From positions 3,960 to 67,959 of IMG/VR virus record IMGVR_UViG_3300035670_000174: a stretch of 64,000 nucleotides of DNA. One strand, given 5' to 3'. Positions 1 through 64,000 of the stretch are shown in pieces. The notes under the pieces were generated by a model. It did no database searches and was not told where the DNA came from. It worked only from the letters and a program-made list of their open reading frames with translations. The position numbers and the translations under genes are program-made. The stretch is from a virus. Numbering within the stretch: the stretch's first letter is position 1; every line of letters starts with the position of its first letter.

Positions 1-2
1 CA

Positions 3-194
3 GATCAATACAAAGTTCCTGGAAATTCTATTCAAGCATATCATAATTATTATATTGGTGATAAACAAAGATTTGCAGTTTGGACTAATCGTCCAATCCC
101 TCAATGGTATGTAGATGCATATCGTGCACAAAACCATAAAGCAATTGCTATAAAAGAATCAGATAAAGTAAGATTCAAGATGGTACCAGCATAA
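3..194 (+). CDS. C-terminal part of pyrimidine-dimer DNA glycosylase (denV-like) family protein, truncated at window edge
   Basis: Hand translation, frame 3: DQYKVPGNSIQAYHNYYIGDKQRFAVWTNRPIPQWY..., TAA at 192-194. Matches the 'AY.NYY...K..FA.W..R..P.W' tail of this phage family. Confidence 0.6.
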   Translation, partial: DQYKVPGNSIQAYHNYYIGDKQRFAVWTNRPIPQWYVDAYRAQNHKAIAIKESDKVRFKMVPA

Positions 195-215
195 ATACAG
201 ATGTAAGGAGTTATT

Positions 216-464
216 ATGCCAACGTATTCATTTCGAAATAAAGAAACTGGTGATGTGTTCGATCAATCTATGCGTATTTCAGAACGCGAAGATTTTCTCA
301 AACAAAATCCCCATTTAGAATCTATCATCACTGGTGCGCCTGCGTTTACTGGCGACCATATTAGTGCTGTCAAAAAACACGACACAGGGTTTAAGGAGGT
401 TCTTCAACGAATTCATGAAAAAACACCAGGAAGTCAGTTAAATAAAACATCTAGTCAATTATAA
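216..464 (+). CDS. FmdB-like small regulatory protein
   Basis: MPTYSF start, AAGGAG RBS, typical position upstream of phoH in T4-like phages. Confidence 0.7.
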   Translation: MPTYSFRNKETGDVFDQSMRISEREDFLKQNPHLESIITGAPAFTGDHISAVKKHDTGFKEVLQRIHEKTPGSQLNKTSSQL

Positions 465-479
465 TTAAAAGGAAGACTA

Positions 480-1262
480 ATGGCTCGTAAACCATCAGCA
501 ACTAAAACATTAGAAAATGAAGAACACTGTGAGCCAAGAGAAGGAACAAGAAGCAATAAACCTATTAATAATAGTTTAAAAATTAGAATTGATGATTTAA
601 AAACTTTTGATCCATTAACATCAAATCAAAAGTTATTTTTTGATGCATATAAAAGGCAAGACTACTTTATAGCATTACATGGTGTGGCAGGAACAGGTAA
701 AACATTTATTGCTTTATATAAAGCAATAGAAGAAGTCTTAGACAAGAGTAATCCTTTTAATAAAATTATTATTGTTCGTTCTGCAGTTCCTTCAAGAGAA
801 GTTGGGCATCTTCCAGGGTCTATTGACGAAAAAACTGAAATTTATCGTCAACCTTATCAGCAAATTTGCCAAACTTTATTTGGTAGACCTGATGCATACC
901 AAAGACTTGAAGAACAACATCATATTGAATTTATTTCTACATCATTTATTCGTGGTATGTCTTTTGATGATGCTATTATTATCGTAGATGAGATGCAAAA
1001 TTTAACCTACGAAGAAATCGATACAGTTATGACTCGTGTTGGTTATCGCTCTAAAATTATTTGGTGTGGTGACTATCGTCAAACTGATTTAAATAAACGT
1101 AAAAACGATATGAGCGGTATTTTAAAGTTTTTTGATATTGCCTCTCATATGTCAGCATTCACTCGTATTGAATTTACACCAGATGACATTGTTCGTTCAT
1201 CGTTGGTAAAAGAATATATTCTTGCTAAATTAAAATACGAAGATCTAGTAGAAGGAAACTAA
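480..1262 (+). CDS. phoH: PhoH-family ATPase
   Basis: Walker A GVAGTGKT, GHLPG, FIRGMSFDDAIIIVDEMQN, GDYRQTD motifs. Confidence 0.95.
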   Translation: MARKPSATKTLENEEHCEPREGTRSNKPINNSLKIRIDDLKTFDPLTSNQKLFFDAYKRQDYFIALHGVAGTGKTFIALYKAIEEVLDKSNPFNKIIIVRSAVPSREVGHLPGSIDEKTEIYRQPYQQICQTLFGRPDAYQRLEEQHHIEFISTSFIRGMSFDDAIIIVDEMQNLTYEEIDTVMTRVGYRSKIIWCGDYRQTDLNKRKNDMSGILKFFDIASHMSAFTRIEFTPDDIVRSSLVKEYILAKLKYEDLVEGN

Positions 1263-1263
1263 A

Positions 1264-1887
1264 ATGTTAATTACAGGTGCACAATTTAAACAACTATTCC
1301 CAAAATCTCAAGATCCAGATACTTGGGCAGAATCCATGAATAGTGTTTTTCCAACATATGAGATTAATACACCACAACGTGTTGCAGCTTTTCTGGCTCA
1401 ATGTGGTCATGAGTCTGGTGGGTGGACAGTATTCGAAGAAAATCTAAACTATTCTGCTAAAGGACTAATGGGAATTTTCAAAAAGTATTTCCCTACAGAA
1501 GAATTGGCTAATCAATATGCTCGTCAGCCACAAAAAATTGCTAATCGTGTTTATGCTAATCGTATGGGCAATGGTGATGAATCTTCTGGTGACGGATGGT
1601 TGTATCGTGGACGTGGTCCAATTCAGTTGACTGGAAAAGCAAATTATATTTCTTTTGCAAAAGATATGTTTGAAGACTGGGAAAATGTAGTTCAAAATCC
1701 AGACTGGGTTACTGCAGATCGTGATTTTGCTCTTATGTCTGCTATTTGGTTTTGGAATAAAAACAAATTAAATAAAGAAGCAGACGCTGGTGATATTAAA
1801 ACAATGACACGTAAGATTAATGGTGGATATATTGGTCTTGAAGATCGAATTCATCATTATGAAGAAGCCATTCATCTTCTAGGATAA
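1264..1887 (+). CDS. GH19 chitinase-like endolysin
   Basis: AFLAQCGHESGG, EENLNYS, YRGRGPIQLTGKANY, INGGYIGLEDR. Confidence 0.92.
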   Translation: MLITGAQFKQLFPKSQDPDTWAESMNSVFPTYEINTPQRVAAFLAQCGHESGGWTVFEENLNYSAKGLMGIFKKYFPTEELANQYARQPQKIANRVYANRMGNGDESSGDGWLYRGRGPIQLTGKANYISFAKDMFEDWENVVQNPDWVTADRDFALMSAIWFWNKNKLNKEADAGDIKTMTRKINGGYIGLEDRIHHYEEAIHLLG

Positions 1888-1889
1888 TT

Positions 1890-2483
1890 ATGATATATTA
1901 TCATAATGATTTTATTGGAGTTTTTGAAAATGTCTTGACGAAAGATGAGTGTCAAGACATTATTAATTATTTTGATAATTCCGAAAAGATCGGTGATGTC
2001 TGGTCTAGACAATTAAGTGAAAATAAAATTGCAAAAACAAAGAAAAATGATTCAACATGTTTTATAGATTTTAGAAAAGAATATTGTTTCACAGGCGCAC
2101 CTTTTATTAATATGATTAATGAAAAGGTATATGAATGTTATCTCTTATATAAAGAAACATATGACATACTTTCTTCTGTAGAAGAACATATACTAACGCC
2201 ATCTATTCGGATACAAAAAACTCAAGTAGGTGGTGGTTATCATTTATGGCATTGTGAACATGGTAGTATTCAAGTTGGTAGTAGACTTCTTGCGTGGACA
2301 ATATATCTAAATGATGTACATGAAGGTGGAGAAACAGAGTTCTTATATCAGCATATGAGAGTTCCATCAAAGCAAGGGTCTGTTTGTATATTTCCTTCTG
2401 GATTCACTCATGCACATCGCGGTAATCCACCTCTAAGTAATGACAAATATATTATCACTTCTTGGATAGAATATATTAAATGA
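1890..2483 (+). CDS. 2OG-Fe(II) oxygenase (prolyl-hydroxylase-like)
   Basis: WHCE (HxE), YLNDV..GGETEF, FP....H.HRGNPP....KYIITSW. Confidence 0.9.
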   Translation: MIYYHNDFIGVFENVLTKDECQDIINYFDNSEKIGDVWSRQLSENKIAKTKKNDSTCFIDFRKEYCFTGAPFINMINEKVYECYLLYKETYDILSSVEEHILTPSIRIQKTQVGGGYHLWHCEHGSIQVGSRLLAWTIYLNDVHEGGETEFLYQHMRVPSKQGSVCIFPSGFTHAHRGNPPLSNDKYIITSWIEYIK

Positions 2484-3265
2484 ATCATACGTACAAAACT
2501 ATTTTTATTAGTGATGTACATTTAGGTACTCGTGATTCGCAAGCTGAAAAATTAAATAACTTTTTGAAACATAACACCTGCGAGACTTTATATCTTGTTG
2601 GTGATATTATTGATGCTTGGAAGATACAACAGAATAAGTGGCGTTGGAAACAATCACATACAAATGTAGTTCGTAGAATTCTTGGTCACGCTAAACGTGG
2701 CACAAGAGTTGTGTATGTCGCTGGTAATCACGATGAATTTTTAAGACCAATGATTCCTTATGGATTCTCATTTGGTCTAATTGAAATACAAAATCAAACT
2801 GAGCACGTAGGTGTAGATGGAAAACGATATTTGGTTACACATGGAGATTTGTTTGATGGTATAACAAGACTTGCTCCTTGGTTAGCATTTCTTGGTGATA
2901 AATTATATGACTTAGTGCTTGATTGGAATTCAAGATTTAATTGGATTCGTCATAAGATGGGATTTGGTTATTGGTCATTATCAAAATATTTAAAGCATAA
3001 AGTAAAATCTGCAGCAGACTTTATGTTTCAGTTTGAAAAAAATATTTCAGCTTATTGTAAAAAACGTGGGTTTGATGGTGTAATTTGTGGGCACATTCAC
3101 CATGCTGAAATAAAAGAAATTGATGGTGTCGTTTATATGAACGATGGTGATTGGGTTGAATCATGTACTGCTTTGGTTGAACATCACGATGGAAGATGGG
3201 ATATCGTAACTTGGACTAAGGAGAAAGACTATGAAAGTTCGCAAACTAATCAAGAAAATGTATGA
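2480..3265 (+). CDS. PlcP/LpxH-like calcineurin-family metallophosphoesterase (probable phospholipase C)
   Basis: SDVHLG, GDIIDAW, GNHDE, HGDLFD, ICGHIHH, GDWVESCTALVEH motifs. Confidence 0.85.
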   Translation: MNHTYKTIFISDVHLGTRDSQAEKLNNFLKHNTCETLYLVGDIIDAWKIQQNKWRWKQSHTNVVRRILGHAKRGTRVVYVAGNHDEFLRPMIPYGFSFGLIEIQNQTEHVGVDGKRYLVTHGDLFDGITRLAPWLAFLGDKLYDLVLDWNSRFNWIRHKMGFGYWSLSKYLKHKVKSAADFMFQFEKNISAYCKKRGFDGVICGHIHHAEIKEIDGVVYMNDGDWVESCTALVEHHDGRWDIVTWTKEKDYESSQTNQENV

Positions 3266-3362
3266 AGCATGTTTGAAGCATGATAAAGAACAAGAAAAAA
3301 AACTTTGGCGTAAAGCACTAAAGAAATCTTTAAAGCATAAACACACTGAAGCGATTAAATGA
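3231..3362 (+). CDS. 43-aa basic hypothetical protein (not in ORF track)
   Basis: AAGGAG RBS, ATG 3231, MKVRKLIKKMYEACLKHDKEQEKKLWRKALKKSLKHKHTEAIK. Stop overlaps next ATG (ATGA). Confidence 0.65.
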   Translation: MKVRKLIKKMYEACLKHDKEQEKKLWRKALKKSLKHKHTEAIK

Positions 3363-4069
3363 AATTAGAAGATAAGATTACGATTGTTGTTCCATGTAAG
3401 AATGAAGAGAATTATATTCATCATTTATTAGATCATCTAAGAAATCAAAAGATTGGCAACACTCGTATCATTATTGCTGATGCCTCCACGGATAATACTA
3501 GAGAAGTTATTCAAAGAGCAAAAGGATATCTTAATGTTGAAGTTATCGATGGTGGACCAGTTTCTGTCGCAAAGAATAATGGAGCGAAATTAGTAACTAC
3601 ACCATATATTTTATTCATTGATAGTGATGTTAGATTCTTTTCTCCAAATACTATTAAAGATGCCGTCACGTCTTTAGAATACTACAATTTAGATCTAGTT
3701 GGTTTATATGCCAAGTGTTATGATAATAGTATTCCAGCGAAGATTGGATTCTCTATATTCAATCTAATTAATGGTATTATGCAGCATTTTATACCATTCG
3801 CTGTTGGTGCGTTCTTTTTAACTCGTAGAGATAAATTCGAAGAGTTGGGTGGATTCCCTGCAAAATATGAAACTAGTGAAGATTTCTTTTTATCTAAAAA
3901 ATATGATGTAAATAAGTTTGCTCTAGTTAAACATTATTTTGGACAAGACAGCAGAAGATTTCAAAAAATGGGTTACTTTGGTATGGCTTGGTATCTAATT
4001 AAAAACTTTTGGAATCGTAACAATCAAAAATATTGGGACTCGATAGATTATTCTAAATACTGGAAATGA
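3359..4069 (+). CDS. Glycosyltransferase family 2
   Basis: TIVVPCKNEE, DASTDNT, FIDSD (DxD), GGF....SEDF. Confidence 0.9.
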   Translation: MKLEDKITIVVPCKNEENYIHHLLDHLRNQKIGNTRIIIADASTDNTREVIQRAKGYLNVEVIDGGPVSVAKNNGAKLVTTPYILFIDSDVRFFSPNTIKDAVTSLEYYNLDLVGLYAKCYDNSIPAKIGFSIFNLINGIMQHFIPFAVGAFFLTRRDKFEELGGFPAKYETSEDFFLSKKYDVNKFALVKHYFGQDSRRFQKMGYFGMAWYLIKNFWNRNNQKYWDSIDYSKYWK

Positions 4070-4719
4070 AAAACTTTATACATCATGATATACCCAAACT
4101 TGAACGTATCACCAACTCTGATGGTTCGAGACTATACGCAACCCCATCTGGTAAGTCCTATCCATCCGTCACAACGATTACAGGACAACTTAAAAAGAAA
4201 GCCATCATGGAATGGCGAGCTAGAGTCGGCGCAGAAGAGGCTAATAGAGTCTCTTCCAGAGCATCAAGTAGAGGTACAAGAATCCACTCCTTGTGTGAAG
4301 AATATTTGCTTGGAAACGATGCTAACCCAGATATATTTGATGCGGAGATGTTCCACTCAATTCGTGGACAATTAGACTGTATAAATAATATACATGCTCT
4401 AGAAACCCCATTATTTTCAGATTTTTTAGAAGTTGCTGGTACAGTAGATTGTATAGCAGAATTCGAGGGTAAGTTATCGGTTATAGACTTCAAAACTTCT
4501 AGTCGTCCAAAGTCTAGGGATGATATTCATGATTATTTTATGCAGACCGCTGCATACGCTGTAGCATTCGAGGAATTGACTAAAATCCCTGTTTCGAGAC
4601 TAGTTGTTATAATGGCTGTAGAGAACGATTCTCCATTAATTTTTAAAGAAAAACGAGACACATGGATAGACTCTTTTAGGGATTTGCGTCAGGATTACAA
4701 ACGCCTAAATAATGTCTAG
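4066..4719 (+). CDS. PD-(D/E)XK exonuclease
   Basis: YPSVTT, RGTRIH, AGTVDCIA...VIDFKTS, YFMQTAAYA; common T4-like phage nuclease. Confidence 0.88.
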   Translation: MKNFIHHDIPKLERITNSDGSRLYATPSGKSYPSVTTITGQLKKKAIMEWRARVGAEEANRVSSRASSRGTRIHSLCEEYLLGNDANPDIFDAEMFHSIRGQLDCINNIHALETPLFSDFLEVAGTVDCIAEFEGKLSVIDFKTSSRPKSRDDIHDYFMQTAAYAVAFEELTKIPVSRLVVIMAVENDSPLIFKEKRDTWIDSFRDLRQDYKRLNNV

Positions 4720-4760
4720 ACATAAATAGTAAGTCTTATTAACATAAGAAGGATAACAAA

Positions 4761-5459
4761 ATGCAAGCTGCTCTATTCGTAGATCAATTAGAACAAGGTA
4801 ATGAAGCAATGTTCCGCGCTTCAGAACTACAAGTTAAAGCATATTTCGATTCAAAGCCATCAAAAGATGAGTTAATCGACCATTTTAAAGGTCGTATGGT
4901 TAACGAAAGAATGAACCTAATCGAAATTTCTGCTCAAATCGCTGCAGCACCTGCTGACGCAGATGTACAGCACTTAAATCTCCTTTCCAAACAAGCGCAA
5001 GACGAAGCCAAACATTTTCGTATGGTTAAAAATGTTATCGAGCATATCTCTGGTGAAAAACTAGACGTAGCTGCAGCTGTTGAAGAGCATTCTAAGAAAT
5101 TAGACCAGAAGGGTGCTGCTCTTATTAAGAAATATGGCGCAGACAAAGATCCATTAATGCTAGCTGTATATCAGTTAATCGCTGAAGGTCGTGCTGCTCG
5201 TAACTGGAAAATGATGTCAGAGTGTATCGAAGATCAGTTTATTGCTAAGACATATGCAAAAATTGCTCGCGATGAAAAGTTTCACTCAAGTATCGGTCGC
5301 AATGAACTTCTAAAACTTTGTGATGATCCAATTAATCAACAGAAAGTTATGGCTGTTGTTGACCAAATGCGTAAAGATCTATTCCTAATCACTTGTGCTA
5401 AATCTGGTATGAACCCAGAAAGCAAGAAGATTATGGAAGATGCTTATGGTCCACTATAA
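4761..5459 (+). CDS. Ferritin-like diiron four-helix-bundle protein (paralogue 1)
   Basis: E...DEAKH...AEGRA...DEKFH ligand pattern; AAGGA RBS. Confidence 0.8.
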   Translation: MQAALFVDQLEQGNEAMFRASELQVKAYFDSKPSKDELIDHFKGRMVNERMNLIEISAQIAAAPADADVQHLNLLSKQAQDEAKHFRMVKNVIEHISGEKLDVAAAVEEHSKKLDQKGAALIKKYGADKDPLMLAVYQLIAEGRAARNWKMMSECIEDQFIAKTYAKIARDEKFHSSIGRNELLKLCDDPINQQKVMAVVDQMRKDLFLITCAKSGMNPESKKIMEDAYGPL

Positions 5460-5472
5460 TAAGGAATCTAAA

Positions 5473-6201
5473 ATGACTTCAGGTAAACAGTTTGTTAAAG
5501 AATTAAAAGAGAGTTTTGAGACTCTTTATGGTGTAGCTGATAAAACTACACGTGAGTATTTTGCTACCAATCCAAGCAAAGAGCAAATGCTTGCTTACTT
5601 TAAAATTCGTCTATTCAATGAGCGTTGGAACATGGTCGAATTGAGCCAAGCAGTTGCTAATCTTCCACATGACACTCCAATGGAAGAAGCACAAATGTTA
5701 GCAAAACAAGCATACGATGAAGCAAATCACTTCCGTATGGTTAAAGAAGTTCTTGACCACATTGCTGGTGAAGAAGTTTCTGTTGCTGAAATTGGTAAAA
5801 CACATGGTAAGAAAATGCCATCTCAGGGTGCTTATATTCTAGACAAGTATAATGCTCAGAATGACGAACTAGCACTATCACTATATCAGTTCCTAGCTGA
5901 AGGTCGTGCTGCAGTTGTTTGGCAAGCAATGGCTGAGTCAATCCAAGATCCATATGTTGCTTCTCGTTATGCAAAGATTGCACGTGATGAAAAGTTCCAC
6001 AGCAACATTGGTCGCCTAAAATTAGAAAAATTATGTGAGTCAGTTGAGAATCAAGAGCGCGCTAAGAAAATGGTTCAAAACTTTATTTGGGATCTTTATG
6101 AGAATACTTGTTTGTCTATCGCACAAGTTTCTGAAGAAGGTCGTGTTGCAATGAAACAAGCATATGGTCAACCAACTCGTGAGTTGTCAGTGGCTCTTTA
6201 A
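5473..6201 (+). CDS. Ferritin-like diiron four-helix-bundle protein (paralogue 2)
   Basis: E...DEANH...AEGRA...DEKFH. Start moved to ATG 5473, behind the AAGGA RBS. Confidence 0.8.
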   Translation: MTSGKQFVKELKESFETLYGVADKTTREYFATNPSKEQMLAYFKIRLFNERWNMVELSQAVANLPHDTPMEEAQMLAKQAYDEANHFRMVKEVLDHIAGEEVSVAEIGKTHGKKMPSQGAYILDKYNAQNDELALSLYQFLAEGRAAVVWQAMAESIQDPYVASRYAKIARDEKFHSNIGRLKLEKLCESVENQERAKKMVQNFIWDLYENTCLSIAQVSEEGRVAMKQAYGQPTRELSVAL

Positions 6202-6216
6202 TATCATCATGTAGTT

Positions 6217-6768
6217 ATGAGAATTTTGATATCACAGAGGGAGGTCATTGTGCCTCCCTCATTTTTTACCTTTGATGCTTTGGAACGTAGTTGGTACACT
6301 TTGTTTAGTGAACACCAACTAATCCCAATCCCAAACATTTGCAAAATAGATCCAACTATTAATTATGACTGTTTAGTTCTAACAGGTGGTCCAGATAGTG
6401 TTGAAAGACACATCACTGAAAATCTCCATTTTAAATATGCACTAAATCAAAACAAACCTATCATTGGGATTTGTCATGGTGCATTTGCAGTTAATGATTT
6501 AACTGGTGGTAAAAATGGTAAAGTAGAAGGACATTGGCAAAACGATCATGCAATTTACATGGAAAACCAAGAATTTCTTGTGAATAGTTATCATGAACAG
6601 TCTATTGCAAGTATTGGTCCAGAAATGGTTGTCGTTGCAACCGATGAAGAGTATAATATAGAAGCATTTAAACATAAGTCTAAACCAATTTTTGGGATTG
6701 TGTGGCATCCAGAAAGAATGGAAGTTCCAATTTTACCGATGGAGGTTAGACAACTACTGGGGATGTGA
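6217..6768 (+). CDS. Class I glutamine amidotransferase / peptidase C26 (PuuD-like)
   Basis: LTGGPD, GICHG nucleophile, NSYHEQ, WHPE. Confidence 0.88.
   Translation: MRILISQREVIVPPSFFTFDALERSWYTLFSEHQLIPIPNICKIDPTINYDCLVLTGGPDSVERHITENLHFKYALNQNKPIIGICHGAFAVNDLTGGKNGKVEGHWQNDHAIYMENQEFLVNSYHEQSIASIGPEMVVVATDEEYNIEAFKHKSKPIFGIVWHPERMEVPILPMEVRQLLGM
6237..6267 (+). terminator. Intrinsic terminator-like hairpin inside the GATase 5' coding region
   Basis: GAGGGAGG-TCATTGTG-CCTCCCTC followed by ATTTTTT. Confidence 0.6.
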
Positions 6769-8198
6769 TGGAATATATTATTTGGTGTTTGATTGGTACA
6801 TTATATGGAACACTAATCGGTGTTCTGCCAATGGCAGGTGCAACAACAGGACTATTGACAGTCTTTGCCCTCGCTCCATATTTTTTAGCAGATCCTTATC
6901 TTGGTATTGTCTTTATGACAAGTCTTGTAGCTGCATCTAGTACAGGTGATAGTTACACGAGCATTCTCACAGGTATTCCAGGTGGAGGACAAACAGCTGC
7001 ATCTATTATCGATGGTCACCCAATGGCATTACGAGGTGAAGCAGGAAGAGCGATTGGTATTTCTCTACTTGACAGCACAATCAATGGTGTTGTTTGGGGT
7101 ATAATTGCATTTGCCTTTCTTCCATTTTATAGTAAAATAATTTTATACTTTGGCGTTCCTGAGTTTGCTGCATTATTCTTGTTAAGTTTCTGTTGTGTTG
7201 GTATGTTAACGAGTAAGAATTTCTTTTATGGATTCCTTAGTGTAATTGTTGGATTGTATCTTGGATTGATTGGACTAGATCCAGGAACATCGTCTCCAAG
7301 ACTAACATTTGGTTGGGATTATCTTGATTCTGGAATTCAGATTCTTCCAATGATTGCTGGATTATTTGCCATTCCTGAATTGGTTGAAGGATGGAAACGT
7401 AGGCACTACGCTGTAGTAAAAATAGAAAATTACTACACACAACTATTCCAGGGATTTAAAGACTGTCTTGTTTATTGGCGTGATGTTGTTCGTGGTGGAT
7501 TCATAGGATTCTTCACTGGCATTCTTCCAGGTGCTGGTGGAACTATCGGTGATATGATGTCATATTCTGTCACTGTTGCTAAAAACCCTAAAGAACAATT
7601 TGGAAATGGTAACCCAAGAGGACTAGCTGGATGTGAAGGTGCAAACAATGCACAGAAAACATCTTCGCTTTTACCAACAATATTATTTGGTGTTCCAGCT
7701 GCACCATTTGCAGCAGTGATGATGGCGATATGTGTTTATTTCGGTATGTATATGGGTAGTCCAGAATTAGCAACTGACACAAAGTTTATTTGGTCTATTG
7801 GTGCTAGTTTTATTGCTGCGACTATCATTACATTTATTCTGGGAATTTTTATCACTAAATATGTAGTGAAGATACTTGAGATTCCATATTGGATCTATGC
7901 AACAGGTATCCTCTGTATAGTTGTTTGGAGTTGCTTTCAATATACTGGAACTCTTAACGATTTATACATTTTAATTATGTGTAGTGTTGTCGGACTAGGT
8001 GCCAAATACTTACACTTAAGTAGACCTGCGATTTTGTTATCTTTCATTGTCGCAGAGAAATTTGAGAATTATGCCCAACAAGCATATACGTTGTATAGTA
8101 TTGGTGATCTAATCCAACGACCACTAACAGTTGGGCTATTCTCATTGTGTTTGTTTATACTTTATTGGACAATACTAAGGAGAAAGCCAAATGTATAA
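6765..8198 (+). CDS. tctA: Tripartite tricarboxylate transporter permease TctA
   Basis: Polytopic; GVLPMAGA, SILTGIPG....AASIIDGHPMA..G.AGRAIG, GILPGAG, EGANNA, GVP. Confidence 0.9.
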   Translation: MMEYIIWCLIGTLYGTLIGVLPMAGATTGLLTVFALAPYFLADPYLGIVFMTSLVAASSTGDSYTSILTGIPGGGQTAASIIDGHPMALRGEAGRAIGISLLDSTINGVVWGIIAFAFLPFYSKIILYFGVPEFAALFLLSFCCVGMLTSKNFFYGFLSVIVGLYLGLIGLDPGTSSPRLTFGWDYLDSGIQILPMIAGLFAIPELVEGWKRRHYAVVKIENYYTQLFQGFKDCLVYWRDVVRGGFIGFFTGILPGAGGTIGDMMSYSVTVAKNPKEQFGNGNPRGLAGCEGANNAQKTSSLLPTILFGVPAAPFAAVMMAICVYFGMYMGSPELATDTKFIWSIGASFIAATIITFILGIFITKYVVKILEIPYWIYATGILCIVVWSCFQYTGTLNDLYILIMCSVVGLGAKYLHLSRPAILLSFIVAEKFENYAQQAYTLYSIGDLIQRPLTVGLFSLCLFILYWTILRRKPNV

Positions 8199-9240
8199 GT
8201 ACTTAATTGCAGCAGCACTCGCTGTTGTATCACTTACTGCTCGTGCAGAATATACTATGATTGTTCCAGATTCTCCTGGATCTGGTGGTGCAGTATGGGC
8301 ATCAGTCATCGCTAAACATCTTAGCAAATACACAGACGAACCAATCGTGTTGCAACATGTTCCAGGTGCACGCAATATTCCTGGAATGAATGAGTGGCAT
8401 AAAAAGTTTCGTCATGATGATAAAACCATGGTAATTAGTCTTGGTTCACATGCAGTAAATTTTTTGCTCGAGCCAGTTGACTACAATTTTAGTGATTACT
8501 CTGTTATTGGTATGATGAATCTTGATTTGATAGTTGGTCATAATAAAAATCATGATCCAAAAACACAGAAGTCTAAGATGGCAGGTGGTAATGCTCTAAA
8601 CGATGCACTTGCTGTTGGTATTATGATTTGTGGTCCACAACCAAATACTGATGCATATCTTGCTTGCTGGAAAGAGCGCATGACATGGGTTAATGGTGTT
8701 GCTGGAAATCAGATTCGACCAATGTATCTTCGTGGTGAAATTAACGTGACACGTGATCCACCAACTTCTTGGATTCGTTTCTATGAGAAAGAACCAAATA
8801 CAGTTGTTTGGTTTACGCATGGGTTGAAAGATCTAAAAACTGGTAAACAAATTGAAAACCCAAATTTCAAAGGTAAATTATTTGAAGATGTTTATAAGAA
8901 AACTTGGGGAGTATCACCATCTGGTGATTTGTTTGAAGCATATCATATGGCACGAACATTTAATAATGTTCTTCAAAAAGTTATTTGGGTTAACAAAGGT
9001 AATCCAAATGCAGAGAAACTTCGTGCTGCTATGAAAAAGATGTTGGCTGATCCAGAGGCAGTTAAAGCGATTGAAGAAGACTCTGGAAAGTATGAATGGG
9101 TTGTTGGTGAACATGCTGATAAGATTCGCCAAGATCTATTCAAGATGATTACAGAAAAGAGATTGCAGACTCTCGTTCAGTGGTATCAAGGTGCTTACGG
9201 AACAAAGAGTGTATACAAACCTGAATTAGTCACAAAGTGA
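8191..9240 (+). CDS. TctC/Bug-like periplasmic substrate-binding protein
   Basis: Signal peptide, IVPDSPGSGG..WA..IA..L....DEPIVLQHVPGA N-terminal Bug signature; follows tctA. Confidence 0.75.
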   Translation: MYKYLIAAALAVVSLTARAEYTMIVPDSPGSGGAVWASVIAKHLSKYTDEPIVLQHVPGARNIPGMNEWHKKFRHDDKTMVISLGSHAVNFLLEPVDYNFSDYSVIGMMNLDLIVGHNKNHDPKTQKSKMAGGNALNDALAVGIMICGPQPNTDAYLACWKERMTWVNGVAGNQIRPMYLRGEINVTRDPPTSWIRFYEKEPNTVVWFTHGLKDLKTGKQIENPNFKGKLFEDVYKKTWGVSPSGDLFEAYHMARTFNNVLQKVIWVNKGNPNAEKLRAAMKKMLADPEAVKAIEEDSGKYEWVVGEHADKIRQDLFKMITEKRLQTLVQWYQGAYGTKSVYKPELVTK

Positions 9241-9821
9241 TAAAACATTTAGGTAGATTTGAAGGTGATTGGCAAGATGCTATGGCTTCGGTCGTAGCAT
9301 CTGCTATTCCAGCTACATGGGAAACAGTTCGATACTGGAGAGTAAAAACTTCAGTTGGTCAAATATTAGATTTACCATCACCAGATGGCAAGAAAGAAGA
9401 AGATCATATTGCTGATGCAGGAGGTGATAAAAATTTAGTATTGACTAATATGGAACATGATATTCATCCAGTGTTTCAGGAAATGATTGATGAGATTGGA
9501 CTTGAAAACTCTTATAATAGAATCCATGTGCAATGGACTGGTCAGGTTTTTAATTGGCATAAAGATAAACTAGCAAGATACAATCGTGATGACCCAAGTA
9601 AAGTTTTGCGTGTTGTGGTTATGTTAACTGATTATATTCCTGGACATTTTTATCAGTATAACGATCAAATGTATACAGGATGGAAAGCTGGAGATGTTCA
9701 CACATTTGATTGGCAGACAGATTACCACTGCACTGCCAATGCAAGTTTAATGCCAAGAGTTAGTTTAGTGACTACTGGTGTTATTAGTGATAAGACTAAA
9801 CAGTTTTTATATGATAAATAG
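9237..9821 (+). CDS. Cupin-fold 2OG-Fe(II) oxygenase-like protein (AspH-like)
   Basis: WHKD (HxD) ... WKAGD...FD....HCTAN....RVSL pattern. Confidence 0.65.
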   Translation: MIKHLGRFEGDWQDAMASVVASAIPATWETVRYWRVKTSVGQILDLPSPDGKKEEDHIADAGGDKNLVLTNMEHDIHPVFQEMIDEIGLENSYNRIHVQWTGQVFNWHKDKLARYNRDDPSKVLRVVVMLTDYIPGHFYQYNDQMYTGWKAGDVHTFDWQTDYHCTANASLMPRVSLVTTGVISDKTKQFLYDK

Positions 9822-9825
9822 ATTT

Positions 9826-9889
9826 ATTGCTGTATGAAGCAATGAGAAAAGTGTTCTGGACGAGGGTTCGATTCCCTCCACCTCCACCA
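9826..9889 (+). ncRNA. ssrA: tmRNA acceptor piece of a circularly permuted (two-piece) ssrA
   Basis: T-arm GAGGG-TTCGATT-CCCTC (9862-9878), acceptor 3' strand CACCTCC-A-CCA (9879-9889); 5' end approximate. Confidence 0.9.
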
Positions 9890-9900
9890 AAAGGAATTTT

Positions 9901-10026
9901 ATGAGTAATTTATTGCTTGGATTATTAATTATAGGTTTGCATGGTTATTGGATTTACAAACTTGTGACATATGATTGGAGTCAGTATGATGAAGATCAGA
10001 AGCAATTAGATGAAGATTTCTTTTGA
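9901..10026 (+). CDS. 41-aa single-TM peptide encoded within the tmRNA intervening segment
   Basis: AAGGA RBS, ATG 9901, MSNLLLGLLIIGLHGYWIYKLVTYDWSQYDEDQKQLDEDFF, TGA 10024-10026. Confidence 0.65.
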   Translation: MSNLLLGLLIIGLHGYWIYKLVTYDWSQYDEDQKQLDEDFF

Positions 10027-10027
10027 T

Positions 10028-10201
10028 GGGGGTGACTAGGTTTCGACAGGGCAAGTAGTAACAGAGTGGACAGCACGGTAGGCGATCTCCGTAAAAGAAG
10101 CAAAACTATAAATGCAAATGACGCATTTTTCGGAGAAGTTCGCTTAGCAGCGTAACCTCCGTGGGGTTTCGGTGACTGTCCTTATTACCCAATCAGTCAC
10201 C
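10028..10201 (+). ncRNA. ssrA: tmRNA coding piece; tag (A)ANDAFFGEVRLAA
   Basis: GGGGGTG...GGTTTCGAC 5' end pairs with 9879-9885, including the G3.U70 pair. Tag ORF 10114-10155. 3' end approximate, at hairpin 10171-10201 followed by a T-rich run. Confidence 0.9.
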
Positions 10202-10310
10202 ACTATTTTTTATTTTTGGTAAAATTAGATGGTTTACCTTTTTTGGCACTAGACATTTTGTCTATGGTTTCCTCGTAACAGAATAACCTACCACTAATTC
10301 GGAGATAACA

Positions 10311-10823
10311 ATGAAAGTTGCATTGCTTTGCAATGGTCCAAGTAGATTTGCCTATAATGGTAGATTAGGGTATGCTTATGTTATTGGCTGTAACATCCCT
10401 TGGACTGATGTAGACGCAACTGTTGTTTTAGATGAGAATGTTATACATCGATGGGCTAAAGAACCAGACTTAATTAAATGTAAGGTTTTCTTTAGTAGAA
10501 AGGCATGGATGGAAACAGATGCTATTAAGAAACGAGATTTCTTCCAACCGTATCTTATTGAGATCATAGATATAATGCCTGAGTATGATTCAAGTGGGCA
10601 TAATGCAGCAAGATGCGCTATTAAACTTGGTGCAAAACAATTAGACATTTATGGTTGTGACTCTTGGTTTGATCAGACTATTGTTAGTTACACACATAAG
10701 TATTTTAAGAATTTAAATCCAGATGACAGTAAAAAACATGTTATCGGATGGCGTAAGAGATGGGAAGAGATGATGTTATCAAATCCTAATGTTGAGTTTA
10801 ATTTTATAAAGGGTATCTCATGA
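10311..10823 (+). CDS. MptE/Maf/sialyltransferase-like nucleotide-binding fold protein
   Basis: LCNGPSR, IGCN, SSGHNAA..AIKLGA..LDIYGCD pattern. Confidence 0.55.
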   Translation: MKVALLCNGPSRFAYNGRLGYAYVIGCNIPWTDVDATVVLDENVIHRWAKEPDLIKCKVFFSRKAWMETDAIKKRDFFQPYLIEIIDIMPEYDSSGHNAARCAIKLGAKQLDIYGCDSWFDQTIVSYTHKYFKNLNPDDSKKHVIGWRKRWEEMMLSNPNVEFNFIKGIS

Positions 10824-11005
10824 AATCAGTTATTTTCGCAGTAATGGTAGCAATTGGATCTGTTGCTATGGCTAAAGAAGAACCAAAGAAAGCAGAGCCA
10901 GCAAAACAGGAACAAAATTGTGTCAAGAAGGATAAAAATGGTAAGTGTCCTCCAGCACCAAAGTCTCCAAAGCCAACTCCAAAGAAGCCAGCTGAGAAGA
11001 AGTAA
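10820..11005 (+). CDS. Small secreted Lys/Pro-rich protein
   Basis: Sec signal ending AMA, two Cys, low-complexity mature part. Confidence 0.65.
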   Translation: MKSVIFAVMVAIGSVAMAKEEPKKAEPAKQEQNCVKKDKNGKCPPAPKSPKPTPKKPAEKK

Positions 11006-11083
11006 TACCTAAATATTAGATACGAGGGTTGGAAGATCCCTTTAAAACTTCCATTTTACACACAACACACGAAGGAGATGTAA

Positions 11084-11359
11084 ATGTCAAATCTGACTCC
11101 GTTCGAGATTCGCCTTGAACTATTAAAAATGGCGAAAGATATGCTTACCGAAGATTACTACGGAAAGCGTGAAGTCATTAACAATGACTGGCAGATGAAA
11201 ATTGAATCTGCCAAACTTAATGGTGGTGTGGTTCCTGATCATCCAGGATTCCCTCCATATCCAACAGAAGCTGAAATAATTGCTAAAGCACAGCAACTAA
11301 ATGGCTTCGTTTCACAAATCCCAGCTACATTAGAAAAGACTAGCAAAAAGTCAACCTGA
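11084..11359 (+). CDS. Conserved T4-like phage hypothetical protein
   Basis: GAAGGAG RBS; PFEIRLELLKMAK...YPT..EII.KA..LN.FVS. Confidence 0.8.
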   Translation: MSNLTPFEIRLELLKMAKDMLTEDYYGKREVINNDWQMKIESAKLNGGVVPDHPGFPPYPTEAEIIAKAQQLNGFVSQIPATLEKTSKKST

Positions 11360-11367
11360 TAGGGATG

Positions 11368-11400
11368 ACTCATGGGGATAAACACACCCCATGAGTTTAT
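11368..11400 (+). terminator. 10-bp stem-loop, possible terminator or processing site
   Basis: ACTCATGGGG-ATAAACACA-CCCCATGAGT then TTAT (short U tract). Confidence 0.5.
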
Positions 11401-11415
11401 CAATAAGGAGATTAT

Positions 11416-11931
11416 ATGCAAAAACGATTTTATATCGTCATTTCGTTATTTCTAATTACATTATTAATCTTTATAATTGCGTTAGTGCCAAAAACAAAAA
11501 TTATAGAGATAAACTATTCTCAATTAACCAAAGAAGGTAAGGCACAAGTAGACTGCTTAGCAGAAAACATTTACCACGAAGCAGCATATGAACCTATTAA
11601 TGGTAGAATTGCTGTTGCGCTCGTTACAATGAATCGCGTAAACGATCCAAGATATCCAAATAATATTTGTTCTGTAGTGAAACAAAGGATAAAATATACA
11701 TGTCAGTTCTCTTGGTATTGTGAGCGAAACAAACATATAAGAAATTATAATGCATATCTAGAAGCGCAAAGAATTGCGTTACATGTATATGCGAATTACG
11801 AATCACTAAAGGATTTAACTGGTGGTGCGTTGTTTTATCATGCAGATTATGTCCAACCTAATTGGCGCAATCTGCAAAAAACTGCAGTTATCGGAAGACA
11901 TATTTTTTATAAAGAAAGAAATCCATTATGA
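11416..11931 (+). CDS. SleB/Hydrolase_2 cell-wall hydrolase with N-terminal membrane anchor
   Basis: CLAENIYHEA..EP..G..AVA.V.MNRV, CQFSW, GALFYHADYV.P.W, IGRHIFY. Confidence 0.9.
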   Translation: MQKRFYIVISLFLITLLIFIIALVPKTKIIEINYSQLTKEGKAQVDCLAENIYHEAAYEPINGRIAVALVTMNRVNDPRYPNNICSVVKQRIKYTCQFSWYCERNKHIRNYNAYLEAQRIALHVYANYESLKDLTGGALFYHADYVQPNWRNLQKTAVIGRHIFYKERNPL

Positions 11932-12485
11932 TGAATAAATTAAATCTTCAATTAAAAGAAGACACGTCTCAGCATTCGTTTTATCTTTTAATGGAAGATA
12001 TTTCGTTAGCATCTTGTAAGAATGTAGTTGAATGGATCTTCGAAGCAAATTTCTCTGAAGAACGACCAGATATGTTAAATCTTATCATTACTTCTCCAGG
12101 TGGTGATTTGAATGCTGCTTTTGCAGTTATAGACACTATGCGTGGCTCTGCTATTCCTGTTCGTACAATCGGACTAGGTCAAATTGCTTCTGCTGGTTTA
12201 ATGATTTTTATTGCAGGCAGTAAAGGTAAAAGAATCCTTACACCAAATACTTCTATCCTCAGTCATCAATATACTTGGGGTGCGTTTGGTAAAGAACATG
12301 AGTTATTCGCTACAGTGAAAGAATTTGATTTAACTACCAAGAAAATGATTGCTCATTATAAAAGATGCACTGGATTATCTGAAGCAAAAATTCGTGAAAT
12401 TCTTTTGCCACCACAAGATATGTGGTTGAGTCCACCAGAGGCTAAGAAATTAGGAATTTGCGATGATATTAAAGAATTATCTTAA
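11928..12485 (+). CDS. clpP: ClpP-family serine protease subunit
   Basis: ITSPGGD, GQIASAG (Ser), SHQ (His), D.WLS..EA..LG..D. Confidence 0.88.
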   Translation: MMNKLNLQLKEDTSQHSFYLLMEDISLASCKNVVEWIFEANFSEERPDMLNLIITSPGGDLNAAFAVIDTMRGSAIPVRTIGLGQIASAGLMIFIAGSKGKRILTPNTSILSHQYTWGAFGKEHELFATVKEFDLTTKKMIAHYKRCTGLSEAKIREILLPPQDMWLSPPEAKKLGICDDIKELS

Positions 12486-12645
12486 GTATTCTGGATTATG
12501 GTTTGGGTTTGTATTAAACCCTTACCATTGGAATCTAAAATTAGAACATAAATCTGATGGATTATTTGATGATTATGTTTTCTTTTTAAATGTATATCTT
12601 GGACCAATTTGGTTTAGGATTATTATCGATAACGGTAAATGGTAA
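12463..12645 (+). CDS. Hypothetical protein
   Basis: ORF fills the gap between clpP and the next gene. Confidence 0.55.
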   Translation: MILKNYLKYSGLWFGFVLNPYHWNLKLEHKSDGLFDDYVFFLNVYLGPIWFRIIIDNGKW

Positions 12646-12654
12646 GGAGATTGT

Positions 12655-12897
12655 ATGAACGAAAATAAATTGTTTATTATTGCGATTCTAATTGCATTTA
12701 TTTCTATAATTATTTCAATCACATATTATAATATTTCTCATTTGCAATCAATAGAAAAGAATATCGAAACTGCTATTCAAAAAGGTATTGATCCAGTAGC
12801 AGTAAGATGTTCATATTCAACTGAAAAAGATAATGTATGTATTGCGTATGTGGCATCTCATCAGACTTCATTTTCTATCGGAAAAAATAGTAAGTAA
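12655..12897 (+). CDS. Hypothetical membrane-anchored protein
   Basis: AAGGAG RBS, N-terminal TM, AIQKGIDPVAVRC motif. Confidence 0.7.
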   Translation: MNENKLFIIAILIAFISIIISITYYNISHLQSIEKNIETAIQKGIDPVAVRCSYSTEKDNVCIAYVASHQTSFSIGKNSK

Positions 12898-12911
12898 GTA
12901 CTTACTTACTA
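12888..12911. repeat. Perfect 24-bp palindrome containing a SlmA-site-like core
   Basis: TAGTAAGTAAGTACTTACTTACTA. Confidence 0.85.
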
Positions 12912-12947
12912 ACTTATGATAACCCTACTAGATGTGGGGTTATCCCC

Positions 12948-12976
12948 TTGTCTTTAATTCCAATTTAGGGCATAAT
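12948..12976 (+). promoter_or_regulatory. Sigma70-type early promoter
   Basis: TTGTCT-N17-CATAAT. Confidence 0.75.
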
Positions 12977-13009
12977 ATCTCTTATATCGTTGATTATGGA
13001 GATGTGAAA

Positions 13010-13705
13010 ATGGCTTTACTTACTGTTGGGAACCCAAAATTGCTTAAAGGTCAAAAGAAGGGATATCTTTCTTCTGTCCTCCATCTAGCACCTGCTGATT
13101 TGTCTGGTAAAAATACCTGTCCAAAAGCCACAGCTGGATGTAAAGCAGCATGTTTGAACACAGCTGGACGTGGTGGCATCTTCAAGAAAGGTGAGACCAC
13201 CAATGTGATTCAACAAGCACGCATTCGTAAAACGAAAATGTTCTTTGAGAATCGCAATCAATTCATGCTTGACTTGGTCAAAGAGATTCAAGCAACGATT
13301 AAGAAAGCAGAAAAGCAAGGATTGATTCCAGTCTTTCGTCTCAATGGTACTTCTGATATTGCATGGGAGAAATATACACTACCAAATGGTAAGAATATTT
13401 TTCAACATTTTCCAGAAGTCCAGTTCTATGATTACACCAAAATTCTTGGTCGCAAAGTATACCAAATTCCAAACTATCATCTGACTTTCTCTAAAGCAGA
13501 TGGCAACGATATGGATGCACGTCTTGCTGCATCAAATGGAATGAATGTTGCAGTTGTGTTTCACAATGTTCCTGAAACCTACATCGGTCGAACAGTCATC
13601 AATGGTGATGAAACCGATCTACGTTTCTTGGATCCCAAAGGTGTCGTTGTTGGTCTGAAAGCCAAAGGTAAAGCCAAAAAAGACACTTCTGGTTTCGTAG
13701 TTTAA
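13010..13705 (+). CDS. GP88-family Cys-cluster protein
   Basis: CPKATAGCKAACL, RLNGTSD, FYDYTK, NYHLTFS, GDETDLRFLD. Start moved to ATG 13010 (GGAG RBS, downstream of promoter). Confidence 0.8.
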   Translation: MALLTVGNPKLLKGQKKGYLSSVLHLAPADLSGKNTCPKATAGCKAACLNTAGRGGIFKKGETTNVIQQARIRKTKMFFENRNQFMLDLVKEIQATIKKAEKQGLIPVFRLNGTSDIAWEKYTLPNGKNIFQHFPEVQFYDYTKILGRKVYQIPNYHLTFSKADGNDMDARLAASNGMNVAVVFHNVPETYIGRTVINGDETDLRFLDPKGVVVGLKAKGKAKKDTSGFVV

Positions 13706-13708
13706 TCC

Positions 13709-13737
13709 TTGTCTTGCAACTTTAAATAGTGTATAAT
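13709..13737 (+). promoter_or_regulatory. Sigma70-type promoter
   Basis: TTGTCT-N17-TATAAT. Confidence 0.8.
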
Positions 13738-13743
13738 ACAATT

Positions 13744-14085
13744 ATGATTATTCATACTACCACTAAAAAATCTAAGAAACGCAAACCAACAGCCAAGCAA
13801 CGACAGTTGCAAGCTGACTGGGAAACACTGGTTAAGAAGTATGCCCCAAAGAAGCCGATAGCGAAGACTAAGGATGATGGTTGGACATACTCACTTGGGG
13901 TGACTGCTCGTCGGGAGACGCCTAAGATCCCAAGTCTTCCATTCACAGGTGGTCCATGCTTGAAAAAAGAGCAACCGACATATACTGGGACTGCCATGAA
14001 GGGTATTGGAACTATGCACAAGTCTAATGCTGTTCCAATCTTCTCTGATGAAGATGCTGTGCATATCGCAAATATGCGAAGATAA
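13744..14085 (+). CDS. Conserved basic T4-like hypothetical protein (probably leaderless)
   Basis: YTG....GIGTMHKSNAVP motif; ATG 6 nt after the -10 box. Confidence 0.75.
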   Translation: MIIHTTTKKSKKRKPTAKQRQLQADWETLVKKYAPKKPIAKTKDDGWTYSLGVTARRETPKIPSLPFTGGPCLKKEQPTYTGTAMKGIGTMHKSNAVPIFSDEDAVHIANMRR

Positions 14086-14129
14086 ATAAATAAGAATTGT
14101 ACTTCACAACCATCTCTAACGAGGAACCC

Positions 14130-14423
14130 ATGAAAATCAGACAAAGAGTAAAACTATTCGACGAATTAAATGCTACAAAGGCTAGACTAACAGCATTCAT
14201 CACAACACTACAAGCGAACAATGCTGAGATTCTTTCTTCAGAATCTGAGGATGAAGAAGTTGTTGCAGCAAAAGCTGAGTTGACTAAGATTATCGCAGCA
14301 AAACAGGCTAAGTTAGACGAAGTGAATAAAGAAATTAAAGACCACAACTACTTCTTTAGAAAAACTAAGACTGATTTAGAGAAGTATAGAGGAACTGTTG
14401 AATATATCGGCGAAGACGATTAA
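14130..14423 (+). CDS. Coiled-coil hypothetical protein
   Basis: GAGGA RBS before ATG 14130. Confidence 0.65.
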   Translation: MKIRQRVKLFDELNATKARLTAFITTLQANNAEILSSESEDEEVVAAKAELTKIIAAKQAKLDEVNKEIKDHNYFFRKTKTDLEKYRGTVEYIGEDD

Positions 14424-14425
14424 TT

Positions 14426-14632
14426 ATGAAAGAATTTTGTCATGAATGTGCGAGATTAGAGAGTGAACTTGAGATAGTTCGTTCTCAATCGCATAGCGAG
14501 ATTGAGAGACTAAAGAAAGAACTTGCAGATGCAAGAGCGTATGCATCTGCTGTTCATCGTGAAAACGATAAACTTGCATTAGACTTAGCCTTTTATAATA
14601 AAGATGTTATTTTGCCTTGTAATCAAAAGTGA
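14426..14632 (+). CDS. Coiled-coil hypothetical protein
   Basis: ORF track; tight gene packing. Confidence 0.6.
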   Translation: MKEFCHECARLESELEIVRSQSHSEIERLKKELADARAYASAVHRENDKLALDLAFYNKDVILPCNQK

Positions 14633-14640
14633 TGTATAAT
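14612..14640 (+). promoter_or_regulatory. Sigma70-type promoter
   Basis: TTGCCT-N17-TATAAT. Confidence 0.75.
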
Positions 14641-14646
14641 ATGAAT

Positions 14647-14859
14647 ATGAATGAACTTTATAATAAACGACGTGACCTAACTATCCAAAAGATGAAATTA
14701 GACAAATTCTTTTCCATGTTTCTTGAAAAATTTGAGAGGAAGATGGATCCAGAAAAACCAAACACTCCTATTTGGAAACTTTACAAAGAAAAACTAAAAG
14801 AATACGATAGTATTCAACAAGAGATCAGAAATACTAACTACTGGATTTCTAAATCATAA
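14647..14859 (+). CDS. Hypothetical protein (probably leaderless)
   Basis: In-frame ATG 6 nt after the -10 box; start uncertain. Confidence 0.6.
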   Translation: MNELYNKRRDLTIQKMKLDKFFSMFLEKFERKMDPEKPNTPIWKLYKEKLKEYDSIQQEIRNTNYWISKS

Positions 14860-14861
14860 TT

Positions 14862-15077
14862 ATGTTTAAAACTGCGAATGAATTTTCCATGCACATCGAA
14901 CATCTAGTGCGTGAGAAGAAAGTTACTCACATGGATGCTGTTCTGGAATATTGTAAAGAAAATTACATTGAACCAGAAGACATCACATCACTAATCAATA
15001 AGTCACTCAAAGATAAAATTGAGATGGACTTCAGAGAACTAAATTATCTTCCAAAACAAGCACAACTAGATTTATAA
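14862..15077 (+). CDS. gp33: Late transcription coactivator gp33
   Basis: F...IE..V.......MDA...YC....IE.E....LI...LK.KI; upstream of gp59/gp32. Confidence 0.85.
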   Translation: MFKTANEFSMHIEHLVREKKVTHMDAVLEYCKENYIEPEDITSLINKSLKDKIEMDFRELNYLPKQAQLDL

Positions 15078-15688
15078 TGGATGGGTTTAAAGCATACCGC
15101 TATTACCTAGCGATTAAATTGCATTTCACCACAGACAAGTTTAATGTTTTTGAAAACAGAGGAAATGTTCGTGGAACTCGAGAGGCATTTAATGCTAGAA
15201 ATGATAGATACATTTTTGAAAAGTTAGCGAACAAATTCGATAATGATAAAGACATTATACAATATTTTGTTGCTATCTTTGCATATGGTAACAGCACTGC
15301 CATTTATGATGGTAAAGAAGCAGATGATGCTTATGTTGAGTGGATGAAAAGAAAGCAAAGTATCACTAAAGTTTTTATTGACGATCTGGCATCATTACTA
15401 ACTCATATAGAAACTAATAAATTAAAGCCGACGGCAATATTTGAATTTACAGAAAATGAGTATCCTGTTGCACTTAAGATGTTTCTTGGTAATAAGATAT
15501 CAATCGAAACTATTAGAATCATTGATGATTTAATGCCATTACTTGATAAATGGTCTAATAATGCATCTGTAAAATATATTTGGGAAGATGAACTTCGTAG
15601 GATTAAAAAGTTGACAGGATTTGTGAAATACGATAAGATTAAACTTAAGAAAATCTTTGAACACTTCGTTGAAGAAACATTGAAATAA
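15077..15688 (+). CDS. gp59: Helicase loader gp59
   Basis: G..AY..YLAIKLHFT....., F..RND.Y.FEKL, ISIET; synteny. Confidence 0.88.
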   Translation: MDGFKAYRYYLAIKLHFTTDKFNVFENRGNVRGTREAFNARNDRYIFEKLANKFDNDKDIIQYFVAIFAYGNSTAIYDGKEADDAYVEWMKRKQSITKVFIDDLASLLTHIETNKLKPTAIFEFTENEYPVALKMFLGNKISIETIRIIDDLMPLLDKWSNNASVKYIWEDELRRIKKLTGFVKYDKIKLKKIFEHFVEETLK

Positions 15689-15689
15689 A

Positions 15690-15923
15690 ATGGGCAAGAC
15701 TTATACTAAGAATTCGCGTCGTTACGACGACGATGAAACCAGTGGGCGATCTGGAAAACATGCCAAACATTCTAGTGGTAAAAAGAGTGGTGGTATGAAA
15801 ACGCTAAATAGTTATGTTGAAGAAGATTATGATTTTGATGATTACGATCCATTTGATGATGAGGTTGAATTACAAGATGATATACAGATTGAACATACTA
15901 AAGATACTAACGATACTCCGTAA
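15690..15923 (+). CDS. Small basic/acidic hypothetical protein
   Basis: ORF between gp59 and gp32. Confidence 0.6.
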   Translation: MGKTYTKNSRRYDDDETSGRSGKHAKHSSGKKSGGMKTLNSYVEEDYDFDDYDPFDDEVELQDDIQIEHTKDTNDTP

Positions 15924-15940
15924 ATACGAAAGGAAATACT

Positions 15941-24678: not shown

Positions 24679-27600
24679 TGAATTTTTACTATGGTGTTGT
24701 AGAAAATAGACAAGATCCATTAAGACTTGGTCGTTGCCAAGTCAGGGTTGTTGGATTACACACGCACGATAAATCTCAGTTACCTACTGCAGATTTACCA
24801 TGGGCAGTTCCAGTTCAACCTGTTACATCCGCTGCTATGAATGGTATTGGATATTCCCCAATTGGTCCAGTCGAAGGAACATCAGTAATTATAATTTTTG
24901 CTGATGATGGTCATCAGCAACCTATTATGATTGGTACTGTAGGTGGTGTCCCAAGTGCGCCAGGAAATATTGATCAAGATGATGAAACTCCTATTGTTCG
25001 ACCAACTAAGATTAAAGATTTACAGCTTAGAACTATCCCTGGACCAGTATCTGGTAAAACTATAACATTTTATGATCCAGATACCAACAATCAAAATTTA
25101 ACAGCACCACTAAAAGCCAACATGAAAGTTTTTGGCTTTAGTATTCCGCAAGGAACTTTTATTGTTTCTGTTAATAATGGAACACAGATCACAATTAGTA
25201 ATCCAGTTTCAGAATATAAAGAAAATATTATAACATTTGAAGATGTTCCAACAAATTTAGAAGCAGTAAATCAAAGTAAAGTACAATCTTATCTTATTGA
25301 TAGCAGTGGAAATACAGTTGTTTCTGGTTCTGGTGATCCAATTACCACTGGTTCTACATCATCAAATCCAGTTAAACAGACTCCAGTTAATTCTTCAATA
25401 CCAACTATTCCACCAGCAAAATCTTCTTCAAATCCAAGTAAATCGTCAGAAGGTATTAAAGCGTTACTTGTTGCTTGCGACAAAGTTGGATTGACAACTA
25501 AAGAGCAGAAGTGCGCTTTGCTTGGGATTGCTGGAGGTGAGTCTCGTTGGATTCCTCAATTAGAATCTTTTAATTATAGCCCATCTAGACTTAAACAGAT
25601 ATACTCTTTTGCTACAGAAGAAGATATTCAAAAATATTCTAATGCTTCTAGAAAAGGTATCACAAGAGAAGAATTCTTTTCTTGGGCTTATGGACCAACT
25701 AAACGTGGTAAAAATTTCTTAGGAAATGAAACTGATGCAGATGGCGGTAAATATTTTGGTCGTGGATTTATCCAGCTAACAGGTAAGGCTAATTATAGAA
25801 GATATCAAAATTTAGCTAATCAAATGGGATTGTCTTTAGACATTGTAAACAATCCAGATTCTTTAGATGCAGACATTAATATTTCTGCTCTTATTGCTGC
25901 TCTTTATTTTAAAGACAGAGTTAAAGGTGTTTCACCTAATGCACATCCAGGATATTTCCTTGCTGCTAAAAAAGCAGTTGGAGTTAATTCACCAGATATC
26001 GCTGCATTAAAACAATCATATTATGAGTATTTTTATGGACAACCAGGAATAGGTGGAGAAGAAAAAGATGCTGGTGCGCCAATTGCTGAACCACCAGTAG
26101 ATGGAAGTTCAGAGCCTGGACCATCTAAGAAAAGTATTCAAACTGGTTCCAACACAATAGGTTTTAGAGATCCAAATAACAAATATCCACTTAATGAGTA
26201 TATTGGTGAACCAGATACAAACAGATTAAGTCGTGGGATTATTGATGGTACAATTGTTAAGAAAAAAGATAATCTTAGAGTTAGATCTGTTCCAAAAGCA
26301 TTAAATGGTGGAACATGGGATCAACCAGAATCTGTGTATGGTGCAAAGTATCCATTTAATAAAGTATTTGAAACAGAATCTGGTCATGTTCAAGAATTTG
26401 ATGACACTCCAGGTTACGAAAGAATAAACACATATCATAGATCTGGTACATTTACTGAGATCGACCCAAATGGTGTTCAAGTCAATTACATTGTAGGTGA
26501 CAGTTTTGTTTTAATAGAAAAGAATGGATGTATCCGAGTTGCTGGCGAATGTAATATTACTGTTGATGGTAATACAAACATTTATGCCAGAACAGATGCA
26601 AATATCCAAGTCGAACAAAACGCTACTGTTAAAGTGGGTAATAATTTAGATCTTGGAGTCGCAACAGATTTTACTCTCGCTGTTGGTGGAGATTTTAGAG
26701 TTAAAGTTGCTGGAGACTATCAGATCCAAGCAGCAAATATTAGTCAAAAGTCTAATGATAAAGTTAACATAGAAGCTGCGGGAGAAGCCAATTATCTATC
26801 TGGATCTTCCACAAGAATGGATTACTCCGAAGGTCAATTTGGTAATGGTGCTGAAGGTGCTGTTCCTGTCGATATAGTTCCACCAGAATTAGGAAACCCA
26901 GTAAATCCGATTATTCCATATGCAATTCCTCCAGAAAGAGAATTCGAAGAAAAGACAACTGCAGAAACACCAGAAGATTATGATACACCAGAAGGAAGAA
27001 AATCTTCATCAGAACAGGCAAGAACCGAAGGCGTAGTTGGCGGTGGTGTAGTAGTTGCTGCAGAAGAAGCAGAACCTACTGGTGGAGGTGGAACTCAGAA
27101 AACAGTAGAATGCAAATTAATCTATACTACTAAAGAATTTGGTAATGATTATAGACTATCTAAGAACTTCACTGTTGGTATGTTAATTGATGGTGGTATT
27201 AATGGAAGACATAGATTAGTCGATCAGTTGCTTTCTAATGGTAAGGAACAAAGAATATATACTGTCGGCGAAATAGTATGTAACATGGCTAATATGGCTG
27301 AAAATTTATTAGAACCAGCATTAGAAATTCTTCCTGGCGGAATTGGTGGATACAAAACTCAATGGAGAATTAACTCTGGATATCGTCTAAAAGGTGTTAT
27401 TGGTGCTGTAGAATCTCCAGTATCTCAACACCCCAAAGGACAAGCTGTAGATATTGGAATTTTATTACCAGATAGAATTGGTAAAACATATGAAATTATC
27501 CAAAAGATGGAGCGTTCCTTACCATATGACCAGTTAATTTTAGAATATCGTTATCCAAGTTCAGTTTGGATCCATGCATCGTATACACCTACTGGACCAA

Positions 27601-27707
27601 GAAAGATGGCATTTACTATGGTTAATGATAAAGTCTACAAGAGAAATGCACAAGGTATACCAACTGGATTTGTTTTAGTGAATGATATTCCACCGAAAGC
27701 AGCATAA
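24678..27707 (+). CDS. gp5: Baseplate central spike gp5 with GH19-like and peptidase M15 domains
   Basis: OB-fold GVVE.R.DPL.LGR..VRV.G.H; GRGFIQLTG; YP.N.V.ETESGH..E.DDTPG.ERI; C-terminal NSGYR...SQH.KG.AVDI...WIH. Confidence 0.92.
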   Translation: MNFYYGVVENRQDPLRLGRCQVRVVGLHTHDKSQLPTADLPWAVPVQPVTSAAMNGIGYSPIGPVEGTSVIIIFADDGHQQPIMIGTVGGVPSAPGNIDQDDETPIVRPTKIKDLQLRTIPGPVSGKTITFYDPDTNNQNLTAPLKANMKVFGFSIPQGTFIVSVNNGTQITISNPVSEYKENIITFEDVPTNLEAVNQSKVQSYLIDSSGNTVVSGSGDPITTGSTSSNPVKQTPVNSSIPTIPPAKSSSNPSKSSEGIKALLVACDKVGLTTKEQKCALLGIAGGESRWIPQLESFNYSPSRLKQIYSFATEEDIQKYSNASRKGITREEFFSWAYGPTKRGKNFLGNETDADGGKYFGRGFIQLTGKANYRRYQNLANQMGLSLDIVNNPDSLDADINISALIAALYFKDRVKGVSPNAHPGYFLAAKKAVGVNSPDIAALKQSYYEYFYGQPGIGGEEKDAGAPIAEPPVDGSSEPGPSKKSIQTGSNTIGFRDPNNKYPLNEYIGEPDTNRLSRGIIDGTIVKKKDNLRVRSVPKALNGGTWDQPESVYGAKYPFNKVFETESGHVQEFDDTPGYERINTYHRSGTFTEIDPNGVQVNYIVGDSFVLIEKNGCIRVAGECNITVDGNTNIYARTDANIQVEQNATVKVGNNLDLGVATDFTLAVGGDFRVKVAGDYQIQAANISQKSNDKVNIEAAGEANYLSGSSTRMDYSEGQFGNGAEGAVPVDIVPPELGNPVNPIIPYAIPPEREFEEKTTAETPEDYDTPEGRKSSSEQARTEGVVGGGVVVAAEEAEPTGGGGTQKTVECKLIYTTKEFGNDYRLSKNFTVGMLIDGGINGRHRLVDQLLSNGKEQRIYTVGEIVCNMANMAENLLEPALEILPGGIGGYKTQWRINSGYRLKGVIGAVESPVSQHPKGQAVDIGILLPDRIGKTYEIIQKMERSLPYDQLILEYRYPSSVWIHASYTPTGPRKMAFTMVNDKVYKRNAQGIPTGFVLVNDIPPKAA

Positions 27708-28003
27708 TGCCTTCTGCATATAGAAAGGGTGATTATTCTGTTGGAGCAGATGGTGGTGCTCCAACAGAATTAACTGCTTTTAATCATTGTATTAAGACTT
27801 ATATTAATTCTAAATTAGCAGCTGTAATCGGCGATCAACATCAACCACATGTAGTTCCTCCGATACACTCTGGAAGTCAAAGAGCTATTTCTAGTGGAGC
27901 TAATAAAACATTCTGGGAAGGTGTTTTAGCAGCAAGAACTGGAGACTCGATTGCAGATGGAGATATCTGTGGAGAAGGTTCTCCAAACACTTTCATAGAA
28001 TAA
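27707..28003 (+). CDS. PAAR-like spike tip (gp5.4)
   Basis: LAARTGD.I..G.....GS..TF; follows gp5. Confidence 0.8.
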   Translation: MPSAYRKGDYSVGADGGAPTELTAFNHCIKTYINSKLAAVIGDQHQPHVVPPIHSGSQRAISSGANKTFWEGVLAARTGDSIADGDICGEGSPNTFIE

Positions 28004-28017
28004 CCTAAATAAAGAAT

Positions 28018-28410
28018 ATGGCAAGAAACACAAGACTTTTCTCAGATTTAGACTTCAATTTCACCGCTCATCCTGTGAATGGGGATGTATCACGTAGATA
28101 CGATGAGAATGCTATAAAGCAATCTATTAAAAACCTTCTTTTAACTAGAAATTTTGAAAGACCTTTCCATAGCGAAATTGGGTCACCTATTAGATCTCTT
28201 TTATTTGAAAACCCTGGACCAATGTTTACTGTTATGATGCAGAAGTCTATCATAGATGTTATTAATAACTTTGAGCCAAGAGCACAGATTATAGATGTTA
28301 CTGTTGATGATTCCAGAGATACTAATACGGTTTATGTTAGTATAGAATTTAAAATTATCAACACTGAGAGACCAGTAACTCTTGACTTTGCATTAGAGAG
28401 AACACGATAA
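28018..28410 (+). CDS. gp25: Baseplate wedge gp25
   Basis: SD.D..F..HP, AIK.S..NL..T...ERPF....G, N.EPR. Confidence 0.93.
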   Translation: MARNTRLFSDLDFNFTAHPVNGDVSRRYDENAIKQSIKNLLLTRNFERPFHSEIGSPIRSLLFENPGPMFTVMMQKSIIDVINNFEPRAQIIDVTVDDSRDTNTVYVSIEFKIINTERPVTLDFALERTR

Positions 28411-30255
28411 ATGGGAACACCAAATAACAATAGAAGATTAAATGTAGCAGAATTAGATTTTGATGCAATAAAAACTAATTTAAAAAATTATTTAAAGTCA
28501 CAAGATGAATTTTCTGACTATGACTTTGATGGTTCTGCTCTTTCTGTTCTGCTAGATGTTCTAGCATACAACACTCACTATAATGGTATCTATACCAATC
28601 TAGCAGTTAATGAGATGTTTTTAGACTCAGCGTCTAAAAGATCCTCAGTCGTTTCTCTTGCTAAAATGTTGGGATATACTCCAAGATCTGCTAAATGCGC
28701 GACTGCAGTAGTTAATCTAACTGTTACATCGCCAACATCTTCTCCAGATTCCGTCACATTACCAGCAAATCAAGCGTTTCTTACAAATATTGATAATGTG
28801 ACATATACGTTTTATAATGTCGAAGACGTAACAATTACACCTAATACATCTGGTTCTTATATTTTCTCTAATTTAAAAATTATTGAAGGTACACCATTAC
28901 AATATAAATTTGTTGTTGCTGCTGGATCTAGATTTATTATTCCTAACGCAAATGTCGATATTTCTACCATTAGTGTTAAAGTGCAAGAAAATGCTTCTAC
29001 AGACGTATACCAAACATATACATTGTCTGATAATATCGCATCAGTGACATCTTCTTCTAAAGTCTTTTATCTTAAAGAAATTGATGGTGGACTTTATGAA
29101 ATAATTTTTGGTGATGACAACATTTCTAAAGCGTTAAGCATTGGTAATGTGGTTACTGTAGATTATTTTATTTCTAGTTTAGAGGCTCCAAATAATGCAA
29201 ATGTGTTTTCATACAATGGGGTTACTCTTCTAGGAAGCAACTTAACAGTAACAACAGTTTCAAAAGCAACTGGCGGTGCAGAGCCTGAAGATATCAACAG
29301 CATTAAATTTAATGCACCAAGATTGTATTCTGCTCAAAACAGAGCAGTTACACCAGATGACTATAAGACTATTATCTACAATCTATTCCCACAAGCAAAA
29401 TCAGTAACAGTTTGGGGTGGTGAGGATAATAATCCTCCTGTTTATGGTAAAACATATGTTTGTGTTAAACCAAAAGAAGCTGACAGACTAACTAACATAG
29501 AAAAAGATTCTATCAAGAATAACATTCTTGCTTCTAGAAACATTGTTTCTATTTTCCCAGAAATTGTTGACCCAGAATATTTTGATGTTCTAGTCACTTC
29601 TTATGTCCATTATAATCCAAGAGAAACTAGTAGCACTCCATCTCAGATTGAGAGCACTGTTAAAGCTGCTTTATTAGATTATAATGAGACCGAGTTACAG
29701 AGATTTGATAGTATTCTTAGATTCTCTAAGATGTCAAGAATTATTGATGAATGCGATCCATCAATTACGAATAATACCACAAGAATTTTAATCAGAAGAA
29801 CATTTGAGCCAATTTATAATATTTCTAGCGAATATAAATTAAATCTAATCAACCCTATTTCTAAAGCTGGAAATAAAGAGGGTGATGTGTTTTCTTCTAG
29901 TGGTTTCTTTATCCCAAACAGTACACAAGTTCATTATCTTGATGATGATGAAAATGGTAACATTAGATTATACTATTTGAATACAAACTTTGATAAAGTT
30001 ATTGTTAACTCTACTATTGGAACAATTAACTATGATGCTGGTTTGGTAGTTGTTAGAAACCTTAATATAACTTCATTAAATGATGGAACATTAGACTTTA
30101 TTATTCGCCCAGCTTCTTATGATGTAGTATCAGCGTTAAATCAAATCGTTGAAATTTCTCAAGCAGATTTAAATATTACAGCCATAGCAGACAATACAAA
30201 TAATGGCGACTTAGGCGCAGGATACAATTACATCTTTAATTCAATTAGATCATAA
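28411..30255 (+). CDS. gp6: Baseplate wedge gp6
   Basis: LDFD.IK..L, DYDF.GS.L..L.DVLAYNTHY, QNRAVT..DY, WGGEDN.PP.YG. Confidence 0.95.
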   Translation: MGTPNNNRRLNVAELDFDAIKTNLKNYLKSQDEFSDYDFDGSALSVLLDVLAYNTHYNGIYTNLAVNEMFLDSASKRSSVVSLAKMLGYTPRSAKCATAVVNLTVTSPTSSPDSVTLPANQAFLTNIDNVTYTFYNVEDVTITPNTSGSYIFSNLKIIEGTPLQYKFVVAAGSRFIIPNANVDISTISVKVQENASTDVYQTYTLSDNIASVTSSSKVFYLKEIDGGLYEIIFGDDNISKALSIGNVVTVDYFISSLEAPNNANVFSYNGVTLLGSNLTVTTVSKATGGAEPEDINSIKFNAPRLYSAQNRAVTPDDYKTIIYNLFPQAKSVTVWGGEDNNPPVYGKTYVCVKPKEADRLTNIEKDSIKNNILASRNIVSIFPEIVDPEYFDVLVTSYVHYNPRETSSTPSQIESTVKAALLDYNETELQRFDSILRFSKMSRIIDECDPSITNNTTRILIRRTFEPIYNISSEYKLNLINPISKAGNKEGDVFSSSGFFIPNSTQVHYLDDDENGNIRLYYLNTNFDKVIVNSTIGTINYDAGLVVVRNLNITSLNDGTLDFIIRPASYDVVSALNQIVEISQADLNITAIADNTNNGDLGAGYNYIFNSIRS

Positions 30256-32132
30256 TGGCAAAAGTAGATATTTGTTCTATTGTTAGAAGACAATTACCTG
30301 AATTTGTCAGGGAAGACTATCCAACATTTGTTGCGTTTGTTGAAGCATATTATCAGTTTTTAAAAACACAACAATTAAATCTAGAAGATATTAAAGATTT
30401 AGATAAAACTCTTGATAAGTTTATCATAGAGTTTAAGAAAGAACTTTCTTATAATCTTCCTGCTATTATTTCTAATGATAGATTTGTTCTAGAAAGAATT
30501 AGAGATCAATATCTTTCAAAAGGATCAGCTGCGTCTTATAAACTTCTTTTCAGATTGATGTTTGGTAAAGAAGTTCAGATTTCATATCCAGGACAACAGA
30601 TGCTTATTGCTTCTGATGGAAGATGGAATCAAGATAGTTCTATTTTTGCTAAAGTAGTATTTGGTGATCCAAACGAAATTGTTGGTAAGGTTGTTCAGAT
30701 TGAAGATGGTAATAAAATTCTTAGAGTGCAGGTTAATAAAAAGTTAGACCTGCAGGGTGAGATTGACAGAATCGTTGCGCTTGGTGGCGACATTTATGAA
30801 TTTTTCTTAGATAAGAAAATATATGGTAAAATAAATGTCGGTAACATTTTAAGATACGAAGATAAGTTTAAAGCCAATATTCTTGCAACTACTTCTGTTA
30901 TTAAAATCTATGAGGCAGGACAAGGGTTTCGTGTAGGACAAGTTTTTGAAATTAAGAGTAGTACTGGTACTGGAACTTTAATTAAAGTGACCAGAATTAA
31001 CAGTGTTGGTGGTATTGTTCACGCACAGATTATTAGATTTGGTGTAGGATATATCGCTGACTTTACTGCTTCTGTATTACCTTCAGATTCGATCACATCA
31101 AGAACTATAACCCAAGAAGAAGAGAACATATCAACAATTAGCGTTGATTCAGGATCTGGACCAATTATTGTCGGTCTTGAGCCAGAAGTAAATATTAGTG
31201 AACTCGGTTTTATTAATAGCGTTGACTATGTAGAGTCTGGATATGTAGATGGTGCCTACTCAGGAACTATTTTAAAAGAATTTTCTTTTGATGCTCAGAA
31301 TATTGTATCAAGCAATATTAAACCAGCTATCATTGAGATTAATCTAGGCGCTCTTGCAAAATATCCAGGATACTACGAAACAAATAATGGTTTTCTATCA
31401 GACTCAATTTATATTCAAGATAGTAAATACTATCAGGTTTATTCGTATGTTTTAAAAATTGATGAGAGATTATCCTCTTATAAAACCGCAGTTAAAACTA
31501 TGATTCACCCAGCAGGTGTAGCGCTGTTTGGTGAATTTGAAATTTCAAATAATTTTGACTTGGCTGTTGAACTAGAATCTCTAGTTAAGTCTCTTGGTAT
31601 TGGTGTTGAAGAGCCAGAACTTATTGTTACCGATGAGAAATTCTTAAATCTATTCACGTCTCTTTCTAGCGCACCTGTCCAGATAGTAGAGCCAACAATT
31701 AATAATTTTGTTGGTGGTGGCACTTCTATATTAACTAGCATTTTTAATAAAAATTTTACAGGAGATGATGCGGATGAAGTTACAGTATCCGACACAGAAC
31801 CTGTAGAAAAGTTATTATCTACAGAAAAGACAGAATTAGTTACTATTGATGATAGTGATTTTGATGCTTCTATTGGATTGTCATTAGCTCACAGTCAGCT
31901 TATTGATGATTCAGAGTTGTTTAGAGATGTAGGAACAAGTTTAGAGTCTCCAGAACAAGTTATTGAAGAAACTAATCTTCTGCTTGAGATGAACGACACT
32001 AAATATATGAATCCACCAATTCAATATTTGATTCAATCAGAATTTGGCTACGTAGTGCTAGATCCGTATGAAGAAGGAAATTACTTCTCAGAAATTTATG
32101 TAAATAACAGAGATGCTATTTTTAGCAGTTAA
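30255..32132 (+). CDS. Baseplate wedge initiator (gp7-like)
   Basis: Q.PEF...DY..F..F..AYY, KGS..S...LFR, QDS.YYQ..SY, HPAG. Confidence 0.75.
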   Translation: MAKVDICSIVRRQLPEFVREDYPTFVAFVEAYYQFLKTQQLNLEDIKDLDKTLDKFIIEFKKELSYNLPAIISNDRFVLERIRDQYLSKGSAASYKLLFRLMFGKEVQISYPGQQMLIASDGRWNQDSSIFAKVVFGDPNEIVGKVVQIEDGNKILRVQVNKKLDLQGEIDRIVALGGDIYEFFLDKKIYGKINVGNILRYEDKFKANILATTSVIKIYEAGQGFRVGQVFEIKSSTGTGTLIKVTRINSVGGIVHAQIIRFGVGYIADFTASVLPSDSITSRTITQEEENISTISVDSGSGPIIVGLEPEVNISELGFINSVDYVESGYVDGAYSGTILKEFSFDAQNIVSSNIKPAIIEINLGALAKYPGYYETNNGFLSDSIYIQDSKYYQVYSYVLKIDERLSSYKTAVKTMIHPAGVALFGEFEISNNFDLAVELESLVKSLGIGVEEPELIVTDEKFLNLFTSLSSAPVQIVEPTINNFVGGGTSILTSIFNKNFTGDDADEVTVSDTEPVEKLLSTEKTELVTIDDSDFDASIGLSLAHSQLIDDSELFRDVGTSLESPEQVIEETNLLLEMNDTKYMNPPIQYLIQSEFGYVVLDPYEEGNYFSEIYVNNRDAIFSS

Positions 32133-32142
32133 AGGAGATCCC

Positions 32143-32604
32143 ATGAAACAAACAATCGCAGAAAACATGAAGGCAACTGGTCTAGTTAAAGTTGTCAAGA
32201 AAAATGCTCTTGGTCAGGTTACCCAAGAGTTTGAAGTTCCTAACCTAGTTGTTACTGCAGGTAAGAACTATATTGCATCAAAAATTGTTGCAACTACTAA
32301 CAGCCCAGCTTCCATGACTCACATGGCGATCGGAACTGGAACAACTGCTGCTTCCCTTACAGACACTCAGCTAGTTACACAAACTGGTCGAGTTACTCTA
32401 TCTGGTTCTTCTGTTGCAAACAACACAATCACTTACACTGCTACTTTCCCAGCAGGTACTGGTGATGGCGCAATCACTGAAGCAGGTATTTTTAACGGAG
32501 CAACTTCTCCAGCAGCAACAATGCTATGCCGTACAACATTCCCAGTTGTCAATAAAGGTGCTGGTGACACTATTGCTATCACTTGGGTTATCACAGTAAG
32601 TTAA
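32143..32604 (+). CDS. Baseplate/tail-associated structural protein
   Basis: AAGGAG RBS before ATG 32143; NLVV..G, MAIGTG, ITEAGIF. Confidence 0.75.
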   Translation: MKQTIAENMKATGLVKVVKKNALGQVTQEFEVPNLVVTAGKNYIASKIVATTNSPASMTHMAIGTGTTAASLTDTQLVTQTGRVTLSGSSVANNTITYTATFPAGTGDGAITEAGIFNGATSPAATMLCRTTFPVVNKGAGDTIAITWVITVS

Positions 32605-32625
32605 TTTTAAAATTAGGCTTAGTAC

Positions 32626-35286
32626 ATGTCTCAAGTTACAGGCAATTCGTCTCTTATAAAAACAATATTACATAAATCTCTTGCAGAAGGGGTTTATCGT
32701 GATATTGTTACCAGAAATTCGTCTTACTATTATTTCTTAGGAAAGACATTGGAGTGGGCTAATGATGATGTTCCACCATATCCAACAGACAGTTTGGCTT
32801 ATGAGCAAGATGTTAGAAATGAAATCATAACATTTAAGCAGATTAAGCCAAACGATGTTTCATTTGTTATTCCAAGAACTAGAAATGGTTTAGATCATAA
32901 CTGGACAGCTGGTACCATTTATGACATGTATGATGATGAATACAATACTGAAATTCTTGGGCTAGATGTTATTTCTGGCGGAACAGGTTATGTGACATTG
33001 CCTACTATTACTATCAATGGAGGAGACGGAGTTGGGGCTGCGTTTACTGCAGTTGTAGATAGTAGTTCTGGACAAATTGTTGGTACTGAGTTAGTTTCAA
33101 GAGGTACTGGATATACATCTCCACCAACAGTAACAGTTACAGGTGGTGGAGGTTCTGGTGCTGTATTAAGAGCAGTTTTAAATATTGCTCCATCTGGATC
33201 TCAAAAATTAGAAGATTGCATCTTCTATGTGATGACAGATGAGTTTAATGTTTATAAATGTTTAGATAATAATAACGATTCTCCTTCTACTGTAAAACCA
33301 ACAGGAACACAGATCGAACCAATTATTCTTTCTGACGGATATGTTTGGAAATACATGTATAACGTGCCAATCGGATTAAGAAATAAGTTTTTAACTGGTG
33401 ATCAAATTCCTGTCACCAGTGCTTTAACAAATCAATTTTACAATAATGGTTCTTTAGACACTATTTCTATTTTAAACAAGGGTGCTGGATATACATCAGC
33501 AACTATTCTTGTTAATGGAGATGGTTATAGAGAGTCTGATCCAGTTTATATTGAAACTGTTGCACCGATTGATGGTGGATCTGGGTTTACTTCACCAACT
33601 ATAACATTTTCTGATCCAGTTGGTAACTCATCTCCATTCCTTGCATCAACTTCTGTTTTCTTGGGTCAAAAGTTATATAACTCTGAAAAAGATTTCTATG
33701 AAGTTATTACTCCAGGAACTCTTGGATTAAACGAGCCTACTCATAAAGAAGGTATTGTTAGAAACGGCACTGCTGTTCTAAAATATATTGGAACTACTGC
33801 TACTGGTACATTAACTGTTACTGGTGGAGTTATTACAGGTGTTAACCTTATAGGCTCTGTTAGAGATGCTATTATGGTCACTGGTGGTTCTGGATACACT
33901 TCTGTTCCAACTGTAACATTTACAGGTGGTGGTGGCACTGGCGCTGCTGGTGTTGCAAAAATGCATAATGGAAGTGTTCTTTACATTTCTATAACCAATC
34001 AAGGTAAAGGCTATACTAGCGATCCTACAATTATTATTGGAGAAGAGTGGCAAGCGTCAACAGCTGTCGAATTATATCAGCAAGTATTCTACTCAAATAG
34101 ATTGTATACTGTTACTACTGCAGGAACTACTGGAACAACTGCCCCAACCCATACTACTGGTTCCCAAACAGATGGAACTGCAGTGTTAGAATATGCTGGA
34201 ACACGCGCATCAGCAACATCTGTTAGAAAATATGGATCTGGCTACAAAACTGCTCCAGAAATAACTATCACTGGAACAAGAACAACTGATCCAGAATTTG
34301 TTGTATATACTTCTCTTTCTGATGCAAAACTGATCCCAGTTATTGATAGTGGTCAAATTACAGGAATTATTGTTGAAGATGCTGGTGTTGGATATACTTT
34401 TGCAGATCTAACTGTCATCTCAGATGGTGGCGGTACAGGTGCTGAGTTGTTAGCTAATTTAAATATTGGTAATATCGATTCACTCCAAGCAAATAATGAG
34501 ATGTTAACGGTATCAGGAACAATCGATGCAATCAAAGTTGTTAGTGGTGGTTATGCTTATGCGAATGCTACAGTTTTAATTGAAGGGGATGGAGTTAATG
34601 CAAGAGCAACTGCAGAAATTGATCCAGTAACAGGTAGTATTTCAAAGATAAATATTATCAACAGAGGTAGTGGATATACGTATGCAAATATCACTATCAC
34701 TGGTAGTGGACATGCAGCTACAGCAAGAGCAATTATTTCTCCATATGGTGGACATGGTAAAAACGCACCAGACGAATTATTTGCAAGAACTTTAATGTTT
34801 TATGGTAATGTCTCTACTGACTTGAATCAAGGTTTAGAAATTAACAACGACTATCGTCAAGTTGGAATTATCAAAAACCCAAGAGCATATAATAGCACAT
34901 CATTTTATAGCAACACTCTTGGTTCTGCATGTTTTGTGTTAGCGACTAGTATTGATCCAGAAGATTTTCCAAAAGATAGTAAAGTTTTTGTTAATAGATC
35001 TGTGAATGTTACGTCAGGTAATAACAATATTACACAAACTATTCAAAAAGCATATCGAGTAGTAACATCAACAGCAACTGCAGTACTACTACAGTCATTA
35101 GATAATGATGTTCCACAAGTTAATGATACATTTTTAAATGATGATTTACAATCATTCACAGTGGCAACAGTAGGTTATCCAAACGTAGATAAATATTCTG
35201 GTCAGATGATGTTTATCGATAATAAAGGCGGTTTCACTCCTTCGGGCGCAGAAACTGTCACATTAAGAACTGTTATAAAATTCTAA
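32626..35286 (+). CDS. Baseplate wedge gp8-like protein with inserted repeats
   Basis: FYV.T....VYKCL.N, DGY.WKYMY, GHG; multiple GG.GY...PTVT repeats. Confidence 0.8.
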   Translation: MSQVTGNSSLIKTILHKSLAEGVYRDIVTRNSSYYYFLGKTLEWANDDVPPYPTDSLAYEQDVRNEIITFKQIKPNDVSFVIPRTRNGLDHNWTAGTIYDMYDDEYNTEILGLDVISGGTGYVTLPTITINGGDGVGAAFTAVVDSSSGQIVGTELVSRGTGYTSPPTVTVTGGGGSGAVLRAVLNIAPSGSQKLEDCIFYVMTDEFNVYKCLDNNNDSPSTVKPTGTQIEPIILSDGYVWKYMYNVPIGLRNKFLTGDQIPVTSALTNQFYNNGSLDTISILNKGAGYTSATILVNGDGYRESDPVYIETVAPIDGGSGFTSPTITFSDPVGNSSPFLASTSVFLGQKLYNSEKDFYEVITPGTLGLNEPTHKEGIVRNGTAVLKYIGTTATGTLTVTGGVITGVNLIGSVRDAIMVTGGSGYTSVPTVTFTGGGGTGAAGVAKMHNGSVLYISITNQGKGYTSDPTIIIGEEWQASTAVELYQQVFYSNRLYTVTTAGTTGTTAPTHTTGSQTDGTAVLEYAGTRASATSVRKYGSGYKTAPEITITGTRTTDPEFVVYTSLSDAKLIPVIDSGQITGIIVEDAGVGYTFADLTVISDGGGTGAELLANLNIGNIDSLQANNEMLTVSGTIDAIKVVSGGYAYANATVLIEGDGVNARATAEIDPVTGSISKINIINRGSGYTYANITITGSGHAATARAIISPYGGHGKNAPDELFARTLMFYGNVSTDLNQGLEINNDYRQVGIIKNPRAYNSTSFYSNTLGSACFVLATSIDPEDFPKDSKVFVNRSVNVTSGNNNITQTIQKAYRVVTSTATAVLLQSLDNDVPQVNDTFLNDDLQSFTVATVGYPNVDKYSGQMMFIDNKGGFTPSGAETVTLRTVIKF

Positions 35287-35309
35287 GTTAAGAGTAAAGA
35301 GAAAAAACA

Positions 35310-38300
35310 ATGGCAATTAACTTTAACACTGAACCATATTACGACGATTTTTCTGAGTCTAAGAAATTCTACAGAATTTTATATCGTCCTGGCTATGCTG
35401 TTCAGGCTAGAGAACTAACACAGATGCAGACTATTCTGCAAAATCAGATTTCTCGTTTTGGTGATCACATCTTCAAAGAAGGTGCAATGATTATTCCAGG
35501 ACAAATCTCTGTTGATACAAAAATTGCATACATTAAATTAGAAAGTACATATAACTCTGTACTAGCTGATACTATTCTTGAATCTTATGTTGGAAAAATT
35601 ATTACTGATGCTCCAGATGATACAACAGAAGGTCTAAGAGCAAAAGTAATTTTCTATTCTAAAGCAGAAGGCTCTGATGCTCCAACATTATTTGTTCGTT
35701 ATGTTAACTCTGGCGATAATAGTATAACTAAGCAATACTCAGCTTCTGCTGTTCTCCGTGTAGTAGATGACTCTTCTATTGCAAACATCCAAGCACTTTC
35801 ATCATCTCCTTGTGGTGCTGGATCTATCGCTACAATCACTGAAGGTGTGTTTTATCTAAAAGAACATTTTGTTTTAGTCGAAGAGCAAAGTATTGTTCTT
35901 GACAAATATTCTAACACACCATCTTATAGAATTGGTTTAACTGCTACTGAAAAGATTATCACGCCAGAAGACGATTCTTCTCTATTCGATAACGCTCAAA
36001 ATACATTTAACTTTGCAGCTCCAGGCGCACATCGCTATTACATCGAGGCTGTTTTAAGTAAGTTATCATTAACAGATACTAATGATACTGATTTTATTGA
36101 ACTTGTAAGAATTAGTTCAGGTAAAGTACAAAAAGAAACTAGAAGAACAGAATACTCTATTCTTGAGCAAACATTAGCAAGAAGAACATATGATGAGTCT
36201 GGTAACTATACAGTTAAACCATTTGAGATTGATGTTCGCGAGTACAGAAATAATAATCGTGGTGCATGGACATCAGGTAGAGTTTATCTAATCGGAGATG
36301 TAGTCACTAACTCTAGTAATACATACGTCGCGAAAAATTCTGGAACATCTTCTTCAAGCACGCCTCCAACACATACTGCTGGTTCAGTGTATGATGGTCC
36401 AGGTAATACTGGAATTCAGTGGGAATATAATTTAACTCCATATTACAATCGTGGTATCTATTTTCCAGACAATAGCGATAACTTAGCTACTCAACAAGCA
36501 GCAGAAGCAAAACTAGCTGTTGGATTAGAGCCAGGAAAAGCATACATTCAGGGTTTTGAACTTGAAAAAATTGCTACTGAATATCTTGAGGTAGAAAAGG
36601 CAAGAGATTACGTTCAAGTTGATAATGGAATTATTCCAACTACTGCAGGAAACTATGTTCTTATCACAAACATTAATGGTCTTCCTCCAGTAGACACATT
36701 CTCTGAAGTCACTTTATACGACAAAGTCACATCATCTGTTGGCGTTGCTCCAACAAGTTCTACTGTTATCGGAACAGCGAGAGTTAGATTTTTAGAGTGG
36801 CACAATGGAACAATCGGTACTCAAGCATCAATTTACAAACTTGGTTTATTTGATATTAAATTAAATAATAACTTTGACTTTAACAGAAAAGTTAAATCTG
36901 TTTATTTTAGTAGAGGCGATGCAAATATCAACTTTACTGCAGATATTTCTCCTGTCAATACAAGATTAGTTGGTTCTGTTTTCTCTGGAAGCATTGCAAC
37001 ACCTTCTTCCTCAACAACAATTATTGGATCTGGCACATCGTTTGAAACAGATTTGATTGTTGGTGATTATATTTCTATTGGTGGTAGCATCAGACGTGTA
37101 GAGAGTATTGTTTCTCAAACTAATATTACTATAGATACTGCTGTTAATCTTAGTGGTGTTACTATTGATAGAATTTCTACAGATATTCTAGAGCCACAAA
37201 ACACACCACTGGTATTTCAGTTACCATACTATGCAATTAAAGACGTTCGTTCTTCTCTTTTAACAAATGATACTATCTACACTGTATATGAAACATTCAC
37301 AGGTAGCGTGACATCTGGACAAATTTCTATTTCTACTGCTTCTGGAACATTTGCTTCTGCAGCAGAAACTGACAATTATGTTGTTATTGATTATGATGTA
37401 ACTAGTGGTGGTGCAATCATTAATCCATCTAGCGTCGTTCCATCTGGTTCTGGTTGCGTTATTAACGTATCAACAGCATTAAACGGCAGAGCAGTTAAAG
37501 TTATTGCTGCAGTTAATAAGAGTGGTTCTGTTTTAACAGAGAAAACAAAGACCTTAGTTTCTTCAGCAACTGTTGCATTTACATCTAAAGCAACTGCACA
37601 ATCTTCAACTCTATTGCTTGGTAAAGCTGATGCATACAGAATAGTTTCTGTCAAAATGAAATCTGGAACATTTGCGTCTCCAGGTGCTACATATTCTATT
37701 GATATTAGCGATCGATATGATTTCGATAATGGACAAAGAGATACTCACTATGATCAATCAAGATTGATCTTAAAGAATTCTTTTGCTCCACCAGAAGCAC
37801 CTATTGAAATTACGTTTGATTACTTCACTCATTCTACTGGCGATTATTTTACAGTAAACTCATATCCTGCAAATATTGATTACAAGGCTATTCCATATTT
37901 CCAAAATGTATCGTTAAGAGATTGCATCGACTTTAGACCAAGAATTGATGATGCTGGCACAACTTTCTCAGGAACAGGTGCTTCTGTCTCATTAGTTCCA
38001 AAGAGAGGTATAGATGTAAGCGCAGACTTCACATACTATCTCCCAAGAAAAGTTAAAATTGCTATGGACTTTTCTGGCAATTTCTTCTCTATTGATGGTG
38101 TCCCATCTCTAAATCCTGGTGAACCACAAGATCCAGAACTTGGTCTTGTGTTGTATAATCTAACATTAGAGCCATATACATTTGGCACTCTAAGCAATAA
38201 TGTTCAAGTTAATAGACTAGACAATAAACGTTATACAATGCGCGATATTGGTAAGTTAGAAAAGCGTATTGACAATCTAGAATATTATACTTCTCTATCG

Positions 38301-41300
38301 CTATTAGAACAGCAAACAGAATCATTAGATGTTATCGACTCTAATGGTGATACTAGATTTAAGAATGGATTTATTGTAGATAATTTCCAAGGTCATAATA
38401 CTGGTGATACAAATTCTCCAGATTATATTTGCTCTATCGACATGGAAGCTGCAGAGTTAAGACCATTCTATGCTATGCAGAATATCAATCTGTTAGAGAA
38501 AAATTCTAATAACACTCAACGCGCAGGATCTAACTACAAATTATATGGCGATGTTATAACTCTTCCAGTTGTAGAAGATGTTAAATTAATCGAACAACCA
38601 TATGCTTCTAGATTAGAAAACATCAATCCATTTGCAGTTTTCACTTTCTTAGGTGATGTTAAACTAAACCCATCTTCTGATGATTGGTTTGAAATCGATC
38701 GTCGTCCAGACATTGTTAATAACGTAGAAGGTAATTTTGAATCTATTAAGAACATGGCTGAACAGGCTGGTGTTCTTGGAACTGTTTGGAATGCTTGGCA
38801 AACTCAGTGGTCTGGTGCACCTGTTAACACTGGTCGTGTTGTTTATACATTTGGTAGTAACTGGGCTTCTGGGTTTGGTGATGTTCGTTTATCTCAAGCA
38901 GAAGTTCAGCAGCGTTTTGGTATCACATCTTGGGGTAATGCTCGTCAAATAACTGCAGAAACTACTGCTGTAGAATTAGGGCAGCAAAGAACTGGCGTTA
39001 AGTCTACTGTTGTTGCAAAAATCGATAGACAGATTGTCAATGATCGAGTTTTATCAACTGCAGCTATTCCATATATCCGTAGTCGTAATGTCTTAGTTCA
39101 GGTACGTGGACTAAAACCAAATACAAGATTCTATCCATATTTCGACGATATCGCTATAACCAGCTATTGCACACCAGCCACTAAAATTGTTTATACTCCA
39201 ACAGGTGCTACTTCTGCGTTGAAATATGCACAACATAGTGCGTTTGACACTGAAACTAACGTAGGTGGTTTGGCTTCAGCAGCAGCCAGAAGAGTAAATG
39301 GTGATACACAAGTTTGTTTAAATCGTGGTGACATCATTACTGGTTCTACATCTGGAGCAACTGGTGTTCTTGTTGGAAAAGAATATAATCCAGATACTGA
39401 AACATATGCGTTGTATGTTTTAAATGTTATTGGAACATTTAGTCCAACTGAAACTATTACTGGTTCTGTTTCTGCTGCAACAGGTACTGTTTCTACTATT
39501 GCTTCTGGTACTACTGGTGCTAACCTTGTATCAAACTTTAATGGTGACATTCAACTACTGTTTAATATTCCAAATACTGACGCTGTACGTTTCCGTTGTG
39601 GAACTAGAGAATTTAAATTAATCGATGCTGCTACTGCAGATGGAGAATTTACTTCTCGTGGTCGTGCAAACTATCGCGCTGAAGGTGTTCTTGAAACTAG
39701 ACAACAAACAGTTAATGCTGTTAGAAACGCAGAGATTGTTGAAGAGCGTGTTGTTGAGAATAGAGTTATCACTCAAACTACAGACAGAGTAGTTTCTGAT
39801 ACTGGTTGGTGGGATCCACTAGCACAGTCATTCTTAATCGAGCAACGTGGTGGATGTTTCCTATCAAAAGTTGATATTTTCTTTGCAACAAAAGATTCAG
39901 CTATTCCTGTAACTCTAGAAATTAGAGAAATGGTAAATGGTTATCCAGGAAAACGTGTTCTACCATTCTCTCGCATTAAGTTAAATCCAGAGCAAGTTAA
40001 TATCTCAACAAATACAGTAAACCTAGATGGAACAACTGTAGCGAAGTATGATACACCAACTTCTTTTGTTTTCCCATCTCCAGTATATGTTGAAGAGAAC
40101 ACTGAGTACTGTATCGTTCTAGCATCTGATTCAAATAACTATAAAGTTTGGATCTCTCAGATCGGTGATCAGATGCCAGGAACTGCTAGAACAATTTCTG
40201 AGCAGCCATATCTTGGTTCTCTGTTTAAGTCACAAAACGCTTCTACATGGACTGCAGACCAAACTCAAGATCTAAAATTCACTCTATATCGTGCAAGATT
40301 TGAGACTGGTGTTGTTGGAAACATAGAATATGTTAACGACGTTGTTCCTCAACAAACTCTATTCCAGGATCCATTTGAAACTAGATCTGGCACTAATAAG
40401 GTTAGAGTTTGGCAGAAAGAACATGGAATGCCTTCAGGTTCTAGAGTTACTATAAGTGGAGTTTCTGGAACTATCAATAATATTCCAAGTTCTGAGTTTA
40501 ATACAACTCATATCATTAGCGATGTAGATCTAGACAGTTACGTTATTACAGTTTCTACTAATGCTAATGCTTCTGGTTATGTTGGTGGTTCTTCTGTTAG
40601 AGCAACTAGAAATATTCAGATTGACGGTATTCAACCATCTGTTCAAGTTCAGAGATTCTCTGATACTGTAATTAACTTTGGATTGAAAACAACTACTGGT
40701 AAGTCTGTAGATTCAACTACTCAAAATGCATATGTTCAGGAATCTTCATTTACTCCTGTTCTTGCGAATGAAAATAATTTCTTTGAAGCACCAAGAATGA
40801 TTGCTTCTGAAATTAATGAGACTAATTCTCTAGCTGGTAATAAATCATTAACAATGAACGTGACAATGTCCACAACTAATGATGCATTGTCTCCTATTAT
40901 CGACACACATAGAACCAGTGCGATTGTATTCACAAACAAAGTTAATGACCCATCAGAAGTTAATATGAACGTAGTGGCATTAGATAGTAATGTCATCGTT
41001 TCTAATTCAGCTAATATTAGCATTTCTGGTAATACTATTACTACTTCTGATACTGCTACAAAAGAAGCATTCTTATCTGCTAGCATTGGAAAGTATATGA
41101 TTATTGCTGGTGCATCTTCTGGAGAAAGCACTAGACTTATCACAGATATCGCTGCTGATGGATCTTCTATAACATTCTCTGAAGCACCAGCAGCAGTCAC
41201 TGGTAATGTCACAATTACACAGAAAGAGCGTTTTGTTGATGAAATTGCATCTTTTGATTCTTCAACATACAGTAAATATGTAACTAAGAAGATCAATTTT

Positions 41301-41609
41301 GCAAATGCTTCTAACTTCTTAAAGATTAGATTCGCAGTAAATCTACCTTCAGATGCTACTGTTGAGGTGTGGTATAAAACTGCTGTAGTTGGATCTACAT
41401 CATCGTTTGATACATTAACATACACTAAACTAGATCCAGATGCTCCTATTATTAATGCTACAAATGGAAGCAATCAATTCTTTGATGTTTCTTATTCCAA
41501 AGATAACATCGAATCATTTGATGCGGTCCAAGTGAAACTTGTTATGAAATCTAAGAATAGTTCTGAAGTTCCACGCATTAAAGATCTACGTATTATCGCT
41601 TGCGCATAA
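35310..41609 (+). CDS. Large virion structural protein (DUF4815/VrlC-like)
   Basis: PYYDDF...K.FY..L.RPG..VQARELTQ.Q, APGAHR, LARRT.DESG.Y, DPLAQSF. Confidence 0.85.
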   Translation: MAINFNTEPYYDDFSESKKFYRILYRPGYAVQARELTQMQTILQNQISRFGDHIFKEGAMIIPGQISVDTKIAYIKLESTYNSVLADTILESYVGKIITDAPDDTTEGLRAKVIFYSKAEGSDAPTLFVRYVNSGDNSITKQYSASAVLRVVDDSSIANIQALSSSPCGAGSIATITEGVFYLKEHFVLVEEQSIVLDKYSNTPSYRIGLTATEKIITPEDDSSLFDNAQNTFNFAAPGAHRYYIEAVLSKLSLTDTNDTDFIELVRISSGKVQKETRRTEYSILEQTLARRTYDESGNYTVKPFEIDVREYRNNNRGAWTSGRVYLIGDVVTNSSNTYVAKNSGTSSSSTPPTHTAGSVYDGPGNTGIQWEYNLTPYYNRGIYFPDNSDNLATQQAAEAKLAVGLEPGKAYIQGFELEKIATEYLEVEKARDYVQVDNGIIPTTAGNYVLITNINGLPPVDTFSEVTLYDKVTSSVGVAPTSSTVIGTARVRFLEWHNGTIGTQASIYKLGLFDIKLNNNFDFNRKVKSVYFSRGDANINFTADISPVNTRLVGSVFSGSIATPSSSTTIIGSGTSFETDLIVGDYISIGGSIRRVESIVSQTNITIDTAVNLSGVTIDRISTDILEPQNTPLVFQLPYYAIKDVRSSLLTNDTIYTVYETFTGSVTSGQISISTASGTFASAAETDNYVVIDYDVTSGGAIINPSSVVPSGSGCVINVSTALNGRAVKVIAAVNKSGSVLTEKTKTLVSSATVAFTSKATAQSSTLLLGKADAYRIVSVKMKSGTFASPGATYSIDISDRYDFDNGQRDTHYDQSRLILKNSFAPPEAPIEITFDYFTHSTGDYFTVNSYPANIDYKAIPYFQNVSLRDCIDFRPRIDDAGTTFSGTGASVSLVPKRGIDVSADFTYYLPRKVKIAMDFSGNFFSIDGVPSLNPGEPQDPELGLVLYNLTLEPYTFGTLSNNVQVNRLDNKRYTMRDIGKLEKRIDNLEYYTSLSLLEQQTESLDVIDSNGDTRFKNGFIVDNFQGHNTGDTNSPDYICSIDMEAAELRPFYAMQNINLLEKNSNNTQRAGSNYKLYGDVITLPVVEDVKLIEQPYASRLENINPFAVFTFLGDVKLNPSSDDWFEIDRRPDIVNNVEGNFESIKNMAEQAGVLGTVWNAWQTQWSGAPVNTGRVVYTFGSNWASGFGDVRLSQAEVQQRFGITSWGNARQITAETTAVELGQQRTGVKSTVVAKIDRQIVNDRVLSTAAIPYIRSRNVLVQVRGLKPNTRFYPYFDDIAITSYCTPATKIVYTPTGATSALKYAQHSAFDTETNVGGLASAAARRVNGDTQVCLNRGDIITGSTSGATGVLVGKEYNPDTETYALYVLNVIGTFSPTETITGSVSAATGTVSTIASGTTGANLVSNFNGDIQLLFNIPNTDAVRFRCGTREFKLIDAATADGEFTSRGRANYRAEGVLETRQQTVNAVRNAEIVEERVVENRVITQTTDRVVSDTGWWDPLAQSFLIEQRGGCFLSKVDIFFATKDSAIPVTLEIREMVNGYPGKRVLPFSRIKLNPEQVNISTNTVNLDGTTVAKYDTPTSFVFPSPVYVEENTEYCIVLASDSNNYKVWISQIGDQMPGTARTISEQPYLGSLFKSQNASTWTADQTQDLKFTLYRARFETGVVGNIEYVNDVVPQQTLFQDPFETRSGTNKVRVWQKEHGMPSGSRVTISGVSGTINNIPSSEFNTTHIISDVDLDSYVITVSTNANASGYVGGSSVRATRNIQIDGIQPSVQVQRFSDTVINFGLKTTTGKSVDSTTQNAYVQESSFTPVLANENNFFEAPRMIASEINETNSLAGNKSLTMNVTMSTTNDALSPIIDTHRTSAIVFTNKVNDPSEVNMNVVALDSNVIVSNSANISISGNTITTSDTATKEAFLSASIGKYMIIAGASSGESTRLITDIAADGSSITFSEAPAAVTGNVTITQKERFVDEIASFDSSTYSKYVTKKINFANASNFLKIRFAVNLPSDATVEVWYKTAVVGSTSSFDTLTYTKLDPDAPIINATNGSNQFFDVSYSKDNIESFDAVQVKLVMKSKNSSEVPRIKDLRIIACA

Positions 41610-41839
41610 TGAATAATTTTCTAAAAATAGAAGGTAAAGATTCTCTTGTTCGAGATATGAGTAGTGGAGCTATCATAAATACTAATAAGATTGATTATGA
41701 AAATTATGTGAACAAGAGAAGAACTCATCAAAAAATTAATGAAGAAGTAAAAAAGAACACTGATGATATCGAAAGTATAAAAACTGATATCGCAGAAATT
41801 AAGAATATCTTAATTGCGTTACTAAACAAAGGTCAATAA
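41609..41839 (+). CDS. Small coiled-coil virion-associated protein
   Basis: L.RD..SGAIIN motif, usual downstream neighbour of the large structural gene. Confidence 0.7.
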   Translation: MNNFLKIEGKDSLVRDMSSGAIINTNKIDYENYVNKRRTHQKINEEVKKNTDDIESIKTDIAEIKNILIALLNKGQ

Positions 41840-43050
41840 TGGCAGTCATTTTCTTAAGAAGCACTAAAGGTAGCCCTTTAACTATTGCCGAAGCAGATGC
41901 TAACATCAACAACCTAAACACTGAGTTAGGTGGTAAGTTAGATATAACATCTTACACTGCAACAGATGTGCTTGCAAAAATTTTATCAGTCGATGGTGCT
42001 GGTTCTGGTTTAGACGCAGATAGAGTGCAGGGTAAAAATATTGCGTCAACTAACACCAATAACACTCTGGTATTAAGAGACTCATCTGGTAATTTTGCAG
42101 CAACTACTGTTACCGCAAATTTAGTCGGTAATGTTACTGGAAATATTACAGGTAATGGTATCGGTACATGGACAGGTACTGCAACTAATGTCAGTGGCGT
42201 GGTTACTGTGGAGCATGGTGGTACTGGTGTAACAACAGTAGATGCTATTAAAACATTATTGTCTATTGGAAATATGGCTTCTCAAAACTCTGCCAGCGTT
42301 AATATTACTGGTGGAAATATTACAGGCATCAATCCAATTGATGTTTCTAGTGGTGGTACTGGAGCAAGTTCTGCTACTATCGCCAGAATTAACTTGGGTC
42401 TAAATATTGGTACTGATATTCAAGGTTTTGCGCCAATTTTATCTTCCATCTCTGCACTATCTAACAATGGTGTCGTAGTTAAAACTGGTTCTGGTACTTC
42501 AACTACAGCAGCGCTTGTTGCTGGCACAAATATTAATATCACTAACAGTGATTTTACTGGTGGTAATCCAACAATATCATTAATTTCTAGTCCTGCTTTA
42601 ACAGGAACTCCTACTGCGCCAACTGCAGCTGCTGGAAATAATACTACACAAATCGCAACTACAGCGTTTGTTAAATCTGCAGTAGATACAGGTGATGCTG
42701 CTCAACAAGTTTATACTGATAATAAGTTTAATTCTGTAGTTGGTTTAGCTAAAGCATGGGTTGTGTTTAACGGATCTGATGGTTCTATTTTAGCAAGTAA
42801 TAATGTAAATAGTGTCACATCAAATGGTGCAGGTCAGTACACAATTAATATCGCTTCTGGAACATTTAGTAATGCAAACTTTGTAGCGTTTGGTATGTGC
42901 GGTGGTGGTGGAACAACAGCAGGAAGATTTATGACATTCGTCAATTCTAGTGCTACTGCTTTAGTTGTCTACACACTAACAGCAGCATTTAGTGGTGGTA
43001 CTGTAGCAGGCGTCAATAATGGTGTTGTTCGAGTTGCAATGTTTAACTAA
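41839..43050 (+). CDS. Tail fibre protein
   Basis: KGSPLT..E.D.N, DG.GSGLDAD, SPALTGTPTAPT, AKAWV.F.G. Confidence 0.8.
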   Translation: MAVIFLRSTKGSPLTIAEADANINNLNTELGGKLDITSYTATDVLAKILSVDGAGSGLDADRVQGKNIASTNTNNTLVLRDSSGNFAATTVTANLVGNVTGNITGNGIGTWTGTATNVSGVVTVEHGGTGVTTVDAIKTLLSIGNMASQNSASVNITGGNITGINPIDVSSGGTGASSATIARINLGLNIGTDIQGFAPILSSISALSNNGVVVKTGSGTSTTAALVAGTNINITNSDFTGGNPTISLISSPALTGTPTAPTAAAGNNTTQIATTAFVKSAVDTGDAAQQVYTDNKFNSVVGLAKAWVVFNGSDGSILASNNVNSVTSNGAGQYTINIASGTFSNANFVAFGMCGGGGTTAGRFMTFVNSSATALVVYTLTAAFSGGTVAGVNNGVVRVAMFN

Positions 43051-43059
43051 GGTTAAGAA

Positions 43060-43509
43060 ATGAAACATATTTTATATCTACAACAAGATGGTATCGTTGC
43101 TATTATTTCTGGAGCTAAAAATATATCTCTAGTAGATCTACAACAGCAAGTTCCAGTAGGTCTTCCTTCTGTTATGATCGATAGCGAACAATTGCCAAAA
43201 ACAGAACATTTAGAAATTTTTAGAGATGCTCTTACTGCAGATTTTGATAGTCCAGGTCAACCTAAAGTTAAAATTGATCTTGAAAAGGCTAAAAATATTG
43301 CAAAGGTTAAAATTCGCCAATATAGAAAAGAACTATATGCAGCAAACGATATTGTCATTAGAGACGCAATGATTTCTAATGACCAAGTAACTTTAAAGTC
43401 TGCTATCAAGCAAAGAGATTATCTCAAAGATTTAACTAAGGTCGTTAACAATGTAGCAAATGTTGACGAAATTATAGAAAAATTAGAAAACCTTAATATC
43501 AAGGTATAA
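43060..43509 (+). CDS. Putative tail fibre assembly chaperone
   Basis: Follows fibre gene; 'FRDA...KID.EKAK....IR..R' pattern. Confidence 0.6.
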   Translation: MKHILYLQQDGIVAIISGAKNISLVDLQQQVPVGLPSVMIDSEQLPKTEHLEIFRDALTADFDSPGQPKVKIDLEKAKNIAKVKIRQYRKELYAANDIVIRDAMISNDQVTLKSAIKQRDYLKDLTKVVNNVANVDEIIEKLENLNIKV

Positions 43510-43513
43510 TTAA

Positions 43514-44230
43514 ATGGCTGCAATTACCACAAGACAAACTGGAACAACTGGTGTAGATGGTGTAACTAGAAAAGACGCACCATTGAATAATACTGAGATT
43601 GATAATAACTTTATTAGTCTTAACAATAATAAGTTAGAAAGATCTAATAATCTTAGTGACTTAACAGATGCTCTAGTAGCAAGAGCAAACTTAGGTGTAA
43701 CTATCGGTTCTCAGGTTCAAGCATTTGATACTGACCTAGCTGCTCTATCATCTCTAACTACTAATGGAATTCTTGTTAGAACAACAGAGGGTTCTGCGAC
43801 AACTAGAGCATTAACAGGCGCGACAAACGAAGTTATTATCGGAAACGCAGATGGTGTTGCAGGCAACATTTCAGTTACACTTGGTTCTAATATTCCTCGT
43901 TTAGATGCAGCAAGTAATGTGTTTAGTGGTGACATCACTGCAGCAAACTTAAATTCTTCTTCTGATATGCGACTAAAACACAGCGTTGCACCAATTCAGA
44001 ATGCATTAGAAACAGTTAGAAAACTAGAAGGAAAATCTTTTACTTGGATTAAAACTGGTAAAGATTCTTTTGGTGTTATGGCTCAAGAACTAGAACTTGT
44101 TATTCCACAATTAGTTCAAGAAGAAAAAGATGAAAAGTCTGTCAACTATCTTGGTTTAATTGCATTTTTAATTAATGCAGTTAAAGAATTAGATCAAGAA
44201 ATTCAGAATTTGAAATCAAAAGAGTTATAA
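43514..44230 (+). CDS. Tail fibre protein with peptidase S74 autocleaving chaperone
   Basis: SSD.RLK...I..AL....L.G..F.W, G..AQE, VNY..L...LI.AVKEL. Confidence 0.85.
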   Translation: MAAITTRQTGTTGVDGVTRKDAPLNNTEIDNNFISLNNNKLERSNNLSDLTDALVARANLGVTIGSQVQAFDTDLAALSSLTTNGILVRTTEGSATTRALTGATNEVIIGNADGVAGNISVTLGSNIPRLDAASNVFSGDITAANLNSSSDMRLKHSVAPIQNALETVRKLEGKSFTWIKTGKDSFGVMAQELELVIPQLVQEEKDEKSVNYLGLIAFLINAVKELDQEIQNLKSKEL

Positions 44231-44233
44231 ATA
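44226..44233 (+). promoter_or_regulatory. T4-type late promoter
   Basis: TATAAATA, centred in inverted repeat AGAGTTAT-AA-ATAACTCT. Confidence 0.7.
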
Positions 44234-44267
44234 ACTCTATAACAGCCGAGTTCTAAAGGGAGCGAAG

Positions 44268-44549
44268 ATGGCATTAAAGATTCAAAATGTCACCGTCGTA
44301 GATGACGGTAAAAACGGTAAATTTCTAAGCCTATCGCTGGAACAAAATCCAGGAAATACAGGCGCATCCTACCTAAAAGTTCCCTTTTATACAGACGCTT
44401 CCGCAAGAGATACTGCTTTGCCATCTCCAGAAGTTGGCATGGTTGCATTCGTAGGAAATCTGTTTATGGGTTATGATGGTACAAAGTGGGACTCAGTTGC
44501 TGGTCCAGCACTGGACGAAGCATTAACCATAGCGATTATGAGTTTATAA
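44268..44549 (+). CDS. Small fibre-associated protein
   Basis: GGAG RBS; MALKI....V.DD start. Confidence 0.7.
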   Translation: MALKIQNVTVVDDGKNGKFLSLSLEQNPGNTGASYLKVPFYTDASARDTALPSPEVGMVAFVGNLFMGYDGTKWDSVAGPALDEALTIAIMSL

Positions 44550-44552
44550 ATA
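44545..44552 (+). promoter_or_regulatory. T4-type late promoter
   Basis: TATAAATA about 30 nt before ATG 44582. Confidence 0.7.
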
Positions 44553-44581
44553 AAAGGTCAGAAAAGATCGGAGAATAATAA

Positions 44582-45544
44582 ATGCCAGTTAATATCTCAT
44601 CATTAGAAACAGTAATTCAGGCTAAACTGAATGCTCTTACTAGCAGCAGTGATAGTAAAGAAGTCATCTATTTGGCTAAAGCACTAGAGTCATTAGACAA
44701 TGGTGTTATGACAACATATGCATTATATTCAAGCCTACCAGCTGCTGCAACAAACACTGGTAGAGTTGTTTATGTGCAAGACACTGAAAGAGTCTACTAC
44801 TCCAATGGTACATCTTGGGTTACTCTTTCTACTGCACAAAACCCAAATTTCCAAATTAACACTCTTGGTGTTGAAACTTTAGATATAGAAGATTATTCTA
44901 CTCTAACAGAAGCTGTTAACCTAACAGAAGACTTTGATTTAATCACTTCTCCAGTAGATAGCACTGAAGATTGGTTCCAACTGTCATTAGTTAACAAAGG
45001 TTCTCAGGGTGATATCTATATCGACCCAACATGGTTTACATTTACAGTTTATGATGGTGTCACTCGCGCTGGTGTTAAACATTTAGCTGCACATAGAAAT
45101 AACTTAGACTTTGAGAATATGAACTCTTCTCAGCAAGGTCTAGTGCATCTATTAAAAACTAGTGATACTTTAGTCCCACAGGGTACTCCAACACCAATCC
45201 CATTTAGCAGCGCAAGATTGATTGATACACGTCTTGGCACATTTAGTGGTGGTTATTTCACTACTAACTTCGAAGGTTGGTATCTAGTACACCTTTCTAT
45301 CTTCTCTGACAATGATGTGTATTTCATGTTAGGTGGTAGCCAGTCTCCAATGGATAATACCACAACTACTTTTGCAAACAACGAAGTTTATGCAAATCGT
45401 GTTGTTTACCTAAAGAAATATGAAACTCTAAGATTATATGCAATGTGTGATGGTGTCGGTTCTCTAGTTAATAGAACTGTTAGAGCCTATGACTATAACC
45501 ATCCAAACTTGTCACAGATGACTATCCAATTTATTGGTAAATAA
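44582..45544 (+). CDS. Fibre adaptor-like structural protein
   Basis: Three ED[YFW] repeats, internal Mtd_N-like segment, beta-rich C-terminus. Confidence 0.6.
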   Translation: MPVNISSLETVIQAKLNALTSSSDSKEVIYLAKALESLDNGVMTTYALYSSLPAAATNTGRVVYVQDTERVYYSNGTSWVTLSTAQNPNFQINTLGVETLDIEDYSTLTEAVNLTEDFDLITSPVDSTEDWFQLSLVNKGSQGDIYIDPTWFTFTVYDGVTRAGVKHLAAHRNNLDFENMNSSQQGLVHLLKTSDTLVPQGTPTPIPFSSARLIDTRLGTFSGGYFTTNFEGWYLVHLSIFSDNDVYFMLGGSQSPMDNTTTTFANNEVYANRVVYLKKYETLRLYAMCDGVGSLVNRTVRAYDYNHPNLSQMTIQFIGK

Positions 45545-45564
45545 TATAGAATAGGGAAATAAAC

Positions 45565-46257
45565 ATGTCAAAACAAGTTAGATTTAGAAGAGGTACTACT
45601 GCGCAACATAGCGTATTCACTGGTCCAGCTGGTGAAATTACAGTAGATACTGATGAAAAAGCACTAGTCGTTCATGATGGCGTAGTTGCAGGTGGTATTC
45701 CTGTTGCTCGTGCTGATCGCCCACGTGGATTTACTAAAGTCGAATATTTTACTTCATCAGGCACATACAGTATTTCTGGTAAAACTGATCTAAAACGCAT
45801 TCGTGTTTTAGCATCAGGCGGCGGTGGCGGTGGCGGAAGTGGTGGTGATAACTCTGGTGGTGCTCAAGGTGGACAAGGTATTGTAACTATCGAAGCAACT
45901 TCACTACCAGCTACTGTTGCTGTTACTATTGGTGCTGGCGGTGGACAAAACGCTAGTGGTGGTACTACTTCATTTGGTACCTTTATTTCTTGTTCTGGTG
46001 GTGGTGCTGGTAACCAAGGAAGCCAGTCTGCATCATCTATTCCAGGTTCTGCTTCAGGAACTGGTGTTATCAATTTAGGTGCACAATCAGGTGTATCTGG
46101 TGTCGGTTTAGGTTCTGCACAAGGTCGTGGTGGTAGTCCTTGGGGTGGTGGCAGATATGGTGAGGCTGGAAAAGGATTATTTGGATCTGGTGGCGGACCA
46201 ACAGCATCAGGAGGTTCTGGTGGTGTTATTATTGAAGAAATTTATGGATATGTATAA
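45565..46257 (+). CDS. Mtd_N + glycine-rich adhesin, paralogue 1
   Basis: QVRFRRGTT..H..FTG..GE.TVDTD....VVHDG...GG; poly-Gly domain. Confidence 0.8.
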   Translation: MSKQVRFRRGTTAQHSVFTGPAGEITVDTDEKALVVHDGVVAGGIPVARADRPRGFTKVEYFTSSGTYSISGKTDLKRIRVLASGGGGGGGSGGDNSGGAQGGQGIVTIEATSLPATVAVTIGAGGGQNASGGTTSFGTFISCSGGGAGNQGSQSASSIPGSASGTGVINLGAQSGVSGVGLGSAQGRGGSPWGGGRYGEAGKGLFGSGGGPTASGGSGGVIIEEIYGYV

Positions 46258-46272
46258 TAGAGGATAACTAAA

Positions 46273-46992
46273 ATGTCAAAACAAGTTAGATTTAGAAGAG
46301 GTACTACTGCGCAACACGCAACATTTACTGGCGTTGAAGGCGAAGTAACTGTAGATACAGATAAAGATGTTCCTGTAGTTCATAATGGAACTACAGCAGG
46401 TGGTATTCCTCTATTAAGAAAAGATCGTCCACGTGGTATGACTAGAATGGAAATTTTTACTTCTAGTGGAACATGGACACTGTCAGGAAAAACAGATTTA
46501 AAACGTATTCGTGTTACTTGCTACGGTGGTGGCGGTGGTGGTGGTGGACAATCTGGTGGCGGTGGTGGTGGTATTACACAAGTTGTGTTAGAAGTTACTG
46601 ATTTAACTACAAACGTAGCAGTTACTATTGGTTCTGGTGGTGGTTCTGGAGCTGGCGGTGGCACTACTTCATTTGGTACATACATTAATGCAACTGGTGG
46701 CGGTGCTGGTTCTGGTTATAGTGGTGGATCTGGTGGATCAGGCGGTGGCGGTGGCGGTAGCGTTTCTGGAAACCCTGTATATATACTAGGTGGACAAGGT
46801 GCTTGTCAAGGAGAATCTTCTAACTATCCAGCACGTAACTCATCATATTCTGCTGGTCGTATGGTTGGTGGCGGTTTCGGTGGTGGTCGATCAGGTACAG
46901 GTGGTAATGGTATTCGTGGTGGTGGTGGTGGATCAGGAGCAGGTGGCGCACAAGGTTCTGTTATTGTTGAAGAATTCTACGGATTTGTATAA
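46273..46992 (+). CDS. Mtd_N + glycine-rich adhesin, paralogue 2
   Basis: Same architecture as paralogue 1. Confidence 0.8.
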   Translation: MSKQVRFRRGTTAQHATFTGVEGEVTVDTDKDVPVVHNGTTAGGIPLLRKDRPRGMTRMEIFTSSGTWTLSGKTDLKRIRVTCYGGGGGGGGQSGGGGGGITQVVLEVTDLTTNVAVTIGSGGGSGAGGGTTSFGTYINATGGGAGSGYSGGSGGSGGGGGGSVSGNPVYILGGQGACQGESSNYPARNSSYSAGRMVGGGFGGGRSGTGGNGIRGGGGGSGAGGAQGSVIVEEFYGFV

Positions 46993-47003
46993 GGAATTAC
47001 ACT

Positions 47004-47741
47004 ATGTCAAAACAAGTTAAATTAAGAAGAGGTACTACTGCTCAGCACGCTGCATTTACAGGAGCGTTAGGAGAAGTCACAGTAGATACAGATAAAGACG
47101 TAACAATCGTTCATGATGGTGTTACTGCTGGTGGTATTCCATCTGCTAGAGAAGATCGTCCGCGCGGTTGGACTCGTACAGAATATTTTACAACTGCTGG
47201 CGCATCAACATATTCTACAACTGGTAAGAATGATCTAAAGCGTTTACGTGTTACTTGCTACGGTGGTGGCGGTGGTGGCGGATCAAACTCTGGCGGAGGC
47301 GCTGGAGGTATAGCTGTTCGTGTTTTAGATATTTCAGAAATTAGTACTACTGTTACAGTTACTGTTGGCGCAGGTGGTGGTTCTGGAGCTGGCGGTGGCA
47401 CTACTTCATTTGGTTCTTACGTTGCAGCTACTGGTGGTGGTGCAGGCGGAACGAATTCTGGAGGATCTGGTGGTTCTGGTTCAGGTTCTGGAGCAATTGT
47501 TTATGGTGGACAAGGCGGTATTTCTGGAACACAATTTTCTTATGGACCATATTGGGTTCCACAAGGTGAAAGTGGATACAACCCAGGATCAGGATCTTTT
47601 CAATATTTTGGAGCTGGTGGTGGACTAGGTGGTGGCGGATCTAGCCAACCAGGTAAAGGAATTTATGGATCTGGTGGTGGACATGGACAATCAGGTTCAA
47701 CTGGTTCTGTTATCGTTGAAGAAATTTACGGACTTTGGTAA
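47004..47741 (+). CDS. Mtd_N + glycine-rich adhesin, paralogue 3
   Basis: Same architecture as paralogue 1. Confidence 0.8.
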   Translation: MSKQVKLRRGTTAQHAAFTGALGEVTVDTDKDVTIVHDGVTAGGIPSAREDRPRGWTRTEYFTTAGASTYSTTGKNDLKRLRVTCYGGGGGGGSNSGGGAGGIAVRVLDISEISTTVTVTVGAGGGSGAGGGTTSFGSYVAATGGGAGGTNSGGSGGSGSGSGAIVYGGQGGISGTQFSYGPYWVPQGESGYNPGSGSFQYFGAGGGLGGGGSSQPGKGIYGSGGGHGQSGSTGSVIVEEIYGLW

Positions 47742-47755
47742 AAAGGGGATTTTAA

Positions 47756-48013
47756 ATGACACACAATGTAGCAATTATTAGAAATGGTATTATCGAAAAC
47801 GTAGCAGTCTACGATAATGTTCCAGCACAAACTGACATTAATCAACAAGGTATTGAATTTGTAGAAATCGCAGATGCACCAATCGGTATTGGTTGGGAAT
47901 ATGCTGATGGAACTTTTTCTAATCCAGATTTTAATTATGTTTGGAGCGTTTCTCAGGGTAGAATTGATTTGGTTCAGCCAGAACAAGAAGAATCTGAAGA
48001 AGCACCAGAATAA
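47756..48013 (+). CDS. Small acidic fibre-associated/chaperone protein
   Basis: A.I.NG...N, IGW.Y.DG.F..P motif typical after Gly-rich fibres. Confidence 0.65.
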   Translation: MTHNVAIIRNGIIENVAVYDNVPAQTDINQQGIEFVEIADAPIGIGWEYADGTFSNPDFNYVWSVSQGRIDLVQPEQEESEEAPE

Positions 48014-48032
48014 GTTAACTTATTCTAAAAAT

Positions 48033-48063
48033 AAAATCCCTCCTTATGGAGGGATTTTTATTT
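48033..48063 (+). terminator. Intrinsic (possibly bidirectional) terminator
   Basis: AAAATCCCTCC-TTAT-GGAGGGATTTT with T-rich tail. Confidence 0.85.
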
Positions 48064-48077
48064 GCATTCTCTGGAAT

Positions 48078-48085
48078 TATAAATA
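48078..48085 (+). promoter_or_regulatory. T4-type late promoter
   Basis: TATAAATA directly after the terminator. Confidence 0.75.
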
Positions 48086-48114
48086 AAGAAGTATAAAGAT
48101 TAGGAAATTCCAGA

Positions 48115-48450
48115 ATGGCAACCATCGGCAATCTATATGTGGACGCTGGATCAACATACAGCAACATTATCTCAGTCACTGCATCTAATGGGTCTCCATT
48201 AGATTTGACTGGGTACACTGTCGCCTCTCAATTAAGAAAATCATATCAATCTAGTACATCTTATTCATTTAATGCATCTGTTCATGATGCTGCGAATGGT
48301 AAGATACGATTACAATTAACACCATCTCAATCTGAAGCCATTCCAGCAGGAAGATGGTTATATGATGTCGAAATAACTTCACCAATCGGTACAAAGACTA
48401 GGGTTGTTGAAGGTATTGTTACAGTAACACCTCAGATTACACAGATTTAA
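48115..48450 (+). CDS. Ig-like (BppU-like) structural adaptor
   Basis: DLTGY....Q.RK, G.I.L.L, GR..YDVE, RV.EG...V.P. Confidence 0.7.
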   Translation: MATIGNLYVDAGSTYSNIISVTASNGSPLDLTGYTVASQLRKSYQSSTSYSFNASVHDAANGKIRLQLTPSQSEAIPAGRWLYDVEITSPIGTKTRVVEGIVTVTPQITQI

Positions 48451-48451
48451 A

Positions 48452-48712
48452 ATGGCAGAAATTATAGCTGTAGTTGAAGACGATAGTTTATCTAATCTGA
48501 CTGTAACATCGTCAGAAAATACTGCAACATTATTTACAACTAGTGATTTAACAAACCCTGCAGTATTAAACACATTAGACGATGTTGGTGATATTGATAT
48601 GACATCTGAAGGTAAAAACGATGGTTCTGTTTTAGTCTATAGAACAATAACAAATAAATGGACAGCCACCACTACGCTAGATGCGCAGAATATGGAAGGC
48701 GGAGAATTTTAA
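48452..48712 (+). CDS. Small fibre linker protein
   Basis: L.DV, DGS.LVY.....W, C-terminal EGGEF. Confidence 0.65.
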   Translation: MAEIIAVVEDDSLSNLTVTSSENTATLFTTSDLTNPAVLNTLDDVGDIDMTSEGKNDGSVLVYRTITNKWTATTTLDAQNMEGGEF

Positions 48713-48726
48713 CGGAGAATTAAAAG

Positions 48727-51120
48727 ATGGCATCTATTATTCGAATTAAGCGTTCCACAGTAAGCGGTAATCCTAGTACCCTTGCTGCTGGTGAATTAGC
48801 ATACTCAGGTTTACAAGATAATGGCTCTAATGGTGGCGATAGATTATACATCGGTCTTGGAACAGAGACTGCTGGTAATGCTGCTAACCATATTGTTATC
48901 GGTGGTAAGTTTTTTACCGATATGTTGGACCACACAAAAGGTGTTCTAACTGCTAATTCCGCTTTAGTCGTAGATGGCGATTCTAAATTAGACAACTTAA
49001 AAGTTGATAATTTAGATCTAAACGGAAACACATTAAGTTCTACCAATACAAATGGTGATATTCTTATCACACCTAATGGTACTGGTAAGACTATTATCAC
49101 AAATCTGTATACTGATGCAAACACATCATTAACAGAATTTATTCAAGACGTAACTGGTGGACAGATTATAGGTGGCATAGCGCTTACAGCTACTTATGAT
49201 GACGCTGCTGGCACTACAACACTAGACTTAGATGACACATCAGTTACTGCTGGTTCTTATGGATCTGCTTCTGCTATTCCAACATTTACTGTTGACGCAC
49301 AAGGTAGATTAACTGCTGCTGGTGAAGTTTCTGTCTCAACTGTTCTTTCTATTTCTGGTGATTCTGGTACTGACACGGTTTCTTTAATATCAGATACTTT
49401 AGCATTTACTGGTGGAACAGGTCTATCAACATCTGTTACAAATAATCAAGTAACAGTAGCATTAGACAATACTTCTGTTACAGCAGGATCTTATGGTTCA
49501 GCAACTGCTATCCCAACTTTTACAGTTGACGCACAAGGTCGTTTAACTGCTGCTGGTGAAGTTTCTGTTGCAACAACTCTATCATTAGCAGGCGATACAG
49601 GTACTGATACAGTAGATCTATTATCAGACACTTTAACATTTACTGGTGGTACTGGTGTCACAACTGCAATCACTGACAATGAACTAACAATTTCTATTGG
49701 TCAGGACGTTGGTACTACTAGTAGTGTTACATTTGGTACACTATCAGTAACAAATAATACTACAGTTGGTGGCACATTAGGTGTCACTGGCGCAGCAACA
49801 CTATCTAATAATCTCTCAGTTGGTGGAAATATTTCAGTTACTGGAACTGCAGCAGTAACAGGAAATCTTTCTGTTAATACTAATAAGTTTACAGTAGATT
49901 CTGCCACTGGTAATACTTCTGTTGCTGGAACACTAAGTGTTACTGGAAATTCTACTTTAAGTGGTAATGCGTCTGTTGCTGGTACATTAGGTGTAACTGG
50001 TAATGCTACATTTGGTGGTACACTAGAAACTACTAGCGATTTAAGAGTTGGAACTACATTTGAAATAGATGCAGTAACTGGTGACACAACCACTGATGGT
50101 GATTTGACTGTTGCTGGAACTGCTACATTTAATAGCGATATTTCTCTTGGTGGTAATAAGATTACCAACCTTGCTGAGCCAGTAAATGCTACTGATGCTG
50201 CAACAAAAGGATATGTTGATGCAGCACGCTCTGGTCTAGATGTTAAACAGTCTGTTCGTGTTGCGACTACTGCAAATATTTCTCTAAGTGGCGTACAAAC
50301 TATTGATGGAGTCTCTCTATCAGCTGGTGATCGTGTTTTAGTTAAAGATCAAACAACAGCGTCTCAAAATGGCGTTTATGTTGTTGCAGCTGGTGCTTGG
50401 TCTCGTGCAAGTGATTTTGACGAACCATATGAAGTCACAGCTGGTGTGTTCTTCTTTGTTGAAGAAGGTTCTACAAATGCTGATGCTGGTTTCGTTATTA
50501 CTTCTAATAATCCACAGACAGTTGGAACTGACCCATTAGTATTCACACAATTCTCTGGTGCAGGACAAATTATTGCTGGTGATGCTCTTACTAAGACTGG
50601 TAATCAGTTAGACGTTGTTGTTGCAGCTTCTGGTGGTATTGAAATTGCTAACGATGCATTACAATTAAAATCTTCTGTAGCTGGCAATGGTTTAGCTTAC
50701 AGCGCTGGTGTTCTATCAGTCGGTGGAACTGCAGATAGAATCACAGTTGGTGCAGATTCTATTGATATCGCTGCGACTTATGTTGGTCAAACATCTATCA
50801 CAACACTAGGTACAATTACTACTGGTGTTTGGAACGCTGATGTAATTGATGCTGCTTATATCGCACAAAACCTAACAATTTCTGGCGGAACAATTAATAA
50901 CACACCAATTGGTGCGTCTACTCGTTCTTCTGGTGCGTTTACAACTCTTGCAGCAAATGGTGCAACTACCCTAACTAATACATTATCTGTTAGTGGTGCG
51001 ACATCATTATCATCAACATTAAGCGTTTCTGGAAACGTGAGCATGCTAGCAAATCTAACAGGTGCTGGCGCAGGAACATCTTCGATTGATGGTTTTAATA
51101 TTGATGGTGGTACGTATTAA
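48727..51120 (+). CDS. Long tail fibre protein
   Basis: IRIKRS....P..L..GELA; VTAGSYGS..AIPTFTVDAQGR repeats; DAATK.YVD...GLD.K.SVR; C-terminal DGGTY. Confidence 0.85.
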   Translation: MASIIRIKRSTVSGNPSTLAAGELAYSGLQDNGSNGGDRLYIGLGTETAGNAANHIVIGGKFFTDMLDHTKGVLTANSALVVDGDSKLDNLKVDNLDLNGNTLSSTNTNGDILITPNGTGKTIITNLYTDANTSLTEFIQDVTGGQIIGGIALTATYDDAAGTTTLDLDDTSVTAGSYGSASAIPTFTVDAQGRLTAAGEVSVSTVLSISGDSGTDTVSLISDTLAFTGGTGLSTSVTNNQVTVALDNTSVTAGSYGSATAIPTFTVDAQGRLTAAGEVSVATTLSLAGDTGTDTVDLLSDTLTFTGGTGVTTAITDNELTISIGQDVGTTSSVTFGTLSVTNNTTVGGTLGVTGAATLSNNLSVGGNISVTGTAAVTGNLSVNTNKFTVDSATGNTSVAGTLSVTGNSTLSGNASVAGTLGVTGNATFGGTLETTSDLRVGTTFEIDAVTGDTTTDGDLTVAGTATFNSDISLGGNKITNLAEPVNATDAATKGYVDAARSGLDVKQSVRVATTANISLSGVQTIDGVSLSAGDRVLVKDQTTASQNGVYVVAAGAWSRASDFDEPYEVTAGVFFFVEEGSTNADAGFVITSNNPQTVGTDPLVFTQFSGAGQIIAGDALTKTGNQLDVVVAASGGIEIANDALQLKSSVAGNGLAYSAGVLSVGGTADRITVGADSIDIAATYVGQTSITTLGTITTGVWNADVIDAAYIAQNLTISGGTINNTPIGASTRSSGAFTTLAANGATTLTNTLSVSGATSLSSTLSVSGNVSMLANLTGAGAGTSSIDGFNIDGGTY

Positions 51121-51126
51121 ATAAAC

Positions 51127-51151
51127 AGGGTAGTTTTTACTACCCTTTCTT
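51127..51151 (+). terminator. Stem-loop / terminator
   Basis: AGGGTAGT-TTTT-ACTACCCT-TTCTT. Confidence 0.65.
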
Positions 51152-51177
51152 TGTGAAATCCTTTTTTAAGGTATAGA

Positions 51178-51426
51178 ATGGCAAACAAGGTTTTACTTAA
51201 AAAGTCGTCTGTTGCGGCTAAAGTCCCATTACCAACTGACTTAGAATACGGTGAGTTAGCGATTAACTACACTGATGGTAAACTATACTTTAAAAATAAT
51301 AGTAATCAAGTACAAGCATTTACTGCAGGTGCAGATGGTGCAAGTGGTTCACCATACTTAGATGCAGGATCAATAGTTGACCCAGTAAACACTTTCGCCC
51401 AAGTAGATGGCGGAACAATAGCGTAA
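51178..51426 (+). CDS. Small fibre linker protein
   Basis: LKKS....KVP...L..GELAIN..DG.L.FK; C-terminal DGGTIA. Confidence 0.7.
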   Translation: MANKVLLKKSSVAAKVPLPTDLEYGELAINYTDGKLYFKNNSNQVQAFTAGADGASGSPYLDAGSIVDPVNTFAQVDGGTIA

Positions 51427-51438
51427 TAAGGATTAATA

Positions 51439-53532
51439 ATGTCAATTCAGATTCAACTTAGAAGAGGTACAGCTTTACAGCACGATACATTTACTGGTGC
51501 TAATGCTGAACTTACAGTTGACACAACTAACTATGCATTAAGACTTCATGATGGTTCTACTGCTGGTGGTTTTGAAATCCTTAGAAAAGATTTATCAAAC
51601 CTAACAAACGCATCAATATCTAATTCCAAACTAGCAAATAGTTCTGTAACTATCAATGGACAATCTGTTTCATTGGGTGGTTCTACTACAATTACTGCAA
51701 CAGCATCAAACGCTCTTACCATCGGAACTGGTTTATCTGGTTCTTTGTATGATGGTTCTTCGGCAGTAACAATTTCGCTTTCTAATACTGGAGTTACTGC
51801 TGGATCTTATGGTTCAGCAACTGCTATCCCTGTATTAACAATCAATGCACAAGGTCAGATAACTGCAGTTACTACTGCTTCTGTTGCAACAAATCTTTCT
51901 ATTGATGGTGACGCTGGTTCTGATACAATTGATTTACTATCAGACACACTATCATTTGTTGGTGCTAGTGGTATCGCAACATCTGTATCTGGAAATACAG
52001 TAACAATTTCTGGACAAACACTAACAAATAGTATTACATCAGTTGCATCAGATATTTCAAATGAAACTATCGCTAGAACATCAGCAGATACTACTTTACA
52101 AAATAATATCAATACGGAAGCAACAACTCGTGCAGCTGCTGATACAACATTAACAAATAATTTAAATGCAGAAATTTCTAGAGCAACAAGTGCTGAATCT
52201 GCTCTTGGTACAAGAATTGATAATTTAGATGTAACTGATATAGCAAATGCTGCAAGTACATCTTATGTCAATACTGCAATATCTAATCTAATTGATACTG
52301 CTCCTGCAGCGCTTGATACATTAAATGAATTAGCTGCTGCTTTAGGAGACGATTCTAATTTTGCTTCTACTGTAACTACAAATCTATCTACAAAAGCAGA
52401 TAAATCAACTATTATTTCTGCAGGCGTAGGACTTTCTGGTGGTGGTGATCTTTCTGCAAATAGAACTTTATCATTATCTTCTTCTGGTGTCACTGCTGGT
52501 TCTTATGGTTCTGGTACTTCAATACCTACAATCACTGTTGATCAGTATGGTAGAATTACAAATGTTACAGGGAACTCTGTAGTATTTCCAACAGCATTAT
52601 CTGAATTTACAAATGATGTTGGATATTCTACACTATCAGGAACTGAAACACTAACAAATAAAACATTATCTTCTCCAACAATTTCTGGATCAATTTTATA
52701 TTCATCTGTTGGTTCAAATGCTGTTATAGATTATAAAACTGGAAATGTATCAACAACTTTTGATGTAAGAGTTGTTGCAAGTGGTGGTGACGGAACACAA
52801 GGCAATGGTAATTATAATATTATTTCTGGAACATTAACTCACAATTTAGTTCCATTAGTCACTACAAGCGGAACACAGAGTTTAACAAATAAAACTCTTG
52901 TTTCTCCAACAATCACTGGTGTGTCTCCAACAATTACGTTGGCTGGTGATTTAACTGGTTCAGTTACATTAACAGACTTAGCAAACGGAACATTAAATGC
53001 AACGATTGCTGCAAACTCTGTTGCTCTTGGAACAGATACTATTGGAAATTATGCTTCTGAAGTGGTTGCTGGTAGTGGTATAATAGTATCAGGAAGTGCA
53101 GGAGAAGGTACATCATTTACTATATCTCATGCTGATACATCTTCAGTTTCAAACTTATCTGCATCAAATAGAACATATGTCAATAGTCTTACATTTGACA
53201 CTTTTGGTCATGTAACAGGTTATACAACTGAAACAGAAAGTGTAGTAAATACAACTTATTCTATTTCAGCAGAAACAGATGTTTCTGGCGCTAAGATTAG
53301 AATTTCTGGATCAGATTCTTCAGTAGATGATGTAAAACTTACTGCAGGATCAAACATAAATATTACAAGGACTGATGCAAACACAATTACTATTGAGAGC
53401 ACAGCGTCATCATCTAAATTTTTAGTATATAAAAGAGGTGATGTTGCACCAAGTAGTGCCACTCCAATTGTTATTTCTAGTGGGCAATTAACAGTCTATG
53501 GTAGAACACAAAATATAGGGGTACTAGTTTAA
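51439..53532 (+). CDS. Tail fibre protein with Mtd_N domain
   Basis: IQLRRGT..H..FTG...E.TVDT; AP..LDTL.ELAAAL; TETLTNKT repeats. Confidence 0.82.
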   Translation: MSIQIQLRRGTALQHDTFTGANAELTVDTTNYALRLHDGSTAGGFEILRKDLSNLTNASISNSKLANSSVTINGQSVSLGGSTTITATASNALTIGTGLSGSLYDGSSAVTISLSNTGVTAGSYGSATAIPVLTINAQGQITAVTTASVATNLSIDGDAGSDTIDLLSDTLSFVGASGIATSVSGNTVTISGQTLTNSITSVASDISNETIARTSADTTLQNNINTEATTRAAADTTLTNNLNAEISRATSAESALGTRIDNLDVTDIANAASTSYVNTAISNLIDTAPAALDTLNELAAALGDDSNFASTVTTNLSTKADKSTIISAGVGLSGGGDLSANRTLSLSSSGVTAGSYGSGTSIPTITVDQYGRITNVTGNSVVFPTALSEFTNDVGYSTLSGTETLTNKTLSSPTISGSILYSSVGSNAVIDYKTGNVSTTFDVRVVASGGDGTQGNGNYNIISGTLTHNLVPLVTTSGTQSLTNKTLVSPTITGVSPTITLAGDLTGSVTLTDLANGTLNATIAANSVALGTDTIGNYASEVVAGSGIIVSGSAGEGTSFTISHADTSSVSNLSASNRTYVNSLTFDTFGHVTGYTTETESVVNTTYSISAETDVSGAKIRISGSDSSVDDVKLTAGSNINITRTDANTITIESTASSSKFLVYKRGDVAPSSATPIVISSGQLTVYGRTQNIGVLV

Positions 53533-55154
53533 TGGCTAATCGTTTTCCGTTAATTATAGATGCAGTTTCTGAAACTGTCAGGGAACTTGCAGCTGGTGAT
53601 AATCTAGATTTAACAAGCAGTAGCATTTATAATAATGGTGCTACTTTATTATTGCCAACTGCCAGTGGAACTCTTGCTACATTAGCAGGGACTGAAACAC
53701 TAACAAATAAAACCCTAGTATCACCATCTATTACTACTAGTATAGATTCTTCTAGCACTACATTTACTGCGTTTTCTACCCCTACTACATTAAATATCGG
53801 TAATAATAGTGCTTCAGATAGTCATACAATAAACATTGCCATTGCTGCAACTGGTAGCGGTCTAACAAAAACTGTTAATATCGGTACTGGTGGTGATACA
53901 GGTTCTACAACTAATATTAATCTTGGTTCTGCAAATGGTGGAACTGTAACAGTAAATAAAGATTTAGTTGTTTCTGGTGATTTAACTGTCAATGGTTCTG
54001 TTACTACAGTTAACTCTACTACAATCTCAGTTGACGATAAAAATATTGAACTTGGCTCTGTAAGTTCACCATCAGATTTAACTGCTGATGGTGGTGGTAT
54101 TACTCTTAAAGGTTCTACAGATAAAAGTATTACATGGTCTTCTGTAGGATGGACTTCTTCTGAAGATTTCAATCTTGCTGTTGGTAAACAATACGAAATT
54201 AATGGCGTATCTGTTTTATCTGCTACTACATTAGGTTCTAATGTAATCACATCATCACTAACTACAGTTGGAACTATCACAACTGGTACTTGGCAAGGTA
54301 CTATTGTTAGTCCAACATATGGTGGCACTGGTATTAATAATGGTTCTAGAACTATTACACTTAACACAGGTAATCTAACTGTAGCAACTGCTGCTGGTGG
54401 ATCTTCTGTATCATTACCATCTACTGGTACGCTTGTTGGTTCTAACGATGTAGGAACAGTTACTTCTACAATGATTGCAGATGGCACTATTGTCAACGCT
54501 GACATTAATGCAAATGCTGCTATCGCAATAACTAAACTAGCAAATTATACAATATCAGGAATTTCACTAGGTCAAGATTTAGCAACTCTAACAATCGGTA
54601 GTGGTTTATCTGGTGGTTCTTATAATGGTTCTGGTGCAGTTACTATTTCCAATAGTGATAAGGGTTCTACACAAAACATCTTCAAAAATATCGCGGTTGC
54701 TGGTCAAGATACAGTTACAGCTAGTAACAATAATGACACATTCACTCTTGTTGCTGGTCCAAACGTAGCCATTGCAACAGATGGTGTCGCCAAAACAATT
54801 ACATTCGCTGCTGGTGGTGGTGGATGGTTAGTCAAAACATCAAATCATACTGCCAATCTAGGTGAATCTATTTTAGCGAATACTAGTAGTGGATCTTTTA
54901 CAATTACTCTGCCATCAAGTGCCTCTGCTGGTGCTCAGATTACAATCGCGGATGGAGATAACTGGAGTGCAAACCCATTAGTTATCGCAAGAAATGGTAA
55001 TACAATTATGGGTGATTCTGTTGACTTAGTTCTAAATTACTCAGGAACTAAAGTAGATTTTATCTACAGTGGATCTACTTGGATGGTTTATGGTAATACT
55101 CCAGGCGGTGATGATGTTCTTGCTCTTGGTCTTGCTCTTGGAGATGAATTCTAA
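53532..55154 (+). CDS. Tail fibre protein
   Basis: G.LTVNG..TTVNST...V.DKNIELG; DT/NTSSG.FTITLP C-terminal domain. Confidence 0.8.
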   Translation: MANRFPLIIDAVSETVRELAAGDNLDLTSSSIYNNGATLLLPTASGTLATLAGTETLTNKTLVSPSITTSIDSSSTTFTAFSTPTTLNIGNNSASDSHTINIAIAATGSGLTKTVNIGTGGDTGSTTNINLGSANGGTVTVNKDLVVSGDLTVNGSVTTVNSTTISVDDKNIELGSVSSPSDLTADGGGITLKGSTDKSITWSSVGWTSSEDFNLAVGKQYEINGVSVLSATTLGSNVITSSLTTVGTITTGTWQGTIVSPTYGGTGINNGSRTITLNTGNLTVATAAGGSSVSLPSTGTLVGSNDVGTVTSTMIADGTIVNADINANAAIAITKLANYTISGISLGQDLATLTIGSGLSGGSYNGSGAVTISNSDKGSTQNIFKNIAVAGQDTVTASNNNDTFTLVAGPNVAIATDGVAKTITFAAGGGGWLVKTSNHTANLGESILANTSSGSFTITLPSSASAGAQITIADGDNWSANPLVIARNGNTIMGDSVDLVLNYSGTKVDFIYSGSTWMVYGNTPGGDDVLALGLALGDEF

Positions 55155-56107
55155 TGGCTGTTGCAACTAGAGAACAATTAAAACAGTATTGTCTCAGAGC
55201 ACTGGGTGCACCAGTGCTTGAGATAAACGTCGATGAAGATCAATTAGAAGATCGTATTGACGAAGCATTAGATTATTGGCGTCTATACCACTATGAAGGT
55301 ATTGAACAAATTTATATGAAGCATCAGATTCGTGCTTCAGAAATTACATTAACTACTTCTGTTGCAAATACATTTCAGATTGCTGATAAAATCACAGGGC
55401 AAATATCTGGCGCAACTGCTGAAGTTTGCCGTGAAACAACTAGAGAATCTTCAGGAACATTACTGCTAGTTAAAAATGTTGTTGGTACATTTGCTGCAAA
55501 TGAAATAATTAGTAATGGAACAACAACAGCTACATTAGCATCTATTACTCTTCGAGAGTACGACAACAAGTATATTGAAATTCCAGATCTAGTTTATGGT
55601 GTCACCAAAGTATTAAGTATTGGTATGGCATCATCTTCGAAAAACATTTTTGATCTTCAATATCAGTTAAGATTAAATGATTTATATGATTTGACTTCAA
55701 CATCTATCATTTATTATAAAACTGTAATGCAACATCTAGCATTATTAGATTTAGAGTTAAATGGTCATACATCTTTTAGATTTAATCGTACACAAAATCG
55801 TTTATACTTAGATATCAATTGGCAACAAGATATTCCTCTTGGTGATTACATTATTATTCAAGGATATCGTGCTTTAGATCCAGCTCAATTTTCTAAAGTG
55901 TGGAATGAAGCATGGCTAAAACATTATGTTACTGCGCTATTTAAAAAGCAGTGGGCAACTAATATTAAAAAGTTTTCTGGAATTCAACTTCCAGGTGGTG
56001 TAACATTAGATGGTGATAAATTGTATGATGAAGCAACTGGTGAAATTAAAGAACTAGAAGACGAACTACAAAACAAATCAGCACCTCTAGACTTTTTCTT
56101 AGGATAA
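55154..56107 (+). CDS. gp13: Neck protein gp13
   Basis: Y.LR.LG.PV..INV...Q..D.I.EAL, W..N..KF.G..LPGG..L.G. Confidence 0.93.
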   Translation: MAVATREQLKQYCLRALGAPVLEINVDEDQLEDRIDEALDYWRLYHYEGIEQIYMKHQIRASEITLTTSVANTFQIADKITGQISGATAEVCRETTRESSGTLLLVKNVVGTFAANEIISNGTTTATLASITLREYDNKYIEIPDLVYGVTKVLSIGMASSSKNIFDLQYQLRLNDLYDLTSTSIIYYKTVMQHLALLDLELNGHTSFRFNRTQNRLYLDINWQQDIPLGDYIIIQGYRALDPAQFSKVWNEAWLKHYVTALFKKQWATNIKKFSGIQLPGGVTLDGDKLYDEATGEIKELEDELQNKSAPLDFFLG

Positions 56108-56110
56108 CTC

Positions 56111-64000: not shown

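What the first reader, a model, noticed from the sequence alone, without database searches (positions are those of the whole stretch)
9888..10027. tmRNA intervening segment is itself a mini-gene whose RBS pairs with its own stop codon
Seen: the 138-nt spacer between CCA (9889) and G1 (10028) is almost exactly filled by an RBS (AAGGA) and a 41-codon ORF with a hydrophobic N-terminal helix and an acidic tail. Its ends form a 13-bp stem: CAAAAGGAATTTT (9888-9900) with AAGATTTCTTTTG (10013-10025), including two G.U pairs. This stem continues from the acceptor stem and buries both the SD and the TGA. Known: the spacer of permuted tmRNAs is normally discarded after RNase P and 3' processing. Inference: maturation releases a closed-end (possibly circularisable) mRNA, or spacer translation competes with tmRNA folding. 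Either would couple a small membrane peptide to tmRNA biogenesis. The spacer could also be a tolerated cargo slot for variable small genes.
Basis: partly seen in the sequence, partly recalled or inferred. Interest (0 to 1): 0.9.

Follow-up and report, generated by a model that had tools for sequence, protein, structure and literature searches.

The report
Small-peptide gene inside phage tmRNA spacer
The stretch cut out when this T4-like phage's two-piece ribosome-rescue RNA (tmRNA) matures carries a real, conserved gene for a 41-residue membrane-type peptide, and related phages use the same stem-closed stretch as a slot for many different small genes.

Summary
A permuted tmRNA lies at 9822-10212. 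Its 138-nt spacer (9890-10027) holds a ribosome-binding site, a 41-codon ORF and a 13-bp closing helix.

The ORF is a real gene. Its peptide family (invariant core GLHGYW.YKLVTYDW) has a median dN/dS of 0.17. In syntenic phages the gene lies either inside the spacer or directly upstream of the tmRNA.

The closing helix and the TGAT before G1 were not made for this gene. They occur in nearly all of 98 distinct related spacers, with abundant covariation, whether or not an ORF is present.

Among 49 non-redundant spacers of 85-400 nt, 22 are filled by a sense-strand ORF. The reverse strand gives 1, and shuffles give a mean of 1.5. The cargo varies, from 23-aa hydrophobic peptides to an 86-aa CxxCxxCC-domain protein. 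Cassettes have been exchanged independently of the tmRNA body.

Its ideas of a circular or closed-end mRNA and of competition with folding remain untested, because no expression data could be obtained.

Four full-text searches found no paper describing this. The scan has reported the same phenomenon on other genomes. New here are this peptide family and its two positions.

The parts
9822..9889 (+). Acceptor piece of the permuted tmRNA. T-stem/loop 9862-9878, 3' acceptor strand 9879-9885, discriminator A9886, CCA 9887-9889.
   Evidence: ARAGORN; Rfam RF04321 and RF01850 alignments; sequence. The 5' limit is approximate: the upstream ORF stops at 9821.
9890..10027 (+). Intervening segment (spacer) of 138 nt, absent from mature tmRNA.
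   Evidence: Lies between the CCA and G1. In the Rfam alignment it is an insertion of about 116 nt relative to the family consensus.
9888..9900 (+). 5' strand of the closing helix. Includes C75 and A76 of the CCA and the Shine-Dalgarno AAGGA (9891-9895).
   Evidence: Folds. Duplex energy -9.9 kcal/mol. 140 of 140 cells paired in 7 ORF-bearing relatives, with 2 compensatory pairs in this helix. Lineage-wide covariation over 98 spacers.
9901..10026 (+). 41-codon gene for the small peptide: N-terminal hydrophobic helix, invariant core GLHGYW.YKLVTYDW, acidic C-terminal helix. Stop codon TGA at 10024-10026.
   Evidence: ORF list; 7 homologues at 73-95% identity; 25 viral loci; median dN/dS 0.17; AF2 model.
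10013..10025 (+). 3' strand of the closing helix. It also encodes the last four residues and the first two bases of the stop codon.
10024..10027 (+). TGAT immediately before G1. This is a conserved leader element of the lineage and supplies the stop codon.
   Evidence: TGAT in 77 and TAAT in 15 of 98 distinct spacers, ORF-less ones included. 21 of 26 ORF-filled spacers stop here.
10028..10212 (+). Coding piece of the tmRNA. 5' acceptor strand 10028-10034 with G3.U (G10030.T9883); tag reading frame 10114-10155 (ANDAFFGEVRLAA, stop TAA).
   Evidence: ARAGORN; Rfam; acceptor-stem covariation CG/GC at two pairs.

Best explanation
This T4-like phage carries a working circularly permuted (two-piece) tmRNA gene. 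Its intervening segment doubles as an expression slot for a small protein gene.

In this phage tmRNA lineage the spacer is closed by a helix of about 12 bp that stacks on the acceptor stem. The spacer ends in TGAT one base before G1. These features belong to the precursor RNA and exist with or without cargo.

Cargo genes sit exactly inside this frame:
- The purine-rich 5' strand (NAAG...) has been sharpened into a ribosome-binding site.
- The start codon lies 9-15 nt after the CCA.
- The TGA of TGAT usually serves as the stop codon.

Here the cargo is a 41-residue peptide of a small phage-specific family: a membrane-type helix, an invariant aromatic core and an acidic helix. In other phages of the group the same gene lies just upstream of the tmRNA, apparently in the same transcript.

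Inferred steps:
- The peptide is translated from the tmRNA primary transcript, most probably while the RNA is still being made, before the 3' strand of the closing helix exists.
- Once the helix forms it hides the ribosome-binding site. RNase P and 3' trimming then release the two tmRNA pieces, and the excised spacer is mostly silent.
- The peptide most likely acts at the host inner membrane as an accessory (moron-like) product. Its target is unknown.
For: Shown:
- tmRNA calls. The G3.U pair and acceptor-stem covariation are intact.
- The peptide gene is under purifying selection. Over 22 distinct core sequences, pairwise differences at codon positions 1/2/3 are 1882/982/3360. Median dN/dS is 0.17 over the 90 unsaturated pairs of 231. 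The window and L004 copies differ at 4 of 138 bases, which I read by eye as three synonymous changes plus I->V.
- The family is small and phage-borne: 7 close hits and 19 representatives at E<=1e-3 in 1.84 billion proteins.
- Of 25 viral loci with the gene, 21 have a permuted tmRNA within 850 nt. In 9 the gene is inside the spacer, in 8 it abuts the tmRNA upstream (5 nt or less), and in 4 it lies 105-802 nt upstream.
- In syntenic backbones the gene lies on either side of the 65-nt acceptor piece (L023 vs L022, L028 vs L021).
- The closing helix is lineage-wide. Pairs 1-11 are formed in 81-98 of 98 distinct spacers, with up to six pair types per position. The median contiguous run is 10, against 2 for mismatched partners.
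- The slot is used widely. 22 of 49 cluster representatives of 85-400 nt are ORF-filled, against 1 on the reverse strand; the shuffle mean is 1.48 and the maximum 8, with 0 of 500 reaching 22. In the sample drawn by the DNA motif alone, 19 of 84 distinct spacers are ORF-filled.
- An SD-like tetramer lies in the first 12 nt in 21 of 26 ORF-filled spacers, against 9 of 72 others.
- One cargo is a bona fide domain: PF03692 at 26.6 and 29.4 bits, cut-off 23, inside tmRNAs confirmed by Rfam.
- Cassette exchange: the window and L004 spacers are 97% identical but their coding pieces only 71%. The L004 and L003 coding pieces are 99% identical but their spacers are unrelated.
- Transcription units. In L006 a TTGACA-17-TATACT promoter (11 of 12) sits just before the acceptor piece and a terminator just after the tmRNA. 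L008 has a 12 of 12 promoter at the same place. In L022 and L016 a promoter lies directly upstream of the upstream-placed ORF.

Inferred: translation from the precursor and its timing.
Against: - There is no expression evidence of any kind. The RNA runs found hold only relatives' conserved tmRNA parts.
- The helix (-9.9 kcal/mol) hides the ribosome-binding site, so translation from folded RNA should be poor.
- 5 of 26 ORF-filled spacers lack an SD-like tetramer. Three of these are spacer copies of this very peptide (L006, L007, L008).
- In the window itself no convincing promoter precedes the tmRNA. The best match is 9 of 12, and the region has 7 sites against 5.3 expected.
- L002 and L003 show that the ORF is dispensable for the tmRNA.
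26 of 143 motif sites gave no resolvable spacer.
- dN/dS rests on only 28 codons.
- The peptide matches no Pfam or PHROG family, so its function is a guess.
Confidence: 0.7

Rival explanations
1. The excised spacer is the messenger. After RNase P cuts at G1 and the 3' end is trimmed to CCA, the spacer is released as a small mRNA whose paired ends protect it from exonucleases, or allow ligation to a circle. The peptide is made mainly from this stable product.
For: The closing helix pairs the first and last bases of the spacer exactly. The ORF fills the spacer from end to end: starts lie at positions 9-15 and stops 1 or 12 nt before G1. A 5'-3' closure that governs translation of a small hydrophobic peptide is known from hok-type mRNAs (recalled, not from a call).
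Against: In the closed form the ribosome-binding site is inside the helix, so the product would need an opening step. No joint or circular form could be looked for, because the runs found do not hold this spacer. No ligase or BHB-type motif was identified or sought.
Confidence: 0.2
2. Translation itself is the point. The ORF works as a cis-acting timer of tmRNA maturation. A ribosome on the spacer keeps the closing helix and the acceptor stem apart until it terminates one base before G1. The peptide product is incidental.
For: The geometry fits: the stop lies at TGAT one nt before G1 in 21 of 26 cases, and the SD lies in the 5' strand. The helix and acceptor stem stack.
Against: The amino-acid sequence is conserved, with dN/dS 0.17 and 17 invariant columns. 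The same peptide is kept when the gene lies outside the spacer. Other cargo includes a folded domain protein. Many working relatives have no ORF at all.
Confidence: 0.1
3. The cassettes are selfish or neutral passengers. Small genes land in the spacer because insertions there do not harm the tmRNA, and the conserved flanks allow homologous exchange between co-infecting phages. There is no functional link to tmRNA.
For: Cassettes are exchanged mosaically. The cargo is very heterogeneous. Spacer length ranges from 29 to 284 nt. ORF-less relatives are common, including cultured Stenotrophomonas and Xanthomonas phages.
Against: This peptide gene stays within or against the tmRNA gene in 17 of 25 loci, and does so in two different arrangements. 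That hints at selection for co-transcription, though inherited synteny could also explain it. Cargo genes are under purifying selection, so they are not junk.
Confidence: 0.3
4. The ORF is a chance open frame in a structured non-coding spacer.
For: The spacer is AT-rich and short. 23 of 5000 shuffles give an ORF as long. The spacer interior also folds well.
Against: Third-position excess and dN/dS 0.17. The family is found in a second genomic position. ORF-filling is specific to the sense strand, 22 against 1. SD enrichment is 21 of 26 against 9 of 72.
Confidence: 0.03

Closest known systems
Circularly permuted (two-piece) tmRNA genes: Rfam RF04321 tmRNA_permuted and RF01850 beta_tmRNA; Caulobacter and other bacterial lineages; phage copies such as Methylophage Melnitz
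   Same: The gene order is acceptor piece, intervening sequence, coding piece. The tRNA-like domain has G3.U, and the tag frame ends in LAA. Two-piece tmRNAs are known to be common in aquatic phages (PMC9004378, passages read).
   Different: The intervening sequence is described as absent from mature tmRNA (PMC11915505, passages read). That paper notes a tRNA-Ala gene in one intervening sequence and a repetitive element in another, and the term 'open reading' does not occur in its main text. Here the segment carries a selected protein gene within a conserved closing helix.
Group I introns with homing-endonuclease ORFs in the T-loop of tmRNA genes (the intron form described in PMC11915505)
   Same: A protein-coding ORF is nested in a part of the tmRNA gene that is removed from the mature RNA.
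   Different: No intron family was detected. Removal is by tRNA-type end processing, not self-splicing. The cargo is small peptides and small proteins, not endonucleases. The site is the CCA-G1 junction, not the T-loop.
hok/Sok-type type I toxin mRNAs (recalled from the literature; not fetched here)
   Same: A small hydrophobic peptide is encoded on an RNA whose 5' and 3' ends pair, and the ribosome-binding region is locked in the closed form.
   Different: No antisense RNA gene or upstream coupling reading frame was looked for or seen. The closure here belongs to a tmRNA precursor. Toxicity of the peptide is unknown.
Phage morons and small accessory genes in tRNA clusters of T4-like phages (recalled)
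   Same: Small, exchangeable, often membrane-directed genes are tucked between stable-RNA genes and expressed from their transcripts.
   Different: Here the gene lies inside one RNA gene, between two halves that must pair with each other. It shares its ribosome-binding site and stop codon with conserved RNA structure.

Membership tests
Permuted two-piece tmRNA (Rfam RF04321 / RF01850) | Covariance-model score above the curated gathering score | tested here: met
   RF04321 143.6 bits against 47; RF01850 105.7 bits against 84.
Permuted two-piece tmRNA (Rfam RF04321 / RF01850) | Permuted order: T-arm, 3' acceptor strand and CCA upstream of the 5' acceptor strand and the tag reading frame | tested here: met
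   ARAGORN calls it 'tmRNA*' (permuted) with a tag. CCA at 9887-9889 and G1 at 10028.
Permuted two-piece tmRNA (Rfam RF04321 / RF01850) | G3.U70 wobble pair (alanine identity) and a 7-bp acceptor stem | tested here: met
   G10030.T9883. The U.G pair is present in 7 of 7 relatives, and two neighbouring pairs covary CG/GC.
Permuted two-piece tmRNA (Rfam RF04321 / RF01850) | Tag frame starting at an alanine resume codon and ending in a hydrophobic degradation signal | tested here: met
   GCA at 10114; ANDAFFGEVRLAA, then TAA. The tag differs from ANDAQFALAA in the nearest relatives.
Permuted two-piece tmRNA (Rfam RF04321 / RF01850) | Processing into two base-paired RNAs, and activity in trans-translation with SmpB | not testable with these tools
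   No usable RNA data. No smpB was sought.
HGYW small-peptide family (unnamed; defined here) | 36-60 aa, with an N-terminal hydrophobic helix followed by the invariant core GLHGYW.YKLVTYDW and an acidic tail | tested here: met
   17 invariant columns in 8 sequences; 22 distinct core sequences; profile search finds 17 small proteins.
Leader-peptide / uORF attenuators | The peptide sequence is free to vary apart from regulatory codons, and the ORF acts only in cis | tested here: not met
   The peptide is conserved (dN/dS 0.17). It is retained when the gene lies outside the spacer.
Group I intron in tmRNA (intron form) | A group I intron fold interrupting the T-loop | tested here: not met
   No intron family is among the Rfam matches in the window. 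The T-loop at 9867-9873 is uninterrupted.
Type I toxin-antitoxin (hok-like) | A cis-encoded antisense RNA and a toxic membrane peptide | not tested
   No antisense promoter search or toxicity test was done. The resemblance is recalled, not computed.

The most novel reading that the evidence does not exclude
The peptide and the tmRNA are coupled by design. The peptide gene is kept in the tmRNA primary transcript in two alternative positions, as a 5' leader or as the spacer.

In the spacer form, a ribosome loads on the nascent RNA before the closing helix can form. It then holds the helix and the acceptor stem apart until it terminates at the TGA one base before G1. Each precursor would therefore yield about one peptide before it snaps shut and is processed: a translate-once-then-mature switch that sets the ratio of peptide to tmRNA.

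The membrane peptide would then work in the same pathway as the phage tmRNA, for instance by acting on the fate of tagged proteins at the membrane alongside the phage's own ClpP (11928-12485).
Probability: 0.15. Interest if true: 0.9.

Novelty: new variant of a known kind. Interest (0 to 1): 0.72.

Why it matters
The intervening segment of permuted tmRNA genes is treated as discarded RNA, and gene callers and RNA annotators both skip it. In a large group of aquatic phages it is a standard, exchangeable expression slot, with a ready-made ribosome-binding site, a stop codon and a closing helix.

Three consequences follow:
- A class of small phage proteins, many of them membrane peptides, is systematically missing from annotations.
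- A stable-RNA precursor also serves as a messenger.
- The link between RNA processing, folding and translation can be tested directly, with stem-breaking and compensatory mutants.

The two positions of this peptide gene, leader and spacer, give a natural experiment on whether co-transcription with tmRNA matters.

Tried and rejected
As its message suggests, I built an alignment and used that instead.
The genomic context of the seven protein-database hits P0001-P0007 is therefore unknown.
- RNA evidence. The look-up of sequencing runs gave 7 runs with small shares of 0.04-0.10. Laying 4 of them (contigs only) covered 9820-9893 and 10020-10170 at 85% likeness or more and left 9916-10011 uncovered. 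One joint has 67 other letters in place of 126. These are relatives with other spacers. They say nothing about expression of this ORF, and I draw no habitat from them.
None of the 120 is followed by a tmRNA-like CCA...G1 arrangement. A 15-mer is expected to match by chance in 596 Gb, so this says nothing about hosts.
- The peptide has no Pfam or PHROG family at E<=0.1.
- The ESM Atlas gave best scores of 0.82-0.83, below the useful range.
- tblastn against 50,697 phage records gave only two E=0.6 matches, inside an acyltransferase gene. No cultured phage in that collection has this peptide.
- Cultured phages Marzo, JGB6 and Rb1 have the closing helix and TGAT but no ORF. Calle_1 has a standard tmRNA.
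- The primary papers on two-piece tmRNA (PMC16621, PMC516066) are not held. What I say about RNase P and 3' processing is recalled.
- Literature: four full-text searches. I read passages only of PMC11915505, PMC9004378, PMC4131195 and PMC5746245. None mentions a protein ORF in a tmRNA intervening sequence. Supplementary tables were closed and might list such cases.
By eye I saw no acceptor or G1 remnant around the ORF in L018 or L022. This was not tested formally.
- I did not resolve the direction of the relocation (spacer to upstream, or the reverse).

Full report
WHAT IS THERE. The window is part of a 67,959-base virus record estimated at 42% complete. It encodes a baseplate wedge, tail sheath, large terminase and portal protein, so it is a myovirus of T4-like build. 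ARAGORN finds one gene, a permuted tmRNA at 9797-10246 with tag ANDAFFGEVRLAA. Rfam agrees: tmRNA_permuted scores 143.6 bits against a cut-off of 47, and beta_tmRNA scores 105.7 against 84.

From the sequence, the acceptor piece ends in CCA at 9887-9889 and the coding piece starts with G1 at 10028. The 138 nt between them hold AAGGA (9891-9895), ATG (9901), 41 codons and TGA (10024-10026). The segment 9888-9900 pairs with 10013-10025 over 13 bp, with two G.U pairs. This helix appears in the minimum-energy and centroid folds of the spacer (z -3.59) and of the whole precursor (z -4.12), next to the T-arm and acceptor stem. An ORF this long arises in 23 of 5000 shuffles of the spacer. The one refinement is that only the T and G of the stop codon are paired.

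IS THE ORF A GENE? I reached relatives first through the flanking genes. All three loci found have a permuted tmRNA at the same place.
- L004 carries the same ORF. The spacers differ at 4 of 138 bases, which I read by eye as three synonymous third-position changes and one I->V.
- L002 and L003 have unrelated spacers of 78 and 68 nt and no ORF.

A protein search found 7 small proteins at 73-95% identity. A profile search of 1.84 billion representatives found 19 at E<=1e-3, of which 17 are 36-60 aa. An alignment then retrieved 25 viral loci.

Over a gap-free 28-codon core I found 22 distinct sequences. Pairwise differences at codon positions 1, 2 and 3 number 1882, 982 and 3360. Median dN/dS is 0.17 over the 90 pairs of 231 that were not saturated. 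AlphaFold2 gives two helices, 2-23 and 26-40, with pLDDT 88. No Pfam or PHROG family matches. I conclude that this is a real, selected small-protein gene of a narrow phage family.

TWO POSITIONS FOR THE SAME GENE. Of the 25 loci, 21 hold a permuted tmRNA near the gene. ARAGORN finds it in 15 of 25. Rfam finds it in 16 of the 20 loci I gave it, and the remaining five were called by ARAGORN. The arrangements are as follows:
- In 9 loci the gene lies inside the spacer, as it does here: L005 (the same contig as L004), L006, L007, L008, L023, L024, L025, L027, L028.
- In 8 loci it ends 0-5 nt before the acceptor piece: L016, L017, L018, L019, L021, L022, L026, L029.
- In 4 loci it lies 105-802 nt upstream: L009, L010, L014, L015.
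- In 4 loci no tmRNA was seen. Two of these reach a contig end, and L020 breaks off 18 nt into an acceptor-like start.

BLAST between loci shows that the flanks are homologous while the order differs. L023 reads acceptor, then ORF, then coding piece. L022 reads ORF, then acceptor, then a 61-nt spacer, then coding piece. The same holds for L028 against L021. L022's peptide shares the tail type of the spacer copies, so one relocation may suffice. I could not tell its direction.

Promoter scans fit co-transcription in both layouts. L006 has an 11 of 12 promoter ending 7 nt before the acceptor piece and a terminator after the tmRNA. L008 has a 12 of 12 promoter at the same place. L022 and L016 have 10 of 12 and 11 of 12 promoters directly before the upstream-placed ORF. 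These are consensus matches, not proof.

THE HELIX AND THE STOP CODON BELONG TO THE PRECURSOR. Across all loci then held there were 143 motif sites. I could define the spacer from CCA to G1 for 117 of them. The other 26 were chance matches, contig ends, interrupted genes or odd acceptor stems. This gave 98 distinct spacers of 29-284 nt.
- The last four bases are TGAT in 77 and TAAT in 15.
- The first four are AAAG, TAAG, TAAA or GAAG in 79.
- In the register of this window, pairs 1 to 11 are formed in 81-98 of 98, with up to six different pair types at a position.
- The median contiguous run is 10, against 2 when a 5' strand is paired with another spacer's 3' strand.
- On the seven distinct ORF-bearing copies, 140 of 140 cells pair, and two closing-helix pairs show compensatory change.
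- Cultured Stenotrophomonas and Xanthomonas phages show the same helix and TGAT without any ORF.

So the pairing of the RBS with the stop codon is the frame into which the gene fits, not an invention of this gene.

A SLOT WITH VARIED CARGO. I clustered the 98 spacers into 79 groups. Among the 49 representatives of 85-400 nt, 22 have a sense-strand ORF covering at least 80% of the spacer, against 1 on the reverse strand. In dinucleotide shuffles the mean is 1.48 and the maximum 8, and 0 of 500 reach 22. Among the 30 shorter representatives the figure is 3, against a shuffle mean of 1.07, with 42 of 500 reaching 3.

In the sample drawn by the DNA motif alone, which is unbiased with respect to this peptide, there are 97 loci and 84 distinct spacers, of which 53 are at least 85 nt. 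Nineteen of these are ORF-filled.

In the 26 ORF-filled distinct spacers:
- The start lies at position 9-15 and is ATG in 20.
- The stop is the TGA of TGAT in 21 and lies 12 nt before G1 in 5.
- An SD-like tetramer is in the first 12 nt in 21, against 9 of the 72 other spacers.
- 10 of the 25 distinct cargo peptides have a strongly hydrophobic 17-residue stretch.

Two 86-aa cargo proteins match Pfam PF03692 (CxxCxxCC) above its cut-off. ARAGORN independently calls the surrounding tmRNA in 18 of the 22 ORF-bearing or unresolved loci I gave it. Rfam confirms three of the remaining four, and the fourth is cut by a contig end.

Cassettes move independently of the tmRNA body. The window and L004 share the spacer at 97% identity but the coding piece at only 71%. 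L004 and L003 share the coding piece at 99% but have unrelated spacers.

HOW IT PROBABLY WORKS (INFERRED). The only evident transcript for a spacer gene is the tmRNA precursor. The closing duplex is modest (-9.9 kcal/mol; forbidding it costs 5.5 kcal/mol), but it covers the ribosome-binding site. I therefore think the most likely route is loading of a ribosome on the nascent RNA, before the 3' strand is made 120 nt later. The ribosome would then terminate at the TGA next to G1, the helix would close, and tRNA-type processing would follow. The processing enzymes are recalled, because the primary papers were not held. Translation of the excised, closed spacer and a purely regulatory role are rivals. 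Neither is excluded, and no RNA data for this spacer could be found. The peptide's function is unknown. Its build suggests a single-pass membrane peptide.

KNOWN OR NEW. The 2025 tmRNA database paper defines the intervening sequence as absent from mature tmRNA. It mentions a tRNA gene in one and a repeat in another, and the term 'open reading' does not occur in its main text (passages). The Melnitz paper reports that two-piece tmRNAs are common in aquatic phages and says nothing of spacer genes in the passages I read. Four full-text searches found no description, and supplements were closed. This scan has noted protein genes in phage tmRNA spacers repeatedly on other genomes, and I reached the same reading independently before looking.
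- this peptide family;
- its two positions, on either side of the acceptor piece, in syntenic phages;
- the count showing that the helix and TGAT are lineage-wide.

LIMITS.
- All inference is comparative.
- The survey covers one tmRNA lineage through one motif and was cut at 120 rows.
- Spacer boundaries come from my own rule: G1 is the reverse complement of the 7-nt acceptor strand with G at position 3.
- The dN/dS estimate rests on 28 codons.

Noticed in passing
window 10156-10290: Downstream of the tag stop, the window has an extra hairpin (about 10170-10203) and a T-run. Only then comes the 'GGTTTCCTCGTAACAGAATAACCTACC' hairpin that follows the tag directly in L002-L004. This looks like an insertion or duplication of about 100 nt at the 3' end of the coding piece. 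The tag (ANDAFFGEVRLAA) also differs from ANDAQFALAA in those relatives.
   Followed up: partly
window 11928-12485 (+): A phage-encoded ClpP-family protease (PF00574, 100.7 bits) lies 1.9 kb downstream of the tmRNA, whose tag ends in LAA. A cell-wall hydrolase (PF07486) lies at 11416-11931.
   Followed up: partly
window 6765-9240 (+): A TctA-family transporter subunit (PF01970, 334 bits), followed by a 349-aa ORF with no Pfam hit, lies just upstream of the tmRNA region. This is an unusual auxiliary gene for a phage. An earlier first-reader note calls it a TctA/TctC module.
   Followed up: partly
L139, tmRNA at 6265-6783: A 215-nt spacer holds two consecutive small hydrophobic-peptide ORFs (36 and 25 codons, the stop of one adjoining the start of the next) inside one closing helix.
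   Followed up: partly
L056, tmRNA at 4165-4594 (-): The spacer ORF has an SD but is out of frame with the TGAT. As read, it runs on into the coding piece of the tmRNA. It is either a stop-less design or an assembly frameshift.
   Followed up: no
L035 (2627), L062, L111: The acceptor-piece sequence breaks off inside the T-loop region and continues as unrelated DNA. Possible causes are insertions, attachment sites or truncated tmRNA copies. L035 also has a second, intact copy.
   Followed up: no
L033, L057, L132: Relatives with very short spacers (about 25 nt), in which the acceptor strand is followed by CC-T rather than a full encoded CCA.
   Followed up: no
L008 1903-1977; L038 5061-5137: ARAGORN calls tRNAs with anticodon CUA (labelled tRNA-Pyl), that is, possible amber-suppressor tRNAs, close to the tmRNA in two related phages.
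   Followed up: no
L026 1698-1788; L017 1698-1783: These two loci have the HGYW peptide gene abutting the tmRNA upstream, and in addition a different mini-ORF (25 and 23 codons) with a strong SD inside the spacer. One precursor would thus carry two small genes.
   Followed up: partly
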